A stretch of DNA of 64,000 nt from Minisyncoccota bacterium. Its GTDB lineage: Bacteria; Patescibacteriota; Minisyncoccia; Phycocordibacterales; UBA5272. The position numbers were made by a program, and so were the translations under genes. Location: the NCBI GenBank assembly GCA_031972295.1, contig DALYEZ010000002.1, forward strand, positions 9,596 through 73,595. Direction: 5' to 3'. Below, one piece after another: positions 1 through 64,000 of this stretch. Numbering within the stretch: the first letter of the stretch is position 1; every line of letters begins with the position of its first letter. The notes below the pieces were generated by a model. That model saw only the letters and a program-made list of their open reading frames with translations, did not search any database and was not told where the DNA came from.

Positions 1-1385
1 AAGAGGCTCAAGCGATGATCTTTTTACTCGACTCAGACAAAACAGATCCTAGTTTAGAAGATATTCTCGCTTATGCAAAAGCAGAAACCCTTTCTGAGGC
101 GCGAGTTTTTTTAGAAAAAGAATTGTCACGTGAGAAAACACTTCTTGATTTGTATGAAAAAGTCGACAAACCACTCATTCCTTTGGTAGAGCAAATGGAA
201 AAGGTTGGTATCAAAATTGACGTACCGTATTTTGAAGCTCTTTCTGAAAAGTATCACGTAGAACTCGATGCGCTCGAGAAAGAAATCTGGAAACTTGCTG
301 GAAGAGAATTTCTCATTACTTCACCAAAACAACTCGGGGAAGTATTATATGACGAACTTCATCTAGGGGAAAAAATAAAAAAGACCGCCGGCGGTGCGCG
401 GAGTACAAACGCAGACATGTTGGAGTCTCTCAAAGAACACCATCCTATAATCCAAAAAATTCTTGATTATCGAGAAATTCAGAAACTTGTTTCTACGTAT
501 GTTGATCCGTTGCCAAAATTTGTAGACGCCGAAGATCGAGTCCATACCCATTATTTACATACAGGTGCTGCTACGGGACGCTTTGCATCTAAGGACCCGG
601 CTCTTCAGAACATTCCTGTCAAAACAGACCATGGCATGGCGATTCGAAAAGGGTTTGTGGCACAGGCTGGGCACACTCTTCTTTCTTGTGACTACTCACA
701 AATCGAACTTCGTGTCGCGGCTATCCTCTCAGGAGATGAGCACCTATTAGAAACATTTAAGAAAGGGGAGGATTCGCACGCATCTGTTGCCTCACGAGTA
801 TTTTCAGTGCCGATGGAAGAAGTTTCAAAAGATCAGCGTCGCATTGCTAAGGTTTTGAACTTTGGAATTTTGTACGGCATGGGTGTTAATGCGCTCAGGG
901 AAAATTTACAAAGTGATCGCAAGAGCGCGCAGGAGTTTTACGATGCTTACAAAGCAACATTTCCGACACTTATGGCATATCTTGAAGATGTGAAAGTTCA
1001 GGCTAGAAAAAATGGCTACACTGAAACCTTATTTGGTCGCCGTCGCCAATTAAAAATGCTTCATTCACCACTTCCTTTTATTCGAGCACAAGGCGAACGC
1101 ATGGCAATCAACGCTCCGATTCAAGGAACAAATGCAGACATTATGCGCATTGCTCTTATCGATATAACAGAAGCTCTCAAGAAAGAAAATCTTACTTCCC
1201 AAGTGCACCCAATTCTCCAAATTCACGACGAATTTATTTTTGAAGTTAAAAACGAATACATAGAAAGAGCAAAACAGGTCATTGTGCCTGTTATGGAGCA
1301 AGTTTTAGAAAAGCACAAAAAAGAAGCGAGCATTATTCCTATTTTAGTATCTTCTGACAGTGGGATTACCTGGGCTGATATTTAG
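1..1385 (+). CDS. polA: DNA polymerase I, C-terminal family-A polymerase domain (5' part lies outside the window)
   Basis: Translation carries pol A motifs: DYSQIELRVAAIL (motif A), RRIAKVLNFGILYGMG (motif B), QIHDEFIFEV (motif C). The ORF is open to the window edge. Confidence 0.9.
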   Translation, partial: EAQAMIFLLDSDKTDPSLEDILAYAKAETLSEARVFLEKELSREKTLLDLYEKVDKPLIPLVEQMEKVGIKIDVPYFEALSEKYHVELDALEKEIWKLAGREFLITSPKQLGEVLYDELHLGEKIKKTAGGARSTNADMLESLKEHHPIIQKILDYREIQKLVSTYVDPLPKFVDAEDRVHTHYLHTGAATGRFASKDPALQNIPVKTDHGMAIRKGFVAQAGHTLLSCDYSQIELRVAAILSGDEHLLETFKKGEDSHASVASRVFSVPMEEVSKDQRRIAKVLNFGILYGMGVNALRENLQSDRKSAQEFYDAYKATFPTLMAYLEDVKVQARKNGYTETLFGRRRQLKMLHSPLPFIRAQGERMAINAPIQGTNADIMRIALIDITEALKKENLTSQVHPILQIHDEFIFEVKNEYIERAKQVIVPVMEQVLEKHKKEASIIPILVSSDSGITWADI

Positions 1386-1392
1386 TTGTATA

Positions 1393-1884
1393 ATGCTTAT
1401 CATGAGTCAAGAGGGGCGAAGCGCGGAGAGAGCACACATTCATACCTACATACCAAGTCTGTTTATTATTGTCATGTCAGGATCTCTTATTATAGATGCC
1501 CTCTTTCCTAATCCAATCTATGCAACTATTTGGGCGTCAAAGATAGGATTTTTACTCTCCGTTGCCGGAAGTTTTCTTTTGTATGCTGCCCATGTAAGCT
1601 CAAAGAAGATACGGAGGGATGTAAACACGAAAGAAAATGGAGAAGTTAATTTTTTTGTTGGTCCATACGCGTATGTACGGCATCCGGGCTATCTCGGCAT
1701 GGTGTTAATTGGAACAGGTATGTCTTTCATATTCAACTCGACTACAATTCTTTTGAATACTGTTGTTTTCTATCTCATCGCGCGGATTATTGTGGTTCAA
1801 GAAGAAAAGCATTTACTTCATGAGGACTCTCATGTGAAAGAGGAGTATGGTAATTACACAAAGAAAGTAAATCGCTTTTTCTAG
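1393..1884 (+). CDS. isoprenylcysteine carboxyl methyltransferase (ICMT/PEMT) family membrane protein
   Basis: Multi-TM protein with VRHPGYLGMVLIGTG followed by a C-terminal EE..L...G..Y..Y signature. The ATG at 1393 lies after the polA stop overlap. Confidence 0.55.
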   Translation: MLIMSQEGRSAERAHIHTYIPSLFIIVMSGSLIIDALFPNPIYATIWASKIGFLLSVAGSFLLYAAHVSSKKIRRDVNTKENGEVNFFVGPYAYVRHPGYLGMVLIGTGMSFIFNSTTILLNTVVFYLIARIIVVQEEKHLLHEDSHVKEEYGNYTKKVNRFF

Positions 1885-1887
1885 CAT

Positions 1888-2577
1888 ATGCTTATTGTTA
1901 TCTCGGGGAGCGAAGAGTTGGCGCTTAATCAAAAGACAAAAGAAGTTTTGGAAAAGAGGGGATGGAATGATGGAGGTGTTTTGTATCACGACCTACCTTC
2001 TATAGATGCTTTGCAAGAATCTGCAGCATCGCAAGATCTTTTTGGTGACATGCCTGTGCATGTATTTCGTGAACTTGAAGACGATGTGTACGAATTTTTG
2101 TTCGAGAATATAGAGTTGTTTGCAAAATCTTCGAATGCGCTTATTGTCCAAGTTGCAAAAGTTTTAAAGAAACAAAAGGATATTTGTGCAAAAGCAGGTG
2201 TTGAGATTTTTGAAATAAAGAAAGCTGAAGCAAGAGAAATGCCGTCATTTGTGCTTGCGGATGCTTTTCTGCGGAGGGATAAAAAGGCAGCTTTCACGGC
2301 GCTTCATGATGAGCTTACAGCAAAGCCACCGGAAGAAGTTCATGGAGGTCTTTGGTATCAAATGAAAAACATGGCACTTATTCTCTCGGGCGCCACTGAA
2401 GAAGAGTCAGGATTACATCCATTTGTGTACAAGAAAATAAAATCTGCTAGTAAGGCATTTTCAAAAAAAGAGTGTGATGAAATTTTAAAAGAGCTTCTAG
2501 AAATAAACCACAAAGCACATCGTGGGGAAGTGGACTTTGAAATAGCACTTGAGCAGTTTGTGTTGAAACACACATAG
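1888..2577 (+). CDS. holA: DNA polymerase III delta subunit-like (short HolA)
   Basis: Size and C-terminal helical pattern (ALHDELTAK...GLWYQMKNM...ILKELLEINHKAHRGE) fit the delta-subunit family. Weak call, by similarity of pattern only. Confidence 0.4.
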   Translation: MLIVISGSEELALNQKTKEVLEKRGWNDGGVLYHDLPSIDALQESAASQDLFGDMPVHVFRELEDDVYEFLFENIELFAKSSNALIVQVAKVLKKQKDICAKAGVEIFEIKKAEAREMPSFVLADAFLRRDKKAAFTALHDELTAKPPEEVHGGLWYQMKNMALILSGATEEESGLHPFVYKKIKSASKAFSKKECDEILKELLEINHKAHRGEVDFEIALEQFVLKHT

Positions 2578-2624
2578 AGTACTGCTGGAAATTTACATAA
2601 AGATGTGTCATAATCGGCTCCAAT

Positions 2625-2697
2625 GCCCCTATAGCTCAGCTGGTAGAGCAACAGCCTTTTAAGCTGATGGTCGTAGGTTCGATTCCTACTGGGGGCA
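2625..2697 (+). tRNA. tRNA-Lys (anticodon UUU)
   Basis: GCCCCTA acceptor, D arm GCTCAGCTGGTAGAGC, anticodon loop CTTTTAA, T arm GTAGGTTCGATTCCTAC, 3' acceptor TGGGGGC + A; 73 nt. Confidence 0.85.
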
Positions 2698-2818
2698 CAA
2701 AATAAAAAAGAGCCTTAAACGACTCTTTTGTATTCGGAGCACGACGGCGCGAGTAATCGAGTGACTGTTTGCTATTTACCCATAAAAAGCATAGGCTTCA
2801 GACATAACAAATAAACAT

Positions 2819-3394
2819 ATGGGAAATTTTGATCGAGGTGGAAGACGAGAAGGTGGTTTTAAAGGAGGTAATGGTGGAGGCAAACCAGCTTTTCAAAAAA
2901 AGCCATGGGCTAACAATGATCGTGGTGGAGATGTGGCAATGCATAAAGCAACATGTAGTGAGTGTGGGAGAGCGTGCGAGGTTCCTTTCCGTCCATCAAA
3001 TGGCAAGCCGGTATTCTGTAAGGACTGTTTTGCTGGCAAAAGAGAACAAGAAAGCCGTGGAGCACGCCCTGAATTTGGAGACCGAGGACCAAAGAGAGAT
3101 TTTAATGATAAATTTGCACCGCGGTCTGAGTTCAAACCAGCTCCTGCAAACGATGAGGTAAAGAAACAACTAACAGATATTGGATACAAACTCGAACGAC
3201 TGCTTGCTTCAATGGATCGATTGGTGGATTCAGTAAAAAAAGAAGTGTCGGTTGCGAAACCTGCAGCTACAGTTGCTCCAAAAGTTGAAACAGTAAAAGC
3301 TCCTGCAAAAGTAGTTGCGAAGCAAGCTGCGAAAGTGGTGGTTGCAAAGAAAAAAGTTGCTGAAAAGAAAGTGGTAGCAAAAAAGAAGAAATAG
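2819..3394 (+). CDS. Gly/Arg-rich zinc-ribbon protein (CxxC-x17-CxxC, zf-trcl-like) with Lys/Ala-rich basic tail
   Basis: N-terminal RGG-like repeats (FDRGGRREGGFKGGNGGG), a C-SECGRACEVPFRPSNGKPVFCKDCF zinc ribbon, and a C-terminal AKKKV/KVVAKK histone-H1-like tail. Likely nucleic-acid binding. Confidence 0.5.
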   Translation: MGNFDRGGRREGGFKGGNGGGKPAFQKKPWANNDRGGDVAMHKATCSECGRACEVPFRPSNGKPVFCKDCFAGKREQESRGARPEFGDRGPKRDFNDKFAPRSEFKPAPANDEVKKQLTDIGYKLERLLASMDRLVDSVKKEVSVAKPAATVAPKVETVKAPAKVVAKQAAKVVVAKKKVAEKKVVAKKKK

Positions 3395-3458
3395 GTTTTA
3401 TCTACAATACATAAAAGCCTTCACGTGAGGGCTTTTATGTATTGGGGTATGATGTACT

Positions 3459-4205
3459 TTGCATATGTCGTATTTTGTATATATTCTTGAATGCGCCGAC
3501 ACATCTTTATATGTAGGCTCTACAAACGATTTGCAGAAAAGATTGAAAGAGCACAATGGCTCCAAAAATGGTGCGCATTACACAAAAATACGAAGACCTG
3601 TCGTTTTGCGTTATAGTGAAGAGCTTACAACATACGGAGAATCTCGAAGTCGCGAGGCAGAAATAAAAAGAATGAAACGAAAAGAAAAACTAGATTTAAT
3701 AAATACAAAAGGTGTTGGAAAAAATGATGCCTTTACGCACCCCGTTGTTCTTTTGCTCGACAATGTTCGCAGTGTGCAAAACGTCGCTTCACTTTTCCGC
3801 ATTGCTGATTGTGTTGGGGTACAGAAAATTATTTTAGGTGGGATTACTCCAGGTCCCCTTGATCGCTTCAATCGGCCACGAAAAGATTTTGCTAAGATTT
3901 CTCTCGGGGCAGAAAAAAGTGTTGGGTGGGAATCGGTAGAAAATATACCAACGATAATTAGAAAGTATAAAAAAGAGGGATATGCTGTTGTTGCACTTGA
4001 GCAGTCAGAAAAATCTATTCCGTATACAAAATATAAAATCACGCAGCCAACACTAGTTGTGGTTGGCACGGAAGTAGAAGGTGTTTCAAAAGAAGTTTTG
4101 AAGCTGTGCGAGTCACATCTTGAGATTCCGATGGTAGGGAAGAAGGAGTCGCTTAATGTTGCTGTCGCAACAAGTGTTCTTTTGTTTCAGTTGCGAGATA
4201 ATTAA
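3459..4205 (+). CDS. fusion protein: N-terminal GIY-YIG nuclease-like domain + C-terminal SpoU/TrmH (SPOUT) RNA 2'-O-methyltransferase domain
   Basis: The N-terminus YFVYILECADTSLYVGSTNDLQKRLKEHN...HYTKIRRPVVLRY matches the GIY-YIG (UPF0213/YhbQ-like) pattern. The C-terminus LLDNVRSVQNVASLFRIADCVG ... VVVGTEVEGVS ... EIPMVGKKESLNVAVATSVLLFQL carries the three SPOUT motifs. Confidence 0.6.
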   Translation: MHMSYFVYILECADTSLYVGSTNDLQKRLKEHNGSKNGAHYTKIRRPVVLRYSEELTTYGESRSREAEIKRMKRKEKLDLINTKGVGKNDAFTHPVVLLLDNVRSVQNVASLFRIADCVGVQKIILGGITPGPLDRFNRPRKDFAKISLGAEKSVGWESVENIPTIIRKYKKEGYAVVALEQSEKSIPYTKYKITQPTLVVVGTEVEGVSKEVLKLCESHLEIPMVGKKESLNVAVATSVLLFQLRDN

Positions 4206-4489
4206 GGTTGAGTAGTTGAGCTAAATCCTGGAACCTTTGGAAATTCCCCATACGTCTCAAAACTTTTATAGTCTTTTGTTGGACGAATAAATATTCCTTG
4301 GTTACTTCTTTCAAATCGTTGTACGCCACCTGTGACATACCATAAAAGCCAAGCGAGAACGAAGATAGTAACAACTCCCCAAAAGGAACTTGCGAAGTCG
4401 TGGAAGATGAAAAAGAGGGCAACGAAGGCGATGAGAATGAATAATGCAAATAAAGCCATATCTAATATTGTACCTGACAAACAGGGCAA
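4202..4489 (-). CDS. small two-TM membrane protein (hypothetical)
   Basis: 95-aa ORF with two clear hydrophobic helices. It overlaps the mutM 3' end by about 28 nt. No family recognised. Confidence 0.3.
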   Translation of the reverse strand: MPCLSGTILDMALFALFILIAFVALFFIFHDFASSFWGVVTIFVLAWLLWYVTGGVQRFERSNQGIFIRPTKDYKSFETYGEFPKVPGFSSTTQP

Positions 4490-5346
4490 AAGTGAGTACT
4501 ACGTGCACCAACGATAATTCGTTCAATAATCCCTTTGCATCCGCGACGCAAGCAAAATTTTCCTTTACGTTGATATACCTGATGATGCTTGTGAGAAACA
4601 CCAGCTTCACCGTGAATATTTCTGTAGTCTGATGTTGAGTCGCCACCAAATAGAAGTCCATCACGTAAAACTTTTTGAGTATTTTTAAATAGAACAGCGA
4701 AGAGTTTTTGCGGAATGTTTTGTACTCGAGATTCAGGATGAACTCTTGAAAGCCATAAGAGTTCGTCGGAATAGATGTTTCCAATGCCAGCAATGACGCT
4801 TTGATCTAATAAAACCTGCTTTATTTTTCCGCGAGGCTTGCTTTGCATTTGTCGAGCAAAAAGTATTGCGGTTGTATCTACATCGAGTGGCTCGGGCCCG
4901 AGGTGTGCAAGAAGTGGCGAGTGAGGAAGATGTTCAGTAACTTCAATTGAAATCTTGCCAAACTTCCGAGCATCACAAAAAACGAGTGATCGGCCATCTT
5001 TCAAAGTAAAGACAACATGAATAAAACGATTAAATGGATCGGCAAGCGCGCCCTTTTCTTCCGGTACAAATCCGAGTTTTGTTTTTCGGTATTTTCCAAC
5101 CATCAAATGTCCCGTCATCTTCATGTGCACAATAATTGTGTGTTTATTTGAAAGATGAATCAGAATATGTTTTCCACGGCGTGAGGCATTCTTTATAGTT
5201 GCGCCACGAACTATTTTCCGTACTTCTTTGTAGGAATTATTTCGAAACATTCTTTCCCAGTTGTGACAAACATCAAGAATGACCGCGCCCTTAAGTGTCT
5301 CGTTTATTCCATTTACTGTCGTTTGAACTTCCGGCAGTTCGGGCAT
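4462..5346 (-). CDS. mutM: formamidopyrimidine-DNA glycosylase (Fpg/MutM)
   Basis: Canonical MPELPEV N-terminus (catalytic Pro2/Glu3), H2TH region, and a C-terminal CxxC...CPVCQ zinc finger. Confidence 0.9.
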   Translation of the reverse strand: MPELPEVQTTVNGINETLKGAVILDVCHNWERMFRNNSYKEVRKIVRGATIKNASRRGKHILIHLSNKHTIIVHMKMTGHLMVGKYRKTKLGFVPEEKGALADPFNRFIHVVFTLKDGRSLVFCDARKFGKISIEVTEHLPHSPLLAHLGPEPLDVDTTAILFARQMQSKPRGKIKQVLLDQSVIAGIGNIYSDELLWLSRVHPESRVQNIPQKLFAVLFKNTQKVLRDGLLFGGDSTSDYRNIHGEAGVSHKHHQVYQRKGKFCLRRGCKGIIERIIVGARSTHFCPVCQVQY

Positions 5347-5347
5347 A

Positions 5348-5911
5348 CTATTTTGCTAAAAGTTTCAATGCGGTTTTGAGTTTATCGCCAGTTTCACCGT
5401 CGCCAACTTGATTGAGTAGGGGGCGAATGTCAGAAAGAGAATACCCAAGGCTTTGAAGCGCGTCGATAAGCTCACTGTGACTGCTTTGGTTTGCAAAAGA
5501 AACGTCTGCTTGGGCTGAGAGTTTGTCTTTGAGCTCAACAACAATTTTCTCGGCAGTTTTCTTTCCAATACCAGAAACTTTTGTGAGGTAGTGTACGTCG
5601 TTGTTTGCGATTGCAGTGCGTAGGTCGCGCACTGATCCGAGACCAATAATGCCAAGCGCCCCTCGTGGACCAACGCCAGATACAGAAATAAGTTCTTCAA
5701 AAAAAGCTTGCTCGTCTTTTGAAGCGAATCCAAAAAGCTCAAAGGCATCTTCGCGAACAACGGTGTAAATCCAAAGGGCAGCCTCTTTTCCTACAACAAG
5801 TGAGGCAAGTGCGTTTGGTGAAGGGAAAACTTTATAGCCCACACCCTGTACCAAGAGTATGCAACTCTTTTCTTCTTGTGTAAGCACAACACCTTCAAGA
5901 TATCCGATCAT
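5348..5911 (-). CDS. ruvA: Holliday junction branch-migration complex subunit RuvA
   Basis: MIGYLEG start, HhH motifs (ISVSGVGPRGAL, TKVSGIGKKTAEKIV), and a C-terminal RuvB-interaction domain. Confidence 0.85.
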   Translation of the reverse strand: MIGYLEGVVLTQEEKSCILLVQGVGYKVFPSPNALASLVVGKEAALWIYTVVREDAFELFGFASKDEQAFFEELISVSGVGPRGALGIIGLGSVRDLRTAIANNDVHYLTKVSGIGKKTAEKIVVELKDKLSAQADVSFANQSSHSELIDALQSLGYSLSDIRPLLNQVGDGETGDKLKTALKLLAK

Positions 5912-5961
5912 GTATGCGTATTGTAGCATTGACTCTCGGTACTCGTAAGGTAATATGGAGT

Positions 5962-6567
5962 ATGGAATATCCTCTCAAAAACAAGAGAATGCCTCACGGA
6001 CTTCTGATTGTTGTTGGGCCGTCTGGTGCTGGAAAAACAACCCTCATACACGAACTTCTCAAGCTCTATCCCTTTGCCTCAAAAATAGTTACCTACAAGA
6101 CTCGTAAAAAACGCGATACTGAAAGGCATATGGAGGATTACTATTTTTGTAGTGAAGAAGAGTACTTTATGTTGAAGGATAAAAATTTCTTTGCTGAGTC
6201 TGAATGTGTGCACGGTGAGTGGTCGGGGACGCCAAGACATGAGCTTTCTAATCTGGAGGAAGTTTTCAAAATAATAAGTGTTGATATTCGAGGCGCGATT
6301 ACTTTGAAAGAAAAATACAGCAACGTTCATATATTTTTCTTGCGGACACCTTCAATGCAGGTTCTTGAAAATCGTTTACGCAAGCGTGCTCAGAATGACG
6401 AGAAGACTCTTCAGACAAGATTGCACAATGCGCAGGTAGAGATACAGATGGCAGAGGCTTCACAAAAGATAGACCTCTTTTTAGTTAATGATGACTTCTT
6501 GGACATGTTCGATCGTGCTCGAAAATATATAGAAACAAAAATGATAGGGGATACGGTTGCGAATTAA
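5962..6567 (+). CDS. gmk: guanylate kinase
   Basis: P-loop GPSGAGKTT, TTR-like YKTRKKRDTE...DYYF, and EVHGEWSGTP (GMP-binding) pattern. Confidence 0.8.
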   Translation: MEYPLKNKRMPHGLLIVVGPSGAGKTTLIHELLKLYPFASKIVTYKTRKKRDTERHMEDYYFCSEEEYFMLKDKNFFAESECVHGEWSGTPRHELSNLEEVFKIISVDIRGAITLKEKYSNVHIFFLRTPSMQVLENRLRKRAQNDEKTLQTRLHNAQVEIQMAEASQKIDLFLVNDDFLDMFDRARKYIETKMIGDTVAN

Positions 6568-6600
6568 CGGTTTTATGGTACTATAAGCAAACTATATTTT

Positions 6601-6864
6601 ATGGCAATAACAACTGGAGCTAAAAAGGCAATTCGACAAGGTGAGCGCAAGCGCGTGATGAACCTTCGCCGACAGAAGATAATGAAGGAGTCTGTAAAGG
6701 AAGTTTCAAAGCTCGTCGTGGCTGGTAAAAAAGCTGATGCAGAAAAGAACCTTAAAAAGGCATACCAAGCACTCGATAAAGCAGCAAAACGAGGAGTAAT
6801 CAAAAAGAATACTGCTTCACGAAAGAAGTCTCGACTCGCAAAGGCTATTGCAAAGATTAAATAA
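6601..6864 (+). CDS. rpsT: 30S ribosomal protein S20
   Basis: 87-aa basic protein MAITTGAKKAIRQGERKR...ASRKKSRLAKAIAKIK, typical of bS20. Confidence 0.9.
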   Translation: MAITTGAKKAIRQGERKRVMNLRRQKIMKESVKEVSKLVVAGKKADAEKNLKKAYQALDKAAKRGVIKKNTASRKKSRLAKAIAKIK

Positions 6865-6865
6865 A

Positions 6866-6896
6866 TAAAAAACCTCCAGAAATGGAGGTTTTTTAT
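6866..6896 (+). terminator. rho-independent terminator after rpsT
   Basis: Hairpin CCTCCAGAAATGGAGG followed by TTTTTTATTT. Confidence 0.7.
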
Positions 6897-7384
6897 TTAA
6901 GTAGTTTTTTATCAAGTTCTTGGGTCGCTTTTTGAATTTCAAGCCCTTCCTTCCTAATAGAAAATGGCGGTATCTCTTCGTTCTTGAAAAATCTTGGCAC
7001 AACCAGGCGAAGATGTTCAATGAGTATATTGTCACCAGGGAGCATTTTCAAAATGAATTCATCCTCAGAAAGATTGTGCCATGTATTATGAATCATCTCA
7101 TCTCCATCTTTGAATATTTGGTCGGGGACTTGAGTAAGGAAAAAAGTAATTTCTTTTTCACCTGCAGTTACATTTCCTATACAAACAAGATTTTCTGTCA
7201 CAACCCCAAGTTCTTCAAACAATTCTCTTTTAGCTGCCGAGAGTACACTTTCACCTGGTTCCACTTTTCCACCATACCCATTCAAGTATCCCGCTAGTGG
7301 TTTACCTACAGGTTGCTCACCAAGGAGAATCAAAACTTCATCATTCTTTTTGCAAATCGGGAAAACAACAGTGAATTGCTTCAT
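6893..7384 (-). CDS. NUDIX hydrolase
   Basis: Nudix box GYGGKVEPGESVLSAAKRELFEELGV. Confidence 0.75.
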   Translation of the reverse strand: MKQFTVVFPICKKNDEVLILLGEQPVGKPLAGYLNGYGGKVEPGESVLSAAKRELFEELGVVTENLVCIGNVTAGEKEITFFLTQVPDQIFKDGDEMIHNTWHNLSEDEFILKMLPGDNILIEHLRLVVPRFFKNEEIPPFSIRKEGLEIQKATQELDKKLLK

Positions 7385-7413
7385 GGACTAAGTTTAGCAA
7401 GATTGGGAAATTT

Positions 7414-7485
7414 GTGCTCTCGGCAGGAATCGAACCTGCATTTCTCCCTTCGCAGGGGAGTGTCCTATCCATTGAACGACAAGAG
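7414..7485 (-). tRNA. tRNA-Arg (anticodon GCG)
   Basis: Reverse complement GCTCTTG-TC-GTTCAATGGATAGGAC-A-CTCCC-CTGCGAA-GGGAG-AAAT-GCAGGTTCGATTCCTGC-CGAGAGC-A. C35 is present and the D-loop is identical to that of the second Arg tRNA. Confidence 0.75.
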
Positions 7486-7536
7486 CATTTAGTGCCTTGT
7501 ATACTACGCAAAAAGGCGCATATTGTCCATATTTTC

Positions 7537-8001
7537 TTAGAATCCAAGAACATCCATCAACCTTTCGGCGAGCGGAATCTCAAGTTCTGTTTCAGGAATC
7601 TTTTTTGCGCGAAAAACTTGTCGAACCCAATCTTTGTCCACATTGCCAAGCGGAATGGTGAGGATAGGAAAAGCAACACGGTTTATGTCTAATAAAAGAA
7701 GTGTGCCGAGTGAGTTTTTTACAACAGAGAAGCTCTTGATATTTCGAAAAGGAAAGAGAAGATTATCGCGAGCAAGTCCGTCTTCGCGAATGTTGTATGT
7801 ATGAAGTGAGGGAGGGATGTTGGCATGAAGGGCTACAGCAAACGCGGCAATGAGAATAAATACCGCAAAGAAAAAGTTGCCAAAGTAAAAGGCAAGTAAT
7901 GCACCAAGCACTGCTATTGCACCCAAAATCCAAAACCAGTCAGCTGTTTTTGGCTTGTGCTCGTATTCCAGTGCTTGCCACGAAAGACTCTCTTGATCCA
8001 T
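7537..8001 (-). CDS. hypothetical membrane protein
   Basis: 154 aa with two adjacent TM helices after an N-terminal cytoplasmic segment. No family recognised. Confidence 0.4.
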   Translation of the reverse strand: MDQESLSWQALEYEHKPKTADWFWILGAIAVLGALLAFYFGNFFFAVFILIAAFAVALHANIPPSLHTYNIREDGLARDNLLFPFRNIKSFSVVKNSLGTLLLLDINRVAFPILTIPLGNVDKDWVRQVFRAKKIPETELEIPLAERLMDVLGF

Positions 8002-8065
8002 TCTTTATATTGTAACAGATGTGTATAACAAAAGAGAGTAAAAATGTGAAGGCAAGGTACAATGT

Positions 8066-8593
8066 TTGTATATGGAAAACACAAACCAAACAAAAGAGTC
8101 GTTATTAAAACATGCACACGGTCTTGAAGCGCAGCTCGTGCCATTTTTTGCAAAGTTCCCACATATCCCAGAAGGAGGACGTAAGGTTCTTGCGGATATC
8201 ATTCCGTGGCTCGCACTTATTTTTGGAATTCTCGGACTCATCGCACTTCTTGGTGCGGGTGGAATTATGACACTTCTCGCCATCCCAGCACTTCTTACGG
8301 GGAATGTTTGGATTATTACGACGTTTATCACAACTGCAATTGGACTTGTTGCAACTATTCTTCAGCTTCTTGCTTTCAATCCCCTTAAAGCGCGAATGAA
8401 GAAAGGATGGAATTATCTTTTCTACGGACTTTTACTAGGCGCACTTTCGACGATTGTTTCTGTTATTGGTGGCGCCCTTGCAGCGTCTATTTATTCTGGA
8501 GCCGGAGCAGTATCTTCTTTGATAAGTGGAGCTATTGGATTTATTATTGGAGGATGGCTTCTTTTTGAAGTTCGAGATCACTTTAAGGCATAA
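8066..8593 (+). CDS. hypothetical integral membrane protein
   Basis: 175 aa with about 4 TM helices, Gly-rich. Followed by a terminator. Confidence 0.45.
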   Translation: MYMENTNQTKESLLKHAHGLEAQLVPFFAKFPHIPEGGRKVLADIIPWLALIFGILGLIALLGAGGIMTLLAIPALLTGNVWIITTFITTAIGLVATILQLLAFNPLKARMKKGWNYLFYGLLLGALSTIVSVIGGALAASIYSGAGAVSSLISGAIGFIIGGWLLFEVRDHFKA

Positions 8594-8604
8594 TTTTTCT
8601 CTTT

Positions 8605-8633
8605 AAAAACACCGTCGAGAGACGGTGTTTTTA
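8605..8633 (+). terminator. rho-independent terminator
   Basis: CACCGTCGAGAGACGGTG hairpin + TTTTT. Confidence 0.65.
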
Positions 8634-8656
8634 GTATGTGTGTATAATTTACAGTA

Positions 8657-9157
8657 ATGAAAAAGGTTGTTGTGCATGACTTGATGCAAAAAAGTTATAC
8701 GTATGAGCTTGTCGAGAAAGCTGGCAAGAATTTTGATGTCCGTTTTCGACCAGATCTTACACCAAAAGATATGTTGACCCTTGGAGTATTTGGAGGAAAG
8801 TATATGACAGATTGCAAAAACGAGTTTCCTAAAAGCTGGTTTGCAAAAGCAAAATTAAGTCCTGAAAAATATGAAAAGAAATTAAATTTCTTTGGCGTGC
8901 GAGCAAGCCAGACTCTTTCTGAGTGGCAAAGAAAAGGCTGGATACATAAAGATGATCCAAGGGGGTGGTTTCAGTGGTATTGCCGTTATTACATGGGGCG
9001 AAGACATCAAGATGATGAAAGGCAAATAAAGAGATGGGTGAAGATGAGAAGACACATTGTATGGCTTCAGGGTGCGTGTCGTGTGGGGGATGTTACATGT
9101 CGTCCACGTCAGCGGCAGGCCTTGCTTCACTGGGCTTATGACAGTAGAAAATTGTAG
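8657..9157 (+). CDS. conserved hypothetical protein (Trp/Arg-rich C-terminal half)
   Basis: 166 aa with MLTLGVFGGKYMTDC ... GWFQWYCRYYMGRRH ... HWAYD. Looks like a conserved globular domain, but the family is not recognised. Confidence 0.45.
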   Translation: MKKVVVHDLMQKSYTYELVEKAGKNFDVRFRPDLTPKDMLTLGVFGGKYMTDCKNEFPKSWFAKAKLSPEKYEKKLNFFGVRASQTLSEWQRKGWIHKDDPRGWFQWYCRYYMGRRHQDDERQIKRWVKMRRHIVWLQGACRVGDVTCRPRQRQALLHWAYDSRKL

Positions 9158-9192
9158 AAAATTCTTGAGTTAAGAAAGTATATACTTGTTCT

Positions 9193-9597
9193 ATGAACAT
9201 AAATTATAAGTACACAACAATTATTTTTGGAGCTTTGTTTTTGGTAATACTCGGCGCTAGTTTCAAAGGAGATTTTAATAGAGTAATGATGGGTGATCGA
9301 TATGGTTCTCAAAAAATGCACCGGATGCCAGACGGTAGCATGATGGGGGACAATAAAAGCATGGATTCTATGATGATGGATATGACAAGTCGTATGAAAG
9401 GAAAAACAGGTGATGAACTTGACCGTATTTTTCTTGAAGACATGATAGCGCATCATGAGGGTGCAATTGATATGGCGAAAGAATTGCAAAAAGGCACCAA
9501 GCGTTCAGAATTACAAAAAATGGCAGAAGATATTATTCGTGTTCAGACTGGAGAAATAGAAATGATGCGAGGGTGGCTGAAGGAATGGTTTAAATAG
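9193..9597 (+). CDS. DUF305-family protein (Met-rich, membrane-anchored)
   Basis: N-terminal TM helix, a Met-rich linker (MPDGSMMGDNKSMDSMMMDM), and the DUF305 motif MIAHHEGAIDMAK. Followed by a terminator at 9612-9644. Confidence 0.6.
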   Translation: MNINYKYTTIIFGALFLVILGASFKGDFNRVMMGDRYGSQKMHRMPDGSMMGDNKSMDSMMMDMTSRMKGKTGDELDRIFLEDMIAHHEGAIDMAKELQKGTKRSELQKMAEDIIRVQTGEIEMMRGWLKEWFK

Positions 9598-9648
9598 ATA
9601 GATTATCAAAACAAAAGCACCAACTAAGGTGCTTTTGTTTTTTGCGGG

Positions 9649-9735
9649 CGGAGGAGGTGAGATTCGAACTCACGGTCCGCGTAAACGGACTCTTGTTTTC
9701 AAGACAAGTGCAATCGACCACTCTGCCACTCCTCC
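9649..9735 (-). tRNA. tRNA-Ser (anticodon UGA)
   Basis: Reverse complement GGAGGAGTGGCAGAGTGGTCGATTGCACTTGTCTTGAAAACAAG + long variable arm + GTGAGTTCGAATCTCAC-CTCCTCC-G. Confidence 0.85.
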
Positions 9736-9807
9736 AATATGTGATTGTTGCAATACTCTAACACAGTTTTTTCGAGATTTCTAGCCTGTGCGCCGCAAGG
9801 GACTTAC

Positions 9808-10254
9808 ATGATATATTTGGGGTATATGAAGTATCTTGCCATTGATTATGGAAAGAAAAAGATTGGTATCGCAACATCAGACGATGGGGGCGAGATGGCG
9901 TTTCCGTGTATGGTGATAGAAAATAATAAGATGCTTCTCACTGAGGTAAAACAATTATGTAAAGAGCTCAAAATTGGAGCGATTGTGATAGGCGAGTCAC
10001 TTGATCAAAATGGTAAACCAAATGCAATTGCAAAAGATGCTCGGGCATTTGCGGTTTTACTTGAAGATACACTCGACTTACCACTTTCATTTGAAAAAGA
10101 ATGGATGACAAGTGTGCATGCGCGCGCTATGCAGGAGGGAAAAGAAATTGTTGATGACTCCGCGGCCGCACTTATTTTGCAGCGCTATTTAGACAAGAAA
10201 AATAAAGTCGTGGCAAAAGACGATGAAGAGGCGGAGGAAGAAGAAGCTGAATAA
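9808..10254 (+). CDS. ruvX: Holliday-junction resolvase-like / pre-16S rRNA nuclease YqgF (RuvX)
   Basis: MKYLAIDYGKKKIGIATSD ... GAIVIGESLD ... KEWMTSVHA pattern of the RuvX/YqgF family, plus an acidic tail. Alternative start at 9826. Confidence 0.75.
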   Translation: MIYLGYMKYLAIDYGKKKIGIATSDDGGEMAFPCMVIENNKMLLTEVKQLCKELKIGAIVIGESLDQNGKPNAIAKDARAFAVLLEDTLDLPLSFEKEWMTSVHARAMQEGKEIVDDSAAALILQRYLDKKNKVVAKDDEEAEEEEAE

Positions 10255-10259
10255 AAATT

Positions 10260-10595
10260 ATGGAACACATTACAATAGATGATTTTGCAAAGGTAAAAAT
10301 CCAAGTCGGACTAATTCTTGGCGCCGAAATAATTGAGGAGAGTGAGAAGTTGTTGAAACTCACAGTTGATTTTGGAGAAGAAGGCCCACGACAGGTGCTT
10401 TCGGGCATACGTGCCTTTATGGCACTCGACGAACTTGTAGGGCGAAAGTATTTATTTGTGACAAACTTACAGCCTCGCATGATGGTGGGAATGGAAAGTC
10501 AGGCGATGATTTTAGGAAGTGGCGGCGGAGATGAGCCGTTCTCTCTTTTTGCACCCGTTAATGACGAAAGTCTGCCGGGGGCGCTCATCCGGTAG
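10260..10595 (+). CDS. tRNA-binding domain protein (CsaA/Myf-like)
   Basis: 111-aa OB-fold pattern shared with the MetRS C-terminus/CsaA: KVKIQVGLILGAEII...KLLKLTVDFGEEGPRQVLSGI...LVGRKYLFVTNLQPRMMVG. Confidence 0.65.
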   Translation: MEHITIDDFAKVKIQVGLILGAEIIEESEKLLKLTVDFGEEGPRQVLSGIRAFMALDELVGRKYLFVTNLQPRMMVGMESQAMILGSGGGDEPFSLFAPVNDESLPGALIR

Positions 10596-10598
10596 TGT

Positions 10599-11204
10599 AT
10601 GCTTTCTCGTCTCAAGGCTTGGTATGAAAGAATGGAAGAAAGGGTAAAGCGTGCCATGCATAGTAAGCATGCTTTCAGGACACTTTTTGTTGTTGCGTAC
10701 TTAGAAAACTTTTTCTCTCCGATTCCGGCTGATATTTTAGTCGCACCACTTGCGGTGCATCATCCAGATAAAAAATGGCGTATTGTGCTGCATGCTACAC
10801 TTGCCTCTGTGCTCGGATCTCTCACTGGCTACGCAATTGGGTATTTCTTGTTTCAATCTGTGGGAATGCCGATTGTGAATTGGTATGGTGGTGAAAATGC
10901 ATTTGCTTCATTTAAGGAGATATTTGATACATATGGCTTCGTAGCGCTTCTTGTGGTTGCATTTACACCACTTCCTGACAAAGTCTTTACTTTGCTTTCA
11001 GGTCTTGTGGCGACACCACTTATTCCTTTTATTCTTGCTATGGCGCTCGGGCGAATGTTTCGATTTGGGATTGTTGCGTATCTTGCCGCAACCTACGGGA
11101 GGGGGGCGTATTCATTTTTACGGAATAAGTTTGGCACTGTTACATTTATTTTTTCTGCCATCATAATTACAATAATCCTCTTTTATCATTTTGCGGTACA
11201 ATAA
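10599..11204 (+). CDS. YqaA/DedA-like membrane protein
   Basis: YLENFFSPIPADILVAPLAV...LGSLTGYAIGYF matches the YqaA (COG1238) signature; 4-5 TM helices. Confidence 0.55.
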   Translation: MLSRLKAWYERMEERVKRAMHSKHAFRTLFVVAYLENFFSPIPADILVAPLAVHHPDKKWRIVLHATLASVLGSLTGYAIGYFLFQSVGMPIVNWYGGENAFASFKEIFDTYGFVALLVVAFTPLPDKVFTLLSGLVATPLIPFILAMALGRMFRFGIVAYLAATYGRGAYSFLRNKFGTVTFIFSAIIITIILFYHFAVQ

Positions 11205-12240
11205 GAGTATGGTGTTTGGGTTATCTCCAAAAGCGCGTTTCTTGTGCATCGATATCCAATTTGATGAAATGTATTTTACTGTGGTTCGGAAGACAGGAGA
11301 CTTTTTTGAGATTGATTTTTCAGAAAAACTCCAAATGGAAAAGGGTATTTTTGAGGGATCAAGAGTGCGTACCCCTGGGAAGATAGCGGATGTGCTTCAG
11401 CAAATAAAGAAAAAGTTCGGAACACTTCCGGTGCTCGCAAGTGTTCCAGAGCATTTCTCGTATGCAACGCTTTTGCCAAGCGAGACGTACTCATCTTCTT
11501 CGGATATACGGAAAGCCTTACATACACTTATACCTACACCATCATATGTTTGGACAAGTGCGTTTCAAAAAAATAAGTCTTCCTACACAGCTCTTCAGTC
11601 TGCTGAAAAAGAGGTGTGTAATGCCCTCTACGCACTTGTTAAAAGTATAGGTTTTACTTCTATTGTCATATATCCACGAGCACTTGCCTTGTCTGAGCTT
11701 AATGGAATCAAAGATGCTGTTGTGTGTAATTTTAGTAAAAAACAAACTGCAGTTTTTTCTGTCTATAATTCACATACAATAGGATTTTCTCTTATTCCAT
11801 ACGGAACTGATCAGCTTACTGAAAAAATGCAGAGCAGATTTTCTTTGAAAGATGACGAGGTGTCTGAGGTTTTAAGTGCATATGGAACGGATGTTCTCCC
11901 AAGAAAAGAAGGGCACCTTGTTCATGGAATTATTCACACATTCCTTTCGCCTATTGTTGATGAGATTCAATCTCTTGAGTTGCGTCAATCTGAATATGGT
12001 CTGCAAGTGAGTAAAGAATTTTTTGTTACCGGAAGCCCTGCTCAATATAATGGTGTCGTTGAAGATATCTCTAGGATGACGAGAACGCAAGTACAGCCTT
12101 TAGATGTATGGGAGGGGGTTATTGATTTGAATGTCTATATTCCACATATTCATAAAAATGAGTCACATGAATACGCAGGTATTGCTGGACTCATGAATAT
12201 TCTTAAGAAGGGAACACGATATCAGCCGTTTGACCTGTAA
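11191..12240 (+). CDS. hypothetical protein, possibly a PilM/actin-like ATPase-fold protein
   Basis: 349 aa. Weak pattern resemblance to PilM (KIADVLQQIKKKFGTLPVLASVPEHFSYATLLP). Not securely assigned. Confidence 0.35.
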   Translation: MRYNKSMVFGLSPKARFLCIDIQFDEMYFTVVRKTGDFFEIDFSEKLQMEKGIFEGSRVRTPGKIADVLQQIKKKFGTLPVLASVPEHFSYATLLPSETYSSSSDIRKALHTLIPTPSYVWTSAFQKNKSSYTALQSAEKEVCNALYALVKSIGFTSIVIYPRALALSELNGIKDAVVCNFSKKQTAVFSVYNSHTIGFSLIPYGTDQLTEKMQSRFSLKDDEVSEVLSAYGTDVLPRKEGHLVHGIIHTFLSPIVDEIQSLELRQSEYGLQVSKEFFVTGSPAQYNGVVEDISRMTRTQVQPLDVWEGVIDLNVYIPHIHKNESHEYAGIAGLMNILKKGTRYQPFDL

Positions 12241-12276
12241 CGGTATTGGTTGCTAGAGTGAGCAGAGTTTATATAT

Positions 12277-12349
12277 CCTCCGATAGTTCAATGGATAGAA
12301 CGAGAGCCTTCTAAGCTCTTAATGCAGGTTCGATTCCTGCTCGGAGGAC
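12277..12349 (+). tRNA. tRNA-Arg (anticodon UCU)
   Basis: CCTCCGA-TA-GTTCAATGGATAGAAC-G-AGAGC-CTTCTAA-GCTCT-TAAT-GCAGGTTCGATTCCTGC-TCGGAGG-A. The D-arm is shared with the other Arg tRNA. Ends may be off by 1 nt. Confidence 0.8.
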
Positions 12350-12764
12350 ACGTTTAAGAACCATGGCTGATTATTAAACGTGTCCTCCGAAGGAAAGCCT
12401 TTGAGGGCTTTCCGTGCAGGAATCGAAAAGGTTCTCCCATATTTTTAAGAAGTTCTACTTCGAAAAAATGGGAAACCTGTACCGTTCCCGTAGGGAAAGA
12501 TTCCTTGAGATATCCTCTTTACTTTTTTACTAGTTGGACGTATTCTTTTATTGGAGCTGAACGTCTCTCACCGCTGAAATCTACTGCTAAAGCGGGATGA
12601 TAAAAGAGACTAGAGGGAGTGCTTAGGCATAGCCCAGACCAACAGCTAAGGTACTTGAATCATGGTACCGAAGCTTCGGGTAGTTCCCCAGTAGTATCTC
12701 GCTACGTAGAACGTGCGAAGGGGAGATGTATAGGTTGAAAACTACGGTAGGCTCCCTTTATTTT

Positions 12765-12800
12765 GTCCCGTTGGCCATGTGCCGACGGGATTTATTTTTT
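12765..12800 (+). terminator. rho-independent terminator closing the long non-coding region after tRNA-Arg(UCU)
   Basis: CCCGTTGGCCATGTGCCGACGGG hairpin + ATTTATTTTTT. Confidence 0.6.
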
Positions 12801-12815
12801 CCAAAAACAAACCCC

Positions 12816-13172
12816 TCATCCATGAGGGGTCGGAGTAAACACGACATCGTCTGGCATGTTTCTCCGCATAAGATCTTCAATACTTTGTTCTATATTGTGA
12901 ACGAGGAGCATTGCTTGGAGAAACGAAAGCAGTCGATATGCCGCATTGTATTTTTCTTGGTCGATAAGTTCTATTATTTTGTAAGCGAGATAGAGACAGT
13001 GGTTGAGTTGCCTTGTTTTGGTAAGGTCTGCGAAAGTGGCAAAAATGTCAGCTCGCTCATTTATAGCACCACGACCTTCTAATTTCTGTATGTAGAGCTC
13101 TGCAACCGACTTTATTTTCTGAGATTTCACAATACTCTCCTTGAGTTTGTGGTAACTAGTGAAATATACCAT
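12816..13172 (-). CDS. hypothetical small helical protein
   Basis: 118-aa ORF with an all-helical composition. Preferred over the overlapping + strand ORF 12726..13082, which has poorer composition. No family recognised. Confidence 0.35.
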   Translation of the reverse strand: MVYFTSYHKLKESIVKSQKIKSVAELYIQKLEGRGAINERADIFATFADLTKTRQLNHCLYLAYKIIELIDQEKYNAAYRLLSFLQAMLLVHNIEQSIEDLMRRNMPDDVVFTPTPHG

Positions 13173-13218
13173 CTTTTGGACTAATCAGCATATTTTGCTA
13201 GCCTGTAATTATAAGACT

Positions 13219-14079
13219 ATGAATATCCAGCCTATCTGTATTTACCATAAAGACTGCTCCGACGGCACTGCCGCTGCGACAGTATTTCTTCGTAAATTTC
13301 CAGAGGGCAAAACATTTCCTTTTGACCATGGCTATACAGCCGAAGATGCTGAAAAAGTTCTCTCTGTTTTAACACCAGATACTGTTGTGTATACTGTGGA
13401 CTGCACTCTTTTAGCAAAAGAGTGTTTGGAGAGGGGGAACAAAGTAATCTCACTTGATCACCATATTAGTCTTTACGAAGATATGATAGGGCTTGCAAAA
13501 ACACAAGCAAACTACACCTATATTTTTAATAACGATCTCTCAGGGGCAACACTTGCTTGGACACATTTTTTTCCAGATGAATCTATTCCATACTTTCTCA
13601 CTCTTGTACAAGACATTGATTTGTGGACTAAAAAGTTTGAAGATTCTCAATATTTTGTTAACTGGAGCGCCATGCAAAGAAATAAGCCAGAAGTGTTACT
13701 TGATCTTTTTACAAATGAAAACACTTTAGCTGTATGTCTAGAAAAGGGTAAATCAATTCAGGATCTTAACAATTACTATTTAAATGCGTATAAAGAAAAG
13801 GCAAAACCTCTTTACATAAAGTATGCCGAACACAAGATACCCACATACAACTCTACTTTTTTACAAAATGATATTGCGAGTATGTTAGCCGATAGGGACC
13901 TGGGGGTAGCGATAGCTTTTTCAATAAAAGAAAATAGTGTTCGAATGAGCGTTCGTTCGATAAGAGATTCAAAGGTATCTGCACTTGAAGTTGCAAAAAG
14001 TTTTGGTGGTGGCGGACACAGAAATGCAGCCGGTTGTGAGGTTGATTTTAGCACATTTACTCAGCTAATATATAAATGA
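13219..14079 (+). CDS. DHH-family phosphoesterase (NrnA-like nanoRNase / pAp phosphatase)
   Basis: DHH motifs HKDCSDGTAAA, VISLDHHIS, and a DHHA1 C-terminal FGGGGHRNAAG. Confidence 0.7.
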   Translation: MNIQPICIYHKDCSDGTAAATVFLRKFPEGKTFPFDHGYTAEDAEKVLSVLTPDTVVYTVDCTLLAKECLERGNKVISLDHHISLYEDMIGLAKTQANYTYIFNNDLSGATLAWTHFFPDESIPYFLTLVQDIDLWTKKFEDSQYFVNWSAMQRNKPEVLLDLFTNENTLAVCLEKGKSIQDLNNYYLNAYKEKAKPLYIKYAEHKIPTYNSTFLQNDIASMLADRDLGVAIAFSIKENSVRMSVRSIRDSKVSALEVAKSFGGGGHRNAAGCEVDFSTFTQLIYK

Positions 14080-14086
14080 AAACAAA

Positions 14087-14404
14087 ATGAATTTAGAAAA
14101 ACCATTTCAAGGTGAAAATCTTGTACAAGAGGGAACGGTTGAGTATTCTCGTCTACACCATCCTGTGCTTTGGGAGATGATAGATTCTGTGTGCAGTATT
14201 TCTGATTGCAAGGGGTCAGTCTTAGAAGTGTTGGCTATGGAAACATACCAATCACTACCCTTTGATACAGGTGTTGTATTTAAAGAGTGGCAGGAAGATG
14301 GTGTTTTTGAAGAAAAAACAAAATATTTACAAGAAGTAATTAAGGGATTTTTAAATAATCCGACAAAAGAAAATGTGCGTTTAATTACTAAAGCTTTAGG
14401 GTAA
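14087..14404 (+). CDS. hypothetical protein
   Basis: 105-aa ORF in an operon-like position after the DHH gene. No family recognised. Confidence 0.4.
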   Translation: MNLEKPFQGENLVQEGTVEYSRLHHPVLWEMIDSVCSISDCKGSVLEVLAMETYQSLPFDTGVVFKEWQEDGVFEEKTKYLQEVIKGFLNNPTKENVRLITKALG

Positions 14405-14421
14405 TATTTGAACTGTAGGTG

Positions 14422-14494
14422 TGGGCGGTGAGGGATTTGAACCCCCGACCTTTTCGGTGTAAACGAATTGCTCTACCAACTGAGCTAACCGCCC
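14422..14494 (-). tRNA. tRNA-Val (anticodon UAC)
   Basis: Reverse complement GGGCGGT-TA-GCTCAGTTGGTAGAGC-A-ATTCG-TTTACAC-CGAAA-AGGTC-GGGGGTTCAAATCCCTC-ACCGCCC-A. Confidence 0.85.
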
Positions 14495-14550
14495 GTTCGG
14501 AATACAGTAACGTATTTTACTCTTTTACGCAATTGTACGATACTACCTCT

Positions 14551-15219
14551 ATGAATTTGTCAAAAACCATTGGGATAATTATGGACGGCAATAGACGCTT
14601 TGCAAAGCAAAAAGGCTTGGCTACGAAAGAAGGGCACGAAGCTGGTGCGCGTAAACTTAAAGAAGTTCTTGAATGGATCAAACCTACTTCTATAGAGAAT
14701 GTTATTTGTTACGCATTTTCAACAGAGAATTGGAAACGTTCGGAAGAAGAGGTTCAGGGACTTATGAACTTGGTTGCAAAAATTTTGGCAGATAAAGAGC
14801 TACTTTCTGGCGGGTATGCTCTCTCAGTGATTGGAGAAAAAGAAAAGTTACCAATGACTGTCCGGACTGCAATTTCTTTTGCTGAAAACACAACAAAACA
14901 TTTTGATAAAAAACTTTTCATCGCACTTTCTTATGGTGGACGGGCAGAACTTGTACGCGCCTGCAACAATCTCGTAGAAAAAGGCAAAACATCTATAACT
15001 GAAGAAGATATTCAAAGCGAACTCTATACAAAAGACATTCCTGATCCAGATCTTATTATCCGCACCGGTGGTCGTCACTCGCTTTCTAACTTTCTTGTTT
15101 GGCAATCTGCCTACGCAGAACTATATGTAACAGACACATTATGGCCAGATCTAACCAAAGAAGAGTTGTTGGGCTTATTTGAACGATTCTCCGTCGCAAC
15201 TCGCAAGATGGGTGCATAA
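14551..15219 (+). CDS. uppS: di-trans,poly-cis-undecaprenyl-diphosphate synthase
   Basis: GIIMDGNRRFAKQKG, ENWKRS, IIRTGGRHSLSNFLVWQSAYAELY. The N-terminal 44 codons of the listed ORF are the antisense of tRNA-Val and are excluded. Confidence 0.85.
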   Translation: MNLSKTIGIIMDGNRRFAKQKGLATKEGHEAGARKLKEVLEWIKPTSIENVICYAFSTENWKRSEEEVQGLMNLVAKILADKELLSGGYALSVIGEKEKLPMTVRTAISFAENTTKHFDKKLFIALSYGGRAELVRACNNLVEKGKTSITEEDIQSELYTKDIPDPDLIIRTGGRHSLSNFLVWQSAYAELYVTDTLWPDLTKEELLGLFERFSVATRKMGA

Positions 15220-15235
15220 AGGCTATAGTGTCCCT

Positions 15236-16006
15236 ATGAAGAAAGTGGCTATCAAAAAACTATACGAAGACGAGCATGTGGTGGTGATTTCAAAACCAGC
15301 CGGGCTTATGGTGCATCCAGATGGACGAAGTCGGGAAACGACTGTTGTTAGTTGGGTGAAAAGAAATTATCCAGAAATAAAGGATATTGGGGAGGTATTT
15401 CATTTTGAAGAAGGTAAAAAGAAAAAGGAAATTGCACGTCCAGGCATTGTGCATCGTTTGGATAAAGACACTTCAGGGGTGCTGCTCATTTGTAAAACAG
15501 AAGAAGGGTTTCGAAAATTAAAAGCGCAATTTAAAAATCATACTGTTAAGAAGGTCTATCGAGCGCTCGTGTGGGGACACATCAAACAAGACACGGGAAT
15601 TATTGATGCGCCGATTGCCCGAAGCAAAAGCGACTTCCGTGCACGTACGGTGCCGAATCATTTTGATGAAGACTCCCGAGGTACTGAACGAGAAGCTATT
15701 ACGCGCTACAAAGTGCTTGGGAAATTCTTTTTAGGAAATAAAGATAAAAAAATGCCAGTAACTTATGTGGAGCTTTTGCCGCTTACTGGGCGTACCCATC
15801 AGCTCCGTGTTCACTGTAAGACCATGCGTCACCCCATGATCGACGATAAGCTCTATGGACCAGAGGATAAGTCAGAAGTTCTTGGGAGAACAGCTCTCCA
15901 CGCCTTCCGGCTTACCTTTGTTTCTCCAAAAGCAGGGCTACAAACGGTAGAATGTCCGCTTCCGGAAGACTTCACAAAAACCCTTGCGAAGCTTACGAAA
16001 GTGTGA
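15236..16006 (+). CDS. RluA-family 23S rRNA/tRNA pseudouridine synthase
   Basis: Catalytic HRLDKDTSGVLLI motif with the usual downstream conserved blocks. The ORF track start at 15179 is a TTG; ATG 15236 is preferred. Confidence 0.8.
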   Translation: MKKVAIKKLYEDEHVVVISKPAGLMVHPDGRSRETTVVSWVKRNYPEIKDIGEVFHFEEGKKKKEIARPGIVHRLDKDTSGVLLICKTEEGFRKLKAQFKNHTVKKVYRALVWGHIKQDTGIIDAPIARSKSDFRARTVPNHFDEDSRGTEREAITRYKVLGKFFLGNKDKKMPVTYVELLPLTGRTHQLRVHCKTMRHPMIDDKLYGPEDKSEVLGRTALHAFRLTFVSPKAGLQTVECPLPEDFTKTLAKLTKV

Positions 16007-16020
16007 TATTTTCTATACTC

Positions 16021-16449
16021 ATGAAGACATCTATTCAACTTTCACCAGTGGATATCGAAGCGCGCAAGAAACTTGAGTTTAGCTCAGGTGACACAGTGCG
16101 CGTGTGGACAAAAATTGCTGACGAAAAAAACAAAGGAAAATTCCGTCTCCAGGCGTTTGAAGGAATGGTACTTGCTCGTAAACACGGCACTCAAGCAGGA
16201 GCTACTTTCACTGTTCGAAAGGTAGCAAGTGGTGTAGGTGTTGAACGTATCTTCCCACTCTTTTCTCCAATGGTTGATTCTATTGAACTCACTAAGAAAG
16301 CTCAGGCTCGTCGATCAAAACTCTACTATGTTCGAGACAAAGCGGTAAAAGATATTCGTCGCAAGATGAAATCGCAAGTTGTTCGAAAGGTAAAATCTGG
16401 TACAACAACTGCAGAAATTGCCGAGACAGCAGTAGAAGCAGAAGAATAA
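16021..16449 (+). CDS. rplS: 50S ribosomal protein L19
   Basis: FSSGDTVRVWTKI...GKFRLQAFEGMV...FTVRKVASGVGVERIFPL, typical bL19, with a C-terminal extension. Confidence 0.9.
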   Translation: MKTSIQLSPVDIEARKKLEFSSGDTVRVWTKIADEKNKGKFRLQAFEGMVLARKHGTQAGATFTVRKVASGVGVERIFPLFSPMVDSIELTKKAQARRSKLYYVRDKAVKDIRRKMKSQVVRKVKSGTTTAEIAETAVEAEE

Positions 16450-16454
16450 TAAAA

Positions 16455-16486
16455 ACAAAAGCCACAGCAATGTGGTTTTTGTTTTG
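16455..16486 (+). terminator. rho-independent terminator after rplS
   Basis: AAAGCCACAGCAATGTGGTTT hairpin + TTTGTTTT. Confidence 0.55.
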
Positions 16487-16501
16487 TGGTATTATTTAGG
16501 T

Positions 16502-16759
16502 ATGAATTTAGAAGGAGCAAAGGATTACCATGGAGTGTTTCCTGAAAATACATTCAGAACACACATTGGTTCCAGTGAGATTATCAAAACCCTTGAAGGG
16601 CTTATCCAAAACAAGAGAGCTCAATTATCGAGTGAAGAATTAGCTCTCTTTGAGCAGGCAATAAAACAAGCAAATGATGAATTAGGTGAAAGGCTTCGCG
16701 CAAATGATATAACCGCACAGCAAAAGTACCAGTTGCGAATTCGCGAGCTTTGCGAATAA
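16502..16759 (+). CDS. hypothetical protein
   Basis: About 85-aa helical ORF (MNLEGAKDYHG...). No family recognised. Confidence 0.3.
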   Translation: MNLEGAKDYHGVFPENTFRTHIGSSEIIKTLEGLIQNKRAQLSSEELALFEQAIKQANDELGERLRANDITAQQKYQLRIRELCE

Positions 16760-16816
16760 GTTCTTTCTTGTCTCACCTGAGTTTTTGAGCTAGAATGCAC
16801 CCACAGTTAAATATAT

Positions 16817-16900
16817 GCTCAGGTGGCGAAACTGGTAGACGCACTACCTTGAGGTGGTAGCGCCCGCAAGGGCATGGAAGTTCAAGTCTTCTCCTGAGCA
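16817..16900 (+). tRNA. tRNA-Leu (anticodon GAG)
   Basis: GCTCAGG acceptor, anticodon stem-loop CTACC-TTGAGGT-GGTAG, long variable arm, T arm GGAAGTTCAAGTCTTCTCC; 84 nt. Confidence 0.85.
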
Positions 16901-17258
16901 CAAAAGCCTTTAAAAATCTCCGACTACTCGGAGATTTTAGCTTTTGTGCAGCGGAGCGCGACTGGCGCGAGCTGGGTGAGAAATGTGTCGAAACACATTT
17001 CGCAAGACCTTTTCAGGTTGCAGCGAGTGAACAACGAAGCGAAATCGAAAAGGTGTACAGATTCTGTAAGAATCGAGGAAATTTTCGGAGCGACGGCGAG
17101 AAAATATCTGTGACCAAATGTTAAGAAAACCCTTTTAGGTCGCGAGCATTTTCAGCAGAAAATGACTTGTGACCAAAACGTAAACAATTCCCGCTTTTAG
17201 GCTTTTGTGTTAGCATACAAAAACGAATAAAGAAGGGTTTAGCCTTTGTATTCAGGAT

Positions 17259-17331
17259 GGTGTCTATGGTGTAACGGTTAACACAGAGGCTTGTGGAGCC
17301 TTTAATTCGGGTTCGATTCCCGATAGACACC
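17259..17331 (+). tRNA. tRNA-His (anticodon GUG) with encoded G-1
   Basis: G-GTGTCTA...anticodon loop TTGTGGA...GGGTTCGATTCCCGATAGACAC-C. G-1 opposite C73 is diagnostic of His. Confidence 0.85.
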
Positions 17332-17528
17332 CAAAAATGAACGAAGTGATTTTTTTGGCGTGTCTAAACAAACAAATAGTTTTGTTTGTGTTTAGGAATT
17401 GAAAAGTCTGAATATATCGCACGGAACGTAGTGAGTACGATTTGAAGACTATACTGTTCCTGTAAGGAAAGATTCCCGATAGACACCCAAGTTAGTTTTC
17501 TGCTTCAAAAAATGTTTTACTGCTACTA

Positions 17529-18362
17529 GTGAAGAAATTCTTATGGCATTATAAACGAGCAAAGCGCGACGGATACGGACTACTTTTTTTGTGGCGAGCA
17601 TTTTTGCATTTCACACACATCTCCTCTTTCATTATTTTTGAGCGCAAAGGTGTAAAACTGTATTGCCACAACGATCCGTTTTCTTTTTGGCTATGGAATC
17701 ACAAAGATGAACTTCGTGAGGACGAACTTTTTTTTGAACGGTTTCTGCGGGAAGGGGATACAGTGATTGATGCTGGAGCAAACATTGGGCTACTTACGCT
17801 TCGTGCGGCAAAAATAGTTGGAGTGCGAGGTAAGGTAATCTCGATAGAGCCTCACCCAGAAACATTTCGTTGGCTTAAGAAAAACACACTTTTGAACCGA
17901 TTTTTAAACATACAATTTTTTAATATTGCCGTCGGACATAAACAACAACTTGTTTCATTTACTGATTTTAAAATTAAAGACATAAACAAAATATCAGAAA
18001 AAGAGGGAACACTTAAACTCCCATTAACGACTCTAGACACGTTGTGTAGTGATGTGTCACGCTGCATGCTTCTTAAAATTGACGTAGAGGGATTTGAATT
18101 ACCAGCACTCTTTGGCGCCGAGGAACTTCTTAAAAAAACTGATGTTGTTATGTTTGAAAGTTCGCCGCGGAATTTCGCTCTTCAGAATTATTCTCTGCAA
18201 GACATTTTTAGGTATCTGGAATTGCAAGGCTTTTCCGTGTTCAAAATACGTCCTGATTTCACAACAGAACACACGGCATCAAACTATGAGACCGTTGTAA
18301 AATATGAAAATCTCTTTGCTACCAAAGATCTAGTTTTTTTAGAAAAAAGACTTAATGGGTAA
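17529..18362 (+). CDS. FkbM-family methyltransferase
   Basis: GDTVIDAGANIGLLTL ... SIEPHPETF ... LLKIDVEGFELPALFGA matches the FkbM (TIGR01444) pattern. Confidence 0.65.
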   Translation: MKKFLWHYKRAKRDGYGLLFLWRAFLHFTHISSFIIFERKGVKLYCHNDPFSFWLWNHKDELREDELFFERFLREGDTVIDAGANIGLLTLRAAKIVGVRGKVISIEPHPETFRWLKKNTLLNRFLNIQFFNIAVGHKQQLVSFTDFKIKDINKISEKEGTLKLPLTTLDTLCSDVSRCMLLKIDVEGFELPALFGAEELLKKTDVVMFESSPRNFALQNYSLQDIFRYLELQGFSVFKIRPDFTTEHTASNYETVVKYENLFATKDLVFLEKRLNG

Positions 18363-18379
18363 GATGGTATAATAAAAGT

Positions 18380-19168
18380 ATGAGAAATTTAATCATAGGC
18401 ATAACACTTGCTTTAATCGCGATTGTAATCGGAATCGGAATGTCGACAGGGAAATTAAAAATCCCCGGAATGGACGTTTCGGATACCCAGACACCTGTAA
18501 CTTCTACAAGCACACAGATTTCAGCTATCTCGGAGAAAAAAGTTGATGAGCAAAAAGGAAAGGTTCTTTACACACTTGTAACTCCAGTGATTACAGATGC
18601 CCTTATCCTGCAAAAAAATATTGATGACTATGTTGATGGATTTAAGAAAGGTATTGTAAAAGCTGCCGAAGAAATTGATTTTGAAGGAGCATCAAGTAAT
18701 TACTCACTCAATATAAGTTATGAAGTCATTCGTAATGACGAAAAGATAATTGCAATCAGAATGTCAGCATCCGAGTATACTGGTGGAGCTCACGGAAATC
18801 CAAGTTTCGCATTCTTTATGTATGACGTAGGGGCGAAGCGGATGATTGGAGAAGAAGAAGTGTTTGTGAATAAAAAAGATCTCACACTTCTGAATCTTGT
18901 TGCAAACGCGCTTATCAAAAAACCACAGTATAGTTTTGAAGACGGAGGAGTAACAAAAAGTATGTTTTTTGATGTTGATCAAAACAGACCGACTTTCATA
19001 GCAAATCTAAGCACGGGTGGAAATATTGCTCTTTCTAAAAATGGTGTTTTGTTTAAGTATGGAGCATATGCAATTGGTCCATATGTACTCGGGGAACCAG
19101 AGATAGAAATGCCACTTGCTCAAATTGAAGTGTTTCTTACATCTTACGCCAAAACTTTTTTCAAATAA
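18380..19168 (+). CDS. DUF4163/DUF3298-domain membrane-anchored protein (RsiV-like fold)
   Basis: N-terminal TM helix, then SEYTGGAHGNPSF, the hallmark of DUF3298. Confidence 0.55.
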   Translation: MRNLIIGITLALIAIVIGIGMSTGKLKIPGMDVSDTQTPVTSTSTQISAISEKKVDEQKGKVLYTLVTPVITDALILQKNIDDYVDGFKKGIVKAAEEIDFEGASSNYSLNISYEVIRNDEKIIAIRMSASEYTGGAHGNPSFAFFMYDVGAKRMIGEEEVFVNKKDLTLLNLVANALIKKPQYSFEDGGVTKSMFFDVDQNRPTFIANLSTGGNIALSKNGVLFKYGAYAIGPYVLGEPEIEMPLAQIEVFLTSYAKTFFK

Positions 19169-19171
19169 TTT

Positions 19172-19936
19172 GTGACGTTTCTCCAAGCGCTGATACTTGG
19201 CATAGTCGAAGGTTTCACTGAATTTTTGCCGGTGTCTTCTACCGCACATCTTTTACTTGCAGAAAAGGTAATGGGGCTCGTACTTGATGAAAGAATGGTT
19301 ACGTTTACTATTGCAGTGCAACTCGGGTCTATTGCAGCTGCGGCGATACTGTATGCCCGACAGTTTTTATCTGTTCGAAAAGTATCTGTTCTTATACTTG
19401 CCTTACTACCAACGATCATTGTTGGGGTTTTTGTATATCCGTACATAAAGACACTTTTTACTCACGTACTTCTTATTATTCCGTGGACGCTTATTATTGG
19501 TGGAATTTTAATGCTTGTTGGGGAACGCAAATATTCAAAAAAAGGATCTGTAGAAGAACGAGAACTTACCTTCAAAGAAAAACTGATTCTTGGTTGCGCT
19601 CAAATCATTGCCCTTGTTCCAGGGGTATCACGTTCCGCAGCAATGATTGTTACAGGTCTTTTTGCTCGTTTTCCGCGTAGGGCAGTAACTTCGTTTACAT
19701 TTATTTTAGCCGTACCGACTATGTTTTCAGCAACGGTGTATGACGTGTACAAATCACATATTCCATCTGAGTCTATTTTGAGTATTCCATTTGTAACTGG
19801 TTTTGTAACAGCGTTTTTAGTTGCTCTTGTATCTATTCGACTCATGTTGTTTTTGGTTCGCACCTATACTTTTGTGCCTTTTGCTTGGTACCGTATTTTT
19901 CTTGGCCTCTCAATCGCTCTCTTTGTATACCTGTAG
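19172..19936 (+). CDS. uppP: undecaprenyl-diphosphatase
   Basis: ILGIVEGFTEFLPVSSTAHL, PGVSRSAAMI, 7-8 TM helices. GTG start. Confidence 0.85.
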   Translation: MTFLQALILGIVEGFTEFLPVSSTAHLLLAEKVMGLVLDERMVTFTIAVQLGSIAAAAILYARQFLSVRKVSVLILALLPTIIVGVFVYPYIKTLFTHVLLIIPWTLIIGGILMLVGERKYSKKGSVEERELTFKEKLILGCAQIIALVPGVSRSAAMIVTGLFARFPRRAVTSFTFILAVPTMFSATVYDVYKSHIPSESILSIPFVTGFVTAFLVALVSIRLMLFLVRTYTFVPFAWYRIFLGLSIALFVYL

Positions 19937-19962
19937 GAATTCTGTATACTTACTGTATATAT

Positions 19963-20667
19963 ATGAAAGCATTTCTTCGTACATACGGACTCATTCTAGT
20001 AGTTATTCTTGGTATCATAATTGGAGGATATTGGTACCTACAAAATCGTACCTTGCAAGGTATTGCGGAATTAGACGCTACGCAGGTTGCGGAATTGGTA
20101 AAGGTTGTTGGAAAACATGTGGTACTCCCAGAGCCTCTTGATGTAAGTAAGGTGCAAGTTGCTGGAGTGCAAGATGCTGAGAAATTAATGCAGGTGAGTC
20201 AGTTTTTTAAAGACGCTCAAAATGGCGATCAACTTCTTATCTTCCCAACAAAACTTGTCCTTTTCCGACCATCAGAAAACAAAATCGTAAACATCAGTGC
20301 TCCGAGCGGTGTACAGGATACTTCAGAAAGTGTTCCTGATATCACGAAAATAAATACAGGAGAGCAGCCTACGGAACAAAAAGTTGTTTCAAGAACACTT
20401 ACTGTTGAAATCAGAAACGGAAGTGGAAAAACAGGTCTCGCGGGAGTTGTAAAAGGAAAATTTGCAACATTCCCACAACTAAGTGTTTCAAAGACAGGCA
20501 ATGCGGCTAAGGACTCATACGAAACAACAGTGATTGTAAATAAAGAAAACTTTATGCTTCCTGATATTTCTACTGCAATCAAAGGATCTTCTCAAGCAAA
20601 TCTTCCTGAAGGAGAAAAAGAAACAACAGCTGATATTTTGATTATTCTCGGTAAAGATGCTCAATAA
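19963..20667 (+). CDS. LytR_C (LytR/CpsA/Psr C-terminal) domain membrane-anchored protein
   Basis: N-terminal TM helix, then C-terminal TVEIRNGSGKTGLAG...ADILIILGKD. Confidence 0.55.
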   Translation: MKAFLRTYGLILVVILGIIIGGYWYLQNRTLQGIAELDATQVAELVKVVGKHVVLPEPLDVSKVQVAGVQDAEKLMQVSQFFKDAQNGDQLLIFPTKLVLFRPSENKIVNISAPSGVQDTSESVPDITKINTGEQPTEQKVVSRTLTVEIRNGSGKTGLAGVVKGKFATFPQLSVSKTGNAAKDSYETTVIVNKENFMLPDISTAIKGSSQANLPEGEKETTADILIILGKDAQ

Positions 20668-20673
20668 TTCTGT

Positions 20674-22038
20674 ATGCGAGAAAATTCCTCGCCGTGGATT
20701 TATCAATTGAATCATGAACGTCCGACTCAAAAAATTACAGAGGACGTGGTAACAGATGTTGTTATTGTGGGTGGTGGCATTGCTGGTATTGCAACCGCGT
20801 TTTTCATACTCAAATATACCAACAAAAAAGTTGTACTTTGTGAGCGTTCAAAAATAGGTCATGGTGCAACAGGGCACAATGCCGGGCAAATCGTAAGTTA
20901 CTTCGAGCGACCATTTAAAGATTTAGTGAGTGAATTTGGCCTTGCGCTTGCCATAGAAGGACAGAGAGATGTCGAAAATGCTTGGCAACTTTTAGATGAG
21001 ATGTATACAGACGCATCGCTTAATGTACCGGTGTCGCGCTTTGAGGGACACATGGGGATACGAACAAAAGAACAACTTATTTCGTATCTCGAAGATATGA
21101 AGCTCCGCGTACAAGGAGGTTTAAGTAAGGAGAACATGCGGATCGCAATCGAGCTCAGCGATGTGTATCAAGATGTTTTGAAAGACTATAAAAATTTATA
21201 CGAGTTTGTTCCTCATGTCGAAATTCTCGAGCTCTTAGAAACAGAAAATAAAGATTTTATTGCAAGCCTGTCGTTTTCAAAAGGGGTTACTAACAGCGCG
21301 CTTTTTGTACAGGAAATGGCCCTTTACCTACTAGAAACACATAAAGAAAGATTTTCTCTTTTTGAACACACAAATGTTTCAAAGGTTGTATTACATGGAA
21401 CAGGGGTAGTGCTTGATACTGGTTTGCATACCATTTCTGCAGAAAAGATACTGCTTTGCACAAATGGCTTTGAAAGCTTCTCTATCTTTAGTAAAGAGGG
21501 TTTAGAACTAAACAAAAAATTCCATGCACGGGTGTATAGCCAGATTGCATATATGTCTGGCTATACCGAAAATCTCACACATCCACCAACAGCGATAAGT
21601 TATCTGGAAGGGGATGTTCCTGGTGCAGAAGCTGAGTATAACTACCTTACTCGAAGACCATTTGAGATTGAGAAAGACATAAAGCACAATCTCGTATGTG
21701 TAGGCGGGCCGACATCTCCGCTCTATAACGAAGTCACGTACACTGAAAGTGACGAATACCCAGAGCACGCTATAGAAGAACTAGATACTTTTTTACGTTC
21801 TACCTATAAACACGTAGAAAATAAAAGCCCAGAATATAAATTTACATGGCATGGACTCATGGGATATACCAAAAATTATGTACGCATGATTGGTCCGGAC
21901 CCAGGTCATCCAGAACTTTTGTATAATCTAGGGTGTAATGGTATCGGCATCTTGCCATCTATATGTGGGGGGAAAAAAATAAGCGACATGCTTGCGGGGA
22001 AAAAGATGGAACCCTCAATATTCGATATTCATGATTAA
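20674..22038 (+). CDS. FAD-dependent oxidoreductase (DAO-like)
   Basis: N-terminal Rossmann VVIVGGGIAGIATAF and a C-terminal LGCNGIGI. Confidence 0.65.
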   Translation: MRENSSPWIYQLNHERPTQKITEDVVTDVVIVGGGIAGIATAFFILKYTNKKVVLCERSKIGHGATGHNAGQIVSYFERPFKDLVSEFGLALAIEGQRDVENAWQLLDEMYTDASLNVPVSRFEGHMGIRTKEQLISYLEDMKLRVQGGLSKENMRIAIELSDVYQDVLKDYKNLYEFVPHVEILELLETENKDFIASLSFSKGVTNSALFVQEMALYLLETHKERFSLFEHTNVSKVVLHGTGVVLDTGLHTISAEKILLCTNGFESFSIFSKEGLELNKKFHARVYSQIAYMSGYTENLTHPPTAISYLEGDVPGAEAEYNYLTRRPFEIEKDIKHNLVCVGGPTSPLYNEVTYTESDEYPEHAIEELDTFLRSTYKHVENKSPEYKFTWHGLMGYTKNYVRMIGPDPGHPELLYNLGCNGIGILPSICGGKKISDMLAGKKMEPSIFDIHD

Positions 22039-22044
22039 ATATCT

Positions 22045-22785
22045 ATGTCATTTTTCGCAGTAATTTTTCAAAGCGAAAACGCGATTTTGTTAGCCGCCCT
22101 TCTTTTTATTTTTTTCGGCAGGTCCTTTTTTAGAATTTTTTTACCAAAGCGTATTTATTTTATCCGTCATGGAGAAACTATTCTTAATAAGGCACATATC
22201 CGCCAGGATAGCATTGGGGGATTAAGTGATGAGGGAAAAAAACAGGCACAAGAAACAGGAATACGTCTTTCAAAAATGCACATACAGCATATGTACATAA
22301 GTCCATATGAGCGAACTGCTGAAACTGCGGGAATTATAAATAATTTTGTTCACACACCTTTCACACTCACACCACTGCTCGCTGAGCGTCGAAACCCATC
22401 GGAAATTATTGGCAAAAAGTATGACGACCTTGCGGTAGAGAAGATAGTGAATCAAATTGATCTTAGTAATCACGACGCAGAGTATCGATATTCAGATGAA
22501 GAAAATTTTGCCGATTTGCAAAATCGTGCAAAAAAGCTTCTCAAGTATCTTGCCTTCCGCCCATACACAACAATCCTATGTGTCACACATGGTATTTTTC
22601 TTAAAATGGTTTTGGCACACATTGTCTATGGCGAAAAGCTTACTCCTCTTATCCATGCGACACTCACATATTTAACCACCGTTGATAATGCAGGTATTAC
22701 ATTAGTGAAATACAACCCATGGAATGCATTTCTTGGTAAAAAAACGTGGAGCATTGTTGTTTTTAATGACACGACGCAGATTTAG
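22045..22785 (+). CDS. histidine phosphatase family protein (phosphoglycerate-mutase-like)
   Basis: IYFIRHGET (catalytic RHG) and a distal CVTHG histidine. Confidence 0.6.
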   Translation: MSFFAVIFQSENAILLAALLFIFFGRSFFRIFLPKRIYFIRHGETILNKAHIRQDSIGGLSDEGKKQAQETGIRLSKMHIQHMYISPYERTAETAGIINNFVHTPFTLTPLLAERRNPSEIIGKKYDDLAVEKIVNQIDLSNHDAEYRYSDEENFADLQNRAKKLLKYLAFRPYTTILCVTHGIFLKMVLAHIVYGEKLTPLIHATLTYLTTVDNAGITLVKYNPWNAFLGKKTWSIVVFNDTTQI

Positions 22786-22851
22786 ATCCTTGTAATAGTG
22801 TGTAGATAGTGTATTAAACATCTCTGGTTTCTAAAATTTTTGATATAGTAA

Positions 22852-24606
22852 ATGTATATGAAACCAGTTATTCCTCTCACACTCATTGCTTTTTGTTTGA
22901 CTTTGGTTGTAGGGACACTCACATCTCCGTTTAATACGACGGTTCAAGTGGGAGCGGTTGCCTTTTCGACTGACAGCGGAACACGAGAAATTGCTCGTGA
23001 TGGCGCACTTGCTAATGTTATTTCTTTTAAACAATCGACCATACAAACAAAGGAGGGTGATCGAGTGAAAGTAATTTTGACTTCTTCGGGACCAATTCAG
23101 GAAACCACTAGAGTAAAAGTAAAAATAATAGGAGGTACAGCAAAAAATGGTGTCGACTATCGCTTGTCTCCCGCACAAACAATTACCTTTTACAAAGGTG
23201 GATTACGTGAGAAATCTTTTTTAATCCCAACCTTAACAGACAAGATTAATGAGCAATCAGAAACCATTATCCTTTCTTTGTATTCCTCAACAGATCAATC
23301 TCTTGATAAAAAGACAACGATTAATATTGGTAATGGTGCTGTTTCTCCAACAACGCCACCAAGTACGGGTGCAAGTGCTGTAGCGCAGCAAGTTAATCTG
23401 AACGCTATCCCTACAGACACATCTTTAGACACAAACGGCTGGCCAAAATATCTAAAGGTTCCTGCGACATGTGCTAAGCCAATCGCTGGAAAGAGATATA
23501 TTTTTGAACCTCGCTTTGGCCGACACCCAACAGATAATTTTTCAGATAAATTTGTTGCCCCACTTCTTACTTCTGGTTTTGGTGGTAGTAGTGGAGAATT
23601 TGTTATAAACAAAACTTCTGATGAAGTATTTGCAATTCCTTTCTATGCACCATATCTTGCGAGTGTCAGTGAAACAGTAAAGCTAAAAGCTGATATGGCC
23701 CGACTCGGAGATATTGCTATGGGCAATGCTACGCAGTATTGGGCACCGCATGCTGCTTATGGAAATGAGATACAGATGAGCATTTCAAAGTGTCCAGGGG
23801 GCGAAAATCCTATTGTAAGCACAGGTGCAGGAGGGTATGGCACATTAGTCACTGGCATCACTGTTGATGGAGAAAAAACACGAACAGCAAACGGCGGTAA
23901 TTTAAACCAGGGTGGTTATTATTTTTTAAACATCTCCGGACCGTGTGAACGAGATTTTTCGGATCCAACCTATACTACTGGCATATACGCACGAAATGGA
24001 AAACCTTTATGTGCGAGCATTACACAATCATATGGTTCCTATAGTGCTACATCTATCCCACCGTACACTGGCCCAGCTCTTTCTAAAGGTCCATACCCAA
24101 TAAACTATAATTATAAAATAGTGTCTGCGAGTGCACCTAATAGCTATCCAGGTAACGAGGCAATGCGATGGCGATGTTTTGATGTTACAGGAAAGGGTCC
24201 TGAAATGCGTTATGAAATAACAAGTAGGGGATGGACAGAGCCAAATAAACCCTCCTACTCAAATTATGTTTGTGCAGCTTATGGAAGCACAGAATCTCGC
24301 CCAGCTTCTTTTGAGGATGTGCCAGTCTATAGGGTTTGTGCCAAACATTCAGTGGGATATACTCGGACTTCTCGCGTGAGTCTATTTAGTATTCCACTTC
24401 AGCACATAGACACTTGTCAGTTTGATACAGTAAAAGGTGTGTATTATTGGAAAACAACAACTGCATCAAACAGTACGCTCCAACTTCTCGACCAAGCAAC
24501 TCCAATAGGTGCGTTTAACTTCACCACTGCCTGGAACAGCACTCCAGGAACTGTTGAGTACAAAGACGCAAGTGGAACACTCATCAAGTCAGAACGTTTC
24601 CATTAA
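22852..24606 (+). CDS. secreted Cys-rich protein with Calx-beta-like domain
   Basis: Signal/TM N-terminus. Residues 60-160 fit the Calx-beta pattern (VKIIGGTAKNGVDYRL...ETIILSL). About 16 Cys in the C-terminal 400 aa. Confidence 0.45.
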   Translation: MYMKPVIPLTLIAFCLTLVVGTLTSPFNTTVQVGAVAFSTDSGTREIARDGALANVISFKQSTIQTKEGDRVKVILTSSGPIQETTRVKVKIIGGTAKNGVDYRLSPAQTITFYKGGLREKSFLIPTLTDKINEQSETIILSLYSSTDQSLDKKTTINIGNGAVSPTTPPSTGASAVAQQVNLNAIPTDTSLDTNGWPKYLKVPATCAKPIAGKRYIFEPRFGRHPTDNFSDKFVAPLLTSGFGGSSGEFVINKTSDEVFAIPFYAPYLASVSETVKLKADMARLGDIAMGNATQYWAPHAAYGNEIQMSISKCPGGENPIVSTGAGGYGTLVTGITVDGEKTRTANGGNLNQGGYYFLNISGPCERDFSDPTYTTGIYARNGKPLCASITQSYGSYSATSIPPYTGPALSKGPYPINYNYKIVSASAPNSYPGNEAMRWRCFDVTGKGPEMRYEITSRGWTEPNKPSYSNYVCAAYGSTESRPASFEDVPVYRVCAKHSVGYTRTSRVSLFSIPLQHIDTCQFDTVKGVYYWKTTTASNSTLQLLDQATPIGAFNFTTAWNSTPGTVEYKDASGTLIKSERFH

Positions 24607-24646
24607 TTTTTTCAGTTACAGATAAAAAGTTTGATACACTGTATTC

Positions 24647-26239
24647 ATGCGTGATCATTTCTCTTCATTCGAATATGAAGATTCTAAAAAGGTGCGAGAA
24701 AAGTACAGCACTGATGCGAGTATCTTTAAAGTGGAACCAGAAGGAGTGCTTTTCCCAAAGTCAGCCATTGATATTTCAAGAATTATAAAAACTCTGTTCG
24801 AACAGAATGAGCAAACATCACTTACGGTGCGTGCTGCTGGTACATGTATGTCAGGCGGACCACTCAACGAAGGTTTAATTGTTGATATTACCAAGTACAT
24901 GAATGCAGTTATTGGTTTGGACCTAAAGCATAAAACTATAACAGTGGAGAGTGGGGCAATGTACAAAGATGTTGAAGAAGCATCCGCGATGCACGGACTC
25001 ATGTTCCCGCCATATACATCATCAAAAGACGTTTGTGTGATTGGGGGAATGATTGGTAACAATGCATCAGGCGAACTTTCAGTACGTTATGGTGCAACTA
25101 TCGATTGGGTCCATAGCCTTGATGTTGTTTTAGCCGACGGAAATCTCTATACGTTCAAAGAACTCACTAAAGATGAGTGGTTTGAAAAACAAAAGCAAGA
25201 AACTTTTGAAGGTAAAATATACAGAAAAGTTGCTCACATGCTCGATGCCTGCCATTTTTTATTTGAGACGAATGTTCCAAAAGTTTCAAAGAACGCGGCT
25301 GGTTACCAGCTTTGGAAAATTTATAATCCAAAGACAAATACGTATAATCTTTCTCGGCTGTTTGTAGCCGCTCAAGGCACGCTTGGCATTATTGCTAATG
25401 CAACTTTGAAACTTACCGAGACGCCTCGGCATCGTCGTTTGGTTGTATGTCCTCTCACTGATCTTTCTGTGCTTGGTAACGTGCTCCACGCGCTTAAAGC
25501 AGCAAGTCCAGAAAGTATTGAAACATACGATACGCATACATATACACTTGCAAAAACATACCATCAAAAAGAAGCCGAGCTTGTGTCTTTTGTTTCTGAT
25601 CATGCGCTCCTGACGCTTTTTGTTCAAGTAGCTGAAGATACTGATGAGGGTACCCACACTAAACAAAATGAAATCGTAGAGATTCTCCGCTTACACAAGC
25701 TCACCCCATATATTCCAGAAAATCAAGAAACAGTTGAAGCTTTTTTTACTATTCGTCGAGCAAGTTTTCGAATGTTGATGGCTTTAAAAAGTTCACAAAG
25801 TCGTGTTGCACCCTGTATTGAAGACACTATCGTCCCTGTGGAACGTTACGGAGAATTTCTCACTCAACTCAAACCTATTTTAGATGATTACATACTCACC
25901 TATACCTATGCGGGGCACATTGGTGATGGCAGTATTCGTTTAATACCGTTGGCAGATTTTTCTGATCCAAAAACTCCAGAGATGCTCATGGAACTTTCAC
26001 ACCGTGTCTATGACCTTGTAATCGAGCTCGGTGGCTCAATTAGTGTCGACCACAACGACGGACTTCTCCGAACGCACTACTTGGAAAAACAATACGGTAA
26101 AGAATTAGTGGAAATATTTAAAGATATAAAAACTTTTTTTGATCCTCAGAATATTTTTAATCCAGGTAAGAAAGTACCGACTGAGAAACAGGGGACAGAG
26201 TTGTACGCAAAAAAGCATATACATAAGAAAAACGGATAG
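24647..26239 (+). CDS. FAD-linked oxidase (FAD_binding_4; GlcD/D-lactate dehydrogenase family)
   Basis: FAD-binding PCMP-like region (VRAAGTCMSGG...LIVDI) and a C-terminal DPQNIFNPGK typical of the family. Confidence 0.7.
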   Translation: MRDHFSSFEYEDSKKVREKYSTDASIFKVEPEGVLFPKSAIDISRIIKTLFEQNEQTSLTVRAAGTCMSGGPLNEGLIVDITKYMNAVIGLDLKHKTITVESGAMYKDVEEASAMHGLMFPPYTSSKDVCVIGGMIGNNASGELSVRYGATIDWVHSLDVVLADGNLYTFKELTKDEWFEKQKQETFEGKIYRKVAHMLDACHFLFETNVPKVSKNAAGYQLWKIYNPKTNTYNLSRLFVAAQGTLGIIANATLKLTETPRHRRLVVCPLTDLSVLGNVLHALKAASPESIETYDTHTYTLAKTYHQKEAELVSFVSDHALLTLFVQVAEDTDEGTHTKQNEIVEILRLHKLTPYIPENQETVEAFFTIRRASFRMLMALKSSQSRVAPCIEDTIVPVERYGEFLTQLKPILDDYILTYTYAGHIGDGSIRLIPLADFSDPKTPEMLMELSHRVYDLVIELGGSISVDHNDGLLRTHYLEKQYGKELVEIFKDIKTFFDPQNIFNPGKKVPTEKQGTELYAKKHIHKKNG

Positions 26240-26356
26240 GTACTTGACTTACTATGTATAAATGTGGTTTAAAGTTAAAAGCTCTTTAAACAAAGTTTAT
26301 TAGTTTGCCATAGCTTTAAGTGTTTATCTTTGAACTTTTAAAGCTATGGCAAACTA
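26239..26356 (+). promoter_or_regulatory. conserved upstream block (GTACTTGAC...TATAAATGTG) + 19-bp perfect-stem hairpin leader; a homologous copy sits at 30438..30554
   Basis: Direct comparison of the two copies; see findings. Confidence 0.5.
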
Positions 26357-26399
26357 GAGATCACAACGATCAAAGGCGACTAGCATAAGGAGCAACGCC

Positions 26400-26990
26400 A
26401 TGTCCAAAGACATGACCCTGCAACAAATCGACAAAGCAGTAGGAAACTACCGGGCAATGCTGGTGAAGCATACCGACAGCTTTCCAGCCGATGCTGTTCA
26501 ATCAGTACTTGGAGATCGCAACTTCGCTGCAGAGCAGTTCAGACTCTTCCGTGCGCGAGTCGAGGCTTGCTCAGGCATCATCATCCGCGACTTCACCGTT
26601 GACCTCAATCTCGTGGGCATGCGAGCAATCAGTGCGACTGGTTGCGTGAAGCATGTGAATGAGCACGTAGCGGAAACCATGCCCCGCGCAACTGTCTCTG
26701 AGGGCAAGTTGTATTTCTTCCAAATCGGTCGTGCCACACCGGCTGATAAAGTGGAAGCTGGGTACGCCAAACGCGGACTGATCCCCGTTGATCCACACAC
26801 GCTGTGTGCCTTCAATGCAGCCAACCAAGAATTTGCCGATACCCACCACAACGGCACCCAATGGAAAGATGAGAACGCCAACATCTGCCGTATGGGTTTC
26901 GGTAGGTGGAGCGGCATGCGCCGCGTGTACGTCGGCCGGAACGGCTATGGCTGGGACGACGGCTGGTGGTTCGCCGGTGTCAGCAAGTAA
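26400..26990 (+). CDS. orphan hypothetical protein, compositionally foreign (GC about 54% vs about 40% in flanks)
   Basis: Strong RBS AAGGAG 7 nt before the ATG. C/G-ending codon bias. Antisense ORFs 26498..26917 and 26571..26861 are GC artefacts. Followed by terminators at 27003-27027 and 27093-27122. Confidence 0.5.
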   Translation: MSKDMTLQQIDKAVGNYRAMLVKHTDSFPADAVQSVLGDRNFAAEQFRLFRARVEACSGIIIRDFTVDLNLVGMRAISATGCVKHVNEHVAETMPRATVSEGKLYFFQIGRATPADKVEAGYAKRGLIPVDPHTLCAFNAANQEFADTHHNGTQWKDENANICRMGFGRWSGMRRVYVGRNGYGWDDGWWFAGVSK

Positions 26991-27159
26991 GCTCTTTGGA
27001 CTGAGGCCTCAGGACTTTTGTTCCTTAGGCCTTTGTCAAAAAAAGTTGGAAGAATAGCTATAAACTTCCATACCTCCGCTGCGTCTTGCAACGGAGTTTT
27101 TATTTTTGTAGTCACACAGTACCCATCAAACCGTTACAAGAGGTATATACTATATTAAT

Positions 27160-27957
27160 ATGGACACAACCGAAAAAAACAAACAATTCTTATTTAAGAT
27201 GGGTGGATGGCTTTTAGTGGTTCTCACCATACTTGCACTTGCAGGAGTTATCTCGCTTGCAAAGGGATGGCGATTCATTGGAGCTGGGCTTAATGCAACA
27301 AACATTATTTCAGTGAGCGCTGAGGCGTCACTTGATGCAAAGCCAACAGGTGGAACGATTTCTTTCACGCAACGTAATGATGCAAAGACAGCAAAAGAAG
27401 CAGAAGACTTACGAAATGTTGTTGTGGCAAAAGCACTCGCTGCAATCAAAAAGATTGGTATTGAAGACAAAGACATAAACACAACCTCAATCAATCGAAG
27501 TGAAAAGTATGACTACAACACTCGTCCATGTTCAGGTGGTTACTGTCCAAGCACGCCAACAGTTGTTGGGTATGACGCATACCAGAGCGTAACTATTAAA
27601 GTTCGTAATACTGAAAATCTTTCTAAAGTGATTGACGCGCTTCGTGATGCTGGGGTTACACAAGTAGATGGCCCACAACTTGGTTTCCAAGATGAAGAAC
27701 TCGAGACGCTTCAAGCACAAGCTCGAAAAGAAGCTATTAAGAAGGCTCGTGCAAAAGCAGATGTTCTTGCTGATCAGCTCGGTGTAGAAATTGTTCGAGT
27801 GGTTTCTTTCTCTGAGGGTGGTGATCGAGGATATATGCCATATATGGCAATGAAGGCAATGGATAGTGTGGGAGGAGAAGCAGCTGCGCCAGCAGTACTT
27901 CCTATTGGTGACTCAAAAATCTCTTCTTCGGTGACTATTACCTACGAGATAAAGTAA
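27160..27957 (+). CDS. SIMPL/DUF541 (BP26-like) periplasmic protein
   Basis: N-terminal TM helix, then KALAAIKKIGIEDKDINTTSI...YDAYQSVTIKV...VDGPQLGF, characteristic of SIMPL. Confidence 0.65.
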   Translation: MDTTEKNKQFLFKMGGWLLVVLTILALAGVISLAKGWRFIGAGLNATNIISVSAEASLDAKPTGGTISFTQRNDAKTAKEAEDLRNVVVAKALAAIKKIGIEDKDINTTSINRSEKYDYNTRPCSGGYCPSTPTVVGYDAYQSVTIKVRNTENLSKVIDALRDAGVTQVDGPQLGFQDEELETLQAQARKEAIKKARAKADVLADQLGVEIVRVVSFSEGGDRGYMPYMAMKAMDSVGGEAAAPAVLPIGDSKISSSVTITYEIK

Positions 27958-27980
27958 TTTTTCTTTAAAAGCGTTTTTAC

Positions 27981-28010
27981 AAAGACCCCTTTCAAAAAAG
28001 GGGTCTTTGC
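27981..28010 (+). terminator. terminator hairpin
   Basis: AAAGACCCCTTTCAAAAAAGGGGTCTTT. Confidence 0.55.
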
Positions 28011-28025
28011 GTTAGGATAGGGGGT

Positions 28026-29465
28026 ATGTGGAAAACAAAAATAGGTAGTATTTTACTTGTCGTAGCCGCTTTCGGTGTGGGCTGGTTTGTAGCCGGAAGT
28101 GAACCAAAGCTTGCTTCGTTTATAGAAGGGAGTTCCTTAAAGGGTGCATTTCCAACTTCAACAGTTGCGAGTTTGCGACAGACGTATCCGTTTCGTCTCG
28201 GACTTGATTTAGCTGGTGGATCGCGACTTGTCTTTCGAGCTGATGTCTCTAAAACAGAGCCAGGTGAAGTAAGTGAGGCGATGGCATCACTTCGAGACGT
28301 AATCGAACGACGTATTAATATTCTTGGAGTTTCAGAACCAGTTGTTACAACAGAAAAATCTTTTACTGGAAATGAATACCGTCTCGTTGTTGAACTTCCT
28401 GGAGTAACAAATCTTGATGAGGCAGCGCGTGTGATTGGAGAGACACCGCTTCTTGAATTTAAGACTGTTCGTCCTGACGGTCCAGAAAAAGACAAAATTA
28501 TTAAGGCTCGAAAGGACTTTGCAGACTCAATGGCAAATGGCCAGGGGCAAGTTGTTATTACTCCTGAATCTCAAATGGATCCAGACTTTGTCGACACTCC
28601 TTTAGGTGGAGGGCAGCTTTCTAAAGCAATGCTTCAGTTTGACCCAACAACTCGTAAACCAATCATCTCGCTCCAGTTTAATGATGAAGGTGCAAAACTT
28701 TTTGAGCAAATCACTGAAGCAAATGTTGGCAAGCCCGTTGCTATTTTCCTCGACGGCGCAGCGCTTTCTATTCCAACCGTACAGCAAAAAATTACTGGCG
28801 GACAGGCAGTTATTACAGGCGAGTTTACTCCAGCTGAAGCACGAGAGCTTGTTGGTCGTTTGAATTCAGGTGCGCTTCCATTGAAAGTTGAACTTATTGG
28901 CTCTCAAGTAGTAGGAGCAACTCTTGGAATTGACTCCGTAGAAAAAGGTGTAAAAGCGGCTTCGTATGGATTCCTTCTTATCGCTATTTTCCTTATTCTT
29001 TGGTATCGCCTTCCGGGAGTTTTGGCAGTTGTTGCACTTTCAGCATATGTAGTGCTCATGCTTGCGTTCTTTAAACTTATTCCTGTAGTGCTCACCGCTG
29101 CCGGTATTGCAGGCTTCATTATTTCGATGGGACTCGCGGTGGATGCGAATGTTCTTATCTTTGAACGTATGAAAGAAGAAATGCGAACAGGTAAAAATAT
29201 TAAAGAAGCAGTTGCGCTTGGAATTTCTCGCGCATGGTCTTCTATTCGAGATTCAAATATCGCATCGCTCATTTCAGCTACAATTCTTTTCTGGCTTGGA
29301 TCATCGGTAGTTAAAGGATTTGCACTTACTCTCGGGCTTGGAGTACTCACGAGTCTTTTCACGGCGATTGTGATTACTCGCATTTTCCTTCTTGCTGTTT
29401 CTGGCAAGCAAAATGGTCGCATCGCTCGCTTCCTCTTTGCGAATGGGTTTAGCAAAGGAAACTAA
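28026..29465 (+). CDS. secD: protein translocase subunit SecD
   Basis: Periplasmic domain followed by a 6-TM C-terminus (LIAIFLILWYR...GIAGFIISMGLAVDANVLIFERM). Confidence 0.85.
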   Translation: MWKTKIGSILLVVAAFGVGWFVAGSEPKLASFIEGSSLKGAFPTSTVASLRQTYPFRLGLDLAGGSRLVFRADVSKTEPGEVSEAMASLRDVIERRINILGVSEPVVTTEKSFTGNEYRLVVELPGVTNLDEAARVIGETPLLEFKTVRPDGPEKDKIIKARKDFADSMANGQGQVVITPESQMDPDFVDTPLGGGQLSKAMLQFDPTTRKPIISLQFNDEGAKLFEQITEANVGKPVAIFLDGAALSIPTVQQKITGGQAVITGEFTPAEARELVGRLNSGALPLKVELIGSQVVGATLGIDSVEKGVKAASYGFLLIAIFLILWYRLPGVLAVVALSAYVVLMLAFFKLIPVVLTAAGIAGFIISMGLAVDANVLIFERMKEEMRTGKNIKEAVALGISRAWSSIRDSNIASLISATILFWLGSSVVKGFALTLGLGVLTSLFTAIVITRIFLLAVSGKQNGRIARFLFANGFSKGN

Positions 29466-29479
29466 TCGTATAAAATAGT

Positions 29480-30376
29480 ATGTTTATCATCAAAAATAAA
29501 ATTTTCTTTCTCACATTCTCAGCCCTTCTTGTTGCGGCATCACTTGGAGTACTTGTAACCCTTGGTTTAAAGCCAGGTATTGAGTTTAAGGGTGGGGCAA
29601 TTGTGGTAGCGCAATATACAAATGCTGTGCCAGAACTTGAGCAGATTAAAAACCAAGCAAAAAATCTTGGACTTGGCGACGTGACTGTTCAGGCATCAGG
29701 TGAAAAAGAAGTGATTGTAAAAACACGAACTCTGGTAGAGAGTGATCGACCTGTCCTTTCACAGACGTTGAGTATTGCTGGAGCTTTTCCGTATACTGAA
29801 AAGAGCTTCAGTGCCATTGGACCTTCGATTAGTAAAGAGCTTACAACAAAATCAATTCTTGCAGTGATTCTTGTATCGCTCGCAATTATTATCTTCATCA
29901 CTTTTGCTTTCCGAAGAGTTTCAAAGCCAGTGGCTTCATGGAAATATGGACTCATTACTATTGCAACACTTTTGCATGACATCATTGTTCCTGCAGGGCT
30001 CTATGCATATTTGGGCTATGCATATGGTGCAGAAGTGGACACACTTTTTGTTGTAGCACTCCTTACTATTCTCGGTATTTCTATCTCAGATACAATTGTA
30101 ATCTTTGACCGTATTCGAGAAAACTTGAGTAAGAAAATCTCACAGAGTTTTGAAGAAGTGGTGGGGACGAGTCTCTCGCAGAGTTTTGTGCGGTCTATGA
30201 GTACATCTCTTACGGTAATCATCGTACTTTTAGCGCTCTTCTTCTTTGGCCCAGAGCCGACAAAGTGGTTTGCGCTCACTCTTGTGACAGGAATGATTGT
30301 GGGAACATATTCATCAATTTTCGTGGCATCTCCTTTACTTACCTTGGTTGAAAAGTGGCAAACGGCTAAGAAATAA
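29480..30376 (+). CDS. secF: protein translocase subunit SecF
   Basis: Immediately after secD. IKNKIFFLTFS... 6 TM helices, VIFDRIREN. Confidence 0.85.
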   Translation: MFIIKNKIFFLTFSALLVAASLGVLVTLGLKPGIEFKGGAIVVAQYTNAVPELEQIKNQAKNLGLGDVTVQASGEKEVIVKTRTLVESDRPVLSQTLSIAGAFPYTEKSFSAIGPSISKELTTKSILAVILVSLAIIIFITFAFRRVSKPVASWKYGLITIATLLHDIIVPAGLYAYLGYAYGAEVDTLFVVALLTILGISISDTIVIFDRIRENLSKKISQSFEEVVGTSLSQSFVRSMSTSLTVIIVLLALFFFGPEPTKWFALTLVTGMIVGTYSSIFVASPLLTLVEKWQTAKK

Positions 30377-30437
30377 AGCTTTCTCTCACTCAAATAAAAA
30401 TCTCTTACCAAAATAAGAGATTTTTATTTGAGTGAAT

Positions 30438-30554
30438 GTACTTTGACACATAATATAAATATGTGAGATAGTGCATAAAGTCAAGGTTCTTTATCAAAGT
30501 CTGTCACAGCCTTAAGTGTTTACAAATGTTGAATATTTAAAGTTGTGTCAGACT
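30438..30554 (+). promoter_or_regulatory. second copy of the conserved upstream block + covarying hairpin leader
   Basis: GTACTTTGACACATAATATAAATATGTG, then arms AGTCTGTCACAGCCTTAA / TTAAAGTTGTGTCAGACT around a GTGTTTA...TGAA loop. Confidence 0.5.
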
Positions 30555-30580
30555 AAATTTCTAAAACGATGGAGAAGACC

Positions 30581-31072
30581 ATGCTTAAGCGACATACAGA
30601 GCAAGATGTCATTACAATCGAACGTTCCGAACCTTTCAGCCCATCTACTTTTGAGGGCCGTGACTTGTCTATCGGTGAGCAAGACGAACGGTCGCTGGTA
30701 CTTTCTGAAGTGGATCGGAGAATGATCTTTCCTCTGGGAATAGTGAGCCTCGCTGAAAGGTCTGCTAGGGGGGAAGATGTGCTAAAACGGCTCAAATCCA
30801 AAAAGCACATTCGTCTAGACGCCAAGATTGGGGAGGTACTCTGGAAAGACTACGCGCTCAATAAGGAGAACAGTATCCTTGAGTGGTTACGTCTAAAGAA
30901 ATTGATCAGATTTCTCCCTTTTATGGGAACTGTCCTGGAGGATCTGAATGGTCGTCGATTGGTATTCTGTTTGTTTTGGTGGGAAGCGGAATGGTCTAGT
31001 TCCTTTCGGTTTCTGGAAGACCAATGGAGCACCTTACAGCCACCGGTCTGCTTATTTGTGTCCAAGAGCTAG
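30581..31072 (+). CDS. orphan hypothetical protein downstream of leader copy 2
   Basis: GGAG 6 nt upstream of ATG 30581 (alternative ATG at 30569). GC about 46%. Terminator AACTCCGATGCGTCGCATCGGAGTTTT at 31107-31135. Coding status less certain than for the 26400 ORF. Confidence 0.35.
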   Translation: MLKRHTEQDVITIERSEPFSPSTFEGRDLSIGEQDERSLVLSEVDRRMIFPLGIVSLAERSARGEDVLKRLKSKKHIRLDAKIGEVLWKDYALNKENSILEWLRLKKLIRFLPFMGTVLEDLNGRRLVFCLFWWEAEWSSSFRFLEDQWSTLQPPVCLFVSKS

Positions 31073-31224
31073 CATCTGAAAAGGCAGAATAAGCTTCTTG
31101 GTTTAAAACTCCGATGCGTCGCATCGGAGTTTTAATTGCCGTTTGGGCCTTCTTGTTGTATACTGACCCACATTAAACAAGCCTCTGTATGGGGGCTTTG
31201 TTTTTACAACACACACAATAATTT

Positions 31225-33372
31225 ATGGAAGCACGAGAATATCCCCTAGAGAAAGTACGCAATTTCGGTATTATTGCGCACATCGACGCCGGAAAAACGA
31301 CAACGTCTGAGCGTGTTCTCTATTACACTGGACAATCACACAAGATTGGTGAAGTTCATGATGGCGAGACAACAACCGACTGGATGGTACAAGAGCGAGA
31401 GCGAGGTATCACCATTACTGCCGCGGCTATTACCTGTTTCTGGAATCCAACCTACATGCCTGAAAAGGATGTAAGTAAGAAAGTTCGATTCAACGTGATC
31501 GACACCCCAGGACACATCGACTTTACTATTGAAGTAAAGCGTTCACTTCGCGTACTCGACGGTGCGGTGGTGGTATTCGACGGTGTAGCCGGTGTAGAGC
31601 CACAATCAGAAACAAACTGGCGTTATGCTGATGAGGGAAATGTTCCACGTGTGTGTTATATCAACAAACTCGACCGAATGGGCGCGTCATTCGACAAGTC
31701 CTTCCAAAGTATTCTTGACCGTTTGACTAAGAAAGCCGTGCGAATGCAAATTCCAATCGGAACAGAAGAAAACTTTTCTGCCATTATCGACTTGGTAAAA
31801 ATGAAGGCGTACAAGTTTGAAGGGGAAATGGGAAAGCAGATTGTAGAAATGGAAATTCCTGCTGAATATCTAGAGCAAGCAACAAAGCTTCGTGGAGAAA
31901 TGATCGAACGTATTGTAGAAATTGATGAAAACATGATGACTGCGTACCTCGATGGTAAGTCATTTACTGTTGAAGAATTGAAAGCAGCAGCGCGAAAAGC
32001 GGTTATTGCAAACGAACTCTTCCCAGTACTTTGTGGGTCATCACTCAAAAACAAAGGTGTACAGCTCGTGCTCGACGCGGTAGTAGACTACCTGCCATCA
32101 CCACTTGATATTCCAAAACCAAAAGGTATTGATCCAGTAACAGGCGATGCAATTGAACGAGAAGTTTCAGATACAGCACCTCTTTCTGCACTTGCGTTCA
32201 AACTCCAATCTGACCCATTCGTAGGGCAGCTTACATTCGTACGTGTGTACTCAGGAATCCTTGAATCAGGAAGCTACATTTTCAACTCAACTAAAGACAA
32301 GAAAGAACGTATTGGGCGAATCATGCTTATGCAGGCAGACAAGCGTGAAGAAGTAAAACAACTCCATGCTGGAGAAATCGGTGCGGTAGTTGGTCTTAAA
32401 GACACTATTACTTCAGACACACTCTGTGATGAAAATAATCCTATTATTCTCGAACGAATTGTTATTCCAGAATCTGTAATCTCAATGCGAATTGAGCCAA
32501 AGACAAAGGCTGACCAAGAAAAAATGGGTATGGCACTTTCTCGTCTGGTAAGTGAAGACCCAACACTCCGTGTATCTACTGATCCAGAAACACTTGAAAC
32601 TATCATTGCTGGTATGGGTGAACTTCACCTCGATATTATTATCGACCGAATGAAGCGCGAATTTAATGTAGAGGCAAACACAGGTAAACCGCAAGTTGCA
32701 TACAAAGAAACAATTCAAGGATCATCTGAAGCAGAAGGAAAGCACGTGAAGCAGTCAGGAGGACGTGGACAATACGGACATGTACGTATTCGTATGAAGC
32801 CGCTTGATAGAACTGTGAAGGTTGAAGATCTTCCAAAGAACGTAAAACGATCTGAAGGATTTGAATTCATTAACAGTATTAAGGGTGGTGCTATTCCTCA
32901 AGAATTTATTCCAGCTGTAGAAAAAGGATTTAAAGAAGCTATGGACCGTGGTGTTTCAGCTGGATACAAAATGACAGACGTTTCAATCGAGCTCTACGAC
33001 GGATCATTCCACGAAGTCGACTCATCAGAAATTGCCTTCAAACTTGCCGCTATTGAAGCGTTTAAAGAAGCTGCTCGCCGTGCGAAGCCAGTAATTCTCG
33101 AACCAATGATGCGAGTAGAAGTAGTAATTCCTGATAAGTTCTATGGTGACATCACCGGAAACCTTTCTTCAAAACGAGGACAGATTGAAGGTATGGAAGA
33201 CCGAGGACTTAACAAAGCTATCAAGGCTTTGGTCCCACTCTCAGAAATGTTCGGCTATGCCACATCACTCCGTTCAATGACAGAAGGACGAGGAAACTTC
33301 ACTATGGAATTTGCTCAGTACGATGTAGTGCCTTCAAGCATTGCAGCGACTATTGCAGAACAGAAGAAGTAA
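31225..33372 (+). CDS. fusA: elongation factor G
   Basis: [23 protein letters not shown]-domain motifs, full-length five-domain EF-G. Confidence 0.95.
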
Positions 33373-33394
33373 TTTCTTTTCTCTCTATAATTAA

Positions 33395-33428
33395 ACAAAA
33401 CCCCACAAATTGTGGGGTTTTGTTTTTA
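33395..33428 (+). terminator. rho-independent terminator after fusA
   Basis: AAAACCCCACAAATTGTGGGGTTTT + TGTTTTT. Confidence 0.7.
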
Positions 33429-33439
33429 AATAAAGAATA

Positions 33440-33468
33440 TTGACATCTTTTAAAAATAATAGTACATT
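33440..33468 (+). promoter_or_regulatory. candidate sigma70-type promoter (TTGACA-N17-TACATT)
   Basis: Read directly from sequence. Precedes the structured region. Confidence 0.35.
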
Positions 33469-33469
33469 C

Positions 33470-33735
33470 TTTATCAATCCTCGATTGGGCGTCATGTGTT
33501 TCACTAGGTAACTGTTATCTGGTTAAAACACACAATCGAGAGCGTAGGTTACCCGTTCGCGCCAAAGCGGGGCCCGTAGGTGTTCGACGGGTAGCTGCCC
33601 CTTGAACACCGAAGCGAGGCATTCAGATTTGTTTGCCCAGGGAAGTGACCTCATATGTACAGTGCAGCGCTGTCTGAGGCGTTAACGCCGCTCACAAAAA
33701 ACAATGTGAGCGGCTATTCTTTTGCCTTTTTATAT
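33470..33735 (+). ncRNA. candidate structured ncRNA of unknown family, bounded by promoter and intrinsic terminator
   Basis: No ORF in the ORF track. Nested hairpins: CTCGATTG...CAATCGAG, CCCGTAGGTGTTCGACGGG, and a 10-bp stem GCCGCTCACA/TGTGAGCGGC + T-run at 33687-33731. Locally GC-richer than flanks. Confidence 0.3.
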
Positions 33736-33862
33736 ACAGTGTGGTATCGTACTTCGACAGGTTACTATCCGTCCATTTATGCCTTTTCCTATCTTTTAGG
33801 GGCAGACATACATAGGGCGTGATATAGAATCTGTTTATAAAAAATAAATACACATAGTTTCT

Positions 33863-34048
33863 ATGGCAAAAACGTCAGTTATTGCGCGTGCCAACAAGAA
33901 ACCTAAGTTTGCTGTACGAGCAGTTAATCGCTGCTTTAAGTGCGGTCGGAAACGAGGGTATATGCGTGCGTTTGGCATCTGTCGACATTGCTTCCGCGAT
34001 CTCGCGAACGAAGGAATGATCCCAGGTATCAAAAAGTCATCATGGTAA
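33863..34048 (+). CDS. rpsZ: 30S ribosomal protein S14 type Z (zinc-binding)
   Basis: 61 aa with [22 protein letters not shown]. Confidence 0.9.
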
Positions 34049-34054
34049 AAGCGT

Positions 34055-34441
34055 ATGGATCAAATTAGTAATTTCTTAAATCAACTTAAACTTGCAGGGC
34101 GAGCTCATAAAGAGTTCATTCTCGTGCCGTTTTCGAAAGTGAAACTTGCAATTGCAAAGACACTACAGAAAGAAGGGTATGTAGCAGGTGTAGAAAAAGC
34201 GGAGGTTAAAGGCCATCCGTATATTCGAGTAAACATTCTTTACACCGGTAAAGATGCTCGAATCAACGATATCGAACGGGTATCACGGCTATCACAGCGA
34301 GTGTACTCTCCAGTTAAAAAACTTCGTCCGTACAAATATGGTAAAGGTATGACCGTTCTTACGACTCCAAAGGGTGTTATGAGCGATACTGAAGCCAAGA
34401 AAGAAATGGTCGGCGGCGAAGTATTATTTAGAATTTGGTAA
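34055..34441 (+). CDS. rpsH: 30S ribosomal protein S8
   Basis: DQISNFLNQLKLA...VLTTPKGVMSDTEAKKEMVGGEVLF. Confidence 0.9.
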   Translation: MDQISNFLNQLKLAGRAHKEFILVPFSKVKLAIAKTLQKEGYVAGVEKAEVKGHPYIRVNILYTGKDARINDIERVSRLSQRVYSPVKKLRPYKYGKGMTVLTTPKGVMSDTEAKKEMVGGEVLFRIW

Positions 34442-34451
34442 TACAATATAT

Positions 34452-34985
34452 ATGAGTAGAGTAGGAAAACAAATTCTTGAAATCCCAAATGGCGTAACAG
34501 TAACTATTACTGCAAGTAATGTTGTTGTGAAAGGACCAAAGGCAGAACTTACACGTCCTGTTATTGAAGCTATTGAAATTAAACAAGAAGGAAATACGGT
34601 TACATTTACACCGCGCCGCAATGACAAATTCACAAAGTCACTTTGGGGAACATATGCATCAGAAGTGAAGGCAATGCTCCAGGGTGTTATTACTCCATTT
34701 GAAAAAAAACTTCTCATTGAAGGAGTTGGATTTAAGTGGGAAGTAAAAGGAAAGGAGCTTCACATGGCACTTGGATTTTCACACCCAGTGGTGATGAATA
34801 TTCCTGAAGGTGTTACTGTTACTGCAGACAAGCAGTCACTGACAATTGCAGGTGCAGATAAAGAGGCGGTTGGACTCTTTGCAAATAAAGTTCGTGGACA
34901 TAAGAAACCTGAGCCGTACAAAGGAAAAGGTATTCGATATAGCACGGAAACAATCTTACGTAAGCAAGGTAAGAAAACAGCATAG
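34452..34985 (+). CDS. rplF: 50S ribosomal protein L6
   Basis: MSRVGKQILEIPNGVTV...two-domain uL6. Confidence 0.9.
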   Translation: MSRVGKQILEIPNGVTVTITASNVVVKGPKAELTRPVIEAIEIKQEGNTVTFTPRRNDKFTKSLWGTYASEVKAMLQGVITPFEKKLLIEGVGFKWEVKGKELHMALGFSHPVVMNIPEGVTVTADKQSLTIAGADKEAVGLFANKVRGHKKPEPYKGKGIRYSTETILRKQGKKTA

Positions 34986-34988
34986 TAT

Positions 34989-35339
34989 ATGAAAGAAACA
35001 AAGAAAAAAGTTCTCAAACGAGCACGACGTCACGCACGAATTCGAACAGAAATCGTGGGTACTGAGGCACGTCCACGACTTTCTGTTTTTCGTTCAAATA
35101 AATTTATCTACGCACAAGTTATTGATGATGCAAAAGGGGTAACACTCGCTGCGGCATCAGATGCAGGTCTTGATAAAGGAACAAAAGTAGAAAAAGCAAA
35201 AGCGGTAGGAAAGCTCGTTGCAGAAGCTGCAAAAAAGGCAAAAATTACTAAAGTAGTATTTGATCGAGGAGGATTCTTGTACAAAGGTCGTGTGCAAGCA
35301 CTCGCAGATGGCGCCCGAGAGGGAGGTTTGGAATTCTAA
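34989..35339 (+). CDS. rplR: 50S ribosomal protein L18
   Basis: [18 protein letters not shown]...[27 protein letters not shown]. Confidence 0.9.
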
Positions 35340-35344
35340 AAAAT

Positions 35345-36139
35345 ATGACTGAACAAACAACACAAACAACAGAAGGTGGAGCTCCAGTAGTTCCTGTAGC
35401 ACAAACAGCAGCACCTCGTCCTCCAATGGGTGGTTTTAGAGGAGCTCCTCGTCCAGGTGGTGCAGGCGGAACACGCCCTCCATTCCGACGTGGCGGCTTT
35501 TCAGGCGGTCCTCGTCGTCCAGGCGGTCCAGTAACTGCCGGTGGCCCACAAGGTCAAGGTGGTGCGCGTGGCGGCTTTAGATCAGGTGGCCCAGGTGGTC
35601 GCCCAGGTCAAGGTGGAGGAAGAAGCGGTGGAGGTCGTTTTCAAGAACGTCGCCCTTCAGAATTTGAGCAAAAGATGATTGATATTCGTCGTGTAACTCG
35701 TGTAGTTGCCGGTGGTCGTCGATTTAGTTTCTCAGTATCGCTTGTTGCTGGTGATCGCAATGGTCGCGTTGGATTTGGTATGGGAAAAGCTACCGACACA
35801 TCACTTGCTATCGAAAAAGCATTCAAGCAGGCTCGTAAGAACATGCTCACACTCCGTCTTACAAAGACAAAATCTATTCGACATGACCTTTCAGCAAAAT
35901 TTGGTAGCGCTTCAGTTACGATGATGCCAAACAAAGGTCGAGGTCTTATTGCGGGAAGTTCGGCTCGTGTTGTGCTTGCGTTTGCTGGTGTAAAAGATGT
36001 AACTGCAAAGTATCACTCTGGCACCAAGAACAAAATTAACAACGCAAAAGCTGCAATTGCCGCTCTTTCGCAAATTGCATACAGACATGGTGAAGCACCA
36101 GTGCGTAAGGTAGAATTAAAGACAGAAGGAGAGCAATAA
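35345..36139 (+). CDS. rpsE: 30S ribosomal protein S5 with an approximately 100-aa N-terminal Gly/Arg/Pro-rich extension
   Basis: Core uS5 from IDIRRVTRVVAGGRRFSFS...GMGKA...TLRL. The extension runs GGFRGAPRPGGAGGTRPPFRRGGFSGGPRRPGG.... Confidence 0.9.
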   Translation: MTEQTTQTTEGGAPVVPVAQTAAPRPPMGGFRGAPRPGGAGGTRPPFRRGGFSGGPRRPGGPVTAGGPQGQGGARGGFRSGGPGGRPGQGGGRSGGGRFQERRPSEFEQKMIDIRRVTRVVAGGRRFSFSVSLVAGDRNGRVGFGMGKATDTSLAIEKAFKQARKNMLTLRLTKTKSIRHDLSAKFGSASVTMMPNKGRGLIAGSSARVVLAFAGVKDVTAKYHSGTKNKINNAKAAIAALSQIAYRHGEAPVRKVELKTEGEQ

Positions 36140-36146
36140 AAATAGT

Positions 36147-36587
36147 ATGGAAAAAAATACATTAAAACGCGCACACGCAAACAAAGCCCACACGCAAGTT
36201 GGTCGTGGTGGAAAGCGTGGAAAGACTTCAGGTCGTGGTGGCAAAGGTCAAACTGCTCGTGCAGGTAACAAACGTCGCCCAGCACTTCGCGATGCAATCA
36301 AAAAATTGCCAAAGTTGCGAGGACGTGGAATGAATACATTCAAGTCTATTCAGATAAAACCAGTTGTGGTGACACTTACTCAGATTGATGCAGTTGTATC
36401 AAATGGTGCAGAGATCACACGAAACTCACTCTTTGAAATGGGAATCGTTTCAAAAGTAAAAGGAAAAGTTCCGGGTGTTAAAATTCTTAGTACAGGAACA
36501 ATCTCAAAGAAGGTAACGGTAAAGGGTATCCCTATGTCGAAATCTGCAAAAGAGGCGATTGAGAAAGCTGGTGGTACCGTACAATAA
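36147..36587 (+). CDS. rplO: 50S ribosomal protein L15 (no L30 gene between rpsE and rplO)
   Basis: GRGGKRGKTSGRGGKGQTARAG N-terminus. Confidence 0.9.
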   Translation: MEKNTLKRAHANKAHTQVGRGGKRGKTSGRGGKGQTARAGNKRRPALRDAIKKLPKLRGRGMNTFKSIQIKPVVVTLTQIDAVVSNGAEITRNSLFEMGIVSKVKGKVPGVKILSTGTISKKVTVKGIPMSKSAKEAIEKAGGTVQ

Positions 36588-36589
36588 TT

Positions 36590-37855
36590 ATGTTCGCAAA
36601 ATTACAATTCTTATTCACGGATCCTGGAATACGAGCACGGCTCCTTTTCGTGATCGGAGCATTTGTTGTATTTCGAGTTCTCGCTGCTATACCAATGCCA
36701 GGGATTGATGCTTTCCAATTACAACAGTTCTTGGAAAACAATCAGTTCTTCGGACTACTCAATATCCTTTCAGGAAGTGGACTTTCAACACTCTCTTTGG
36801 TGATGCTTGGTGTTGGTCCGTACATTACTGCGTCGATTATCTTCCAGCTTGCAACTGTTATTGTGCCAAAGCTTAAAGAGCTTCAGCAAGAAGGTGGCGA
36901 AGAGGGACGAAGAAAGATTACACAGTGGGGTCGGATTGTTACATTTCCACTTGCACTTATCCAAGGCTTCTCGCTTCTTCTTATTCTTGCACAACAAGGG
37001 GTTATTGACCCACTTTCAGGATTTAGTTTGGTGCTCGCGCTCCTTACGGTTGCGGCGGGAACATACCTTCTTATGTGGATTGGAGAAATGGTAAGTGAAA
37101 GAGGAATCGGAAACGGACTATCACTCATTATCTTTGCAGGTATCGTGGCGGTATTGCCACAACAAATAGCGCAGTACTTCTTTGCTTTCGATGCGTCGCA
37201 GGTTCCAACCTTGATTGCGTTTGTTGCCGTAGGGATCATTACTATCCTTGGTGTTGTGTACTTTACCGAAGCGGAACGACCTATTGCGGTGCAGTATGCG
37301 CGCCAGGCTCGTGGTGGAGCAACATATGGAAGTACGCAAACATATCTTCCTATTCGTGTGACACTTGCTGGAGTAATGCCTATTATCTTCGCACTTACGT
37401 TGTTCACCTTCCCGCAATTATTCGCTACCTTGTTAGCTACTTCTACAAACGGAATACTTGCAAGTATTGCAAGCGGTATCACAACATTCTTCCAAAACCA
37501 ATGGCTCTATGGTGGAGCATACTTCCTTCTTGTATTCTTCTTCACATTCTTCTACACAGCGGTTGTATTTGAACCGGAAAAAGTATCAGAGAATTTGCAG
37601 AAGGGAGGAGGCTTTATCCCAGGCATTCGTCCAGGTAAGCCAACAACAGAATATATTGGAGATGTCGTAAGTCGTGTGACCTTCGTGGGTGCGTTATTCT
37701 TTGCAATCATTGCTGTGCTCCCTGTTATCCTTACGGCAATTACTGGCAACCAATCTCTCGCTCTTGGCGGAACAGCACTTCTTATCGTGGTGTCAGTTGT
37801 TATTGACCTCATAAAAAAGGTTGATGCGCAGCTTTCACTTCGAGAGTATCTGTAA
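36590..37855 (+). CDS. secY: protein translocase subunit SecY
   Basis: 10-TM protein in the canonical spc-operon position. GIMPYITASII plug/TM2 region. Confidence 0.95.
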   Translation: MFAKLQFLFTDPGIRARLLFVIGAFVVFRVLAAIPMPGIDAFQLQQFLENNQFFGLLNILSGSGLSTLSLVMLGVGPYITASIIFQLATVIVPKLKELQQEGGEEGRRKITQWGRIVTFPLALIQGFSLLLILAQQGVIDPLSGFSLVLALLTVAAGTYLLMWIGEMVSERGIGNGLSLIIFAGIVAVLPQQIAQYFFAFDASQVPTLIAFVAVGIITILGVVYFTEAERPIAVQYARQARGGATYGSTQTYLPIRVTLAGVMPIIFALTLFTFPQLFATLLATSTNGILASIASGITTFFQNQWLYGGAYFLLVFFFTFFYTAVVFEPEKVSENLQKGGGFIPGIRPGKPTTEYIGDVVSRVTFVGALFFAIIAVLPVILTAITGNQSLALGGTALLIVVSVVIDLIKKVDAQLSLREYL

Positions 37856-37922
37856 TTCCTCTTCGAAACCAAAACATAAAACCCCGTTCAAACGGGGTTT
37901 TATTGTGTGGTATAGTTTAGAA

Positions 37923-38519
37923 GTGAATCCGCAGACTTTTGTTTTCATAGGCCGGTCTGGATGTGGTAAGGGTACCCAAGCACAGCTTCTACAGCAAAAG
38001 CTACGTGAGAAGACCCCTGAGACACCTATTTTTTATCTCGAAACAGGCGAGCGGTTTCGGGATTATATTAAATCCGACACCTACTCGTCTAACATCTCAA
38101 AACAGATTGCGGAGCAGGGGGGAATACAACCAGAATTTTTAGCAGTATGGAATTGGGCATCGCTTTTTGTAGAGAAAATGAAAGGCGACGAACATTTGGT
38201 TCTCGATGGTACTCCACGAAAACTTAACGAAGCAGCAGTGCTCGATTCAGCAATGAAATTTTACAAACGTGAAAAGCCATTCGTTGTTTTTTTGGATGTT
38301 TCAAAAGAATTTTCAATAGCCCGCTTTAAAGATCGTGGACGTTCAGACGACAAGAGTTTGCAAGCCATAGAAGAGCGTATGCGATGGTATGAAGAAGACG
38401 TTGTTCCAGCAATACGGTATTTTTGGCAGAATGAAGATTACACCCTTCTTCATATAAACGGCGAACAAACTATTGAGCAAGTACATGCAGACATCATGTC
38501 TCAGATAAAAATACTTTAG
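37923..38519 (+). CDS. adk: adenylate kinase
   Basis: P-loop FIGRSGCGKGTQ and an NMP-binding region. Likely GTG start at 37923 (or 37905), after a hairpin AAAACCCCGTTCAAACGGGGTTTT at 37878-37902 between secY and adk. Confidence 0.8.
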   Translation: MNPQTFVFIGRSGCGKGTQAQLLQQKLREKTPETPIFYLETGERFRDYIKSDTYSSNISKQIAEQGGIQPEFLAVWNWASLFVEKMKGDEHLVLDGTPRKLNEAAVLDSAMKFYKREKPFVVFLDVSKEFSIARFKDRGRSDDKSLQAIEERMRWYEEDVVPAIRYFWQNEDYTLLHINGEQTIEQVHADIMSQIKIL

Positions 38520-38521
38520 AT

Positions 38522-39286
38522 ATGGTGAAGCTAAAAACAGCAAAGGAAATAGAAATTTTAAAAGAGGGAGGCAAACGACTCTCATTGATACTCGATGAGC
38601 TTGAAAAAATGGTCGCGCCTGGCGTGACAACCAAAGAGCTTGATACTGCTTGCGAGAAAATGATGCGTGCTCACGGTGGTGTGCCGGTATTGAAAGGGTA
38701 TCAGCCTCATGGTTCAGACATCCCTTTTCCTGCGTCGTTGTGTACTTCTGTAAACACTGTTGTCGTACACGGTGTGCCAAATAATTACGTCTTGAAAGAA
38801 GGAGATATTGTCGGACTCGATACTTGTTTTGGATATCAGGGGATGATTACAGACTCTGCGCGTACTGTTGCGGTAGGAAAAATATCAAAGCAGGATAAAA
38901 AACTCCTGGACGTTACCAAAGAGGCAATGTATGCAGGTATTGATATTGCGCGTCCAGGAAAGACAACACATGATATTGGTAAAGTAGTTGAGAAAGTTTT
39001 AAATGAGCATGGCTACGGAACACCAACTATTTTAGGTGGACATGGTGTGGGTTATAAGGTTCATGAAGATCCATATGTTCCAAACTACGATATGGGTAAG
39101 GGCGGTACAAAATTGGTTCCAGGAATGGTTATCACTGTTGAGCCAATGCTCATTGCAGGGGGGACTGATGATGTCTATACGGATGGAAAAGATGGTTACA
39201 GCGTCTATACTAAAGATGGAAGCAATAGTGCGCACTTTGAACACACAATTGTCATTACAGAAAAAGGGCCTGAGATTTTAACGTAA
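38522..39286 (+). CDS. map: methionine aminopeptidase type I
   Basis: Metal ligands in VVHGVPN, GDIVGLD, HGVGYKVHE, and EPM. Confidence 0.9.
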   Translation: MVKLKTAKEIEILKEGGKRLSLILDELEKMVAPGVTTKELDTACEKMMRAHGGVPVLKGYQPHGSDIPFPASLCTSVNTVVVHGVPNNYVLKEGDIVGLDTCFGYQGMITDSARTVAVGKISKQDKKLLDVTKEAMYAGIDIARPGKTTHDIGKVVEKVLNEHGYGTPTILGGHGVGYKVHEDPYVPNYDMGKGGTKLVPGMVITVEPMLIAGGTDDVYTDGKDGYSVYTKDGSNSAHFEHTIVITEKGPEILT

Positions 39287-39289
39287 TCT

Positions 39290-39502
39290 ATGAACTCTTA
39301 CGCTGCTGCTACAAATCTTTCGAGTACAGTCCTTATGTGGGTATTTGCTCTTGCGTGTGTCGGTGTCGCTTTCGTGTCTATTCTTTTGTGGTATCACTGG
39401 ATACGCTACGGCATGAAAGATCCTAAAATTTCTTTTGCCCAGATAGTGTATTTTCTTGGACTATTTATACTTGTCTTCATTACCCTCACACTTCTTCTAT
39501 GA
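39290..39502 (+). CDS. small membrane protein (hypothetical)
   Basis: 70 aa with two TM helices. Overlaps the next ORF start by 4 nt. Confidence 0.35.
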   Translation: MNSYAAATNLSSTVLMWVFALACVGVAFVSILLWYHWIRYGMKDPKISFAQIVYFLGLFILVFITLTLLL

Positions 39503-40047
39503 TGTTAGATGACAACGAAACAATTATTTTATATATTCGCAAGCATTGGATTTTGTTTGTTGTGCACATTTTCCCAACGATTCTTCTTGCGATACTTCCC
39601 GTGCTATTTCCAACACTTCTTGATTTTTTTCTACCGCAAAAATTAGAGCGTTTTCAAAATGCCGGCTGGGCACTGTATTTTATGTGGCTGATTGTTTTGT
39701 GGGTATGGGGATTTTTACAATGGACGGAATACTACTTGGATGTATGGGTTCTCACCAGTAGAAAAATAATCAATGCAGATCAAATAGCTCTTTTTAATAG
39801 ACACATGGCAACCCTTGAACTAGAGAAGATTCAAGATATTAGCCTCGAGGTGAACGGATTTATTGACACCATGTTTGGTTTTGGCACCATTCGTGTACAA
39901 ACAGCAGGAGAAACAAGAGAGTTTTTTCTCAAACATGCCTATCATCCGGAAGATGCGAAACAAGCAATTTTAGACGCTCAGCATCGTTTGCGGGAAGACC
40001 TTTTAAAGCGTCAAAGTACCTATATCCGTGACGGAATAGGGTACTAG
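39499..40047 (+). CDS. membrane-flanked bacterial PH-domain (DUF304/bPH_2, YdbS-like) protein
   Basis: Two N-terminal TM helices, then WVLTSRKIIN...TIRVQTAGETREF. Confidence 0.5.
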   Translation: MMLDDNETIILYIRKHWILFVVHIFPTILLAILPVLFPTLLDFFLPQKLERFQNAGWALYFMWLIVLWVWGFLQWTEYYLDVWVLTSRKIINADQIALFNRHMATLELEKIQDISLEVNGFIDTMFGFGTIRVQTAGETREFFLKHAYHPEDAKQAILDAQHRLREDLLKRQSTYIRDGIGY

Positions 40048-40128
40048 GTAGAGAGAGGAGTCTTGTTAGGGTAATGTTGTCAAAAGTCTTGTTTTATAGT
40101 ATTCTAGGCGGACTGTCGAAAAATATTT

Positions 40129-40566
40129 ATGCCAACAATTAACCAGCTCACAAAGCGACCAAGAAACAAAACCGCGCGCAGATCGCGTTCGGTCGCATTG
40201 AGTAAGGGGTTCAACCACCTGAAGAATAAGCCGGTATACTACCCATCGCCATTTAAAAGCGGTGTGTGTACCAAGGTGTCAACCACTACTCCAAAGAAAC
40301 CAAACTCTGCTGTTCGAAAAATTGCCCGTGTACGACTTAAAAACGGAATGGAAGTAACTGCGTACATTCCAGGTATTGGACACAAACTCCAAGAGCACTC
40401 AGTAGTGATGCTTCGAGGTGGTCGTGTAAAAGACTTGGCCGGTGTTCGTTACCATATTGTTCGTGGCCGGTTAGACGCCACACCAGTGGAGAATCGAAAA
40501 CAAGGTCGTTCATTATATGGTGCGAAGAAGCCAAAGAAAGGCGCCGCAGCTCCTAAGAAGAAATAA
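40129..40566 (+). CDS. rpsL: 30S ribosomal protein S12 (with an approximately 15-aa insertion and Lys-rich tail)
   Basis: PTINQL...[25 protein letters not shown]...[24 protein letters not shown]. Confidence 0.9.
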
Positions 40567-40571
40567 ATACT

Positions 40572-41039
40572 ATGCGAAGAAAAGTAACAAATCGAAATAT
40601 AGTAACTCCTGAGTCGACATACAACTCATACGAAGTTGCAAAACTCATTAACTACATCATGGAGCGTGGCAAGAAAAATGCTGCTCGAAAGATTGTATAT
40701 GATGCTATGGATCTTATTAAGGAGATGGAAGGTAAAGAGCCGATGGACGTTTTCACTGAGGCCATCAAAAACACCTCACCGCTTATGGAAGTGCGTTCTC
40801 GACGTGTTGGTGGTGCAAACTACCAGGTTCCTCGAGAAGTGCGCCCAGAACGCCGTCTCATGCTTTCTATGCGATGGATTAAGGAGGCCGCTGCGTCTAA
40901 AAAAGGCGAGGCAATGCATAAGAAGCTTGCAAAAGAGCTCATTGCTGCAAGTAAGAACGAAGGTACTGCTGTAAAGAAACGAGAAGACACACACAAAATG
41001 GCAGAAGCCAACAAGGCGTTTGCACACTTTGCTTGGTAA
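40572..41039 (+). CDS. rpsG: 30S ribosomal protein S7
   Basis: MRRKVTNRNIV...GKKNAARKIVYDA.... Confidence 0.9.
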   Translation: MRRKVTNRNIVTPESTYNSYEVAKLINYIMERGKKNAARKIVYDAMDLIKEMEGKEPMDVFTEAIKNTSPLMEVRSRRVGGANYQVPREVRPERRLMLSMRWIKEAAASKKGEAMHKKLAKELIAASKNEGTAVKKREDTHKMAEANKAFAHFAW

Positions 41040-41054
41040 TCTTGAAGATACAAA

Positions 41055-41090
41055 TAAAAAAGCGTCCCGAATGGACGCTTTTTTATTTGT
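41055..41090. terminator. bidirectional terminator between rpsG (+) and efp (-)
   Basis: AAAAAAGCGTCCGAATGGACGCTTTTTT. Confidence 0.7.
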
Positions 41091-41098
41091 TTAAGTTT

Positions 41099-41683
41099 TT
41101 ATACTCGTTCGACGTACTCTCCTGTCTCAGTATTCACGCGGATAGTCTCTCCAGCTTCGATGAAGAGGGGAGCAGCAATCTGAGCACCTGTTTCAATAGT
41201 TACAAACTTATTACCACCCGATGCAGTATTGCCTTTAATTGCTGGTGGTGCATCTGTAATTTTGAAATCCATTTTCACAGGAAGGGCAACACCAATGATT
41301 GTTTCTTCATCATCATATTCAAATACTTTCACATCAACCTCAGTGTTTTCTTTGAGGAACTTAACACTCTCGCCAATCACTTCAGCTGAGATCTCATAAC
41401 GGTCACTTGGGTTCTTTGGATCGCAGAACCACAATGTTCCTTTGCGAGCATCCTTGTACATGAACTTCGCTAGTTTTTTGGTAATATCCGCTTCTTCTAC
41501 CTTCTCAGCCGCATGGAACGACACGGGAATTACGCGTCCAGTAAGTAGGTTTCGGAGCTTTGTTTGGTTCTGGGGCTTGCGTTGCTGTGTACGTGCAACG
41601 TGGTATTCAAGGACTTCGTAAGGTTCCTCATTGTAAACAATGTATTTTCGTGGGCGAATTTCGCTGTATTCAAGTAATGCCAT
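41099..41683 (-). CDS. efp: elongation factor P
   Basis: MALLEYSEIRPRKYIVYNEEPYEVLEYHVARTQQRKPQNQTKLRNLLTG; three OB domains. Confidence 0.9.
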   Translation of the reverse strand: MALLEYSEIRPRKYIVYNEEPYEVLEYHVARTQQRKPQNQTKLRNLLTGRVIPVSFHAAEKVEEADITKKLAKFMYKDARKGTLWFCDPKNPSDRYEISAEVIGESVKFLKENTEVDVKVFEYDDEETIIGVALPVKMDFKITDAPPAIKGNTASGGNKFVTIETGAQIAAPLFIEAGETIRVNTETGEYVERV

Positions 41684-41728
41684 AGTTAGGACAGTATATA
41701 TAATAAAGGCTATTTAGGAAACCCCTCA

Positions 41729-41756
41729 AGAAAAGCCCCACATTTGTGGGGCTTTT
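41729..41756 (-). terminator. terminator after recA
   Basis: AAAAGCCCCACATTTGTGGGGCTTTT. Confidence 0.6.
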
Positions 41757-41767
41757 CTTGTTGATAT

Positions 41768-42829
41768 TTATTCCGGACTCTCGTCTTCGTCTGATGACCC
41801 ACCACTTGAAACAGGAACAGGATCCTCTTGTAATTTCTTTCTGATTTCTTTGAGAAGCTGGTCGCCAACCTTCTTATTTTCTCGTAAGAACACTCGGGTT
41901 GCATCATATCCACGTCCAAGCTTTATGTCTCCATATGAATACGAAACACCGCTTTTTGATACAAGTCCGAATCTTTCACCAAGGGCAATCATTTCACCTT
42001 CCTGCGAAATACCTTCGTTATACATAATGTCGAACTCTGTTGTTCGGAATGGGGCAGCAACTTTGTTCTTCACCACTTTTACTTTCGTGCGAGCGCCAAC
42101 AACTTCATCACCTTTCTTTATCTGTGCGGTTCGTCGAATATCAATACGCACTGAGGTGTAGAATTTAAGAGCCTTTCCTCCCGGAGTTGTTTCTGGATTA
42201 CCAAACATCACACCAATCTGCATACGAATTTGGTTGATGAAGATAATAACTGTTTTTGACCGTGCGGCAATTGCGGTGAGTTTACGAAGCGCTTGAGACA
42301 TAAGTCGTGCTTGTTTACCAACATGTTGTGCACCCATATCACCTTCAATTTCATCACGTGGGGTAAGTGCGGCAACAGAGTCAATAACGAGCACGTCAAT
42401 TTTTCCTGAACGTACAAGTGACTCAGTAATTTCAAGAGCTTGCTCACCGTTGTCTGGTTGAGAGATGAGAAGTTCGTTTATGTTTACACCAAGCTTTTTT
42501 GCGTACTCTGGATCCATAGCGTGCTCTGCGTCGATGAAAGCACAAATACCGCCAAGCTTTTGCGCTTCTGCAATCACATGAAGAGTCAGTGTTGTTTTTC
42601 CTGAAGACTCTGGTCCAAAGATTTCAATGATTCGTCCGCGAGGGAAACCGCCTACACCGAGTGCATAGTCTAAGCCTACTGAGCCGGACGGAATAACACC
42701 AATATTTACTTTCGGTGTGTTGCCAAGCTTCATGATAGCTCCTTCACCAAATTTTGTTTGAATCTCTTTAAGCGTACTTTCAAGTCCGGTCATCGTTTCT
42801 TTTTTCGGTTTTTGTTCTTTTTTCTTCAT
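41768..42829 (-). CDS. recA: recombinase RecA
   Basis: Walker [10 protein letters not shown] and the L1/L2 loops. Confidence 0.95.
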
Positions 42830-42833
42830 ATGT

Positions 42834-43178
42834 CTATTCTACAGAAAGTCGTATGTGTTTCTCTATTGTTTTATTAAATCTATCTTTTGCCTCTATCTCT
42901 ATTATAGTATATGGCGGAAATACTGCTACCTCTGTTCCAAAATCACCCTCTGGCGAACGAGTGATTTGGTTTCCTTGTACAAATAGGGCCTCAACTCGCT
43001 TTGTTGTACCTTCTACACGCACTACTCCAGAAGGTACGTGCATACCATCTTGTATAGTAAGGAGTGTTACAACAGGGGGGAAGATTACGCCCCGGAACGC
43101 AAAAATACCAAAAGCAAGAACCAAAATAATCGCAACTACGTAGACAAACTGTTTTACTTTTGAGCGACTACTTTTCAT
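42834..43178 (-). CDS. hypothetical membrane-anchored protein
   Basis: 114 aa with an N-terminal TM helix. Lies immediately upstream (same strand) of recA. Confidence 0.4.
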
Positions 43179-43190
43179 GAGTGAGTACCT

Positions 43191-45548
43191 TTAAGTATTA
43201 GTTTGAGTATCTTCGTCAGTTAATCCAAAACCACCTGTCGATCCATTTCGTTCAAGTACCGTTCGAGGCTTCGCACCATCTTGTGGACCTACAACCCCAC
43301 GCTCTTCAAGGATGTCTATGAGTCGTGCCGCGCGTGAATATCCAACCTTGAGTCTTCTTTGGAGGTATGATGTTGAAGCTTTCCCTGAAGATACAACAAT
43401 GTCTTTTGCTTGTTCGTAGAGATCATCGTCAGAATCTCCGCCATTATCGCCTGAAGACATGTCAGTGCTGTTTCCGGTAACGCTTATTGGTGCGCCATCA
43501 GAAATGATAATCTCATCAGGGATCATTTCTCGATGCGCTTGTTTCAGGTAGGCAACAACACGTTTAATTTCATCAGTAGAGATAAATGCCGACTGTACGC
43601 GTTCTATCTTTGCACTCTCGGCCGAAGAAAAGAGCATGTCACCTGCACCAAGAAGTTTCTCAGCACCTGCACCGTCAAGGATGGTTCGGGAGTCAATCTG
43701 TGAAGCAACCTTGAGTGCGATTCGTGAAGGTACATTTGCTTTGATAAGCCCTGTAATTACTTTCACCTCAGGTCGTTGAGTAGAGAGAATAAGGTGAATA
43801 CCGACAGCACGACTTTTCTGGGCGAGGCGAACAATTGCAGCTTCGAGTTCTTTTGGATACGTCATCATAATGTCAGCGAGTTCGTCGATAACAATAACGA
43901 TATATGGCATCTTACTTGGTGCTTCATTTTCAGGAAGTTTACCTTTGGCTATTTTTTCCATCCCGGGCAAATAAATTTTTTGATGATATGCCTTTATGTC
44001 TTGTTCGTGGAATTTTTCAAGTAGGTCGTATCGTCGTTCCATTTCTTGCACGGCCCAATTGAGTGTTTGAATTGTTTTCTTTGCGGTTGTGATTACTGGG
44101 GTATAGAGGTGGGGAATATTATTATAGAAAGTAAGTTCAACTTTCTTTGGGTCAACCATGATGAGTTTCATGTCATACGGTGAGTTGCGGAAAAGAAGTG
44201 ACTGAATAATCGCATGCATAGTTACAGATTTTCCAGACCCCGTGGTACCCGCAATCAAAAGGTGAGGCATCTTTGCTAAGTTTGCAAAAAGCGGTTTACC
44301 AGAAATTCCTTTACCAAGGGCAAACATGAGGGGGTTGGGATTTTTCTGAAAATCATCGTGTGTGAGAAGTGAGCCAAGTCCAACCGTTGACTTACTTTCA
44401 TTCGGAATCTCAATACCTACGAGTGACTTTCCAGGAATAGGGGCTTCAACACGAATACTCTCAACCGCGAGGTCAAGTGCAAGTTCATTTTGGAGTCCAA
44501 CAATTCGTGAAAGTTTTACACCTTGTGCTGGTTTTAAAGCATAGCGAGTAACCGATGGTCCGATGGAAATCTCATCCATTTCTACGGTGATACCAAAGTT
44601 CTGAAGTGTTCGTTTGATGATAGCAGCATTTTGCTTCACATCACCGGTAGATGCCCGCCCCTTGTCTTTTTCTAAAAGACTGAGTGGTGGTGGCGTAAAC
44701 TCTGTCAAAGGGACAAATTGCACGCGCTCTTCTTTTTTAGGTTCGGGAGCAATTCTCTCGACGGACCGGTTCTCTAAAGGTAAAGGACGAACTTCTTTTG
44801 GAGTCTCTTTCCCTAAAAGTGAATCTCGGAGAGACAAGGAAACACTGTCTTTTTTTATTGGTTCTTCAGCTACTGTTTCTAGCCCCAACTCTACCTCTTC
44901 AATTTCTAAAACCTCTTCCTTACTCATTAGTAACGATAATTTTACTGTAATGTATCGGTACGCCTGCTTTAGTTTATTGAAGACATAAAGAATTCCAGAT
45001 TCAAATACAGTGTCTTTGAATAAACTGAGGGTGGTAACTAAAAAGACAGCTCCAATAATAACGGTACCTGGAACTTGTCCCATAAGGTCGTGGGCTGTTC
45101 TTAGTAGCCAAACCCCGAATGTTCCACCTGTTTGTGAGGGGTTTAAAGGAAGTGCTGTTGAAAGAGTGAGAAGTGATGCGAGAGAGATTGTCCCGAGGAA
45201 ATAAGTGCTTATAGATATCTCAGGTCTTTTTGATTTCCAAAAATAATAGGAGAGTCCGAAGAGGATTACGGGTACCAAAATAGCACCTATTCCTGAGTAC
45301 ATTCTAGCGAGCGTAAATACTTCATTTCCTATTCTCCCACCTTCACCAAAAAGTGAATAAGAGAGCATAATAGCAAGCACAAAACAGGAAAGGGATATGA
45401 GTTTAAAAATCGTTTCTTTTTCCGGAATAGGGGGGAGGAGAAGATCACCCCCTTTCTCTTTTTTCTTTGATGACGCCATAGATGCTATATATTCTAACAC
45501 CTCTTTATCTCTCATGCTTAAGAGATATTTATTCTTTACAAAAGACAT
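43191..45548 (-). CDS. ftsK: DNA translocase FtsK/SpoIIIE
   Basis: N-terminal 4-TM domain, a linker, Walker A LIAGTTGSGKS, and a C-terminal winged-helix gamma domain. The start is uncertain (internal Met candidates at 45548, 45515, 45482); the ORF track extends to 45650. Confidence 0.85.
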   Translation of the reverse strand: MSFVKNKYLLSMRDKEVLEYIASMASSKKKEKGGDLLLPPIPEKETIFKLISLSCFVLAIMLSYSLFGEGGRIGNEVFTLARMYSGIGAILVPVILFGLSYYFWKSKRPEISISTYFLGTISLASLLTLSTALPLNPSQTGGTFGVWLLRTAHDLMGQVPGTVIIGAVFLVTTLSLFKDTVFESGILYVFNKLKQAYRYITVKLSLLMSKEEVLEIEEVELGLETVAEEPIKKDSVSLSLRDSLLGKETPKEVRPLPLENRSVERIAPEPKKEERVQFVPLTEFTPPPLSLLEKDKGRASTGDVKQNAAIIKRTLQNFGITVEMDEISIGPSVTRYALKPAQGVKLSRIVGLQNELALDLAVESIRVEAPIPGKSLVGIEIPNESKSTVGLGSLLTHDDFQKNPNPLMFALGKGISGKPLFANLAKMPHLLIAGTTGSGKSVTMHAIIQSLLFRNSPYDMKLIMVDPKKVELTFYNNIPHLYTPVITTAKKTIQTLNWAVQEMERRYDLLEKFHEQDIKAYHQKIYLPGMEKIAKGKLPENEAPSKMPYIVIVIDELADIMMTYPKELEAAIVRLAQKSRAVGIHLILSTQRPEVKVITGLIKANVPSRIALKVASQIDSRTILDGAGAEKLLGAGDMLFSSAESAKIERVQSAFISTDEIKRVVAYLKQAHREMIPDEIIISDGAPISVTGNSTDMSSGDNGGDSDDDLYEQAKDIVVSSGKASTSYLQRRLKVGYSRAARLIDILEERGVVGPQDGAKPRTVLERNGSTGGFGLTDEDTQTNT

Positions 45549-45604
45549 TGCAAAAGACTTGACTAAATTGTTATATATCCGTACTATAGAAATATTAAAG
45601 ACGT

Positions 45605-46333
45605 ATGAAAGACGCATATCCTGAAGGAGACAAAGTTGCGGCTCAAACAAAAGACAGAGCTCAGAAGATAGTTGCTGCTTTATATCTCCTCACTGATCAC
45701 ATAGACACCGAAAATCCTATCCGGACAGAGATACGGACAAGTGCGGCGCTCCTACTAAAATCAGTAGTTCTTGGGTTAAAAATAGAAGATCTCAAATCAA
45801 GCATAGCTGCCTTTCTCGCCGTGGCCGTTCTCACAAAAGAGATTAGTCATGAAAATGCCTCTATTCTTGAGCAGCAATTGGCGACACTTAAGAATCAGTA
45901 TGTTTCGAATACGGAACCCCTTCTCTCACATATCTTCATTCAGGAAAAGGACATGATTCTTGCTGAAAACAAAGAGACAGGTGATTTTCAAGGGAGCTCA
46001 TTTTTACGGAGAGAAGAATTAAGACCAGCGTCCTTGACTCAAGAACCAAGAGGAGCGGAGCGCGAAAAGGACACCTTCACTGGTCAAAAAAATAAATCAT
46101 CAGAGACATCAAGAGTAGACCCTTCTCAAGCTAAAAAGGACGAAAAGAAAGCCCGCCGACTCCGTGTCCTAGAGCATCTCTCAAAGACTGAATTAAAAAC
46201 AATAAAAGATGTTTCAAAATTTTTTACCGACTGTAGTGAAAAGACAATTCAACGGGAGTTAAATGATTTAGTGGAGGAGAAGACAATTGTGCGGGTAGGG
46301 GACAGACGCTGGAGTACATATAAGCTTGCTTAG
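45605..46333 (+). CDS. hypothetical protein with C-terminal winged-HTH (DeoR-like) DNA-binding domain
   Basis: C-terminus RRLRVLEHLSKTELKTIKDVSKFFTDCSEKTIQRELNDLVEEKTIVRVG. The N-terminal two-thirds are unassigned. Confidence 0.4.
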   Translation: MKDAYPEGDKVAAQTKDRAQKIVAALYLLTDHIDTENPIRTEIRTSAALLLKSVVLGLKIEDLKSSIAAFLAVAVLTKEISHENASILEQQLATLKNQYVSNTEPLLSHIFIQEKDMILAENKETGDFQGSSFLRREELRPASLTQEPRGAEREKDTFTGQKNKSSETSRVDPSQAKKDEKKARRLRVLEHLSKTELKTIKDVSKFFTDCSEKTIQRELNDLVEEKTIVRVGDRRWSTYKLA

Positions 46334-46800
46334 TATTGTACGGAGTCACATTTTGACCATATCTCCGTTACAGTAGTGCAAGGCCACATATGTGGGTATT
46401 TCGTATTTTACACCTATGTATAGGTATGAGATACTACTATCTAGTCGCCTTGCGTGCGTTTTTTGTGTAGTTTATGGGTTTCAAGACCCACTTACTATTA
46501 TAGAAAACGCAGAGGAGATTGATTGTTCGAGGAATGAAACACGAACGAAAGAATGCGATCATTGAAAACTAAATAGGTACTTTTCTTAGGAAAAATTATC
46601 ACGTATTTTTTCGTTCGTGCTTCGTTTAGGAAGCCGAACATAAGTAATGTGAATTGTGAGTCGAATCACATAGCACATTCGCCCGTCTTCCATCCTACTT
46701 TCTGCCGATAGATACTATATATAGTGTCGACGAAAAGTAGGGTGGGGGAAAGGCCCACCTTAATTCGAATTCTTACTTAATTTACAAAGTAAACATAATT

Positions 46801-49800
46801 ATGCGTACTTCTCTAACGGTAGGCTTAGTTGCAGCTTTTGCACTCGTTGTTTCAACAACAGGCGCTCAAGCAGCACTAAATCTTCCAACAATGCAGTGCT
46901 CTTACTCATTCTCTACGAGCATGGGTCTAGGAGCACGAGGTGCATCAGTTATGGACCTTCAAAAGGTTCTTAACATGTACCCAGAGACCCGAGTTGCTGT
47001 AACAGGCGCCGGATCTGCTGGAATGGAAACTTCATACTACGGTCCTGCAACAATGGCCGCAGTAAAAAAGTTCCAAGCTATCAATTCAATCTCACCAGTA
47101 TCAGGTTACACAGGACCGCTCACACGAGCAGTTCTTAACCAGGTATGTTCAGGTACAGGAGTTAGTCTCCCAGTAGGTTGTACAACAACTTCTGGATTCA
47201 GTCCGGTAACTGGTGTTGCATGTAACACAGGTGTTTCTACTACTTTCCCAGCAGGCTGTACTTCAGCTCTAGGATTTAGTTCAATCACAGGTCTTGCATG
47301 TAATGGTGGTGTAATTTCACAAACTGGCCCAATCGTAGCTTCAATCGCTGCGACAAACCCAGCTTCTGGAGTTATCGTTGCAGGTCAGGCTACTGCTGAT
47401 CTTTTCCACTTTACACTTTCAGGTAACGGAGTTGTTAACTCTCTTACTTTGAAGCGTTCTGGAATTTCTGATCAGAATACACTTTCAAATGTGTATCTCT
47501 ATGAAGGAGCAGCTCGTCTTACAGACGGATACTCATTCAACAGTACTGGTGATATCACGATCAATAACCTCAACCTTACAGTAAATGGTTCAAAGACCCT
47601 TTCTGTACGAGCTGACGTTTACTCGTTGACTCCATCAGGACAGACTGTGGCAGTTTGGCTTACAGGTCTTACATCTGGCGCAACTGTTTCAAATGTAAAC
47701 CTTTCAGGAAACACATTTGCAGTAGCGAGTGGATCAACACTTGCAACAGCTAGTTTCTCAGCGAATACAGCGGCTGGTACTACTGTAAATGCGGGCACAA
47801 GTGCGTTCTCTTTCTTCTCAGCACCACTTCAAGTTAATACTCGAACAGTGTGGATGAAAGCGGCAAACTTCCGTATGATCGGTTCTGCTCCTACAGACGC
47901 AATCGCAAACATTAAAATGTTTGTTGATGGCGTTGACTCAGGTGCTACAGGAACTGTATGGGCATCAAATGGTACAAACTATGTATCATTTGACTTCATG
48001 GCAATGCCTAAGTCACTTACAACAGGTTCACATATCATCGAAGTTCGAGGTAATGTTGAAAAAGGTTCAAACCGAACAGTTCAATTTTCTATCCAGAATG
48101 CTTCAGACTTGATGCTTATGGATCCTCAGGTTGGTGTTAACATTGCGGTTACTGGAACTATTCCAAACAGTGGTCCAACAGTAACAATCAACACCGGTTC
48201 TCTTACAATCAACAATGACCCTGCTTTCCAAGCGATGACAAACATCACTGGAGGTGCGTCAAACGTTGCTATTGCTCGATACAAGCTTCATGCTTACGGT
48301 GAAGATGTAAAGATTCAGACTCTTACAGTTTCTCCTGTTCTCGGAGGCTCATTAGCTCCAACAGCGGGTACTCTTGACGATGTAACTCTTTACTTCAATG
48401 GATCACAGGTTGGAACACAGCAAGATCTTGCGTCTAGTACTCTTGCTTACACATTGGGTTCACAATTAATTGTTCCTGCAGGTGTAGATAGCTTCCTTGA
48501 AGTTCGAGCAAACATTCGAACATCAGGTGGTGCAAACTATACAGCTGGTACAATCCGTGCGGATCTAGTTGTTGGCTCATCTAATGCACAAGGTCAGAGC
48601 TCATTCAATACAGTAAGTACTCCAGCAGTAACAGGTAACACTCTTACTATTCAAACTGGACTCCTTAATGTTGCGAAGAACCCTGGTTATGCGAACCAAA
48701 GTGTGACTCCAAACACAGCAAATGTGAAAATTGGATCATTCGTGTTCCAGAACCAGAGTTCATCTGAAGGAGTTCGTGTAACATCTCTTTCAGTTGCTCT
48801 TGGATTTACAGGTTCACAGGTTGTTACAAACCTCGCTGCACTTCGAACATCTGAGACATCTGGATCAGGTTCAACACCTGTTCAGCCACAAGCTACGAAT
48901 ACTTTCTCTGTAGACTTTACTCTTGCACCAGGTGCAACAAAGATTATTGATATCTTTGCTGACACAGGTTCAATCACAACAGGTACTGTAATTGCGACTC
49001 TTACAACTACATCTATCGGTTCACAAAGTAATGTTACTCAGACAGTTTCTTCTATTGCTGGCCAGACAATTACAGTTGCTGCCGGTACTGTTACTAACCC
49101 TCCTACACTTGTAACTGCGTCTGCAACACAGGCACAGTACATTGCTGCTGGAAACGGTGGTGCAGCTGACGGAACAAAGGCTACATTCAACTTCGTATCA
49201 ACTGGTGGTGCGGCAACAATCACTGAACTCAAGTTCACTGTGACTGCTAGTCTCACTGCAACTGGTACAGTTTCTTCAATCAAGGTTGGAAACGTAACAG
49301 CTCCAGTAGTTGGTGGTGTTGCATACCTCACAGGTCTTAGTCTCCCTGTTTCAAACAGTGGATCAGGACTTACTCAGGATGTATTCATCTCTTACTCAGA
49401 AGTTGGTACAAATGGTATTGTCTCTGCGACAACATCATCAGTTGCTCTTACCGAAGTTAAATACACTTCAGGTGGAACAACAACAACATTCAATCCTTCA
49501 GTTTCGGCTCCTACTATGACACTCGTTGGTTCAAAACCAACACTTACTGTAAATACAGCAACTGTGTCTGGTTTGAATCTCGCAGCTGAAAACAAGATTG
49601 GTGAAGTAACTATTGCTGCTGATGCGAAGGGAAATGTTAAGATCAATGACATTCAGTTCGCAGTTGGTGCTTCAAACTTCACAACACTTCCAACCTTCAC
49701 ATTAGCTCGTATTGCCGATGGTAGTACAACTATTGCAGGTTCAAGTTGTGGACAGGGTACAGCCTCATCATCTTCTCAGACAATTTTCTGTGAATTTGGT

Positions 49801-50112
49801 ACAACAGGTAACACCTTCACTACAACAACTGGAACTACAAATGTTGAATCAAACACTGACTACGATGGTTACACTATCGCAGCAGGCACATCGAAGACAT
49901 TCAGTTTGTACGCTACTGTAGCTGCTGGAAATGCAGGAACAGGTTCAGCGACAATCTCAACTTCGGTTAATGCCGCAGGATTCAACTGGGATGATACTTC
50001 ATACGCAGTGTTCAATGCTGATGGATCAAATGCAAACCCTGCGAATGGAACAAATCTTACAGGTACACTTATCTACAACTTCCCTACAGGCGCTTACACA
50101 GTTCGACAGTAA
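46801..50112 (+). CDS. large secreted cell-surface protein: signal peptide, PG_binding_1-like domain, 2x Cys-knot mini-repeats, then a long Thr/Ser/Gly/Ala/Val-rich Ig-like region
   Basis: Signal peptide VGLVAAFALVVSTTGAQA; PG-binding domain MDLQKVLNMYP...AAVKKFQAI...GYTGPLTRAVL; repeats GCTTTSGFSPVTGVACN / GCTSALGFSSITGLACN; 1103 aa. Terminator at 50185-50217. Confidence 0.6.
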   Translation: MRTSLTVGLVAAFALVVSTTGAQAALNLPTMQCSYSFSTSMGLGARGASVMDLQKVLNMYPETRVAVTGAGSAGMETSYYGPATMAAVKKFQAINSISPVSGYTGPLTRAVLNQVCSGTGVSLPVGCTTTSGFSPVTGVACNTGVSTTFPAGCTSALGFSSITGLACNGGVISQTGPIVASIAATNPASGVIVAGQATADLFHFTLSGNGVVNSLTLKRSGISDQNTLSNVYLYEGAARLTDGYSFNSTGDITINNLNLTVNGSKTLSVRADVYSLTPSGQTVAVWLTGLTSGATVSNVNLSGNTFAVASGSTLATASFSANTAAGTTVNAGTSAFSFFSAPLQVNTRTVWMKAANFRMIGSAPTDAIANIKMFVDGVDSGATGTVWASNGTNYVSFDFMAMPKSLTTGSHIIEVRGNVEKGSNRTVQFSIQNASDLMLMDPQVGVNIAVTGTIPNSGPTVTINTGSLTINNDPAFQAMTNITGGASNVAIARYKLHAYGEDVKIQTLTVSPVLGGSLAPTAGTLDDVTLYFNGSQVGTQQDLASSTLAYTLGSQLIVPAGVDSFLEVRANIRTSGGANYTAGTIRADLVVGSSNAQGQSSFNTVSTPAVTGNTLTIQTGLLNVAKNPGYANQSVTPNTANVKIGSFVFQNQSSSEGVRVTSLSVALGFTGSQVVTNLAALRTSETSGSGSTPVQPQATNTFSVDFTLAPGATKIIDIFADTGSITTGTVIATLTTTSIGSQSNVTQTVSSIAGQTITVAAGTVTNPPTLVTASATQAQYIAAGNGGAADGTKATFNFVSTGGAATITELKFTVTASLTATGTVSSIKVGNVTAPVVGGVAYLTGLSLPVSNSGSGLTQDVFISYSEVGTNGIVSATTSSVALTEVKYTSGGTTTTFNPSVSAPTMTLVGSKPTLTVNTATVSGLNLAAENKIGEVTIAADAKGNVKINDIQFAVGASNFTTLPTFTLARIADGSTTIAGSSCGQGTASSSSQTIFCEFGTTGNTFTTTTGTTNVESNTDYDGYTIAAGTSKTFSLYATVAAGNAGTGSATISTSVNAAGFNWDDTSYAVFNADGSNANPANGTNLTGTLIYNFPTGAYTVRQ

Positions 50113-50311
50113 TCTTTTGATTACCTAAGATTGTTGATTCCTTAAGGAATTATAGATAGAGTCTGGTTGACTTAAATCACCACAAAAACACCCTCTTCGG
50201 AGGGTGTTTTTGTTTTGCTCAAATATCGGAATAGTAAAAATCTTACAAGTTTAATATTTTACCAAGCAAGAGTGCTATACTGACCTTAGTCACATATAAA
50301 TTAATAAAACC

Positions 50312-50776
50312 ATGAACAACAACATAAAAGTTTTTAGCACCGTCGTAGTCGTAGTTCTATTAGTACTCGCTGTATATTTTTTCATTAAAAAAGATAAAAT
50401 GATGCCTGAAGAGGGAAATAATACTCCAACAGCGACAACTACTGATACAACTGTCGGATATTCTCCAGAGGCACCAGGGTACACTCCGGCTCAGGCAATT
50501 GCATACGCGGATGCCTTGAAAAAGTATGCAGACAAAAGACTGCAGATTACTCCAACATGTCAGGTTACACCAAATAAGGTTACGTATAAAAACGGTACAA
50601 CTATCATGATCGACAACCGTTCTGATAAGGCAAAATCTATTAAAGTCGGCTCTACATTTAATGTTCCAGCATACGGTTTCAAAATCGTGACCCTCTCATC
50701 AGCAACTTTACCAGCTACATACCTCATTGACTGCGACAAACAGCAAAATGCAGGAACCATTATCCTTCAAAAATAG
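50312..50776 (+). CDS. hypothetical membrane-anchored protein
   Basis: N-terminal TM helix, then a Thr-rich linker and a small beta-rich domain. Confidence 0.4.
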   Translation: MNNNIKVFSTVVVVVLLVLAVYFFIKKDKMMPEEGNNTPTATTTDTTVGYSPEAPGYTPAQAIAYADALKKYADKRLQITPTCQVTPNKVTYKNGTTIMIDNRSDKAKSIKVGSTFNVPAYGFKIVTLSSATLPATYLIDCDKQQNAGTIILQK

Positions 50777-50899
50777 TTCCCATCTTTGTAGTCTAAATAC
50801 AAAAAGTCCCCAGAAGGGGGCTTTTGTATTTTATTTACTTAGAGTAGAGTTCCTGATGCCTGACTTTTTTGGTATAGTGATGAGGTTCCAAAAGGGTAT

Positions 50900-50972
50900 G
50901 CATCTATAGCTCAACGGTTAGAGCACACGGCTTATATCCGTGCGGTTGCAGGTTCGAGTCCTGCTAGATGCA
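50900..50972 (+). tRNA. tRNA-Ile (anticodon UAU)
   Basis: GCATCTA-TA-GCTCAACGGTTAGAGC-A-CACGG-CTTATAT-CCGTG-CGGTT-GCAGGTTCGAGTCCTGC-TAGATGC-A. Anticodon loop C-U-UAU-A-U. Confidence 0.75.
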
Positions 50973-51032
50973 CAAAGGAGTGACACGGTCTTGACTCTCA
51001 CGTTACGTGATGGTTTATGCTATTTTATGTGT

Positions 51033-51797
51033 ATGTCATACACAGTAAAACAACTTGCTCTCCTTGCGTCTATAAGCATTCGCACACTCCATTTCTACGA
51101 CGAAATAGGCCTTCTTAAGCCTGCACTCGTGAAGGGAAACGGTTATCGTGTATATGAGGAAAATGAACTGTTAAAATTACAGCAGATACTTTTCTTTCGG
51201 GAGCTTGAGTTTTCTCTTGAAGAAATACAGATGATTGTGGATGATCCTAAATTCAATATGCTTGATGCCTTGCAGGACCACCGCAAAAGCATTGCAATAA
51301 AGAAAAGGCGTCTGGATGGACTGCTTAAAACTATAGACAAGACAATCAGCAAAGTACAACATAAAAAAAATATGAAAGACGAAGAATTATACGGATCTTT
51401 TACGAAAGAAGAGATGGAAAAATATCAAGAAGAAGCTCGAAAAAAATGGGGCCACACTGATGCATTTAAACAATCTCAAGAACGAGTAAAGAAAATGGGT
51501 AAAGATGGTTTGAATGAGGTGTTGAAGGAAAGCGGAAAGCTAACTGAAGAAATCGCTTCATGTATGAAAAGTGGTGAGCATCCAGAGAGTGAGAAGGTTC
51601 AGATACTTATCGCTCAGCACTACGAAGGCTTACGAGCATTCTATGAGCCTAATCTGGAAATGTATCGTGGTCTAGGAAATATGTATGTTGCTGATGAACG
51701 ATTCAAGGCAACGTATGAAAAAATTGCCGAAGGATTGGCGCAGTTTATGCGCGATGCGATGATATATTATTGCAATGTAAAGGAAGGAAAAAAATAA
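51033..51797 (+). CDS. MerR-family transcriptional regulator with TipAS-like C-terminal domain
   Basis: MerR HTH YTVKQLALLASISIRTLHFYDEIGLLKP...GYRVYEENELLKLQQILFFRELEFSLEEI; helical C-terminal effector domain. Upstream codons of the listed ORF overlap the tRNA and are excluded. Confidence 0.7.
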   Translation: MSYTVKQLALLASISIRTLHFYDEIGLLKPALVKGNGYRVYEENELLKLQQILFFRELEFSLEEIQMIVDDPKFNMLDALQDHRKSIAIKKRRLDGLLKTIDKTISKVQHKKNMKDEELYGSFTKEEMEKYQEEARKKWGHTDAFKQSQERVKKMGKDGLNEVLKESGKLTEEIASCMKSGEHPESEKVQILIAQHYEGLRAFYEPNLEMYRGLGNMYVADERFKATYEKIAEGLAQFMRDAMIYYCNVKEGKK

Positions 51798-51831
51798 AGC
51801 CCCGAACGTGATACACGTCCGGGACTATGGC

Positions 51832-52161
51832 TCATGCCGCAATTCGCTCGGATATTCCGAGCTCGAGACGGCAGATAATGTCGATACCTCCGAATTCTCC
51901 CTTAGTGTAGGTCCAGGTTCCGTACCCGATCACAATTACATCGGAACAGAGGAAGGACTCGAAGTAGTTTCTTTGCACCGAGAGTTCCCAGATCGGAAGT
52001 TTTGTTTCTCGTTCAGTTCCGATCCAGCGGACCCTGATGATTCGACCCACCTCGTTTTCAAACGTGTAAGTCAGATTTTCATCGATTTCCACCTTCTTGC
52101 CGTCGAAAAAAATACCACTGTCCGGCTCTGGGCCAGACTTGATTTTAGTGATAGTTGCCAC
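51832..52161 (-). CDS. hypothetical protein
   Basis: 109-aa ORF with more protein-like composition than the overlapping + strand ORF 51808..52179. Unassigned. Confidence 0.3.
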   Translation of the reverse strand: MATITKIKSGPEPDSGIFFDGKKVEIDENLTYTFENEVGRIIRVRWIGTERETKLPIWELSVQRNYFESFLCSDVIVIGYGTWTYTKGEFGGIDIICRLELGISERIAA

Positions 52162-52330
52162 ACTCCCTCCCAGGTATGATAGAACAACAGCCCATCCAGC
52201 TGCTTATATATACTGCTATACTAGCTCATTTTAGTCAATAGGGGAAGGGAAAAGGGCTCTTTATTAAGATTCGCTTGTTTTCTTTGATACTATATAAAGA
52301 TAATATTATTAAATCCATAGTCATTAATTC

Positions 52331-55300
52331 ATGTCATATCATCAATCGTATAGAACCATTCAGGCAATGTTTCCGTTGAGGGTAGTGGTTTTAGTAGTAA
52401 TCTTTTCTCTAACTTTCTCACCACTCACTCCTCTTTTAGCCCAAGAGGTTTCAGATTCTACTAGTATCTCTGTAGGAGAAACAAGTTCACAAGTACCCCT
52501 TCCTGTTGATACCGAAATGGCCACGTCTCACGAGTCCCTGCAGGCTATTCTCCCAGAAATTAATCCAGATATAGAGCAAACTACAGATTCTGAAGTAGTT
52601 GTTGATGAATTATCTAAAGACGGTACTGAAAAAGAAACCACCTTGCAACCTTCTGCTGGTAATTCTGCGACTGCCTCACTTGCTTCGAATAGTGACTCAG
52701 GAAAAGTAATTAGGCCTAACATTGACCAATCGACAGGGGCTCTTATTTATGACTATCCAATGGAAACTCCAAATGGATTTAACCAGCAAAATCCGAATTT
52801 AAAACTCACATATAATTCTCAGGATGTAAAAAATGATTCAGTATTTGGTTACGGATGGAATGTTTCAATTCCATATATTGAAAGAGTTAATAAACATGGG
52901 GTCAATGACTTTTATTCTGGAGACGGTATTGATTTTGCTTCATCTGTGTTTGGTGAATTAGTTCAAAAAACCACTACAACATATGTGCCAAAATCAGCAT
53001 CTGATATTGTTTTGATTTCTTTTGTAAATAATGTGTGGACATACATAGATAAAGAGGGTACTACATACGTGTATGGATTAACTTCTGCTGGACGTCAGGA
53101 TGACCCCTCCAACTCAGCACATATCTACAAGTGGATGCTTACTTCAGTAACTGATTCGAATGGAAACAGTATTAGCTATACGTACACTAAGGATCAAGGA
53201 CAAATTTACCCTGACACAGTTAATTATGGGGGGATATATCAGATTGCTTTTGTAAAGGTTGTACGTGGAGAAACCATTGAATCGTATAAGCCAGGCTTTT
53301 TAGTTGCAACTACAGAGATAATTAATGAAATACAGTTAAAGGTCTCTGGAGTATTGAAAAAAAAATATGCTTTTACATATACGCAGGGAGACAATGCGAG
53401 TCGATCAATTTTAAACTCAGCGCAAATCTCCGTATATGATTCTTCAAATAATTTAGCAGTGCAGCCCACTACAACCTTTAGTTACTCAATTCGTTCGACA
53501 CCAAACTGGAACACCTCATCCAATATCACGTTTCCTCCAGGTACGAATCTCCTCAATGGGCATTCCATAGCAGTTGATTTTAATGGTGATGGATATACTG
53601 ATATTCTTACTTCTTTCGCAGATCCGAATTCAATTACCACTCAGGTAGCATATATAAATAATGGTGATGGAACATGGGCAACATCAACCGCATATACACC
53701 ACCGGTAATTTTTTATTACGACAGCGGGGCTGGTTTGAGTAAAGGCTACACTACACTTGATCTTAATGGAGATCAGCTCCCAGAGCTTTTTAGGTCGGTG
53801 ATGGAATGTAATGGTGTGGTTTGTGGGAATAGTTCAGTTATTTATATCAACACAGGAAGTGGTTGGGTATCAAGTACAGATACTATCCCAGTAGGTCTTC
53901 TTTATCTTGGGAGCCCAATAGCAGACATGGCTGATTTTAATGGTGACGGTTTAGTAGATATTTATTCTTCGGCAAGAAATTTCAATGGAAATAATTTTCC
54001 TAGAAAAGTATATCTTAATAATGGTGATGGTACCTGGCTTGATGACACCGCAGCGTGGACATTTCCTTACAGTTCAGGTTCAAGGTCTATCTATACCGAT
54101 CTTAATGGGGATGGGATAAGTGATATTATCTTTGATAATTGGTATTACACAGGGGGTGCTTGTAATTGCACAACATATAACCCAAATAATAGGGCATATA
54201 TTGGAGATGGTAAGGGGGCATATGTGGCCTCAATAAGCTATATCTCACCATACTCATATAGTTCATATCCAGCGGGTCAACCGAGTCCTGGCTATGACTG
54301 GGGTAACAGAGTATTTGATATAAATAATGATGGACTTGTCGATCTTGTGTATGGAACTAACCCTTCAGGAGTTGGAACTGTAAGAAGTTCTACTTATGTT
54401 AATACAAGTAATATTTGGTCCTTAGATATCCCATCGTTGGTATTACCGTCATCTATTTTGAAATTTAGTGATAACGGAAATTTTACAATTGGAAATCCAT
54501 TAGATATGGACGCTGATGGCATTCAGGAAATTTATTATCAAACAACTATTTTTAAAAACCAGAGCGCAAAGCATACCGATCTTCTTTCTACTATTACTAT
54601 GCCAAGTGGAGGTACGGTGGCTATTGCATATCAATCAAGTGGTAAATATAAAGATTTAAATGGAAACCTTTTGAACGCACAACTTCCATTTGCTGTGCAA
54701 ACAGTGCGGTCAATAACAACTACAGATCCAGTCGCTAGTGTTGTAGGCACTTCAAGCTACACCTATTCGGGCGGTGTATATTACTATGCCACGCCTTCTG
54801 ATCGAAAGTTTGCTGGTTTTGAAAAAGTATCAGAATCTAGACCAGACGGAAGTGTTGTCGTAAACTACTATCATCAAGGCAACGGAACAAATAACAGTAA
54901 TTATGAATACAATGATAGTGTGGGAAAAATTGGTTATGTATATCGCACCGATATTGTAAATAGTTCTGGAACTATCCAAGCTCGATCAACGACTAAGTAT
55001 AATTCAATCAATACAGTAACGGGGGCATATTATGTATATCCGACTCAAACAGTTGATGAAATGAACGGAAAGAATACTGCTACCGCGTACATCTATGACA
55101 CAACAACAGGGAATCTTTCGAGTAGTCTTGAATATGGAAAGGTTGTGGTGACCGACCCACTTACTTTCACCGATGCTGGTTTGGATATTAAGTCGACTGA
55201 GTATACTTATGCCACAGATGCATCGTCAACAACTTACAAAGTTTCTAGTAAAGCAACATATGATCAGGTGGGTACCAAGGTAAACGAGACTAAATATTAT

Positions 55301-58300
55301 TACGATATGTTAGCGTTTGGTTCATTGGCGGTCGGCAATAATACCAAAGTCTCACAACTGAAGACGGGAAGTACGTTTATTGATAGTGTCCAAAAAACGT
55401 ACAACAGTTATGGGCACATTACCTCAAGTACTGATGCTCGAAATAAAACAACGCAATTGGGATATGATACAAACAATTTGTATATCGCAACCGTTACTAA
55501 TCCTTTATTGCAAGTGATGAGGTATGTATATGAGTACAATACAGGTAAACCGACGGAGGTTATTGATCAAAATGGATTCACATACCGAACTTCATACGAT
55601 GGTCTTGGGAGAGTTCTGAGTGAAACAATACCTGACGCGTATGGCACGAGTGTTACAAAAACCCTCTATACGTACACAGACATTCCAAATGCGGTATCCG
55701 TACAAAAAACAGATTATCTCAATGATCATAATGGAGTCGAAACATATCAGTATTTCGATGGCCTTAATCGGCTTGTGCAAGAAAGAAAAGAGGCTGAAGT
55801 GGCAGGGACGTTTAATGTTCGGGATATAAGATATAACAATATTGCTTTAGTGGAAAGTGAATCATTGCCGTATGTTGCCACAGGGGCAGGAAAAACAAGT
55901 CCAACAAAAAATGCAGCACTCTACACTACGAACACATATGATCCATTGCAACGAGTTACTGCTATTACAAATAGTATTGGTGTTACGAGTAATATTTATA
56001 ATGATTGGAAGACCACCGTCACAGATCCGAATGGCAAAGTAAAAAAGTATTATAAAGATGCTTACAATAATTTGGTAAAAGTTGATGAAGTAAATGGTAG
56101 TGCAACTTATTCGACAAATTACACTTGGAATCTAAATAATAAACTCACAAATATCACTGATGCACTTGGAAATGTTCGTAACTTCACATACGACGGACTC
56201 GGACAACGTCTGACTGCCGAAGATTTGCACAATCCCGCGGACACATCTTTTGGTACTTGGACGTACGTTTATGATCTAGCGGGTAATCTTACTCAAACAC
56301 ATAATCCAGAAAATAAAATCGTACATTATACATACGATGATATTAATCGCGTAAAAACAGAAAATTATATTAATGAGACAGGAATAGAAATAGCATACGA
56401 TTACGATACGTGTCCTAATGGAGTAGGAAAACTTTGTACCGTGACACAATCAACATCAAAAGTTGTGTTTGAATATACCCCATCGGGATTAGTAAGTAAG
56501 GAAAACAGAGAAATTCATAAATCTCTTTTCTCAACCTCATTCTTGTATGACAGACAGGGAAACGTTGTACAGAGCGTGAGTCCGGATCAGGATACATTCT
56601 ATCGTAACTATAACAACGCAGGACTTCTTGAAAAAATACAATATGGTCAAGCGGGAATGAAGTCAATGATGCGTACCATTGTTGATGATTTAGATTACTC
56701 ACCGGTAGGTCAAATTACTTACCAGAAAAACGGTAATAGTACAGAGACTGTGAATACCTATGATTCTAGTAAGTTGTATCGTCTTACAAACAAAATTACT
56801 ACAACTTTGAATAACTCTCCAAGTGGACATAAAAGAGTAAACGCACTGGTAGTAGGAGGTGGTGGTGGTGTAAGTGGTGGCACTGGCGGTGGCGGTGCAG
56901 GTGGATATCAAGCAAGTACTACCTTAGCAGTACTTGCTCAAGCTTATCCTATTACAGTAGGGGCAGGCGGATCTGGATTTAATAATGGTGGGAACTCGAT
57001 CTTCAGCACTCTTACTGCCTTAGGTGGCGGGGCAGCTTCCGACGGCTTCAGTTCTGGTCAAAATGGAGGTTCTGGTGGCGGTGGTTACGGACAGTTTGTT
57101 CCGCAAGGTAATGGTGGTGCTGGAAATGTAGGGCAAGGAAATAGTGGTGGAAATGGATTTGGTATGGGGAGCGCAACTACAGCAGGAGGCGGTGGCGGTG
57201 CATCAACTGCAGGAACTAATGCTTCTTCAGGACAAGGAGGAAATGGGGGAAATGGTGTAGTTAATTCTATTTCAGGATCTTCTGTTGTTTATGCAGGAGG
57301 TGGGGCAGGCAGGGCTATCATAGGTATAAACGGAATTCCTGGAACAGGTGGTGGAGGAGCTGTTGGAAGTAACGGTATAGACGGATTGGGAGGCGGTGGC
57401 GGTGGACAAGTCGCAGGAGTTGATACTAAGGGTGGATCTGGTGTTGTTATTATTGCATACCGTACAGATGGAAGTGATGGGGTACTAAATACTTCTACAG
57501 GAGGTGTAAAGACAACGTCTGGTGCGTACACTATACATACCTTTACAGGTAATGGAATTTTTACAGTAAATCCTCCATCAAATGGCAGTGCTCGTATCCA
57601 AGATATCAGTTACACCTACGACAATAATGGCAACATTACACAGATAGTAGACGCTTCAGATACAGCAGGAGCGAAAACGGTTACGTACACATATGATGAC
57701 CTTAATAGAATGCTTTCAGCTACGGCTACTAATGTTGCTTCTGGACAAAGTGGATATACGTACAACTACACGTATGATGCGATTGGAAATATCACAAATG
57801 GCCCTGTGGGAGCGTATGTTTACAACGGTATAAGTGCCTCTAATTGGGCAAATCCTCATGCTGCAACTTCAATTGCTGGAACTATTCTTACGTATGATAA
57901 AAGTGGCAACATGCTTTCTGATGAGGTGCTTACAAATACGTGGAACTACAAGCAGCAACTTGTGCAAGTAGAGAAAGATAAAAATACTTTTGAGTACACC
58001 TATGATCATGAAGGAAATCGTCTGCGAGTAATGAGTGATGGAGAAGATACATATTATCCAAATAAGTTCTACAGCGTTGACGTATCTGATAAAAGAACAA
58101 AAAATGTTTTTGCGGGCGACCAACTAGTTGCAACTATTGAAACGAGCACTTCGGCTAATAACATATTTTATAACCACACCGACCACCTTGGTTCTGTGAA
58201 TGTGGTGACTGATGCATCTGGTACTCAAACAAATCTTCTCGACTACTTCCCATACGGATCAAAAAGAATTGAAAGTGGTACTAACGTTGGGGAGAGAGAA

Positions 58301-59083
58301 TTCATCGGACAAATATTTGATGATGAAAGTGGTTTAAGTTATCTGAATGCACGGTATTACGATGGGAATCGAGGACGGTTTATTAGTCAGGATCCATTGC
58401 ATTGGGACATGTCCCAGGAGTATCTCGTAGATCCGCAGCAGATGAATAGTTACAGCTATGGAAGAGGTAATCCACTCAAATATATTGACCCTAATGGAAA
58501 GAAAGTAGAGTTAGTTGTTCGTCCCGTATTCACAAAATATGATGGGCATCTTTTCTACCATATTACCCCTGAGAATCCCGATCAAATTAATGTAAATGGA
58601 GTTCCTGCTGGAACTAAAGAATTTAGTATAGGGGGTTACAATAGGGGGGGATTTCTTGGTATTGGCAATAAATTAACACCTGAGATTGGTTACGAGGGAG
58701 GACAAGCTTCAAACACAGATCTACCTTATCTTCTTGGTCAGAAAGAAGCAACAGCAAGAATTACCATCATGTCTCCAGAAGGGCAATCTGATACTGATTT
58801 TATAAATGCTTTAGGCACATCTGCGAATAATGTTAATAAAGAAAGCTATTTCACTTTCGGTCAAAGATTAAAATTTGGAAACGCAAATTCTAACAATTTT
58901 GCTCATGAAATTGGGTCTCAGGTTGGAGTGGGGGATCAAGTTACAGAATTTAGCAGTCTTATGACAAATAAAATTTATATTCCAGGTGGTGATAGAGGTT
59001 TACCGACAAACTCATTGCGTCAGATGATTAGACAAGGAATTGACCAAACAGGTAAGCAAATCAGTAAATTGTTCAAAAACTAA
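52331..59083 (+). CDS. giant secreted polymorphic toxin: SpvB-like domain + FG-GAP/VCBS-type repeats + RHS/YD repeats + RHS repeat-associated core + variable C-terminal domain
   Basis: Signal peptide. SpvB block NPNLKLTYNSQDVKNDSVFGYGWNVSIPYIERV...DFYSGDGIDFASSVFGELV. Six DxNGDG-type repeats (DFNGDGYTDIL, DLNGDQLPELF, DFNGDGLVDIY, DLNGDGISDII, DINNDGLVDLV, DMDADGIQEIY). More than 15 YD repeats (YTYDxxGN). RHS core ...NARYYDGNRGRFISQDPL...DPNGK, followed by an approximately 195-aa non-repetitive C-terminus. Confidence 0.85.
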   Translation: MSYHQSYRTIQAMFPLRVVVLVVIFSLTFSPLTPLLAQEVSDSTSISVGETSSQVPLPVDTEMATSHESLQAILPEINPDIEQTTDSEVVVDELSKDGTEKETTLQPSAGNSATASLASNSDSGKVIRPNIDQSTGALIYDYPMETPNGFNQQNPNLKLTYNSQDVKNDSVFGYGWNVSIPYIERVNKHGVNDFYSGDGIDFASSVFGELVQKTTTTYVPKSASDIVLISFVNNVWTYIDKEGTTYVYGLTSAGRQDDPSNSAHIYKWMLTSVTDSNGNSISYTYTKDQGQIYPDTVNYGGIYQIAFVKVVRGETIESYKPGFLVATTEIINEIQLKVSGVLKKKYAFTYTQGDNASRSILNSAQISVYDSSNNLAVQPTTTFSYSIRSTPNWNTSSNITFPPGTNLLNGHSIAVDFNGDGYTDILTSFADPNSITTQVAYINNGDGTWATSTAYTPPVIFYYDSGAGLSKGYTTLDLNGDQLPELFRSVMECNGVVCGNSSVIYINTGSGWVSSTDTIPVGLLYLGSPIADMADFNGDGLVDIYSSARNFNGNNFPRKVYLNNGDGTWLDDTAAWTFPYSSGSRSIYTDLNGDGISDIIFDNWYYTGGACNCTTYNPNNRAYIGDGKGAYVASISYISPYSYSSYPAGQPSPGYDWGNRVFDINNDGLVDLVYGTNPSGVGTVRSSTYVNTSNIWSLDIPSLVLPSSILKFSDNGNFTIGNPLDMDADGIQEIYYQTTIFKNQSAKHTDLLSTITMPSGGTVAIAYQSSGKYKDLNGNLLNAQLPFAVQTVRSITTTDPVASVVGTSSYTYSGGVYYYATPSDRKFAGFEKVSESRPDGSVVVNYYHQGNGTNNSNYEYNDSVGKIGYVYRTDIVNSSGTIQARSTTKYNSINTVTGAYYVYPTQTVDEMNGKNTATAYIYDTTTGNLSSSLEYGKVVVTDPLTFTDAGLDIKSTEYTYATDASSTTYKVSSKATYDQVGTKVNETKYYYDMLAFGSLAVGNNTKVSQLKTGSTFIDSVQKTYNSYGHITSSTDARNKTTQLGYDTNNLYIATVTNPLLQVMRYVYEYNTGKPTEVIDQNGFTYRTSYDGLGRVLSETIPDAYGTSVTKTLYTYTDIPNAVSVQKTDYLNDHNGVETYQYFDGLNRLVQERKEAEVAGTFNVRDIRYNNIALVESESLPYVATGAGKTSPTKNAALYTTNTYDPLQRVTAITNSIGVTSNIYNDWKTTVTDPNGKVKKYYKDAYNNLVKVDEVNGSATYSTNYTWNLNNKLTNITDALGNVRNFTYDGLGQRLTAEDLHNPADTSFGTWTYVYDLAGNLTQTHNPENKIVHYTYDDINRVKTENYINETGIEIAYDYDTCPNGVGKLCTVTQSTSKVVFEYTPSGLVSKENREIHKSLFSTSFLYDRQGNVVQSVSPDQDTFYRNYNNAGLLEKIQYGQAGMKSMMRTIVDDLDYSPVGQITYQKNGNSTETVNTYDSSKLYRLTNKITTTLNNSPSGHKRVNALVVGGGGGVSGGTGGGGAGGYQASTTLAVLAQAYPITVGAGGSGFNNGGNSIFSTLTALGGGAASDGFSSGQNGGSGGGGYGQFVPQGNGGAGNVGQGNSGGNGFGMGSATTAGGGGGASTAGTNASSGQGGNGGNGVVNSISGSSVVYAGGGAGRAIIGINGIPGTGGGGAVGSNGIDGLGGGGGGQVAGVDTKGGSGVVIIAYRTDGSDGVLNTSTGGVKTTSGAYTIHTFTGNGIFTVNPPSNGSARIQDISYTYDNNGNITQIVDASDTAGAKTVTYTYDDLNRMLSATATNVASGQSGYTYNYTYDAIGNITNGPVGAYVYNGISASNWANPHAATSIAGTILTYDKSGNMLSDEVLTNTWNYKQQLVQVEKDKNTFEYTYDHEGNRLRVMSDGEDTYYPNKFYSVDVSDKRTKNVFAGDQLVATIETSTSANNIFYNHTDHLGSVNVVTDASGTQTNLLDYFPYGSKRIESGTNVGEREFIGQIFDDESGLSYLNARYYDGNRGRFISQDPLHWDMSQEYLVDPQQMNSYSYGRGNPLKYIDPNGKKVELVVRPVFTKYDGHLFYHITPENPDQINVNGVPAGTKEFSIGGYNRGGFLGIGNKLTPEIGYEGGQASNTDLPYLLGQKEATARITIMSPEGQSDTDFINALGTSANNVNKESYFTFGQRLKFGNANSNNFAHEIGSQVGVGDQVTEFSSLMTNKIYIPGGDRGLPTNSLRQMIRQGIDQTGKQISKLFKN

Positions 59084-59091
59084 AAATAAAT

Positions 59092-59382
59092 ATGAGAAGT
59101 AGTAACTATATTAAGCAGTTTGCAATCATATATGGCTCACTTGTTGTAGCATTAATTCCCTATGCTATTTATAAACTCTTTGAGATGCAAGATTATCCAG
59201 GATCACTAAATGAAACTTTGGAAGGAGCTCTACTGATACTATGTTTTCAAATAATTGAAGCACTAATTTTAGTTGGAATTACAAAATTCGTTGAGGTCAG
59301 TTTTAAGCAGGTCATTTCAATGAAGTATTTATTTTTAATTCCTCTAGTTCTACAATTATTTTTACTGTATCTAGTTATTTAA
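59092..59382 (+). CDS. small membrane protein, candidate cognate immunity protein of the RHS toxin
   Basis: 96 aa with 3 TM helices. Starts 9 nt after the toxin stop. Assigned by position only. Confidence 0.4.
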   Translation: MRSSNYIKQFAIIYGSLVVALIPYAIYKLFEMQDYPGSLNETLEGALLILCFQIIEALILVGITKFVEVSFKQVISMKYLFLIPLVLQLFLLYLVI

Positions 59383-59594
59383 AGTCGGCGCTTTTCTTGA
59401 GTTAAAAACAAGCGGGATCTTTCTCTTTGGAATTAGTTACAAGAAAATTTCTTTCAGAAAATAAGGAATCTCGCCCTACTGGCGCTGTACACCTTTTCTA
59501 TTTTCTCAAAGCAGAGCTTCTCTAAAATAAAGAAAAGGTTTTTCGATTCCCCCACGAAAATGCTCCCAGCATTTTCTCACTCCACAAAAATACA

Positions 59595-59625
59595 AAAAAC
59601 TCTCATCGCGAGAGTTTTTTGTATT
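59595..59625 (-). terminator. terminator for tmRNA (hairpin AAAAAACTCTCATCGCGAGAGTTTTTT)
   Basis: Read on the minus strand: hairpin then U-run immediately 3' of the tmRNA end. Confidence 0.6.
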
Positions 59626-59629
59626 TTTG

Positions 59630-60050
59630 TGGAGATGGGGGGAATCGAACCCCCGTGCATAGAAATCTAGGATGTGTAGGTCTACAATGCGTAGCGGCAT
59701 TCTTGCCTTCTCGAAGGAAGGCTAACAATGAGACGTGGTGAACGACGCAAGAATCGTCTCATCGGTCACTGCGTATTTAAATCTGAAAGTGCAGTGAGGC
59801 TTTCAGATCGAGTGTACGATGTATAATCGTTACCTTTCTACGATACACGAGCGTATAAAGGAACGCTTGGCAGAAGTCTGCAGAGCAGAGTCTTACGCAA
59901 GAGCAAAAGCACGAGCCTCACTTGCGTAAGGTGATGCGATTGCTGTGTAGCTTTTAGCTGCACTACTTTTTTGTATACTGAGTACGAGGAAATATACTTC
60001 TCGGCACTGCGTACACACAAGATAAACCATGTCGATGCCAGGTCATCCCC
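59630..60050 (-). ncRNA. ssrA: tmRNA (SsrA), standard one-piece
   Basis: The minus-strand 5' end GGGGATGACCTGGCATCGACATGG matches the tmRNA consensus GGGGnUGAnnnnGGnUUCGACnnGG. The 3' end ACGGGGGTTCGATTCCCCCCATCTCC-A is a tRNA-like T arm + acceptor with the G3:U pair. It sits immediately downstream of smpB on the same strand. Putative tag frame ends ...EARAFALA-TAA. Confidence 0.8.
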
Positions 60051-60052
60051 AT

Positions 60053-60505
60053 TTATTCTTCAAAGCCTTGGTGAACAATCCGACGCATACGAAGTTTGTC
60101 GTCTTTGGTGCGGAGATCTTCACGCTTGTCAGCTTTTTGTTTTTGTCTACAAAGAGCAAGCTCCACCTTTACGTGGTTCTTTGAATTATACAACGAAAGT
60201 GCGATGAGTGTCAACTGAGTTTGGGATATTTTGCCCACCATTCTGACGATTTCTGATTTCTTTAAGAGAAGTTTTCGTGTGCGATAGGGGTCGTAGTCGC
60301 TCGGAGTATTGGCTTGCTGATAGGGGGGAATGAATGCGCCAACTAAAAAGACTTCACCTCCACGAATAATTGCTTTTGCTGCCTCAAGCGAGCCCTGCCC
60401 ACCTTTGATAGATTTTACTTCATAGCCAAAAAGCTTGATGCCCGCCTCGACGGTTTCCTCAATAAAATACTGGATATGTGCTTTTTTATTTGAAATAAGA
60501 GCCAT
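60053..60505 (-). CDS. smpB: SsrA-binding protein SmpB
   Basis: YEVKSIKGGQGSL...GEVFLVGAFIPPYQ...RTRKLLLKKSEI...GKISQTQLTLIALSLY...VKVELALCRQKQKADKRED. Confidence 0.9.
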   Translation of the reverse strand: MALISNKKAHIQYFIEETVEAGIKLFGYEVKSIKGGQGSLEAAKAIIRGGEVFLVGAFIPPYQQANTPSDYDPYRTRKLLLKKSEIVRMVGKISQTQLTLIALSLYNSKNHVKVELALCRQKQKADKREDLRTKDDKLRMRRIVHQGFEE

Positions 60506-60514
60506 AAGGTTCCT

Positions 60515-62497
60515 GTGCGTAATCTCGTCTTTTCTGCTATTCTACCATTATTATTCATGAAAAATACTCAAAAAGATAATCGGGTTCCACCACTTTCAAA
60601 GCTACCAAAATTACCAAAAGGTAAAAAGGGCATTTCTTTTGTCAGCACTATTCTTTGGATACTCTTTGGTTTTTTTGTCGTTATTCAGCTCTACTCATTT
60701 TTAAGTGGTCGTACAAAAAACCCTACACAGGAAATCACACTTTCTGAGCTCGCAAGCTCAACCATTGCAGGAATGGTGCAATCAATAACAGTAGAGGAGA
60801 GTGACCTGACCATCGTGCAAATTTCAGGTACGACAACAGTCACAACAACTGCAAAGAAAGAAAAGGACGCTGCGCTTACCGACACACTCCGCAATTATGG
60901 TGTTACCAGTGAAGCATTGGCAAAAGTGAATATTACTATTAAAGAACCATCTGGCGTGTGGGGATTTTTAGGTGGTGCATTTAATATTTTTCTCATTGCG
61001 ATATTGCCGCTTATCATCATTATGTGGTTTTTGTCGCGGCAAGTGAAAGGCGCTGGAATGCAAGCATTTACTTTTGGACAAACAAAAGCACGTATTATTG
61101 AGCCGACGGATGAAAACCAAAGAGTTGTATTTGCTGACATTGCAGGCAACAAAGAAGCTAAACAAGAATTGCAGGAGGTTGTTGATTTTCTCAAAAATCC
61201 AAAAAAGTTTTTAGACATTGGCGCAAAGATTCCTAAAGGTGTGATGTTAACAGGAGCACCAGGAACAGGAAAAACACTCATGGCACGTGCTGTGGCAGGA
61301 GAAGCTCGGGTACCATTCTTCCATCTTTCTGGATCTGAGTTTGTGGAAATGTTTGTCGGTGTTGGTGCAAGCCGAGTGCGAGATTTGTTTGCCTTAGCAA
61401 AAGAAAAGTCTCCAGCAATTATTTTCATTGATGAAATTGACGCAGTGGGGCGAGTGCGTGGAAGTGGAACAGGTGGCGGGAATGATGAACGTGAGCAAAC
61501 ACTCAATCAGATTTTAGTTGAGATGGATGGATTTGAGCCATCAGAAAAAGTGATTGTAATCGCAGCGACCAACAGACCAGATGTGCTCGACCCAGCTCTT
61601 CTTCGTCCGGGCAGATTTGATAGGCGAGTGACCATTGATCTTCCTGACCGTGCTGATCGATTAGCAATTCTTCAAGTACACGCACGTAAAAAACCGTTTG
61701 CAGAAGATGTAAACCTGAGCGTAATTGCAGAGCGAACTCCAGGATTCTCTGGTGCTGATTTGGCATCACTTATGAATGAGGCAGCTATTTTAGCTGCACG
61801 CGAAGATCGAAAAACAATCGGACAATTTGATGTGGTGCGATCAATCGAGAAGGTGATGCTTGGACCTGAGCGAAAGAGTCATGTGTTATCTGTTGAAGAA
61901 AAAAAGAAAACCGCATACCATGAGGCGGGACATGCACTCCTTGCGTCTGTTTTAGAATATGCCGATCCGGTACACAAGGTTTCAATCATTGCTCGTGGCT
62001 CTGCAGGTGGGTACACACTCAAACTTCCTATTGAAGAAAAGCGTTTGCCGACTAAGAAAGAGTTTCTCGATGATATCGTAGTTGCCCTCGGTGGGTATGT
62101 GGCAGAAGAAATGATCTACGGGGATATTTCAACCGGGCCTTCAAATGATCTTCAGGTTTCAACAGCGCTTGCACGAGACATGGTTACGAAATATGGAATG
62201 TCTGAAAAGTTTGGACCAGTTGCACTCGAAGGTGCGGGGGGACGTGCAACCTATGGACGCGGAATAAATGATAGAGAGTATTCTGAGAAAGTGGGAAGCG
62301 AGATAGATTCTGAAGTTGGACGAATTATGAATGAGGCAAAGAAAAGGGCATTCGATGCAATCACGCAGCATAAGAAACTCCTTGAAGATATTACAAAGAC
62401 GCTTACTGAAAAGGAGACACTCGAACAAGATGAGTTTAATGAAATTTTGATTCGCAACGGTATCGCACCTAAAAAGAAGAAAGAAGATATCCTCTAG
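60515..62497 (+). CDS. ftsH: ATP-dependent zinc metalloprotease FtsH
   Basis: Two N-terminal TM helices, AAA Walker [13 protein letters not shown], and the HEAGHAL zinc motif. Confidence 0.95.
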
Positions 62498-62503
62498 TTT
62501 AAA

Positions 62504-62536
62504 ATAAAAGCACCCCGAGAGGGTGCTTTTATTTTA
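62504..62536. terminator. bidirectional terminator between ftsH (+) and pyrH (-)
   Basis: AAAAGCACCCCGAGAGGGTGCTTTT + TATTTT. Confidence 0.65.
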
Positions 62537-63232
62537 GAGTGTATTTGGATAAATCACTGTCCCTACAAATGGTTGCTCATCAATGTATGCGCGAATGTTT
62601 TCTAAATCGTTTCCGTTTAAAATAGCAACTTCCATTCCTATTTTCTCACACTCTTTCGCAGCAACGGGGTCAAATGGGGAAGAAAGCCCTGGGTCCCATT
62701 CAGAGGGAATCAGTTTTCGAAATTCTTTCCATTCAATTTTTTCTATCTTTTTTGCTTCAGGATTTTTGCGTGGGTCGTCTGTGTAAACGTAATCAATATT
62801 TGAAAGATTGATAAGTTTTGGAATAGAAAGATTTTTTGCAATGAGCACCGCATCATAGTCGGTACTACATCCTGGCCGCCAGCCGGCACCAATGAGCACC
62901 GACTCTTTCCAGTCAATATCGTCATGTGGACTGGTCACAATTCGTGGGTGTGCCTCGTGTACAAAAACAGATCGCAAAAGGTGTGCATTTAAACGAGTGC
63001 TATGGATTCCGAGCCAGTCCATATCGTCTTTGGTAAGTGGTGTGATTTCATTTGCGGCATTTTGATACTTGCGCGCCGTTTTTCCACCGCCTGCAATCAA
63101 TACAAAACGAAATCCTCGACTAACGTAGTCGAGGATCAAGGTTTTGAATTGAGTGAGAAAAACGGTATCGATATCGTTCGGAACGATCATGGAGCCTCCG
63201 ACAGAAATAATGATTGTTTTTTCTTGTGGCAT
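62534..63232 (-). CDS. pyrH: UMP kinase (amino-acid kinase family)
   Basis: IIISVGGSMI, LIAGGGKTARKY, GAGWRPGCSTDYDA patterns of uridylate kinase. Confidence 0.8.
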   Translation of the reverse strand: MPQEKTIIISVGGSMIVPNDIDTVFLTQFKTLILDYVSRGFRFVLIAGGGKTARKYQNAANEITPLTKDDMDWLGIHSTRLNAHLLRSVFVHEAHPRIVTSPHDDIDWKESVLIGAGWRPGCSTDYDAVLIAKNLSIPKLINLSNIDYVYTDDPRKNPEAKKIEKIEWKEFRKLIPSEWDPGLSSPFDPVAAKECEKIGMEVAILNGNDLENIRAYIDEQPFVGTVIYPNTL

Positions 63233-63394
63233 GTCCTTAGTATACGGAGTGAGGAGGATTTATGCTACGTAGTCAGATCATATTTTTATGGTGTGATACC
63301 CCTGAAAACTGGGCATTTCTAGGGGTAGTGCTTAGTCAAAAATAGCTAGATATTGTAAGGGTGCTAGCCAGACTATTGTCCACAAGGAAAGCTC

Positions 63395-63422
63395 TTGACT
63401 TATCTTTATCTTCGAGTATACT
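63395..63422 (+). promoter_or_regulatory. candidate rRNA operon promoter TTGACT-N16-TATACT
   Basis: Near-consensus hexamers about 185 nt upstream of the 16S 5' end. Confidence 0.4.
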
Positions 63423-63605
63423 GCCTTTACTCCTTAGGTGGAGCTTTTCATTTGGAAACAAAAGAGAAGCGCCATTTTGAGTCGAGTGCGTTGTTTGACA
63501 AATACATATCAAAAACAAGAAATGTAATATACGTTCTTTAAACCCGAACGTAGTATTACAAAAACAAAAAGTATATTTTATTTTTTGCCTCGATTTATTT
63601 CAAAA

Positions 63606-64000
<395 letters not shown>

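Follow-up and report, generated by a model that had tools for sequence, protein, structure and literature searches.

A probable DGR-type variable-protein gene, preceded by a conserved structured leader, between secF and fusA of a patescibacterial genome

Introduction

What is a small gene with an elaborate leader of its own doing between secF and fusA? The stretch of Patescibacteria DNA analyzed here, 64,000 nucleotides long and called the window throughout, carries such a gene (cassette 2), and it carries a second gene elsewhere (cassette 1) behind a leader of the same architecture. A first-pass annotation, made from the letters alone, took the two to be standalone units of promoter, leader, open reading frame (ORF) and terminator, in which one regulatory module had been placed before two non-homologous cargo genes. 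It called the cassette-2 ORF an orphan and proposed that the units were moron-like, or a family of small mobile or acquired expression cassettes.

Our analysis leads to diversity-generating retroelements (DGRs), to our knowledge the sole system for targeted protein hypermutation in prokaryotes. DGRs are especially frequent in tiny episymbiotic Patescibacteria, and their variable proteins usually adopt the C-type-lectin fold. The reading that we favor, and consider fairly probable, is that the ~700-bp unit at ~30437-31137 is a self-contained DGR-type variable-protein gene that was inserted in this lineage and whose leader acts in the mRNA.

Layout of the secF-fusA junction

The gap between secF and fusA (30438-31137), where the first-pass annotation had placed the gene, holds a structured leader and a 163-aa ORF, framed by a promoter-like site and a terminator (Table 1); SecD/SecF are encoded on the upstream side and EF-G on the downstream side. 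The other local claims of that annotation stood as well: GGAG lies 6 nt before the ATG, and the gene has a terminator of its own. The 3' half of this terminator is 88% alike to the cassette-1 terminator over 17 nt. The ORF begins at 30569 or 30581 and ends at 31072, encoding 167 or 163 aa; NCBI annotates the 163-aa form. The position of the putative promoter places the start of the transcript at ~30479-30481. For cassette 1 no promoter-like site was called, so the picture of a standalone unit holds for leader, ORF and terminator in both cassettes and for the promoter in cassette 2 only.

Table 1. Features of the two cassettes and their flanks, in window coordinates.
Feature	Position	Strand	Remarks
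secF terminator hairpin	30386-30435	+	Left flank, outside the insert; diverged orthologous terminator in L005 and L006
Promoter-like site	30443-30472	+	TTGACA, 18-nt spacer, TG-extended GATAGT; 10 of 12 consensus matches, a consensus match only
Cassette-2 structured leader	30480-30558	+	Pyrimidine stretch and long hairpin; CM R1 51.5 bits
Putative anti-Shine-Dalgarno stretch UUCUUUAUC	30487-30495	+	Predicted partner GAUGGAGAA at 30568-30576
Central leader hairpin, cassette 2	30498-30554	+	Compensatory changes relative to the cassette-1 stem
Ribosome-binding region, cassette 2	30568-30583	+	GGAG 30571-30574; ATG 30581-30583
Cassette-2 CDS, 163 aa	30581-31072	+	Short-form member of family B, a Patescibacteria DGR variable-protein family without annotation
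C-terminal segment, ~residues 114-163	30920-31069	+	VR-equivalent of family-B proteins, from alignment A3 and VR/TR pairs in homologous loci
TAAGCTTCTTGG motif	31090-31101	+	18 nt past the cassette-2 stop; judged by eye
Cassette-2 terminator	31103-31139	+	Perfect 16-nt inverted repeat (31103-31118 / 31120-31135), then a T-run
Resumption of synteny with relatives, ATTGCCGTTT..., fusA promoter region	31132-31224	+	Right flank; first bases overlap the 3' end of the terminator
Cassette-1 leader copy	26275-26359	+	49.6 bits with the independent model
Cassette-1 CDS, 196 aa	26400-26990	+	Family-A DGR variable protein; 55.5% G+C; GCAAGT at the stop codon
Cassette-1 3' UTR	26991-27105	+	Two hairpins and a terminator; kept in L003, L005 and L006; mostly missing from cassette 2

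Judged by eye, the TAAGCTTCTTGG motif downstream of cassette 2 resembles TAAGCTCTTTGG / TAGTTCTTCGG, which overlaps the stop codon in cassette 1 and in the related loci L003 and L005. The cassette-2 CDS has a G+C content of 47.2%, against 41.4% for the window, and the host genomes are lower in G+C than every cargo gene compared.

The cassette-2 protein belongs to a family of DGR variable proteins

The cassette-2 ORF is no orphan. A word-indexed search, which returned only the self-match, first suggested a spurious ORF or a true orphan, and that idea was overturned by exhaustive phmmer, which recovers 527 relatives (E<=1e-3), of which 142 reach E<=1e-10, and by AlphaFold2 (AF2), which predicts a confident fold (pLDDT 92.2, pTM 0.87) when given an alignment of 86 relatives; from the single sequence pLDDT reaches only 32.6. 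Close homologues are lacking among the ~1.8 billion representative proteins searched, the closest match being 39-44% identical. One relative is the cargo of the related locus L005 (40% identity, E 1e-28). In the family-B alignment a conserved core gives way to a C-terminus that mixes fixed scaffold positions with hypervariable ones; over the segment equivalent to the variable repeat (VR) the pattern reads GT.L....G.R.V.CL.W...W......L...W......

Domain and structure searches return little. Neither cargo protein has a match in Pfam, PHROGs or PADLOC, none of the 36 family-B members scanned has a Pfam domain, and a sequence-profile search of the PDB with the cassette-2 protein finds nothing. The cassette-2 model gives only faint matches to C-type-lectin chains (1sb2_B, 3wbr), with nothing below E 0.4 in a Foldseek search of the PDB and BFVD.

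In a locus search based on alignment A4 (A3 was too diverse), 10 loci have RT and/or Avd just downstream of the family-B gene. On other contigs the family-B gene lies directly upstream of a template repeat (TR) whose mismatches to the 3' end of the gene are adenine-specific, of an Avd gene and of a DGR reverse transcriptase (RT), an arrangement that marks the cassette-2 protein as a DGR variable protein. Clean VR/TR pairs occur at seven family-B loci (L085, L092, L095, L097, L100, L103 and L111) and at the family-A locus L004, and each of these eight pairs has 17-25 mismatches, 15-18 of them at TR adenines. L004, which encodes a homologue of the cassette-1 protein, has its TR, bAvd and RVT_1 adjoining (VR 2540-2650, TR 2967-3077). 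By sequence, then, both cargos are DGR variable (target) proteins, drawn from two unrelated families, A and B.

That the cargos are non-homologous was correctly seen in the first-pass annotation: the two proteins are unrelated at the level of sequence and of profile (hhalign probability 2%). The possibility that cassette 2 is a decayed or frameshifted cassette-1 gene was rejected on the same comparison and on the absence of any tblastn match of family A in the six frames of 30377-31225.

Cellular DGRs restricted to Patescibacteria/CPR have been described as DGR clade 2 (Roux et al. 2021, PMC8144416). Both cargo families agree with these in that their homologues pair a C-terminal VR with a TR that differs from it mainly at adenines, next to Avd and RT; the cargo proteins are also small and without a Pfam domain, like other DGR targets.

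A conserved leader precedes DGR variable-protein genes

The two leaders contain a direct repeat (26302-26326 / 30498-30522, 84% identical), each copy of which supplies the 5' arm of one long hairpin (in cassette 1, 26301-26356). In both, a conserved pyrimidine stretch is followed by a hairpin of ~22 bp and then by a strong Shine-Dalgarno (SD) sequence; an SD-like motif is found in only four other genes of the window. Folding z-scores are -5.0 for the cassette-2 leader and -7.5 for that of cassette 1. In an alignment of 16 leader sequences, some of them closely related, pairing extends to 94.9% of cells, and of the 22 pairs 14 have double changes; not one of 500 shuffles came up to this, and slid registers reached only 31-46%. 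A covariance model (CM R2) trained on metagenomic leaders alone, with the window sequences excluded, picks out the two window copies as its highest-scoring matches in 64 kb (26277-26359, 49.6 bits, E 2e-9; 30467-30558, 32.1 bits, E 5e-5), so the second copy of block and hairpin proposed in the first-pass annotation is genuine.

Among the loci examined, the leader is confined to one class of gene. At least 22 of 42 DGR-protein loci have it ahead of their variable-protein gene, always on the sense strand and ~25-75 nt from the ATG, the gene being of family A or family B. Every occurrence among these loci precedes a DGR variable-protein gene, the genes belonging to two or more unrelated protein families, and wherever the gene downstream of an identified leader could be assigned to a family, that family was A or B. 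The shared ends of the cassettes are features of the DGR variable-protein gene class in Patescibacteria. No credible match turned up in 696 kb of Patescibacteria secF loci. In Rfam no family matches the leader at the gathering threshold, and Rfam 15 at E<=10 yields only sub-threshold hairpins resembling miRNA precursors; a conserved 5' leader on DGR target genes came up neither in Rfam 15 nor in the full-text literature searched.

The conserved G-U pairs of the hairpin, together with sense-strand scores much higher than those of the antisense strand, point to a leader that works at the RNA level. It is apparently an RNA hairpin of an undescribed type, specific to the DGR-hypermutated gene class in Patescibacteria. 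The sequence of the hairpin is itself conserved (GYCAYAGC...), a feature that suggests recognition by a sequence-specific partner more than a device working by thermodynamics alone. A kinship of the leader with the DGR non-coding region was considered and dropped, the single 14/15 match (L092 only) not being reproduced in four other loci.

Structured non-coding elements at retroelement loci have precedents in the candidate motifs RT-1 to RT-19, which adjoin bacterial reverse-transcriptase genes (Weinberg et al. 2017, PMC5737381). The leader described here differs from them: it lies ahead of the target gene and is found also at loci with no RT nearby.

Predicted occlusion of the Shine-Dalgarno sequence

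In the predicted minimum-free-energy structure the SD is paired with the pyrimidine stretch in 12-13 of the 16 leaders. The hairpin is predicted to bring the pyrimidine stretch beside the SD and so to occlude it, in which case translation of the variable protein would stay low until the structure is opened or cut. Opening or cutting of the leader would then release translation, for instance through cleavage of the 22-bp stem by RNase III, by analogy with the lambda N and E. coli adhE leaders, which RNase III cleaves. Mononucleotide shuffles of the U-rich 5' segment matched the observed anti-SD:SD pairing in 2 of 60 trials for cassette 1, 6 of 60 for cassette 2 and up to 50 of 60 for other leaders, so the pairing, only weakly better than chance, is no more than suggestive, in cassette 2 as elsewhere; both partners are nearly invariant, and for that reason the helix shows no covariation.

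Like the SD-sequestering leaders of lambda N and E. coli adhE and like RNA thermometers, the cassette leader has an upstream pyrimidine stretch predicted to pair with the SD, and a long, near-perfect duplex of ~22 bp lies between the two. It differs from them in that its pairing is a prediction that is statistically insecure and in that the sequence of its hairpin is conserved.

Insertion of cassette 2 and exchange of cargo

In the closest two sequenced relatives, L005 and L006, secF and fusA are separated by an empty junction, and the alignable spacer from terminator to promoter is intact in both, which argues that cassette 2 is a lineage-specific insertion. By parsimony over three relatives that are 74-92% identical in DNA, we infer that the unit was inserted in this lineage. 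The third relative, L007, has a 405-aa ORF between secF and fusA, the sequence of which resembles the Calx-beta protein of the window. An alternative that we regard as highly improbable is that cassette 2 had long been resident and was lost from the relatives: the comparison does rest on three related junctions in genomes that differ by 8-26% in DNA, and the junction is variable, as its occupation in L007 attests. Two independent empty sites with their spacer intact and alignable, the elevated G+C and the lack of any close homologue (the best being 39-44% identical) speak against such an origin.

The cassette-1 junction, between a FAD-oxidase and a SIMPL gene, was the second site whose occupancy in relatives the first-pass annotation had asked about. 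Three relatives carry three different cargo genes there, between a conserved leader/promoter region and a related 3' UTR, and leader types do not segregate with cargo family. In the comparison of the window with L005, homology stops in the loop of the leader hairpin (26326) and restarts 5 nt before the stop codon (26985); L005 also has an insertion of ~170 nt exactly in that loop. With the conserved leader and the conserved 3' end as its endpoints, homologous exchange could swap such genes, as at the cassette-1 locus.

These breakpoints might also be taken to mean that the hairpin is an attC-like recombination site in DNA, serving cargo exchange or insertion, and not a regulatory element of the mRNA. 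The break in the loop, the insertion in the loop and the failure of leaders to follow cargo family would all suit such a site. We nonetheless hold it to be very unlikely: no integrase, transposase or cassette array lies near the cassettes, and the cassette-2 junctions, compared with the empty sites, show neither terminal inverted repeats nor a target-site duplication. Nor does cassette 2 look like a transposon, IS or MITE-type element, for besides lacking these repeats it has a single ORF, which carries no transposase domain. The hairpin sits between a promoter-like site and the SD of its gene, the G-U pairs that it conserves and its strand asymmetry suit a sense transcript, and ordinary homologous recombination between conserved flanks would give the same breakpoints. 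The cassettes do resemble integron cassettes in being short mobile units with one ORF and an imperfect hairpin, with cargo exchanged at a fixed locus. Integron cassettes differ in layout: here we find solitary units between housekeeping genes, without integrase or array, the hairpin precedes the ORF within the predicted transcript, and the units come with their own terminators and, in cassette 2, with a promoter-like site.

Nor was a phage connection found. The neighbors of cassette 2 are secD/secF, fusA and ribosomal-protein genes, and the window has no phage genes. A scan of IMG/VR for family B found no relative, and of two DNA patterns derived from the leader, the metagenome-type pattern had no exact match there and the window-type pattern had 10 that are AT-rich, none of them CM-supported. 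A phage origin of the cassette finds no support in these scans. The autonomy of the gene, with its promoter-like site and terminator between unrelated genes, is shared with phage morons, which it differs from in lacking prophage context, any PHROG match and any IMG/VR counterpart of family or CM-supported leader; the moron-like label is thus not supported.

A broader version of that proposal, in which a promoter-leader module drives arbitrary cargo as a generic moron-like or mobile expression cassette, strikes us as extremely improbable. Cassette 2 is indeed a self-contained unit of leader, ORF and terminator with a promoter-like site, lineage-specific and atypical in composition; all identified downstream families, however, are DGR variable proteins A or B, the leader is unmatched in the 696 kb of Patescibacteria DNA and in 10 candidate viral loci, and neither the IMG/VR and PHROG searches nor the window offers a phage link. 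What survives of the idea of mobile or acquired cassettes is the acquisition, visible in the empty junction, the turnover of cargo and the raised G+C; what falls is the generic cargo, the leader being tied to one functional class.

Is cassette 2 still diversified?

A motif at the end of the VR is common to all eight cleanly paired loci, reading ...CGCAAGT in the VR and ...CGCAAC in the TR, and is IMH-like. Cassette 1 keeps its GCAAGT core at 26984-26989. In cassette 2 CGCAAGT is absent from 30900-31140, where the nearest strings are TCCAAGAGC and GGCAGAATAAGC, and the 3'-UTR hairpins of cassette 1, L003 and L005 are missing as well. Neither 30920-31110 nor 26840-27000 is repeated elsewhere in the 64-kb window, which thus holds no template repeat for them; a tblastn search of the window with the RT and Avd of L004 returned no match below E 0.28, and the conserved pre-TR RNA was not found there. 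In these respects both cassettes differ from DGR targets that have RT, Avd and TR at hand, and cassette 2 differs further in its 3' end. Solo genes are common in family B, 9 of the 10 checked having no RT, Avd or TR within their flanks (~2-5 kb on each side). Together, the missing core in the window and the missing motif and hairpins in cassette 2 indicate that this is probably a solo gene that DGRs of this type no longer diversify, or diversify only inefficiently.

It is possible, if doubtful, that cassette 2 is instead an active remote target, its C-terminal region diversified in trans by a DGR core elsewhere in the genome, with the terminator hairpin replacing the usual 3' hairpin. Remote targets separated from their RT are already known (PMC8144416). 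The abundance of solo family-B genes fits this view, as do the family scaffold and confident predicted fold that the cassette-2 protein keeps and the low adenine content of the VR-equivalent part of the gene (0.19, against 0.28 in the rest). Weighing against it are the lack of a TR within 64 kb, the loss of the CGCAAGT motif and the 3'-UTR hairpins, and the replacement of two scaffold tryptophans, which in the family TRs read are templated by adenine-free TGG.

Implications

DGR target genes from two or more unrelated families are marked by a conserved structured leader that Rfam lacks, and closely related genomes carry the same leader and the same 3' end around different cargo. DGR-type target genes can occur by themselves, with no reverse transcriptase for tens of kilobases or more. 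RT-centered surveys by design overlook remote or orphaned DGR targets (PMC8144416), for which the leader model is a possible practical marker. Family B gains a role, after hundreds of its detectable public relatives have so far been labeled only "hypothetical protein."

Our literature searches turned up no published account of how DGR variable-protein expression is controlled or of how target genes move, and the leader offers a concrete, testable handle on the regulation of variable proteins. A bolder extension, which we put forward tentatively and judge unlikely, would make the leader a dedicated component of Patescibacteria DGRs and no ordinary 5' UTR. It would be a sequence-specific hairpin of RNA or single-stranded DNA recognized by a DGR-linked factor, and together with the conserved VR end and 3' UTR it would form portable homology arms for exchanging unrelated variable-protein genes at fixed loci and seeding them at new ones. 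If true, this would be a cassette system serving hypervariable surface proteins and equipped with translational control of its own.

A Probable Insertion Between secF and fusA

The unit lodged between secF and fusA, which we call cassette 2, carries its leader, GGAG, open reading frame (ORF), and terminator as described in the first-pass annotation. The 163-aa form of the ORF is the one annotated by NCBI; the start codon of the alternative form overlaps the Shine-Dalgarno (SD) sequence.

Layout of cassette 2 and its neighbors (window positions)
Feature	Position	Description
secF	29480-30376	left neighbor of cassette 2
secF terminator hairpin	30386-30435	
Promoter-like site	30443-30448; 30467-30472	TTGACA; TG-extended GATAGT
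Leader		between promoter-like site and GGAG
GGAG	30571-30574	
Start codon	30581	ATG
ORF	end at 31072	163 aa; alternative 167 aa from ATG at 30569
Terminator	31103-31135	perfect 16-bp inverted repeat, then T-run
fusA	31225-33372	right neighbor of cassette 2

The closest relatives, represented by loci L005, L006, and L007, are separated from the window by species-level amounts, with flanking DNA identities of 80 to 92%, 75 to 85%, and 74 to 82%, respectively. The junction is empty in L005 and L006, where secF and its terminator are followed directly by the fusA promoter region (ATTGCCGTTT...TGTATACTG...). Because homology to these relatives ends at 30381 and picks up again at 31132-31136, we interpret cassette 2 as a ~700-bp insertion at about 30437-31137; neither target-site duplication nor terminal repeats were seen at its junctions. 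L007 holds a different ORF here (2733-3950, 405 aa, with a hydrophobic N-terminus), which resembles in sequence a 584-aa Calx-beta protein encoded ~6 kb upstream in the window (22852-24606); this marks the secF-fusA junction as a variable site within the genus. Elsewhere in the window, the gene for ribosomal protein S5 begins with a 5' portion (35345-35800) of unusually high G+C content (up to 59%) containing imperfect 35-nt repeats that encode Gly/Arg/Pro-rich sequence, and the encoded N-terminus looks like a low-complexity extension.

Both Cargo Proteins Are Variable Proteins of the Diversity-Generating Retroelement Type

The cassette 2 ORF had been called an orphan; it is a real gene with many relatives. 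Pfam, PHROGs, and PADLOC gave no match to its product, and word-indexed searching across 5.8 billion proteins retrieved nothing beyond the protein itself. When phmmer was run exhaustively against 1.84 billion cluster representatives, it recovered 527 relatives at E ≤1e-3, of which 142 had E ≤1e-10. Most of these family-B proteins have 200 to 230 aa, with ~55 additional N-terminal residues, and some have 150 to 165 aa, similar in length to the cassette 2 protein. AlphaFold2 supplied with 86 family sequences modeled the protein at a pLDDT of 92.2 and a pTM of 0.87 (pLDDT 32.6 without an alignment). Where the source names family members, the name is always "hypothetical protein"; no Pfam domains were found in them, and nearly all source names are Patescibacteria, Paceibacterota, or Minisyncoccia.

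Comparative sequence evidence identifies the products of both cassettes as variable proteins of diversity-generating retroelements (DGRs), the unifying class that was missed when the same module was correctly seen to precede unrelated cargo. The family-A protein of cassette 1 (ORF 26400-26990) has 12 homologues, in which a fixed scaffold carries hypervariable residues over the final ~35 positions. Downstream of one homologue (L004) lie a 111-nt repeat of the gene's 3' end, a bAvd accessory gene, and an RVT_1 reverse transcriptase (RT); the repeat is 85% identical, and 15 of its 17 mismatches fall where the downstream copy has adenine. Family B aligns around a conserved core (I.IDRS.PF.P..FIG.GW.I.EQDERSL.LTEVD ... 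GEEKL.RLK...IRLDA), after which fixed and hypervariable positions are intermixed over the C-terminal ~45 residues. RT and/or Avd immediately follow the family-B gene in 10 loci, and seven loci contain clean pairs of variable repeat (VR) and template repeat (TR), with 15 to 18 of 17 to 25 mismatches at TR adenines (L085 read directly). The two families have no detectable homology to each other (hhalign probability, 2%; tblastn). One DGR clade is confined to Patescibacteria, and remote targets are missed by RT-centered surveys (Roux et al., PMC8144416). At ~1860-2090 of another locus (L108), the contig contains a perfect, opposite-strand 190-nt copy of the family-B gene's 3' end, which reflects either an inverted duplication or misassembly.

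A Conserved Leader Precedes DGR Variable-Protein Genes

One leader module does precede the two non-homologous cargo genes. The common 25-nt block (30498-30522 in cassette 2 and 26302-26326 in cassette 1; 84% identical) forms the 5' arm of a long hairpin in both, the two stems are distinguished by compensatory changes, and folding against shuffles gives z-scores of -5.0 for cassette 2 and -7.5 for cassette 1. A matching layout, which in metagenome loci stands in front of the majority of family-B genes and which also precedes family-A genes (L002, L003, and L004), comprises a sigma-70-like promoter, a conserved stretch [AT]G[CT]TCTTT(TT), a long hairpin with the core GYCRYAGC...GCYRYGRC, and a strong SD sequence, AGAAGGAGGA in most. 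Across a 16-sequence alignment, 94.9% of cells in the 22-bp hairpin are paired and 14 pairs have changes in both partners; these values were reached in 0 of 500 shuffles, and registers slid by 1 to 3 columns gave 31 to 46% pairing. A structure in the sense transcript is suggested by the conservation of G-U at two positions and by sense-strand scores that exceed those of the antisense strand two- to threefold. A DNA-level role for the leader in cassette exchange would be an unlikely alternative, and nothing specific supports it.

A covariance model with window sequences in its seed matched the window only at 26275-26359 and 30480-30558; a model built without any window sequence ranked the cassette 1 leader first (49.6 bits, E 2e-9) and the cassette 2 leader second (32.1 bits, E 5e-5). 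At least 22 of 42 DGR-protein loci contain a match. No credible match was found in 696 kb covering 80 Patescibacteria secF loci, a search that overlooked the L005 copy with its ~170-nt loop insertion, nor in 10 candidate viral loci, and the earlier "moron-like" label is wrong. These distributions point to a conserved element specific to DGR variable-protein genes.

The L005 insertion (1508-1680) falls exactly in the hairpin loop and contains additional stem-loops; the L002, L004, and L087 leaders likewise have enlarged loops, and the model overlooks such leaders or scores them too low. Short variants (L116 3360-3423 and L006 1760-1800) keep the pyrimidine stretch and SD without the central hairpin and could act as natural deletion controls for hairpin function.

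The pyrimidine stretch pairs with the SD in the minimum-free-energy structures of 12 to 13 of 16 leaders, with the long hairpin as the domain between; the predicted pairing is UUCUUUAUC:GAUGGAGAA in cassette 2 and GCUCUUUA:UAAGGAGC in cassette 1. Shuffled U-rich 5' segments regained it in 2/60 and 6/60 trials for the window copies and in up to 50/60 for other leaders, and the near invariance of both partners leaves the helix without covariation. As a tentative working model, the leader might occlude the strong SD and so keep translation of the variable protein low until the 22-bp duplex is opened or cut, RNase III being a candidate by likeness to its precedents, the lambda N and adhE leaders. 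The strong conservation of the stem sequence itself hints at a sequence-specific partner. Among ~37 other window genes tested, only 4 show an SD-like motif no more than 20 nt from the start, and both cassettes and nearly all family-B genes have strong SDs (AGGAG, AGAAGGAGGA); from this comparison, variable-protein genes may use an initiation signal unusual for the host genome.

Probable Cargo Exchange and Diversification Status

The cassette 1 junction, between FAD oxidase and SIMPL genes, is not empty in relatives: a unit is present in the window (26240-27110), L005 (1425-2510), and L006 (1735-2500), with different cargo in each. The window encodes family A; the L005 product is a family-B protein of 210 aa that shares 40% identity with the cassette 2 protein (E 1e-28); and L006 encodes a third, unrelated 191-aa protein. 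All three genes are flanked by a conserved promoter/leader and a related 3' untranslated region (UTR). Window-L005 homology runs through the promoter and 5' hairpin arm to 26326, breaks inside the hairpin loop, and, 5 nt short of the stop codon, restarts at 26985 and continues through the 3' UTR. These breakpoints indicate that one cargo gene took the place of another while the leader and the 3' end on either side were conserved; homologous recombination between the common flanks would be the simplest explanation. Every cargo gene is G+C-richer than its host (55.5% and 47.2% versus 41.4% in the window, 55% versus 43.5% in L005, and 51% versus 41% in L006).

Neither RT, Avd, TR, nor the conserved pre-TR non-coding region was found in the 64-kb window. 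The solitude of cassette 2 is uninformative by itself because solo family-B genes are common (in 9 of 10 checked, the flanks contain neither RT nor Avd nor TR). In eight cleanly paired loci, VRs end in ...CGCAAGT and TRs in ...CGCAAC; the GCAAGT core is retained at the cassette 1 stop, and cassette 2 has no such VR-end motif. Cassette 2 also lacks the two 3'-UTR hairpins of cassette 1, L003, and L005; all that is left ahead of its terminator is a TAAGCTTCTTGG remnant, 18 nt past the stop. In addition, it has replaced two tryptophans of the scaffold, for which the family TRs read use TGG, a codon free of adenine. These three features argue against diversification by DGRs of this kind, and we lean towards cassette 2 being a gene that they no longer diversify.

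The ~200-nt stretch directly upstream of the TR (...CCGAAYCCAGTATYCAT...AGATACTTGGTAT...), conserved in L085 (3440-3660), L004 (2760-2960), and L092 (5545-5760), is probably part of the DGR RNA. Within it, L092 5608-5622 shares 14 of 15 positions with the 3' arm of that locus's own leader hairpin (4772-4786); nothing comparable was seen in four other loci, and the match may be chance.

Rfam 15 holds no matching family, and full-text literature searches found no leader described on DGR target genes. The RT-1 to RT-19 motifs adjoin RT genes (Weinberg et al., PMC5737381), whereas the present leader lies beside target genes; the leader and the leader-to-3'-end exchange of cargo appear undescribed so far. 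The mobile, acquired-cassette reading of cassette 2 holds insofar as the unit is modular, lineage-specific, and compositionally foreign, its moron-like aspect excepted. The common ends of the cassettes are hallmarks of DGR variable-protein genes in Patescibacteria.
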